Positions 1 through 22,342 of a DNA stretch of 22,342 nucleotides are shown here, one piece after another. How positions within the stretch are numbered: the stretch's first letter is position 1; each line of letters begins with the position of its first letter. Made by a program: the position numbers and the translations under genes. The notes beneath the pieces were generated by a model. That model was not told where the DNA came from and did not search any database. It was given only the letters and a program-made list of their open reading frames with translations. The DNA comes from Candidatus Micrarchaeia archaeon (GTDB taxonomy: Archaea > Micrarchaeota > Micrarchaeia > Micrarchaeales > CABMGC01): positions 1 to 22,342 of the forward strand of contig JBMFIM010000013.1 of the NCBI GenBank assembly GCA_049976305.1, read 5' to 3'.

Positions 1-427
1 CTTCGAACTGCTCTATGCTGAAGTTGCTTACGCCTATGTGCCTGACCTTGCCAGCGTCTACCAATTCCTCAAACGCCCTCATGGTTTGCGCTATGGGCAC
101 TTCGTATGATGGCCAGTGTACAAGGTAAAGGTCTATGTAGCTTGTGCCAAGCCTTCTCAGGCTGGCTTCGCAGGCTTTTATGCAGGCATCGTGCGAAAGA
201 TGGTTTGTCCACACTTTGTCTATTATAAAAACCTTGCTCCTATCATAGCCCTTTATGCTTTCAGCAACTATGCCTTCTGTACCATACATTTCAGCAGTGT
301 CTATGAGCCCGCTGTCGTGTTCTATAAAATATCTTATTGCTTCAATTCCATTTCTATCAATCGCCCAAGTTCCGATTCCTATTGCAGGAATCTTCTCCTT
401 AGTGTTGCCTAGAAACTTATAAATCAA
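1..427 (-). CDS. Aldo/keto reductase (5' part; runs off the left edge of the window)
   Basis: Manual translation from TTG at 427: MIYKFLGNTKEKIPAIGIGTW...LIDTAEMYG...KVW...SLRRLGTSYIDLYLVHWP...GKVRHIGVSNF, the classic AKR motifs. Not in the ORF track because no stop lies in the window. Confidence 0.93.
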   Translation of the reverse strand, partial: MIYKFLGNTKEKIPAIGIGTWAIDRNGIEAIRYFIEHDSGLIDTAEMYGTEGIVAESIKGYDRSKVFIIDKVWTNHLSHDACIKACEASLRRLGTSYIDLYLVHWPSYEVPIAQTMRAFEELVDAGKVRHIGVSNFSIEQFE

Positions 428-492
428 GCTAATCGTCAACTCAACAATATGCACAAAATGAATTTAAGCTTTTGCCAGGCACCATTTTAAAC

Positions 493-678
493 ATGGCAAC
501 AGAATTCAGAGTAAGGCTTTGCAAGAGGGAAGACGACTACTGCCCAGACGTCGTGCTGAAATTCGATGAAGGCGTAGTCTACATAGGCGAAGACCAGAAT
601 ATGGTGAAGCTTACAAAGGATCAGTGGAACATACTGGTAGAGAAAGTAAAGGAAGGCCAGCTCACAGAAATGAAATAA
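493..678 (+). CDS. Small hypothetical protein, possibly DUF397-like fold
   Basis: ATG at 493 inside ORF 472..678; pattern C-x6-CPDV...IGED..VKLTKDQWNILVEKVKEG; coding-like composition, divergent from the AKR gene. Confidence 0.65.
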   Translation: MATEFRVRLCKREDDYCPDVVLKFDEGVVYIGEDQNMVKLTKDQWNILVEKVKEGQLTEMK

Positions 679-722
679 GGTAGCTGCTATGCTAGTTCTT
701 TCCTGCCTTTGCCTAGCTTTAG

Positions 723-2192
723 CTATGAAAGAAGCTCGTTTATCTTTGGATAGGCTTCCAGTGCATGCTCTTTCTCTATCTGCTGGTAAAGCATGTACAT
801 TATTCCGACAGTGAGAAGAACGCCTATGCCAGTGCCTACCGCGCCAGTAAGCGTGGCAAACACAGCAAGCAACGCCACTATTATGCTGCCCAGTACCGTT
901 ATTACCGGTATGTACTTGTTGAGCAACGCCTCGGTTATCCTTGGGTCCCTCCTGAACCCAGGAATTTGCCAGCCTGCTGATTGAAGCTGCTCTGCAACGT
1001 TCTTAGGGCTCTGGCCCGTCATTTCTATCCAGAACTTGCCAAAGAGAATTGAGAGGAGCACAAAAACTATGGTAAAGACAACTATGTGAACCCATTCAGG
1101 AACCTGCACCAATGCCCCATTTGGCAAGTAGAGCGGGCTTGTGTGAGTGGCAAGGTATGTGAAATATACTCCGTAGCCGCCTATGCCTCCAAAGGTTGTG
1201 GAATAAGGAAGAGGGAAGTTCGGAGAAATAAGGTAAAGAAGACCTCCAACAAGCTCAGGCGATACCGCGCCGGTTGTGGTAGGCACAAACTGGTAGTAGG
1301 CAAAGAATCTAGCCAAGTACATGAGGCTGCCCGAGACATGGGCAAAAAGCGCAAACCAGAATGTCAGCGAGGCAAGGAGGGAATAGGTCAGTATTACTGG
1401 CAAAACGCTGACATAAAGCAACGGTATTGGCAGCCTGCCCCCTACGCCCCTGAATTGCGAGAACACCATGGGCAATTCTACCTTGAGGTTGAAGACATAG
1501 ATGCTTATTATCAAAACCACTATGGCAGAGAATAGAGGGCCAAAAGCAGCAAGAGCGTTTGGCAATGCTGCTGCGCCGCCTGCAGCAATTGCTTGAGCAG
1601 CTTCAGCCCCAAGCACGTTTATAGTGCCAGCTATTATTGCATAAGACACTCCGCCTGCTATGAAGAGGTTGATACCAGAGGTTATGCCGTATTTTGTCAT
1701 TGCTTCGTCCAAGTATATTATGATTATGGATGTGATTGCAAGCTGTGCAACTACAATCCAGTAGAATCCAGGCTGTGGAGGCGCATAGCCCGCATTTACA
1801 AATACCATCGCCTCTATTACCGCAATAACCATTGCTGAAAGCTTCTGCAGGCCTTGGAACCTGCCCCTTACCTCTGTATCGTGAAGGTCTACGTTTATCA
1901 CTCCAGAGCCTATGATTAGTTGTAGGACTATGCTTGCGATCACTATAGGCCCAATGCCCACAGTGGTCAAGTAGCCTATCCTAGAGGCAAAGATTATGCT
2001 TATGAGCTGGAGCACAGGTTGGTTTATTGACTGTATGCTAACTCCCCATGCCGGGGTGCTGAACATTAGGAAGAATATACCCATTATTATTCCAGTCCAC
2101 ACCATCTTCTCTCTAAACGAGAGCGGTGTAGAGGGCCTTTTGATAGTAGGCACGTATTTCAGGATGGGGTCCAGGCTGTGGAGATCGGTCAT
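723..2192 (-). CDS. secY: Preprotein translocase subunit SecY (Sec61 alpha)
   Basis: Archaeal SecY motifs LSFREKMVWT, GIGPIV, KYGITSGINLFIAG, PIPLLYVSVLPVIL, IPGFRRDPR, GTGIGVLLTVGI; about 10 TM segments; GGTG RBS-like sequence upstream. Confidence 0.97.
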   Translation of the reverse strand: MTDLHSLDPILKYVPTIKRPSTPLSFREKMVWTGIIMGIFFLMFSTPAWGVSIQSINQPVLQLISIIFASRIGYLTTVGIGPIVIASIVLQLIIGSGVINVDLHDTEVRGRFQGLQKLSAMVIAVIEAMVFVNAGYAPPQPGFYWIVVAQLAITSIIIIYLDEAMTKYGITSGINLFIAGGVSYAIIAGTINVLGAEAAQAIAAGGAAALPNALAAFGPLFSAIVVLIISIYVFNLKVELPMVFSQFRGVGGRLPIPLLYVSVLPVILTYSLLASLTFWFALFAHVSGSLMYLARFFAYYQFVPTTTGAVSPELVGGLLYLISPNFPLPYSTTFGGIGGYGVYFTYLATHTSPLYLPNGALVQVPEWVHIVVFTIVFVLLSILFGKFWIEMTGQSPKNVAEQLQSAGWQIPGFRRDPRITEALLNKYIPVITVLGSIIVALLAVFATLTGAVGTGIGVLLTVGIMYMLYQQIEKEHALEAYPKINELLS

Positions 2193-2194
2193 TC

Positions 2195-3070
2195 TTACAC
2201 CAATCTTAGCCTTAGCTCGTAGCGCCCTCTGCTTAGATGCTGCTCAACTGCAACGCTTTTCTTGAATCTTGACTGCATGTAGCCACGCAAAAGCATGCTC
2301 GACACCAGCACGTAGCCGCTATGCGAGAGCAAATGCGAATAGCTTAGTATCATCTCACTATTGGACATTTTTCCATCAACCTGCAAATAGCTGGCAAGCT
2401 GCACAGCGTCAACGCCTTTATAGCCTAGCCTCTTGCCTAGCAGATATGCTAGTTTGGCAGATGAGCTTAATAAAGGTTGCTGGAGTATGGGCAGGAAGCT
2501 TAGAAAGTAGTAGTTTTCGCAGGCTTTGCTGTGGCCTATCGACCTTTCTATCATCTCGGCCGCTTTCGAGAAGTCTGCTATGGCAATGCTTTGCGGCGCG
2601 TTGCCAACACCTATGAGGAATGTGCACTTGCCGCCGTTGAGAAGGCAGTGTGTTTCTTCTGCACCAAGCGCCTTGCCGGTTTTTGCTGAGAAAAAGCCTG
2701 CGAGCACGCCTGCTTCGTATATGTGCATGTTCATCCCGGCATTAACTTCGCTGCTTGCTGTTGCTATGGCTATGGCCTCGTGCTCTGCAGGATTGTATAG
2801 AAGCTTGCCAAAGCCTGCATGCTCAAACAGCTCTTGCAGCTTATCAAGCTCGAAATGCTTTGCAAAAAGCTCGCCAAGCGCAAAGCCTGCTTTGTAGCCA
2901 AACTGCCTTGTCTCGTTTGTGAAGTTGTAGATTATGCTTTGAAGGCTTGCGAACTGCTCGCCATGCTCTTTGCTTTTAAGGATTTGGCTGAGCAGGTAAA
3001 ACTCTGTGCTCTTTGGCATTTCTGCACTTGCCCTGGCTATGCGCCTAGCCCCTGCTTTTTTTGCCCTCAT
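2195..3070 (-). CDS. V4R (4-vinyl reductase) domain-containing protein
   Basis: GYKAGFALG...GFGKL...HIYEAGVLAGFFS...EETHCLLNGGKCTF fits the V4R pattern (E-x2-C-x3-G-x2/3-C-x-F); tightly packed between its neighbours. Confidence 0.75.
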   Translation of the reverse strand: MRAKKAGARRIARASAEMPKSTEFYLLSQILKSKEHGEQFASLQSIIYNFTNETRQFGYKAGFALGELFAKHFELDKLQELFEHAGFGKLLYNPAEHEAIAIATASSEVNAGMNMHIYEAGVLAGFFSAKTGKALGAEETHCLLNGGKCTFLIGVGNAPQSIAIADFSKAAEMIERSIGHSKACENYYFLSFLPILQQPLLSSSAKLAYLLGKRLGYKGVDAVQLASYLQVDGKMSNSEMILSYSHLLSHSGYVLVSSMLLRGYMQSRFKKSVAVEQHLSRGRYELRLRLV

Positions 3071-3542
3071 TGAAACGCCTTAGGCTTCCCAGTTGGTAAT
3101 ACATAAGCAAAAGATTTATTATTATGAGAGAGGTCACAAGCAGGGAATTGTACCTTGCAAGGGTTGTTGATATGGCAACTGCCTGGAGGGCATTGAAGCC
3201 TAGAGTAAGTAGGAAAGGAGTTAGAAGCGCAGACCCGCAGCCACAGCTTACTACTAGGCCTCCAACTATGGGCGTTAGCGTGCTGACGCTGCACGTAGCT
3301 ATTTGGGAAGAGCGCCTGTAAGCGGCAACGCCGTATATGCCTATTGTCAGCGTTATGGCACCTGTTGCTACGAGTAGGTAAATAAGGTACATTGGAACAG
3401 TGACTAGGAAAAGGCCCGCATTGAGTTTTGCAAAAAGATAAAACAAGAAGTAATATGCTGCTGCCCCTGCTATCGCTGTTGCAATGTAAGCTGGGCTTTT
3501 GAAGATTCTTGCCAAAATGCTTAGCCTTTGGCTTTTTGGCAT
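3045..3542 (-). CDS. Membrane protein (about 4 TM) with C-x16-CGC motif
   Basis: ORF 3045..3569; likelier start is ATG 3542, just after the DUF929 stop; hydrophobic helices; ATCS...SCGCGS. Confidence 0.75.
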   Translation of the reverse strand: MPKSQRLSILARIFKSPAYIATAIAGAAAYYFLFYLFAKLNAGLFLVTVPMYLIYLLVATGAITLTIGIYGVAAYRRSSQIATCSVSTLTPIVGGLVVSCGCGSALLTPFLLTLGFNALQAVAISTTLARYNSLLVTSLIIINLLLMYYQLGSLRRFNEGKKSRG

Positions 3543-3549
3543 CTTGCCA

Positions 3550-4647
3550 CTAGTATCCAAGCTTTTCAAGCTGCTGAATAGCTGGCAGCGTGCACACAGG
3601 AGCAGTGTTGTTTATGCTGCTGCACACCATAGCCACGTACAAGTCAGCGCCTGCGTACTCGGTCCAGGCAAATTGGTCGTTAGGGTTTGCAAGCTGCGCC
3701 AGTACTTGCTCGTGCGTCATATTGGTAAGCGGAAATGAATTGCCTGTCGGCATCGAGTTTCCAAGGTCTATAGCGTCAGCTCCGCCAACTTGATAATTGC
3801 CCCATATTGTATAAGGCGTGCCCTGGAATGAAGTGCTAGAGTTCTTGCTAAGGTCGTTGAAAATGTAGTTTACAGCATCTTCATATGCCAAATTCCCAGT
3901 TGCGTTGGCATTTGCCTCTATTACCGAAATAGGGTTGAGGTTGAAGCCCTGAGTTATTGGATCTTCATCTTCTATAGAGATGAAATTTATGTACTTGCTG
4001 TGGTAGAAGTTGCCAAACGAATCTGTGCCAGACGAGTTGTAGTTTGCAGGAGCCCAGTAGACTGTAGGCAAGTCTCCGTCGCCAAAAGCGCTGTAGCCCT
4101 TGAATAGAGCGCTGAAGTTGCCGAACCTTGAAAGTGCAAGCGCCATAGCCCATTTGTTTTCGCCGCAGAATAAGCACGTTATCGAGCCAAGATATATCAC
4201 GCTTGGCTTGCCGTTTACTATGAAAGCAGGAACAATGTTGGCGTGTGCACCAACCACGTTCTTTATGGACCTGTTGAGAAGCATCTCTCCAGCGATTTCG
4301 AAGTAAGAATTTGGCGCGTTGTTTATTACTGCAAGCTCTGTGGAGTTGAATGGCTGGTTTATGTTAGTGAGCCTGTGGCCGAATGGCTGCTGCTGAGTTA
4401 TCACAGGCGCCGATGGCAAATACATAGGCGGAGTTATAAGGCTGCTTTGTATGTTGTAGCCCACTAGCTTAGCTGCCGGCGCTACCGTAGTGGTCGCTTG
4501 CACTTGCGTTGGTGAAGCAGGCTTTGCCACAAGAGCCAATACTGCAACTGCCAGAGCAACAACGGCAATAGCCAGAGCTGCATAAGATAATTTTCGATTG
4601 CTTGACTCTTCCTTCTCAAGCTTTCGCTCTTCCCTGTTTTCCTCCAT
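3550..4647 (-). CDS. DUF929-family membrane-anchored thioredoxin-like protein
   Basis: N-terminal TM anchor; NGKPSVIYLGSITCLFCGENKWAMALALSRFGNFS matches the DUF929 core (CxxC...W...ALSRFG); GTP (cis-Pro-like); C-terminal C-x8-C. Confidence 0.82.
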   Translation of the reverse strand: MEENREERKLEKEESSNRKLSYAALAIAVVALAVAVLALVAKPASPTQVQATTTVAPAAKLVGYNIQSSLITPPMYLPSAPVITQQQPFGHRLTNINQPFNSTELAVINNAPNSYFEIAGEMLLNRSIKNVVGAHANIVPAFIVNGKPSVIYLGSITCLFCGENKWAMALALSRFGNFSALFKGYSAFGDGDLPTVYWAPANYNSSGTDSFGNFYHSKYINFISIEDEDPITQGFNLNPISVIEANANATGNLAYEDAVNYIFNDLSKNSSTSFQGTPYTIWGNYQVGGADAIDLGNSMPTGNSFPLTNMTHEQVLAQLANPNDQFAWTEYAGADLYVAMVCSSINNTAPVCTLPAIQQLEKLGY

Positions 4648-4675
4648 AATATCCTGAATTGTTACGCAAAGAAAG

Positions 4676-4690
4676 TATATAAGCCTTTAT
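4676..4690 (-). promoter_or_regulatory. Putative BRE/TATA promoter of the DUF929-secY unit
   Basis: Minus strand ATAAAGGC-TTATATA about 30 nt upstream of ATG 4647. Confidence 0.5.
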
Positions 4691-4708
4691 GGGCTTTCGA
4701 TATTCGCA

Positions 4709-5620
4709 TCAGAGCCTTGCTAGCATGAAAGCAACAAGGAAGCTTAGCAGCACGCTTGCCAGCCAAATCGAGACAATGGCATAAGCAGGCTTTCTTTGCA
4801 TGAGTCTAGCCTTGTAGCTATAGCCTACCCCGTAGAGGCTTGCCGTGAATGTTTGTGTGTTTGAAAGTGGTACGCCAAGCAAAGTAGCGGCTTCAACCTC
4901 CAAAGCAGAGACTGCTTGCGAAAGGAGGGCGTTAAGATAGCGAATGCTTACTATTTCATTGCCAAGCCTTCTTAGCTCGCCCTCGCTCAAAAATATGCTG
5001 CCTATAAAGATTGCAAGCACTGCTATTGTTAGCTTATACCAATACTGAACCGGTATAGAGGCGAAGAGCAGGCCCAATGTGTTGGCGCCAAGTGTGAAAG
5101 AGGTAAAGAAAGAAACGGCAACAAGCCAAAGCTTTATCTGGCCAACCCTTTTCCACAAATGGCCTTTTCTAAGCTTTCTTGTAAAATAGTGCAGCAGGGG
5201 CTTCATTGTGAACAAAGAAACAAGCGGGACAACGACCCAGAACGCAGCTATTAAAGCAATAAACAAGACATTCACATTCATGCCCATTCCGAAGCCAAGG
5301 CCCACAAGCATGCCAGTAAAAACGATCGTCAGCGAAAGTGGCACCCTGAACTTGTGTGCAAGCAAGAAAACCGCTATTGCAATCGCAAATGCCTCTGAAA
5401 GAAGCAGATTGTTCTCAACAGGCATAAGGGCATTTACTCCCCTTTTTAAGAAGGTGCCTTCTAAAGCTAGGCCTGCTACATAGCCTGCTATGGCTATTCC
5501 AATGCCCATCCTTTTGCTAGTTATCCTGCCGCCTATTATTGCGCCTGTGCATGCTGAGAGGTTGTTTCCAGATACCAAAGCAACAAGGACAAAAAACAAG
5601 GCAAGGAGTATTATTAGCAA
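4709..5620 (-). CDS. pit: Inorganic phosphate transporter, PiT family
   Basis: Duplicated PiT signatures SGNNLSA and GANTLG, VPLSLT and GVPLSNTQ; highly hydrophobic; directly downstream of DUF47. Confidence 0.88.
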   Translation of the reverse strand: MLIILLALFFVLVALVSGNNLSACTGAIIGGRITSKRMGIGIAIAGYVAGLALEGTFLKRGVNALMPVENNLLLSEAFAIAIAVFLLAHKFRVPLSLTIVFTGMLVGLGFGMGMNVNVLFIALIAAFWVVVPLVSLFTMKPLLHYFTRKLRKGHLWKRVGQIKLWLVAVSFFTSFTLGANTLGLLFASIPVQYWYKLTIAVLAIFIGSIFLSEGELRRLGNEIVSIRYLNALLSQAVSALEVEAATLLGVPLSNTQTFTASLYGVGYSYKARLMQRKPAYAIVSIWLASVLLSFLVAFMLARL

Positions 5621-5627
5621 GCAACCA

Positions 5628-6251
5628 CTAGCTTATCAGCGAGGAGAGAATGGTAAGGTACATGTCTGCAGAATCTTCGCAGTTGTCCAGCACATCGTCT
5701 AGCAGGTGTGCTATCTCGAAGGTGTGGTAGAAGTCCTTGAAGTTTCTCTCTTGGGCATAAGCATAGTCGAACAGCGCATCTTTTACTTCGTCACCTTGTT
5801 CCTCTATAAGCTCTATCTCGCTTCTGAGCTTCTTTATCTCTATTATGCTATCGCTCGATTGCATCTTATGAAGAAGCTGCAAAGCTTTATCTGCAAAAGC
5901 ATTCATCTTGACTATTGCTTCTTTGACTTTCGCCTCAGCCTTTGTATCTTTTAGCGAATACCTGGCATATTCCCTCGCAAAGTTGTATATTGCGTCTACT
6001 ATCCCATCCTCTTTGTCTATGAGTGCTAGCATGTCGTCTATAAGGTTTGGCGCTATCCCGCCGGAGGTTATGAGGTTAGCTATCTCAAACACAATCTTGT
6101 CAGAATTCTCCTCTATTTCATGTATCTTTGTTATGTCTTTATTGAGCTTCGCAGCCTCAGCATTCGCCTTTATTGCTAGCTCAACAATCCTGTTGCACAT
6201 CCTGAATATGCCCTCTTCACCCCCTTGGAAGAAATCCTTCAAAAATGACAT
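5628..6251 (-). CDS. DUF47/PhoU-like phosphate transport regulator
   Basis: Repeated helical motifs IHEIEENSDK...DKEDGIVD and IELIEEQGDEVK...DDVLDNCEDSAD; canonical pairing with PiT. Confidence 0.88.
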   Translation of the reverse strand: MSFLKDFFQGGEEGIFRMCNRIVELAIKANAEAAKLNKDITKIHEIEENSDKIVFEIANLITSGGIAPNLIDDMLALIDKEDGIVDAIYNFAREYARYSLKDTKAEAKVKEAIVKMNAFADKALQLLHKMQSSDSIIEIKKLRSEIELIEEQGDEVKDALFDYAYAQERNFKDFYHTFEIAHLLDDVLDNCEDSADMYLTILSSLIS

Positions 6252-6298
6252 GTTAAAGGATAAGTAACAAAATAATAAAATACCATTTTATGGCTCTG

Positions 6299-6970
6299 CT
6301 AGTTGCTTACCCTCTTACTTTCATATTTGCACATGCTTCTTACAGGGCATTTGCTGCATAGGGGCTTTTTCCTGCAGTAGTTCTTTGCAAGCTCTACGAA
6401 CTGTGCGTGGAAGTCTTTGTAAAGGTCTATGCTTTCTGGCAATACGTCAAAAATCCTTTGCACTTCTTCATAGCCCATCCTCTCAGCATTAATTCCGAAG
6501 ACTCTGCTCAGAATCCTGCGCGTATAAGCATCAATTACAAATACCGGCATATTGCCTGCGTAAAGGAGCATTGAGTCTGCCGTTTCTTTGCCAATTCCGC
6601 CAATGCCAAGCAGTTCCCTTCTCGGTTCTTTGCTTTTCTCGAAGAAAGAATCTATGCTGCCATAGTTCGAGACTATGTATGCTGAGAAGGATTTGAGCCT
6701 TTTTGCCTTCTGCCTGAAAAAGCCGCTAGATCTAATTGCCCTTTCTACCCTGCTTAATTTTGCTTCCGCAATGGCCTTTAAGCTTAGCAGTCTGTATGCT
6801 TCAAGCCTTGCTATCGCCTTTTCCACATTCTTCCAGCTCGTGTTCTGCGTGAGAATGGCGCCTATCACCATTTCGTCATTGCTCTTTGCAGGCCACCAAT
6901 TCAAGAATCCAAAATGTCTGCGCAGCTTGGAATATAGCTCAAGCAGCTGCTTTCTAGAAAGCTGAGGCAT
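6299..6970 (-). CDS. Endonuclease III-related HhH-GPD DNA glycosylase with 4Fe-4S cluster
   Basis: WWP...GAILTQNTSWKNV, GFFRQKA, HhH LLGIGGIGKETADSMLLYA, VIDAY, C-x6-C-x2-C-x5-C cluster. Confidence 0.92.
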   Translation of the reverse strand: MPQLSRKQLLELYSKLRRHFGFLNWWPAKSNDEMVIGAILTQNTSWKNVEKAIARLEAYRLLSLKAIAEAKLSRVERAIRSSGFFRQKAKRLKSFSAYIVSNYGSIDSFFEKSKEPRRELLGIGGIGKETADSMLLYAGNMPVFVIDAYTRRILSRVFGINAERMGYEEVQRIFDVLPESIDLYKDFHAQFVELAKNYCRKKPLCSKCPVRSMCKYESKRVSN

Positions 6971-6987
6971 GTCAATGCCTAGCTAGG

Positions 6988-7458
6988 CTATATTTTGAGC
7001 TCTCCGGATTCTAGCTTTCTAAGGGCTTCTTTTGCATCTATTCCCTCTACTGTCACGCCCATGCTCTTGCATGTGCCTATTATCTGCTTTATTCTTTCCT
7101 TCTCGCTTCTTCCATACAGGGCTGCCGATTTCATCTTGGCTATTTTCTTTATCTGTTCTAGCGTTATATTGCCCACTTTCTCATCTTTGCCCTTCGCACC
7201 CTTCTGTATGCCAAGCTCCTTCAGTATAAGCGCACTTGTTGGAGGAAGCCCAACTTCTATAGTATATGCCTTGGTGTCAGTGTTCACTACCACCTTCACC
7301 GGAACCTTGATCCCAGCAAAGTCTGCTGTCTTCTGGTTTATTTCGGCAACGATTTTGCCTATGTTCACTCCAAGAGGGCCTAGCGCAGGACCGAATGGCG
7401 GCCCTGTGGTTGCTTTACCTCCTTCTATCAAACCATTTATTGTTACCTCTCCCATCAA
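6988..7458 (-). CDS. rpl11: 50S ribosomal protein uL11
   Basis: GGKATTGPPFGPALGPLGVN, PPTSALILKELG, IIGTCKSMGVTVEG. Confidence 0.98.
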   Translation of the reverse strand: MMGEVTINGLIEGGKATTGPPFGPALGPLGVNIGKIVAEINQKTADFAGIKVPVKVVVNTDTKAYTIEVGLPPTSALILKELGIQKGAKGKDEKVGNITLEQIKKIAKMKSAALYGRSEKERIKQIIGTCKSMGVTVEGIDAKEALRKLESGELKI

Positions 7459-7463
7459 AACAC

Positions 7464-7907
7464 CTAGCTTTGCTGCTTCTGGATTATCTTTGCAGCGCTT
7501 GCCTTTGTAGTTACAGGTATTGGCACTGCTACATCCATAAGCTCAACAGTAATCTCATCTTTGCCCTTTTCAGCTTTTATTACTTTCGCCTTGTAGCCCT
7601 TGAATGGTCCAGATACGAACTCCACAATGTCGCCGCTGCCTATTTCCTGCACGGTGCTTTTCACTGCCAGCATCTTGTCGAGCTCCTCTTCGCTAAGTGG
7701 CGTGGGCAATGCGCCTTTCATGTGCGGCTCATCTTGTATAAGCTCTTTGATTGTGTTGAAGCTGTCTGCCTCAACTATAAGGTAGCCGCGCATGCCCTCA
7801 GATACCACTATCGCGTTTACTGGTAGCCCAAGCTTTTCTATCTTATTCTGGAGTATGTCGGCAGATATTCTTTCCTGACTTGAGGTTACGCGTATGATAT
7901 AATACAC
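7464..7907 (-). CDS. spt5: Transcription elongation factor Spt5 (NusG)
   Basis: NGN domain (GMRGYLIVEA) plus KOW motif (GDIVEFVSGPFKGYKAKV), C-terminal VPIPVT; GTG start; lies upstream of rpl11. Confidence 0.96.
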   Translation of the reverse strand: MYYIIRVTSSQERISADILQNKIEKLGLPVNAIVVSEGMRGYLIVEADSFNTIKELIQDEPHMKGALPTPLSEEELDKMLAVKSTVQEIGSGDIVEFVSGPFKGYKAKVIKAEKGKDEITVELMDVAVPIPVTTKASAAKIIQKQQS

Positions 7908-8087
7908 TTTACCACTTCAATACTTGGCGCTGTTCTAGTTGCAAAACCTAGAAGCCAAGTTTGGCATTACTTATTTATTTCATTATGTTTTTTAATCATA
8001 CTGTTTGGCCTCCTTTTTGTTTTCCTTTCAGTCATTGCACTTATGATACGCTTTTAAAGTTTATCTGTAAAAATTATTCCTGATTTT

Positions 8088-9527
8088 ATGAACGCGTTAA
8101 GGGCAGGGTATATAGTGGTCGGTTTGCTGATCCTGATCCTGCTTGCATACTACGCAGCAATTTCGGTGAAGCCGCATGTAACCTCTACAGTTCCTACAAC
8201 TTACCCTGCTAGCTATCCGGTAATGGTGGCACTTGCAGACCCGCCTTACGTGCCAAACGGCACACAGGCGCTTAACCTATCCTACTCCGGAGTCAGGGTG
8301 CACGTAATAGGAAAGAATGTATCGCAATGGATAAATTCAGGCGCTTCAGACAGCGTAGACCTCCTCAGTCTGGTGAATATAAGTAAGGTTCTTGGCACTG
8401 TTTCAGTGCCTGCAAACAGCGAGATAGACATGCTTGCCTTTAATTTGACAAGCCTGAGCATATTTATCAACTCCACCAAGTATCCAGTGGCTGTGCCGAA
8501 TGGCACGATAACTGTACATCTCCACGGCAAGGTAAACCAGTCCAGCAGCATAATAGCCGACTTTGAACCAACGATAGTTACTATTGTTACAAACAGCTCT
8601 CAGCCGGTATTTGTGCTTGTACCTTCTGTTAAGGCTGTGATAATACCAGGCATAAGCCAAAGTGCAAAGACAGGCTACATACCAGTCAACACAACCGTTA
8701 AGAGCGCCCTTAAGCTGGTTACTCCTAACATAAGCATAGTGAGTGCCTCTCTTGGCAGTGTCGGAAATGTAAGCCACGTAAGTGTGACAGTAAGAAACAA
8801 TGCAAACCAGAGTATTGTTCTTAGGAACTTGCTAGTGTTCGGGGACGAAAATATGAGCATATACTTCAACCTCAGCAGAGGGGTAATCATGCCCATGAGA
8901 GACAATGTGCGTGAGATGCCTATGGGTAGCATGAGCGTTAATGCTTTCGGCGGAGCCTTCAACAGCTTCATCCCCAATGCCTCTTCCATTTCTCTGCCAA
9001 CTCCTTCAGGTATTGGCAATGTCATCAAACATATGCCAATGCATAGCCATGGAATGTTCGCTCTCAACGAGGCGGACTTGGACGAAATGGCTAAAGAGGT
9101 AGAGTTGCACCACGGCATCATGAATGCCACAGAGCTTGAGGATTTGTTCAGGAACATAACCCACAACAGTAGCCTTTCCATACCCGCCTTTGCCAACATG
9201 AACAACAGCGAGCTCGAAGAAATTTTGAACAAGACAGTCATAAGCAGGAGAATGGAGATAGAGCATGAACACTTTAGAGTTCTTAATTTCCTGATAGCAA
9301 AGAACGGCTCATTAGTGCTTCCTTTCTCCCAATTAGACGCTGAAGACGAGTACTATGGCGGCGGCTACGTGCTAGGTGCAGGCAATACGATCACACTTTC
9401 CTTTAATGGCGAGATGACACTAGGAAACAGTGACGTAGTGCTAACATTCGAAAATGGCCAGACATATAGGCTGGTAATTGGCGGCGAGCACGGCGCTCAT
9501 GCGTCAATAAATGTCACTGCCTCATAG
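8088..9527 (+). CDS. Membrane-anchored surface glycoprotein, DUF4382-like
   Basis: N-terminal TM; VALADPP...VRVH...VDLLSL motif of DUF4382; many N-x-S/T sequons; TTTTAAA box about 30 nt upstream (leaderless-type). Confidence 0.72.
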   Translation: MNALRAGYIVVGLLILILLAYYAAISVKPHVTSTVPTTYPASYPVMVALADPPYVPNGTQALNLSYSGVRVHVIGKNVSQWINSGASDSVDLLSLVNISKVLGTVSVPANSEIDMLAFNLTSLSIFINSTKYPVAVPNGTITVHLHGKVNQSSSIIADFEPTIVTIVTNSSQPVFVLVPSVKAVIIPGISQSAKTGYIPVNTTVKSALKLVTPNISIVSASLGSVGNVSHVSVTVRNNANQSIVLRNLLVFGDENMSIYFNLSRGVIMPMRDNVREMPMGSMSVNAFGGAFNSFIPNASSISLPTPSGIGNVIKHMPMHSHGMFALNEADLDEMAKEVELHHGIMNATELEDLFRNITHNSSLSIPAFANMNNSELEEILNKTVISRRMEIEHEHFRVLNFLIAKNGSLVLPFSQLDAEDEYYGGGYVLGAGNTITLSFNGEMTLGNSDVVLTFENGQTYRLVIGGEHGAHASINVTAS

Positions 9528-9599
9528 TTTTGTTTGAATATTTAAGTAAAATTATTGTTGTATACTGCTTTTTAATTTTTAACAGGTAAAAAGTTAAAA

Positions 9600-11024
9600 G
9601 TGGAGATAAGGGAAGGTCTTTCTTTTGATGACGTGCTTCTTGTGCCTAAGCGGAATACTTTCGGATCTAGGAAGAACATAGAGCTTAAAAGCCAGCTTAC
9701 CAAGAAAATACGGCTTAATCTCCCCATAGTAAGCGCAAACATGGATACTGTTACCGAAGCAGAGATGGCAATAGCAATGGCAAATGCTGGCGGCATAGGC
9801 ATAATCCACAGGTTTAATACGATCGATGAAGAAGTAGAGCAGGTAAGGAAGGTTAAGAGGAAAAGCTCATACATAATCAAAGATCCATACACAGTTACTC
9901 CAGATACCACTGTTGAGGAGATAAGAAAGCTAATAGAGGAGAAGGGGGTTTCAGGCTTTCCGGTAGTAAATGGCAGAAAGCTTGTAGGCATGGTTACACG
10001 CAGGGATGTCAAGTTTGCAGAACCCGGCAAGAAGGCAGAGGAGATTATGACCCCTAAAAGAGACCTTGTTGTAGCATATTCATACAAAAAGCCTACTTCG
10101 AAAGACTTTATCGACCTTTTCAAGAAGTACAAGATAGAGAAAATTCCAATAGTAGATAAGCATTTCAACCTTGTTGCTTTGGTGGCTGCAAAAGATATAG
10201 AAGGCCTTTCAAATGTGCAGGTAAGTAAGAGCAAAGATGGGACTCTGCTTGTAGGTGCAGCAATAGGTACTAAAAATGATGCAGTAGAACGTGCCAGAAG
10301 GCTTATAGATGCAGGCGCTGACGTTTTGGTGCTGGATGTAGCGCATGGCCATTCTGACTCTGTGATAGAGTTGCTCAAGAGAATAAAGAAGGAATTTGAC
10401 ATAGAAGTGATAGCAGGCAATGTGGCTACAAAGGAAGGAACTGAGGACTTAATAGCTGCAGGCGCCGATGCAGTTAAAGTAGGGATAGGCCCTGGCCATG
10501 TTTGTACTACAAGGCTTGTGGCAGGCGTAGGCGTGCCCCAGTTAAGCGCAATAATGGATGCCTATTCCACCGCAAAAGAATATGGCGTACCGATAATAGG
10601 AGATGGCGGCATAAATACCTCCGGTGACATAGTCAAAGCCTTAGCCGCCGGTGCGTCTACAGTCATGATAGGAAGCCTGTTTGCAGGCACTGATGAAACG
10701 CCAGGATATTTGATAATAAGAAATAACAGAAAATTCAAGCTTTTCAGAGGAATGTCATCCGTTTCAGCAAACATAAAAAAGAGAGAAATAGAAAACTCGT
10801 CTTTCGACCCTATAGAGATAGTTGGTGAAGGCATAGAGACCTTCGTACCTTATAAAGGGTCTGTAAGCGACATATTAGTGCAGCTTGCAAATGGAATTAG
10901 GTCTGGTCTCAGCTACTGCGGTGCAAGAAACATAGATGAGTTGAGGAGAAATGCGGAATTTGTAAAGCTTGCCCCTGGAGGAAGAAAAGAAAGTTTTGAA
11001 AGACCTATAGACTCTGAACTTTAA
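9600..11024 (+). CDS. IMPDH/GMP reductase family protein with CBS pair; probably GMP reductase
   Basis: [26 protein letters not shown], two CBS repeats, [33 protein letters not shown]. Family membership is certain; specificity is discussed under findings. Confidence 0.9.
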
Positions 11025-11061
11025 ACACAAACTAGGCGCAATAGTTTCATGTCGCTATTCA

Positions 11062-11076
11062 GCAAAACAATATAAG
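11062..11076 (+). promoter_or_regulatory. Putative BRE/TATA promoter of tRNA-Ser
   Basis: GCAAAAC-AATATAAG centred about 28 nt upstream of the tRNA 5' end. Confidence 0.5.
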
Positions 11077-11100
11077 TCTTTAATTTTCAAATTCTTATGG

Positions 11101-11225
11101 GCCAGGGTGGCGGAATCTGGTAACGCGCTGGTCTTGAGCTTGCAAAGCTTCAAGAGCTGAATTGTGATGCAAAAGAAAACCAGTGCCCCTTCGCGGGCTT
11201 TAGGGTTCGAATCCCTACCCTGGCG
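11101..11225 (+). tRNA. tRNA-Ser(UGA) with 39-nt intron at 37/38 (11139-11177)
   Basis: Acceptor GCCAGGG/CCCTGGC plus discriminator G; anticodon stem CTGGT/ACCAG around CT-TGA-G|intron|A; long variable arm GCCC-CTTCGC-GGGC; T arm TAGGG-TTCGAAT-CCCTA; CCA not encoded. Confidence 0.92.
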
Positions 11226-11311
11226 TTATATTTGATAGTTCGGTTGGAGCATCTATGTTTCGGGAAGCAAGTAGTTCTCAACTAAGAAACCATTTCTTTT
11301 ATTTTAACAAT

Positions 11312-11360
11312 GTAAGCGGGAAATCCCACACTCTTTTAGAGGTGTGATGAGAGCGGGCCG
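11312..11360. other. Isolated hairpin resembling an IS200/IS605-type terminal palindrome
   Basis: GTAAGCGGGAAATCC-CACACTCT-TTT-AGAGGTGTG-ATGAGAGC; imperfect stem at 11327-11346; no transposase nearby. Confidence 0.35.
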
Positions 11361-11417
11361 CAGGCTCATTTCTTTTGTCTTCTCAAAGCAGCAGGCAATT
11401 TCGTTTTGCGCAAGGCG

Positions 11418-12533
11418 CTAATGGCCCAGCCTCGAAATTACAAAGATTTGCATTAGCTCTATTAGAAGTTCGACAAGTATCAAGAGAATTATGATAAACT
11501 CAAGAATATCATTATCCTTCTCTCTCAGTTGCTCTATGATAAGTGATTTTCTGGCAGAGAGCGTGCCAGCATCCCTTGTAAGCGAGTCTTTAAGTTCATT
11601 CAACCTAAAGCTTGACGCAAAAAGTCCGTAGAGTCTTGAGAGATACCATTCACCCATGCTAAAAACAGTGTTCTCTGCCCAGTTGAGAATATATGTCATT
11701 TCATTTTCAAATTCGCTAAACACCATATTTAATTTTTCTGCCTTTTTAGTGAATATTCTCGAAAAGAATCCCATCTTTCCTATCGCAGTAACTTCAGCAG
11801 TGGTCTTTTGAATGAGTGCCGATACCTTGTCTTTGTAGGTCCTAAACTTAAGGAGCTGCACGTTCGCTATCTCAGCTACAAGTAGCTCATAATCATAAGA
11901 TCTTGATTTGTCTAGCAATACTGCCCCTTCCCAGCCCACATAAAATGCATCATCACTGGCGTATGAAATATTTTTCGAGAGTGTGTAGTTTAAGTAATCT
12001 GCATCAAGCTCTTCTGCATTTGGTTCGTCTATTAGCATGCCTGCTATCAAGCTTTTATAGTTTTCGAGGCCTTCCTGCTTGCTTATGTTGAGGTAGTAGA
12101 AATAGTAGAGCTCATTGATGTTTGACACTTCTATGCCTTCAGGGTATAATTTTGCTAAAGCATTTTCAACCCTTTTTCTAGCCCTTTCAGCTATTTGGCT
12201 TAGCTGCCTTTCAACATCTTTGTCAAAGGCGAGCATCTCTAGGGTATGCCGCTCTGCTCCTTCAAACAGAATCCTTATTCTTATAGAGAAGGAGCCTATG
12301 CTGTAGATTGCTACCTGCTGCCTAGTTTTAAGCACTTTGTCGCGCAATTTCACCTCTCCCTCTCCAAGGTTGAAAACTTGGGGCAGGCTGAATGTAGGAA
12401 GTTCTTCTGGCGCCGGGGCGGTGTACTCGTATTTTGAAAAATCCTCAGGTTGTCTTAGCAAATTTTTTACTCTCTCTTCTTCGAAAGTCTTGTCTGTGTC
12501 ATAAATATACATTCCTATGAATTCGCCATCCAT
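11418..12533 (-). CDS. RMD1/DUF155-related protein with C-terminal TM helix
   Basis: EIANVQLLKFRTY, GEWYLSRLY...F and terminal ILEFIIILLILVELL resemble the RMD1-like C-terminus (LEWIII.LI..E). Confidence 0.65.
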   Translation of the reverse strand: MDGEFIGMYIYDTDKTFEEERVKNLLRQPEDFSKYEYTAPAPEELPTFSLPQVFNLGEGEVKLRDKVLKTRQQVAIYSIGSFSIRIRILFEGAERHTLEMLAFDKDVERQLSQIAERARKRVENALAKLYPEGIEVSNINELYYFYYLNISKQEGLENYKSLIAGMLIDEPNAEELDADYLNYTLSKNISYASDDAFYVGWEGAVLLDKSRSYDYELLVAEIANVQLLKFRTYKDKVSALIQKTTAEVTAIGKMGFFSRIFTKKAEKLNMVFSEFENEMTYILNWAENTVFSMGEWYLSRLYGLFASSFRLNELKDSLTRDAGTLSARKSLIIEQLREKDNDILEFIIILLILVELLIELMQIFVISRLGH

Positions 12534-12727
12534 AAATTTATTGAAAGAAGCAAAATATAAAAGAGCATTTACAGCAGCATATCTCCTTTATTCTTTTCCT
12601 CTTTTCCTTTTCTAGATGGTTATTGCCAATTGACTTTAAAAATCCAAAAGCCAAGCATTAAGTAGTAAAAATGTCATTCCAGGGTTGGAGTTTTCGCAAG
12701 TGCATCTTTATACTTCAGCGTAGCCAT

Positions 12728-13312
12728 CTATTGCAACTTAACTAATGCTTCTATGGACCTTCGCACTCGCACACCGCTCTTCGATGCGTACACTCTAAGC
12801 TTGTGCTTATCTGCGTTGTCTAGTAGCACACGCACGACTTCGTCTTCGAGCCTAATTCTGTAATAGGCGAAGTCTATGACTGTTTTCTCTATATCAGAAA
12901 CTGGAACAAAGAGACCTGAATATTTCACATACTCAAAGCCAAACATCATCTTCTTCGCTATCCTTCTTACTATGATCCTGTGGCCCATAATCTCTTTCTC
13001 CCCAGGCTTTGCTTTCGTTGCAGTTATAACTACAGGATTCGCCATCTGCGTCCACAACCTCCTTATAGTAAGCGCATATTCTAGGCCATAGTAAAAGGGT
13101 GCGAACCTGAATCCTACAACGGCCTCGTTGTTGGAGAAGGTATAATAGCCGTTGCCGAGTGCAAAGATCCTATGCTTCTTAACCTGGTTGTGGATGAACA
13201 GCTTTGCATATGCCTCCGACGCGCCAAGTTTCGACATAAAGCGTTTTGCATCGTTGAGCGTGAATATGCTTTCTTTCGAGAAATAATTTTCAAATTCCTT
13301 TTCATACTTCAT
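12728..13312 (-). CDS. AbiEi-type (type IV TA) antitoxin / transcriptional regulator
   Basis: N-terminal wHTH (IFTLNDA...LGNGYY), PFYYGLEYAL...L, VSDIEKTVIDF; start overlaps the restored stop of the upstream nucleotidyltransferase. Confidence 0.85.
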   Translation of the reverse strand: MKYEKEFENYFSKESIFTLNDAKRFMSKLGASEAYAKLFIHNQVKKHRIFALGNGYYTFSNNEAVVGFRFAPFYYGLEYALTIRRLWTQMANPVVITATKAKPGEKEIMGHRIIVRRIAKKMMFGFEYVKYSGLFVPVSDIEKTVIDFAYYRIRLEDEVVRVLLDNADKHKLRVYASKSGVRVRRSIEALVKLQ

Positions 13313-13947
13313 TCAACCATCTCTTTAGGTAGTCAACAATTTCTCTGAATGTATATTTACCATATCCTTTGTATACTAGCGACCTCAGTATATACTCATC
13401 TACAGGCTCCTTCAAGCCTTTTACGAATTCCGAGAATTTCTGCCTTACATAGTAATCGTTTTTGTCTTAGGAAATTGGTCAGCTGGACTAGGTCATACAA
13501 GTCCCTTATGTAGCGCCTGCTCGAATAGGCTTTCATCTTCCTCACTGCAAGATCAAGCGGCGAAAGCGTAAATATAGTCATGCGCGTGCCGTCGACCTTT
13601 TCATACTGTGCTAGAACACTCTCCGGTCTGCCTGTCTTTGCCTCAAGCAATACGGTTGTCTGTCCGTCTGAAATGCGCACATTAGATTCCAGCTCTGGAT
13701 TTCTCCAAACTACTACAAGATTGTGTTTTTTCAGCTCAGGAAGCAGTCTTTTGGAAAATGATTTGGAAACATAGATGTCAATGTCTTCGGAAAACCCGCC
13801 TCCACCATAGCAGCGCCATACTGCGGTACCACCATACAGCACAGCGTCGGGCTGCACATGATTGTATATTATCTCAATTAGCGTGTCCTGAAGCTGTGCG
13901 ATTGCAAGCTTCTCGCCGTGGAGCATGCTTCCTATTGGGTAGTCCAT
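13302..13947 (-). pseudogene. AbiEii-type nucleotidyltransferase toxin, frameshifted (+1) near 13467
   Basis: YGGTAVWRCY...FSEDIDIY, K..AY..R...RDLYDL. Removing one base at CTA-A-GAC restores LDKNDYYVRQKFSEFVKGLKEPVDEYILRSLVYKG...LKRWLNEV* with its stop at 13302, overlapping the antitoxin start; total span 646 nt = 3n+1. Confidence 0.8.
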
Positions 13948-14021
13948 AATATTAAAATAACCAAAAGTTATAATAATATATATCTTTTATTGATTAAATT
14001 ACTTGCCGTAGGAATCGAATA

Positions 14022-14069
14022 CTTACCTTTGGCAGAAGTAAATTTGGCCTTAATCTTACCTTTGCAGAA
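14022..14069. repeat. Imperfect direct repeat CTTACCTTT(G)GCAGAA x2
   Basis: Copies at 14022-14037 and 14055-14069, upstream of the AbiE pair. Confidence 0.55.
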
Positions 14070-14075
14070 TCATGG

Positions 14076-15059
14076 TCACGGCGGCGTGTAGCCCTGCCAC
14101 CAATTATTTATAAATACAACATTATTCGGCACGCCGTGGTTGCCGTTGCCACTGTAGTCGTTGGCGTTGCCGTTCAATGGCCACCAGCCTGCAAGGTGCT
14201 GCAGGTCTATGGGCGCGCCGCCTATGCCCTCTTGATAGAGGGCCTGGATTTCGTTTGATGAAAGGGAGGTATTGTAAAACTGGACATTTGCTAATAAGCC
14301 ATTATAATTATAACCACAGCAATGCGGACCACCAGTACCTGTACCACCTATAGAAACAAACTGTCCAACCCCAACCAAATTTGACGAACCTATCGTATTT
14401 GCATATACCTGTTGCCCGTCTAAATAAAGAAATTCACCTGATGTATCAGAGCCAGTTATTGCAAAAAAATGCCATGAATAGGGATTTGGCAATTTAAAAA
14501 TTTTCCAATTTCCCCCATTCATACATCCACCATAATATATAGTGGTAGTATTACTACCAACACTCACTTGTTGTGCCCATTCATCTGTAAATGGCAAACC
14601 TCCGCCTCCTGATGAATAGGCGGGCAATCCCATATATTTAAACCACAAAGTTACTGTTGCTGCTTTGAGATTAGGATTTAAAACATATGGATCAGCACCT
14701 ATAGGAATCCAGCTTGTATTGCCGTTGAACTCTGCCACATACTCTGGCAGCTCGCCCTGGCACTCGCCCTCCAGGTTTATGTCAAATGTCGTGCCAGGCC
14801 CGTTTGGCCTGAATACCTGGCAGGCGCCTGGAGGCGCCTTCGGGGAGAAGTTGTTGGCATTGAAAACGCCGAGCTGAAACAAGGCGCCGAGCACAACCGC
14901 TATTATGAGTATGGCCCAGCCATATGTCATAAGGTATTCCATTGCTGACTGGGCTTTTGCTTTGGCCCTTGCCAAAGACCTTGCTTTGAACATGGTTTTA
15001 TGATTAGGGCGATTTCTTTTCCAACCTTGCATGTATGAAGCCTTGCCCTTTTTCTGCAT
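14076..15059 (-). CDS. Class III signal peptide (pilin-like) protein with LamG/concanavalin-like jellyroll domain
   Basis: KA/QSAMEYLMTYGWAILIIAVVLGALFQLG prepilin-type motif; AEFNG, TVTLWFK, WHFFAIT, LYLDGQ, NGLLANVQFYNTSLS, WWPLNGNANDYSGNG. The start may be ATG 14993. Confidence 0.88.
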   Translation of the reverse strand: MQKKGKASYMQGWKRNRPNHKTMFKARSLARAKAKAQSAMEYLMTYGWAILIIAVVLGALFQLGVFNANNFSPKAPPGACQVFRPNGPGTTFDINLEGECQGELPEYVAEFNGNTSWIPIGADPYVLNPNLKAATVTLWFKYMGLPAYSSGGGGLPFTDEWAQQVSVGSNTTTIYYGGCMNGGNWKIFKLPNPYSWHFFAITGSDTSGEFLYLDGQQVYANTIGSSNLVGVGQFVSIGGTGTGGPHCCGYNYNGLLANVQFYNTSLSSNEIQALYQEGIGGAPIDLQHLAGWWPLNGNANDYSGNGNHGVPNNVVFINNWWQGYTPP

Positions 15060-15124
15060 GCCCTCACTGATAGTATTGAAAAAAACAATAAATACTTTTC
15101 TGCCTGCCTTCGCAGAAAAAGGTT

Positions 15125-15256
15125 TGGGGTTGCTGGGATTTGAACCCAGACTTGCAGGTTACTTCACGCATCGTGCTTCCAGATCTTCATCATCGCAACG
15201 CTCATCAAGCTTAAGCATCTGGAGCCTGCCGCGCTGCCAGGTTACGCTACAACCCC
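15125..15256 (-). tRNA. tRNA-Trp(CCA) with 59-nt intron at 37/38 (15160-15218)
   Basis: Minus strand: acceptor GGGGTTG/CAACCCC plus A; anticodon stem GCAGG/CCTGC around CT-CCA-G|intron|A; T arm CTGGG-TTCAAAT-CCCAG. Confidence 0.94.
15160..15218 (-). ncRNA. Putative intron-encoded box C/D guide RNA
   Basis: Intron reads TTGATGA-GCGTT-GCGA-TGATGA-AGATCTGGAAGC-ACGA; TCTGGA is complementary to TCCAGA, which spans the anticodon loop. Confidence 0.65.
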
Positions 15257-15279
15257 TCAATCTTGTTTGCTTTCTAACG

Positions 15280-15295
15280 CTTATATATTTTTCTC
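15280..15295 (-). promoter_or_regulatory. Putative BRE/TATA promoter of tRNA-Trp, embedded in the 3' end of the upstream CDS
   Basis: Minus strand GAGAAAAA-TATATAAG, 24-39 nt upstream of the tRNA 5' end. Confidence 0.55.
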
Positions 15296-16114
15296 AGAAA
15301 GGAATAAGATAATTGCCTGCGATACAAGCAGCCTGCTTTGGCTTTCTTGCACATTTGCGTTTGCAGCAAGCTCTTTGCATTTTTCCTCGTTGCAAATTAT
15401 GAACTTTTCAGACCTTTTTAGCACGCCTAGGTCCAATTTTTCCATCTCTTGCTTTTCCGCACCTGATCCTTCAGGAATAAAGGTGTCAACGTATACGGCA
15501 TCAGTGTCTTCCACAGCCTCGGCCACATTGTTAAAAAGATCTACCACTCCATGTTCTCTTGCCTTTACTAAGTATAGCGGATTGGCGCTGAATGCCTGGG
15601 GGCTTGCTATCGCTACGCTAAGGCCTAGCTTTGCTGCTCCAAGCATTAGGGAATTTACGCTGCCTAGGTTGGGATTGCCCACTATTGCGAGCTTCCTTTT
15701 CCTGCTTATACCTATCTGCCTTCTGAATAGATAAAGAGCAGAAAGCGCCAATATTGGATGCTCCAGCTCTGTGCCGGCGTTTATCACAGGCACCGAGCAC
15801 AATTCGGCAAACTTAGCAAGGGAATCCTGGCTTGATAGCCTTGCAGCAATGAAATTGGCATACGTGCTAAGCACTTGGGCATACGAAGCCAAGGTTCGGT
15901 TTTCAAAATTGAGATATATCGCTCGGCCGCCAAGCCTTGATATGGCTACTTCAAGTGCAAGCCTCGTCTTCAGCGAGCTTCTCTGGAAGAGAAGGGCAAG
16001 TATGGAATCAGGCTTTATTGTTATTTCTTCCTTCCCCGCCCCAACATCGTCTGCTATTTCGAAGATTGCGTTTATCTCTTCCTTTGAAAGGTCGTCTATG
16101 CCAAGCAAGTGCAT
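15281..16114 (-). CDS. Degenerate ornithine/aspartate carbamoyltransferase-family protein
   Basis: HLLGIDDLSKEEI, LLFQRSSLKTRLALEVAISRLGG, VPVINAG..EHP, DAVYVD; catalytic motifs altered. Confidence 0.85.
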   Translation of the reverse strand: MHLLGIDDLSKEEINAIFEIADDVGAGKEEITIKPDSILALLFQRSSLKTRLALEVAISRLGGRAIYLNFENRTLASYAQVLSTYANFIAARLSSQDSLAKFAELCSVPVINAGTELEHPILALSALYLFRRQIGISRKRKLAIVGNPNLGSVNSLMLGAAKLGLSVAIASPQAFSANPLYLVKAREHGVVDLFNNVAEAVEDTDAVYVDTFIPEGSGAEKQEMEKLDLGVLKRSEKFIICNEEKCKELAANANVQESQSRLLVSQAIILFLSEKNI

Positions 16115-16119
16115 AGAAT

Positions 16120-16590
16120 CTAGCCAAATATCATGCCAAGGCCCTGCTCAGCTCCCTCCCTTTCATTCTTTATTGCCTCTATTACCTTCCTCTCGCTTTC
16201 AGGGTCTAGCCTGCTTATGCTCTTCACAGCGTTTTTCAGCTTCTTCTCCGCAAGCTCCCAGTCTGAGTCAGAGCCCGAAAGGTCAATGTACAAGTATTCC
16301 AGGCTAGTGTCAAGCCCAAGCTCGCTTCCGCTTTTTATTTCATAATCCTGCCTTGCAAATATTATGTTTGCTTCTTTGTCGCTCTTGAGCTTTTGCAAAG
16401 CTTCATCTATCTTCTTTGCAAGCTCTTCCGCCTGCTGCTTTATCTCAGGATGCTCAGCAAGGTACTTAGGATCATTCCACTGGCTAGGCATAGAAGGAAC
16501 AAGGTTCTTGTCCAAATACGGGTCGTAGGTGAGGACTTTCTTTAGCTGCTCCTCGTCAGCAGGTGAGAAGGAGTAGACTCTAGCTGTTAT
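16120..16590 (-). CDS. Conserved-looking archaeal hypothetical protein (probable ATA start at 16590)
   Basis: The frame is open upstream of TTG 16515 (ITARVYSFSPADEEQLKKVLTYDPY); FARQDY, YLYID, C-terminal AEQGLGMIFG; GGGTGA RBS-like sequence before ATA; abuts the rps8e stop. Confidence 0.7.
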   Translation of the reverse strand: MTARVYSFSPADEEQLKKVLTYDPYLDKNLVPSMPSQWNDPKYLAEHPEIKQQAEELAKKIDEALQKLKSDKEANIIFARQDYEIKSGSELGLDTSLEYLYIDLSGSDSDWELAEKKLKNAVKSISRLDPESERKVIEAIKNEREGAEQGLGMIFG

Positions 16591-16594
16591 GCAG

Positions 16595-16993
16595 TCACCC
16601 CTCTACAAGCTTTGCCACTACGTGACCTTCCCTGCTAGGCCTGTTGAGCACAATGGCTTTGCCAAGCTCGGTTTGTATGACAGAGCCTTTTGTTATTATT
16701 CCGAGCCTTGCAAAGTTGCGGTTGTCCTTAGACTCTACTACACCGCTTATCTTCGCCTTCTTGTAGCCCTGCTTTGTCAGAACGTTTGCCACATCAATTC
16801 TCTTCAGCTTGGGCAGGAGCACACCGCCTCTTCCGCGCCTTTTCTCTACAACCTTCTTGTCTCCGACTCTCGTAGCTGCGAAATAGCCTCCAAACTCATG
16901 CCTTCGCTTGTCCCTGCTTTTCTTTAGCACTTTGCCGTTGCCTGTGGACTTGGTGTTCGACCTTGCATGCATCTGTATTCCAAATTGGCTCAT
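16595..16993 (-). CDS. rps8e: 30S ribosomal protein eS8
   Basis: RS..KSTG...KRRHEFG, RGRGG, NRNFARLGIITKGSVIQTELGKAIVLNRPSREG. Confidence 0.96.
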   Translation of the reverse strand: MSQFGIQMHARSNTKSTGNGKVLKKSRDKRRHEFGGYFAATRVGDKKVVEKRRGRGGVLLPKLKRIDVANVLTKQGYKKAKISGVVESKDNRNFARLGIITKGSVIQTELGKAIVLNRPSREGHVVAKLVEG

Positions 16994-17078
16994 AGCATCA
17001 CATTAGCTCATATATAAGAAAGAACATTAAAATAATTGCAGGCTCTAGTTTGTAAACCTTTCGGTAGGATATGAATAT

Positions 17079-17504
17079 ATGCAGCATTACTTGGAGCGGG
17101 CAAATCCCGTGGCATATGTGTGCGAGTCTGAGAGTGTTGAAGAGAGCATAAGGGTCGCTGACAGGCTTTCTGGCAAGCATGATTTTATCTTGCTGCTCAG
17201 CAAGGGCATAGACCCTGCCAAGCTTCTTCCTGCTTATCTGAACGCAGCTGTAAGGAAGCACAGCGGCATGGGAAAGGCGAGCAAGCCAAGCATGGAAATG
17301 CTTCTTTATGTAGCAGGCACGCCTAACATAAAAGAGGCAATAAAGAAATGTGGCGTTCATGAGCAAAAATTCATTGCCTTTTCAACTAGCCATTCCTTGT
17401 TTAGGAAATTCAAGAAGCAATCTAGGATAAGAATAATTAAGCAAGTGCCAATATCCTTTGACGGTTCAGAGGCCGAAAAGGTTTTTGCCTCGATCAAGGA
17501 CTAA
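17079..17504 (+). CDS. cgi121: KEOPS complex subunit Cgi121-like
   Basis: AYLNA...KPSMEMLLYVAGTPNIKEAIKKCGV matches the Cgi121 core E(I/M)LL..SG..QI..AI..G. Confidence 0.72.
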   Translation: MQHYLERANPVAYVCESESVEESIRVADRLSGKHDFILLLSKGIDPAKLLPAYLNAAVRKHSGMGKASKPSMEMLLYVAGTPNIKEAIKKCGVHEQKFIAFSTSHSLFRKFKKQSRIRIIKQVPISFDGSEAEKVFASIKD

Positions 17505-17565
17505 CACGCTGCTGCGCTCTCGAGGATAATTATTTAAGCTTCAAATTGCTAATATCTTTGGTTTT

Positions 17566-17985
17566 ATGAATGATAATGAATACTACGCGCTACTAGACAG
17601 GGCTTTCTCGCTGATGCCAGCTAGTGAAACCCAGGCTACGGCAGACTTTGTCATACCCAAGGCAGACTCATTCATACAGGGCAACAAGACTATAATAAGA
17701 AACTTTGCGCAAATTGCGGATATTGCACGAAGGAAGCCAGAGCTTATACAGAGGTTCCTAATAAAGGAGCTGGGAACGCCTTCAAGCATAGACGGCCAGA
17801 CTCTCAAAATAAATGCAAGGTTCCAGCCTGAGGTTCTAAACGACAAGATAAAGAAGTACTTCGAGACATATGTGATATGCAGGGAGTGCCACAAGCCAGA
17901 TACGCACATAGAGTCCAGCGAAAGAGGCTATGAGGTCATAGTCTGCGAGGCTTGCGGTGCAAGGTATACAGTGAAAGAGCTGTGA
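17566..17985 (+). CDS. eif2b: Translation initiation factor aIF-2 beta subunit
   Basis: Y.ALLDRA, GNKTIIRNF, FLIKELGT, zinc ribbon YVICRECHKPDT...CEACGA. Confidence 0.96.
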   Translation: MNDNEYYALLDRAFSLMPASETQATADFVIPKADSFIQGNKTIIRNFAQIADIARRKPELIQRFLIKELGTPSSIDGQTLKINARFQPEVLNDKIKKYFETYVICRECHKPDTHIESSERGYEVIVCEACGARYTVKEL

Positions 17986-17989
17986 TAGC

Positions 17990-18292
17990 ATGGCAAAGAA
18001 GAAAAATGAGGAAGTTGTGCATGAGCTTAAGCTTCCTCAAGGCAATGAGGTAGTAGGCAGGGTTTCTCAAGCTTTAGGCGCTTCGAACTTCAAAGTAAGG
18101 TGCGCTGATGGCTACGAAAGGCTTTGCAGCATACCAGGCAGGCTGAAGAGGGATTTCTGGATAAAAGAAGGAGACCTTGTTCTAGTAAGGCCGTGGGTTG
18201 TGCAGACTAACGAGCGAGGTGACATTGTCTGGCGCTACAGCCTTGGAGACGCCGACCTGCTCAAGAAGAAAGGAATTCCGGTGGTAGACTAA
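17990..18292 (+). CDS. eif1a: Translation initiation factor aIF-1A
   Basis: LP..NEVVGRV.QALG, VRCADG.ERLCSIPGRLKR..WIKEGDLVLV.PW, GDIVWRY. Confidence 0.97.
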   Translation: MAKKKNEEVVHELKLPQGNEVVGRVSQALGASNFKVRCADGYERLCSIPGRLKRDFWIKEGDLVLVRPWVVQTNERGDIVWRYSLGDADLLKKKGIPVVD

Positions 18293-18855
18293 TGCTTGAG
18301 GAGAAGAAGATCCAGTTTGAAGGCAGGGATTTTGTCTATTTTCAGGAAGGAAATTATGAAAAAAGTGCAGTTTTGCTTCATGGCTACAGCTTTGAGTCCA
18401 AAGTATGGGAGCAAGCAGGCATAACCGCTTTGCTTTCTTCCTTGGGCTATTCCTCGTTTGCCCTTGACATTCCAGGCTTTCCGAACAGCAGAAACAAGCA
18501 GGAGATGGATGAGGAACATATCCTTTCGCTAATAGGCGAGCTGGTAAGCAGGCTAAATAGGCCAGTCTTGCTAGGTGCTAGCGCCAGCGGCTATCTTGCC
18601 CTAAAGTTTGCAGAGCAGAATAGCAGCATGATAAGTGCGGTCATAGGTGTGGGGCCTGTGAGGCTAAACGAAATAAAAACAGGCTTAATAAAAGTTCCAA
18701 TGCTTCTTATTTGGGGCTCTTTGGACAACGTCTCGAAGCCGGTCAAGGTCAAGGGCGCAAGGGTGGAGGTTATAGCAGGCGCTCGCCATGCATGCTACCT
18801 TGACAAGCCAGAAGAATTCAAGAAGCTGATTGCAGACTTCCTGCACAGCCTGTAG
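18292..18855 (+). CDS. Alpha/beta hydrolase (ABHD14-like)
   Basis: LLHGYSF, DIPGF, nucleophile elbow GASASG, WGSLD, HACYLDKP. Confidence 0.9.
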   Translation: MLEEKKIQFEGRDFVYFQEGNYEKSAVLLHGYSFESKVWEQAGITALLSSLGYSSFALDIPGFPNSRNKQEMDEEHILSLIGELVSRLNRPVLLGASASGYLALKFAEQNSSMISAVIGVGPVRLNEIKTGLIKVPMLLIWGSLDNVSKPVKVKGARVEVIAGARHACYLDKPEEFKKLIADFLHSL

Positions 18856-18866
18856 AGGGGGTTTGA

Positions 18867-19673
18867 ATGCTCGACTTCAAGCCAAAGAAAAGGCTGGGCC
18901 AAAGCTTCCTTGTAAACAGGAATATAGCAAAGGCAGAGGCTGTGCATGGCGCAGGCAAAATAGTCATAGAGATGGGCCCTGGCTTGGGAGTGCTCACGAA
19001 GGAGCTTTGCAAAGTTGCAAAGAAGGTTATTGCAGTGGAGCTAGACCCAGACCTTTATAGCAGGCTTGGAAGGGAGCTGAAAAGCAGGAAGCTTAAGCTT
19101 ATCAACAAGGATTTCTTTGAAGCTACAAGCGAGGAGCTTGAGCTAGAGAATGCAGAAATCATGATAGCAAACATTCCTTACCAGCTCTCCAGCAAGACCA
19201 TTGAATTCTTATCGAGCAACTCTTTGCCAGCGGTTCTGTGCCTGCAGAAGGAGTTCGTTGAGCACATGCTTGCAAAGCCCGGGGAGCGGAGCTATTCAAA
19301 GCTGAGCGTCGTTGCGCAGCTCTCTTTCAGGCTGAGCAAGATAATGGATGTTTCAAGGGGCAACTTCAATCCTGTGCCCAAGGTGGACTCTAGCATAGTC
19401 CTGATAGAGCCGAAGAGAAAAATAGACAAGGCAACGCTGCACATACTAAGCGCTTTGATGGAGCACAAGAAGAAAACGGTAAAGAACGCAATAGAAGATG
19501 CTGCAAAAGAGCTTGGAATCAGCAAAGGGCAGGCCAAGATGATAGCACAGAAAATAAGCAACAGTTCAGCAAGGGTATTCAAACTCAGCCCAGAAAGCCT
19601 GCTCAGCCTGGCAGAAGAGATAGGAAGAGTTATCGAAGAGAGTAATAAGGCTCCTGAATCTGTTGCAGAATAA
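18867..19673 (+). CDS. ksgA: 16S rRNA adenine dimethyltransferase KsgA/Dim1
   Basis: KKRLGQSFL, EMGPGLG, AVELD, ANIPYQLSS, LQKEF, YSKLSV, FNPVPKVDS. Confidence 0.96.
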   Translation: MLDFKPKKRLGQSFLVNRNIAKAEAVHGAGKIVIEMGPGLGVLTKELCKVAKKVIAVELDPDLYSRLGRELKSRKLKLINKDFFEATSEELELENAEIMIANIPYQLSSKTIEFLSSNSLPAVLCLQKEFVEHMLAKPGERSYSKLSVVAQLSFRLSKIMDVSRGNFNPVPKVDSSIVLIEPKRKIDKATLHILSALMEHKKKTVKNAIEDAAKELGISKGQAKMIAQKISNSSARVFKLSPESLLSLAEEIGRVIEESNKAPESVAE

Positions 19674-20289
19674 CAGCATTGCTTACAAGCTCCTTGAACC
19701 GCCTCTCTATTTTTGCATAGTCTTTTCCTGCAAGGGCTTTGTAGTGCATGGGTGCCACATACGTCGCTCTGATAGCCTTTGCAGCGCCAGCTGCCTCTTC
19801 AACGTCCATTGTGTATGTGCCGCCTGCCGGTAGCAAGGCAAGGTCAACATCAATTTGCTTCATTTCCTCCACAAAATCAGTGTCGCCAGCGTGGTAGACC
19901 TTCGCTTTGCCAGTGTCTATAATATAGCCTACCCAGTTATTAGCCCTAGGGTGGAAGTTTAACCTTTCCGGCTTTGTATTATATGCCGGCACTGTCGAGA
20001 AGGAAACGCCACCAATGCTGTAGCTCTTGCCCGGCTCTACAGCAAGCACGTCCCCGTTAAGCTTGCCAGCTGATTCTTTTGGCGCTACTACCTTTGTTCC
20101 ATCGGTGCGCAATACGTCTATGTCTTTGTTGCTCAGATGGTCGAAGTGAGAATGCGTTATGAAGATGATGTCTGCTTTGCCTACACGAGCAGGGTCTCTT
20201 ATCCTAAATGGATCTATTGCTATTTTCTTCCCTTTGGCTTCCAGCAAGAAGCCTGCGTGGTCTATCCACTTTAGAAAATCCAACTCCAT
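19630..20289 (-). CDS. MBL-fold metallo-hydrolase
   Basis: IDPF, THSHFDH, VPAYN...FHP, YHAGDTD, GGTYTM, PMHY; likely start ATG 20289; 44-nt tail-to-tail overlap with ksgA. Confidence 0.92.
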   Translation of the reverse strand: MELDFLKWIDHAGFLLEAKGKKIAIDPFRIRDPARVGKADIIFITHSHFDHLSNKDIDVLRTDGTKVVAPKESAGKLNGDVLAVEPGKSYSIGGVSFSTVPAYNTKPERLNFHPRANNWVGYIIDTGKAKVYHAGDTDFVEEMKQIDVDLALLPAGGTYTMDVEEAAGAAKAIRATYVAPMHYKALAGKDYAKIERRFKELVSNAVILQQIQEPYYSLR

Positions 20290-20566
20290 AATTAAAATTG
20301 CAAAGTAAAGATTATACATTTTTCCTTGGATCCTCTTCATCCTACATTGGTATTATTTACCTTTTTATAGAATTGTTGGGTGTGGAGAAGGCAGCAAGGA
20401 AAATACTGGGTGTATGAATTGAGAAAGCTTATCAAGGACTTAAGAAAGTCGAGGGAACGCAACCTGATAGGAAACCTTCGCTATATTGACCTTTATGCGG
20501 AATATCAAAGTATGGAAAGTTTCCGGAAAAGAAAATTTTTAATGTTTCAGCAGTAATGTATTTGCG

Positions 20567-22024
20567 ATGAGGGCAAGGCAGAAAATACGTGCCACACTGG
20601 CAGGCGTGTTTATTGCAGAAGTACTTGTTCTCTTTCTTCCTATTCTTATGCACATTTACTTCCTGATACTGCTCCTTGGATTGGCATTTTTCCTGGCGCA
20701 GTATTTTCTAGTTCCATTCCTGCTCGGGCTTGTCTTGGGAATAAGGTACATAAACAACAAGGACAGGCTTTACAAGGCAATAGAGCGGGAAATAGGCAGC
20801 TATGGCTTTGAGAATTTCAACCTAGGGCTCGCAAACCTCGGCTCGCAAACAACGGCTTCGTTCAGGAAGGGCTTTCGCGACATAACCTTTGTGCTAGACC
20901 ACAGCCTGAAAAACAAAAACAAAAGAACGATAATGCGTGCGTTGAAGAGGGAACTAGAGGCGCAGTCTGCTGCTGAATACATAATGTCCTATGGCTGGAT
21001 GATTCTGATTGTGTCTATTTTGCTAATGGCGCTTTTCAAGCTAGGCCTGTTTAGTTACAGCGCCAATATTTGCGTGCCTCAAGCAGGCTTTTTGTGCAAC
21101 AACATTAACCTGCTAGGCGGAGGCCTTCTTACTTTCAGCATAGGCACCTATGCGCCCATGCACATCTTCGGCATAGCTTGCACAATTGGCAGTTCTCAGC
21201 CCACTAACTTTACAGGGGTCAACATAAATTCAGCGCCTGGAAAAATAACTATCACAGGTACGACCTGCCCAACAAAAAGCAGCTCTGTCTCAGGCACAAT
21301 TTGGATAGAATATACAACCCCTTATTATAGCCAGCCCCAGATAGCGGAGATAGGCAAGTTCGTAGCCTCGGCCCAGCAGCCAGCTCTTTCTGCTGTTTTT
21401 AACGGCAAGAATAGCTCAATAGTAGTGCCCTACTCTCCTCTATTTAACTTAGGAGACCCTAATTTCACCTTTGTTGCCTGGGTGATGCCACACGGATATC
21501 CAGTTAAGGGCACTAGCGGCAAGGGGTTTCCGCTTTCAGGCATAATCTTTGAGAGAGAACCGTCTTATGCTTGGGGCATAAACTCCACAGGCTACCTTAA
21601 CTGGATTATAAACTATCCAGGCAAGACCATGCCTACAAACATCTACACTCCTTTAAACAACTTTACACAAGTTGTGCTTACATTCAATGGCTTCTATGTA
21701 GCAGCTTACAAAAATGGCCAACTGGGCAGCGTGATACCGGCGCCAATAGTAAACAACTCAAACCTCAACGCACTTATTATTGGAGCAAGGAATGCATCAG
21801 GCACTCCAAACACCTTCTTTAATGGAAGCATGGTCAACATACAAATTTACAACACGACCCTCTCTCCGCAGCAAGTTAAGTATTTGTATAGCGAAGGCTT
21901 GTATGGCGCCCCAATAGCAAATGCAGGGATTGTAGCATGGTGGCCATTAGACGGCAATCCTAACGACTACAGTGGCAGCGGCAATAATGGCCAAGCAAGC
22001 ACTGTATCGTGGAATGCTACCTGA
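20567..22024 (+). CDS. Membrane protein: HtpX-like N-terminal remnant + internal class III signal peptide + LamG-like domain
   Basis: Two N-terminal TMs; internal EA/QSAAEYIMSYGWMILIVSILLMALFKLG at about aa 131-160; C.PQAGF.C pilin-like segment; AVFNG, FTFVAWV, YKNGQL, FNGSMVNIQIYN, WWPLDGNPNDYSGSG. Confidence 0.85.
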   Translation: MRARQKIRATLAGVFIAEVLVLFLPILMHIYFLILLLGLAFFLAQYFLVPFLLGLVLGIRYINNKDRLYKAIEREIGSYGFENFNLGLANLGSQTTASFRKGFRDITFVLDHSLKNKNKRTIMRALKRELEAQSAAEYIMSYGWMILIVSILLMALFKLGLFSYSANICVPQAGFLCNNINLLGGGLLTFSIGTYAPMHIFGIACTIGSSQPTNFTGVNINSAPGKITITGTTCPTKSSSVSGTIWIEYTTPYYSQPQIAEIGKFVASAQQPALSAVFNGKNSSIVVPYSPLFNLGDPNFTFVAWVMPHGYPVKGTSGKGFPLSGIIFEREPSYAWGINSTGYLNWIINYPGKTMPTNIYTPLNNFTQVVLTFNGFYVAAYKNGQLGSVIPAPIVNNSNLNALIIGARNASGTPNTFFNGSMVNIQIYNTTLSPQQVKYLYSEGLYGAPIANAGIVAWWPLDGNPNDYSGSGNNGQASTVSWNAT

Positions 22025-22132
22025 TTAGTAGCGTATATGGTGTTGTTTGCAACAAGAACTTAAAATGCGTGTTTATTTCTAACTCGTTTTTCAAGTGCAG
22101 ATTTAGATTGATCAAGTGGCACGAGTGTTGAT

Positions 22133-22273
22133 GTGGAAGAAACAGAAGTTGTTTCCATAAGGACAAGTAAGAGCTTAAAGAAAGAGGACAAGAGACTCAA
22201 TATAAACCTTAAGAAAGCGTTAGAAGATACACGGGATTGGCTGCAACAATATTTTGGTAAAAAAATCACTTAG
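22133..22273 (+). pseudogene. Probable remnant of an archaeal RHH antitoxin (VapB/CcdA-like)
   Basis: 46-aa ORF from GTG: MEETEVVSIRTSKSLKKEDKRLNINLKKALED...; resembles (T/S)EVISVRV.KELKEEAK.L.IN; no toxin visible before the window end. Confidence 0.45.
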
Positions 22274-22342
22274 TCAGCAGCTGTTCTCTATGGTTATTGT
22301 TTGGTCATAATCTCCTGGTGGAGTGCCCGCAGGTATTGCAAC

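Follow-up and report, generated by a model that had tools for sequence, protein, structure and literature searches.

Results and Discussion

A pilin-LamG gene in a variable interval between two tRNA genes

The window, the whole stretch of 22,342 nucleotides that was analyzed, makes up contig C13 of a Micrarchaeota assembly (G000) of 723 kb and 93.7% completeness. Micrarchaeota genomes are labeled G, the contigs of G000 C, families f1 and f3, loci L, and database proteins P. Positions 14076 to 15059 on the minus strand hold an open reading frame of 327 amino acids from the first ATG, with a second in-frame ATG at 14993, which we call the pilin-LamG gene or C13 gene. Its product matched PF13385 in a Pfam profile search (E = 1.5e-10, amino acids 129–272), and its relatives carry source names of LamG-like proteins of Candidatus Micrarchaeia. 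Class III signal peptides combine a basic leader, a conserved glutamate at +5, and a hydrophobic helix of about 20 residues, with cleavage before the mature N-terminus. These features are present in the pilin-LamG protein, as a basic leader, E at +5, and KAKA/QSAMEYLMTYGWAILIIAVVLGALF; the mature N-terminus QSAMEYL... and the hydrophobic pilin-type helix (residues 2–27 in the structural model) are encoded at 14871–14951, minus strand. The rule agrees with PMC4858521. Q1, E5, Y6, and L7 were invariant in 138/138 aligned genes, rows that had been chosen by the same motif, and no Pfam pilin model matched the protein. Above the cut-off, G000 had three matches to the secretion ATPase family PF00437 and one to the prepilin-peptidase family PF01478.

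An AT-rich, promoter-like element together with the start of the leader (15044–15104, minus strand) is common to four other G000 loci, all at contig ends (95% identity over 58–60 nt to C1, C4, and C7; 96% over 123 nt to C25). The element may act as a promoter. Five loci thus share it along with the leader start, i.e. there is no single expression locus. Directly upstream of the gene lies an intron-containing tRNA gene (15125–15256, minus strand; Rfam RF00005), whose anticodon is CCA (Trp) by eye and Arg(CCT) according to ARAGORN -i. This tRNA gene is the right edge of a variable region, and a second one (11101–11225, plus strand; RF00005) is its left edge. The sister species G004 was 91% identical to the window from 15123 rightwards and 90% identical leftwards up to 11225, where the match stops; the 315 bases behind its right tRNA were unrelated to the window, and its contigs stop inside the inter-tRNA interval on both sides. 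Because identity ends at both tRNAs and the sequence behind the right one is unrelated, we regard the interval as variable. We found no att-like duplicate of the 3′ end of the tRNA in G000.

The variable region also holds an AbiEii-family nucleotidyltransferase gene and the gene behind it (12728–13947, minus strand; PF08843, E = 3.2e-9), both unmatched in G004. The gene at 12728–13312 had no Pfam match and, from its position, is a probable AbiEi-like partner. The AbiEii frame (13396–13947; 183 amino acids, Pfam positions 12–170 of 238) may have been shortened by a frameshift or an assembly error; relative to the window, the base at 13467 is absent from the contigs of all four runs compared. 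The neighbors of the pilin-LamG gene have host-like GC3 (0.41–0.51). At 91% identity, a contig of run X1 has the AbiE genes next to a family 3′ end, showing that the arrangement exists in another population. Runs X2–X4 were small-share and were left out of habitat inference; at window positions 15150–15218, an X2 contig has eight letters in place of 67 tRNA intron bases, as in a relative with a much shorter intron. Three of the six family loci checked sit immediately behind a tRNA gene (the C6:14159–14180 region, the start of C4, and window position 15125).

The core and the ends differ in codon usage

A prior sequence-only reading had described an AT-rich core set in frame between GC-rich constant ends. 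Its hand counts of GC content were right in all five cases (0.65 at 14161, 0.333 at 14461, 0.367 at 14521, 0.567 at 14761, and 0.60 at 14821), the frame is open for 327 codons across the mosaic, and the switch in codon choice is strong: synonymous third positions were G or C at 92/140 sites in the ends versus 26/137 in the core (Fisher P = 2e-15). The counts at fourfold sites, 47/70 and 16/70 (P = 2e-7), show that the contrast is not an amino-acid effect. Core GC3 (0.229) fell below all 959 non-overlapping 144-codon windows of the other long G000 reading frames (mean 0.49, SD 0.065), and the end-minus-core contrast of 0.444 compares with a maximum of 0.216 in 1217 control windows.

The family set comprised 145 complete genes of 28 genomes, drawn from the top matches listed (493 further matches lie outside the list) and from the genomes with core matches; both end motifs and a length of 240–340 were required, and near-duplicates were kept. 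All 145 genes have their own signal peptide, which was a selection criterion. In 135 of them, AT-rich genomes included, GC3 was lower in the core than in the ends (mean difference 0.126), and therefore composition alone proves nothing; it is a pointer, not proof. The gene at 14076–15059 had the most extreme contrast in the set. The high GC3 of its ends (0.66) was reached by 33 of 2179 genome windows, and two ribosomal-protein genes were lower (0.45 and 0.57); GC-biased conversion is a possible cause.

The ends are of resident type

The 5′ constant end (14721–14951, minus strand) is identical at 194/231 nt to an unlinked paralogue in the same genome, C6:14290–15273, compared with 146/228 nt for G179, a Micrarchaeota genome of another family. 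The 3′ constant end (14076–14229, minus strand; EGIGGAPIDL...WWPLNGNANDYSGNG...YTPP) is identical to C6 at 147/171 nt over 14249–14079 and is also 88% identical to C19 and 86% to a remnant at the start of C6. C6 matches both ends at 83–86% at the DNA level, and has no DNA match in the core; protein identity over the 5′ end, core, and 3′ end was 0.92/0.25/0.82 against C6 and 0.64/0.78/0.80 against G179. The 5′ region found 119 further database proteins, and in the 116 that were split into segments, median identity was 0.87 in the 5′ end, 0.24 in the core (maximum 0.32), and 0.77 in the 3′ end. Protein P0008 has the same leader and agrees with the gene product in 95% of the 5′ end and 23% of the core.

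Further family 5′ or 3′ ends sit at contig ends in G000 (C12, C16, C19, and C25), and many contigs break at the constant ends. Since these ends are repeats, the gene repertoire is undercounted in Micrarchaeota assemblies. Family remnants consisting of the 3′ end only occur at C6:114–227, C6:16599–16706, and about C2:46935–46990, two of them with unrelated DNA directly in front; they may reflect either gene turnover or the use of the constant end as a one-sided anchor for foreign DNA.

The core has its closest relatives in another family

The AT-rich tract (14233–14718, minus strand, its 3′ limit lying somewhere in 14250–14229) comprises most of the LamG/pentraxin beta-sandwich. Over 14720–14250, 370/471 nt (79%) are identical to G179. 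A search of 5.8 billion proteins with the core by itself yielded two relatives (78% and 69% identity), both with another type of 5′ end. Within the order, core matches occurred in 9 of 248 genomes, G000 included: G179, G191, and G190, which form one genus of family f3, at 77–78, 70, and 68%, and five more at 37–42%. In the same 248-genome search, 0/5 genomes of the window's own genus carried this core type, and the maximum in its own family was 42%. The close core loci in the three f3 genomes have 28–34% GC, and an 18-kb stretch of G179 has 29% GC with GC3 of 0.15–0.32.

The degree of core identity is out of line with vertical descent. SecY of G000 is 61–62% identical to that of G179, G190, and G191, and 15 matches from the 18-kb G179 stretch were 28–72% identical to G000. 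Within the donor genus, SecY identity is 90–94% (91% between G179 and G190), yet the cores of G179 and G190 are only 72% identical. As cores evolve faster than SecY, 78% core identity across families indicates transfer. Synonymous codons agree: 75/106 were identical between the core and G179 (null 59.9, P = 2e-4) and 80/121 between the ends and C6 (null 58.0, P = 2e-4), whereas SecY against G179 was near its null (99/282, null 91.3). This signal holds for G179 only. The core showed no significant excess against G190 (52/95, null 49.6), where the SecY control lay above its own null (116/282, null 95.0), and the C6 core showed none against G026 (57/109, null 52.9).

These comparisons show that the core was imported from an AT-rich lineage (~30% GC) of another family. 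Its AT-rich codons, and its presence in three donor-genus genomes, suggest that the direction was from AT-rich to GC-richer. G179 itself, with a 21% DNA difference, was not the immediate donor. The sequence-only reading had named paralogues or other organisms as sources of swapped cores; it is the second, f3 relatives, that fits here, and its placing of recombination in the conserved ends also stands.

Breakpoints and trees

At 294 sites that distinguish C6 from G179, the best tract ran from 14718 to 14233, with donor-like bases at 156/184 sites inside and 20/110 outside (chi2 127; none of 200 permutations exceeded 25). A G004 copy begins to agree with the window at about 14250, which sets the 3′ limit at 14250–14229. 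The two switches proposed from codon usage are real, with their positions revised: the 5′ switch lies at 14721/14718 rather than 14715, and the 3′ switch lies past the NVQFYN motif at 14250–14229 rather than at 14270.

The proposed comparison of flank and core phylogenies gave conflicting trees rather than congruent ones. The end tree groups the gene with C6 and G003; the core tree groups it with G179 and G190. When imposed on the ends, the core grouping was rejected by the AU test (P = 9e-5 in a full search, 2.6e-4 in a fast search), as was the ends grouping when imposed on the core segment (P = 5e-139). The AU tests used 20 genes and the end tree had 47 rows; 15 more genes and four near-duplicates were either part of that tree or omitted from it. 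For the 20-row core tree, which has no bootstraps, SH-aLRT was added, and a fast search supplied its constrained tree.

Two short segments in the 3′ end bear on how the exchange might have taken place. A GC-rich stretch of 38 nt at the 3′ breakpoint (14194–14231, minus strand) is a candidate recombination anchor. It had a degenerate exact match in 4 of 248 genomes: G000 (three copies), G004, G208, and the AT-rich G191, where, on a contig of 31% GC, it interrupts the A/T-ending codons of a gene that also carries a relative of the C6 core. End patches can thus apparently travel from GC-rich to AT-rich genomes as well, and could supply the homology that G179's own ends lack. The other segment is an AT-rich patch (14103–14127, minus strand; codons NNVVFINN) with eight consecutive A/T third positions. 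Its NNVVF codons equal those of G190, three sites side with G179 and two with C6, and it is possibly left-over donor sequence, although this is suggestive only.

An exact 39-nt 3′-end pattern was also present in a gene for a 1155-amino-acid multi-LamG protein (L071:1279–4746), and end patches may be exchanged with such large multi-domain genes. The metagenome scan with this pattern returned one locus, the 1155-amino-acid gene, and no allele of the pilin-LamG locus. A scan of viral sequences with the pilin-LamG protein, which covered close relatives, gave one pattern match and no confirmed relative.

The exchanged segment within the fold

An AlphaFold2 model from a 138-row alignment (pLDDT 88.5) predicts a helix at the N-terminus, followed by a small constant neck that holds two conserved cysteines and by a pentraxin/LamG sandwich at mature residues of about 63–291. 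The sandwich aligned to 4dqa with Z 22.5 (rmsd 2.9, 205 residues aligned) and to pentraxins and PAPP-A with Z of about 21. Such matches, at 12–19% identity, include non-lectins, and the fold shows no function; carbohydrate binding by the LamG head is putative. In the model, the imported tract corresponds to residues of about 78–240, covering some ten strands and also the constant NVQFYN strand and helix, and the constant tail closes the fold. The core had been read as a ligand-binding jellyroll enclosed by the switches. Most of the beta-sandwich was indeed swapped, but not the whole domain, as the fold includes the constant 3′ end. Because the tract fits within a fold closed by constant ends, swaps would be expected to keep both frame and fold.

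Constant ends and variable cores across the family

The family as a whole combines genome-specific ends with diverse cores. Among the listed family genes, the nearest neighbor was in the same genome for 119/131 5′ ends, 114/131 3′ ends, and 45/131 cores (chance 18.6), and core identity was 0.242 within genomes versus 0.235 between them (145 genes); 261 sequences fell into 215 core types at 60% identity. Family genes are not independent, owing to kinship, and these nearest-neighbor, identity, and type counts are descriptive rather than tests. Same-genome core neighbors above chance mean that within-genome duplication contributes too. Exact runs between copies within a genome had medians of 12–47 nt in the ends versus 8–11 in the cores, the longest reaching 112 nt in the ends and at most 13 in the cores. 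Core GC3 was overdispersed in 6/6 multi-copy genomes (chi2/df 1.95–5.4, compared with 0.6–1.9 in the ends), as expected of mixed origins.

The C13 gene is not the only candidate. Matches to the C6 core were confined to two f3 genomes, G026 (80% identity, in two copies) and G191 (84% across 65 amino acids), with 0/117 in genomes of its own family; it appears to be a second exchange in the same genome, so that we are not dealing with a single event. Database protein P0114 has the C6 core type between G000-like ends (0.93/0.75/0.92). Elsewhere, some pairs have cores more alike than their ends: G122/G159 (0.55/0.85/0.73) and G179/G191 (0.64/0.84/0.77).

Several other loci show related patterns. 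At about 581,000–604,500 of G026:C1 (L031, L012) lies a tandem array with a repeat unit of about 1974 bases, in which copy pairs have an identical 5′ end and core and a 3′ end only 86–94% identical, i.e. recent recombination at the 3′ end. G000:C12:897–2705 and L056:2–997 (G004) have the pilin N-terminus and first domain in common and unrelated C-terminal parts, which may represent module exchange beyond LamG cores. The 3.4-kb loci L078 (G159, f3) and L079 (G084, f1) are nearly identical across two families, gene and neighbors alike, reflecting either very recent transfer or a binning error. The paralogue at 20567 in the window had been put forward as sharing the boundary motifs around a divergent core. 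The motifs are indeed common, but its GC3 is even (0.40–0.63 in 60-codon blocks) and it is 93.9% identical, core included, in G004; as a conserved orthologue in the sister species it was ruled out as evidence of exchange.

How the core may have been exchanged

Together, the comparisons establish the mosaic ancestry of the gene, its donor clade and direction, its breakpoints, and ends that are genome-specific across the family. We propose that pilin-anchored surface proteins with a LamG/pentraxin fold form a family with constant ends and hundreds of core types, in which recombination between copies would keep the ends alike within each genome and the ends would serve as landing pads. Incoming Micrarchaeota DNA would recombine in these ends by general homologous recombination, presumably of the RadA type and with no dedicated enzyme, replacing the core in frame. 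New cores would then be selected because they change binding, most likely to host-surface glycans or proteins, once the protein has been processed as a type IV pilin. For the C13 gene, we think it probable that incoming DNA crossed over directly in the constant ends of a resident copy and replaced its core, and infer this route in preference to import of a whole gene with later overwriting.

The latter route, in which a complete donor gene would first have entered and gene conversion from resident paralogues would then have replaced its ends, so that only the unconvertible core stayed foreign, is a serious but rather unlikely alternative. Both routes need recombination at the ends and yield the same product. 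Donor and resident ends are little alike in DNA (64% and 72% for G179), and exact runs shared between the G179 and C6 ends are at most 11 nt, which offers little for direct crossover; conversion of ends between copies is evident from the long exact runs described above; the patch at 14103–14127 partly resembles donor codons; and the gene sits in a variable region between two tRNAs, absent right behind the tRNA in G004. Against this, the leader and upstream element are of resident type, 95–96% identical to four other loci, and the neighboring genes have host-like GC3. The resident-type anchor in an AT-rich genome further indicates that homology for direct crossover exists in the donor clade.

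A dedicated programmed system, whether silent cassettes, a shufflon, an integron, or a DGR, is very improbable as the driver of the exchange. The sequence-only reading had proposed a cassette-exchange system while noting no reverse transcriptase or recombinase in the window; for reverse transcriptases and tyrosine recombinases, the latter observation extends to the whole 93.7% complete assembly, which had no PF00078 or PF00589 match. PF00589 tyrosine recombinases were present in all 14 control genomes. The idea of silent cores found no counterpart in the assembly: a core HMM matched six G000 reading frames, none a bare cassette and one truncated where its contig begins. In six genomes, the codons at either junction differ from copy to copy, including the third positions of 44 G014 copies, leaving no invariant DNA site, and the core had no DNA match elsewhere in G000. 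Its differences from relatives occur throughout and hit all bases rather than adenines only, unlike the template repeat of a DGR. On the other side, 3′-only remnants and, in relatives, tandem arrays exist, and a cassette store could have stayed unassembled where contigs break at the constant ends.

An assembly chimera, to which a metagenome-assembled genome is open, is slightly less credible still. Many contigs break at the constant ends, which are repeats. When contigs of four runs (at most two samples) were placed on 12301–16800, the bins 14401–14700 were uncovered in all and both ends well covered; no contig joins the gap, and hence this is not evidence. An assembler needs a shared k-mer, however, and the longest exact run to G179 outside the tract is 12 nt, so that a join would need a donor copy with resident ends, itself a mosaic. 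The pattern is seen in two independent genes, and P0114 repeats the C6 core type with G000-like ends around it; the most that a chimera could do is place a core at the wrong locus. Least credible is that no exchange occurred and that vertical descent with constrained ends and relaxed codon bias in a fast core produced the pattern: core GC3 is lower family-wide and the ends do carry structural strands and a helix, but 78% core identity across families against 61% for SecY and 28–72% for the 15 other matches, synonymous sites unsaturated against G179, and AU rejection of both groupings refute it unless G179, G190, and G191 are all mis-binned or misplaced.

Relation to known systems and significance

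Expanded jelly-roll LamG genes have been reported in 'Ca. Mancarchaeum acidiphilum' and other DPANN archaea, some at type IV pili loci or genomic islands, with a proposed role in host interaction (PMC5498576). The Micrarchaeota LamG expansion is alike; constant ends, variable cores, and core exchange between lineages do not appear in the portion of that paper available to us. The architecture is alike to that of modular type IV pilins with a lectin module, such as Streptococcus sanguinis PilC and the IPR012902 + PF13385 architecture (PMC8179133), in its class III signal peptide, its ConA-like/PF13385 module, and its expected display on a filament. Those pilins are bacterial, however, and the accessible text of PMC8179133 describes neither a large family nor exchange of the module interior. 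By analogy with them, and given the protein architecture and the three secretion ATPases and peptidase, an adhesion role would be plausible for the pilin-LamG protein; virus evasion, which the sequence-only reading had also put forward, is conceivable too.

The closest parallel in mode of exchange is the bacterial flagellin H antigen, with conserved ends, very divergent middles, recombination with incoming DNA that ends in the conserved parts, and transfer between taxa (PMC7018530). Constant ends, many divergent middles (215 core types here), a middle common across taxa, and breakpoints at or in conserved ends are shared. Flagellin is an unrelated protein, and the pilin-LamG genes differ in forming a multi-copy family (up to 44 copies from one genome), in keeping one fold, and in a source clade that can be named; according to the same paper, no source is known for any E. 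coli or Salmonella region and transfer is low for archaeal flagellins.

Antigenic variation at Neisseria pilE/pilS offers a second parallel, as recombination in conserved blocks alters the exposed part of a type IV pilin. This resembles the pilin-LamG case, except that silent copies and a single expression locus were not found in G000 and that the donor is another organism (for the Neisseria system, see PMC13017665). Within our literature searches, which covered main texts and few subscription papers, no core exchange was described in a LamG-pilin family. The main texts of PMC13705601 and PMC4858521 contain no LamG, laminin, concanavalin, or Micrarchae-, and PMC6142677, as far as available, treats surface-protein SNPs in Nanoarchaeota only. 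What appears to be new is thus direct evidence that a core was swapped between families, with a donor clade that can be named; LamG expansion, the architecture, and flagellin-type exchange were already known.

How DPANN ectosymbionts recognize and change their hosts is described as an open question (PMC11329633). It is conceivable, and we offer it tentatively, that Micrarchaeota share an order-wide library of hundreds of plug-in cores, that the ends, including traveling anchors, allow two-way exchange between genomes of 30% and 45% GC, and that each core might change host attachment, amounting to a host-range switch that needs no enzyme of its own. In the C13 gene, a piece smaller than a gene has crossed from one archaeal family to another, and both its source clade and its breakpoints have been identified. 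The case makes the vague idea of LamG attachment testable, as cores of known donor could be set into one pair of ends and tried on candidate hosts, and the shared cores predict common hosts or habitats across families.
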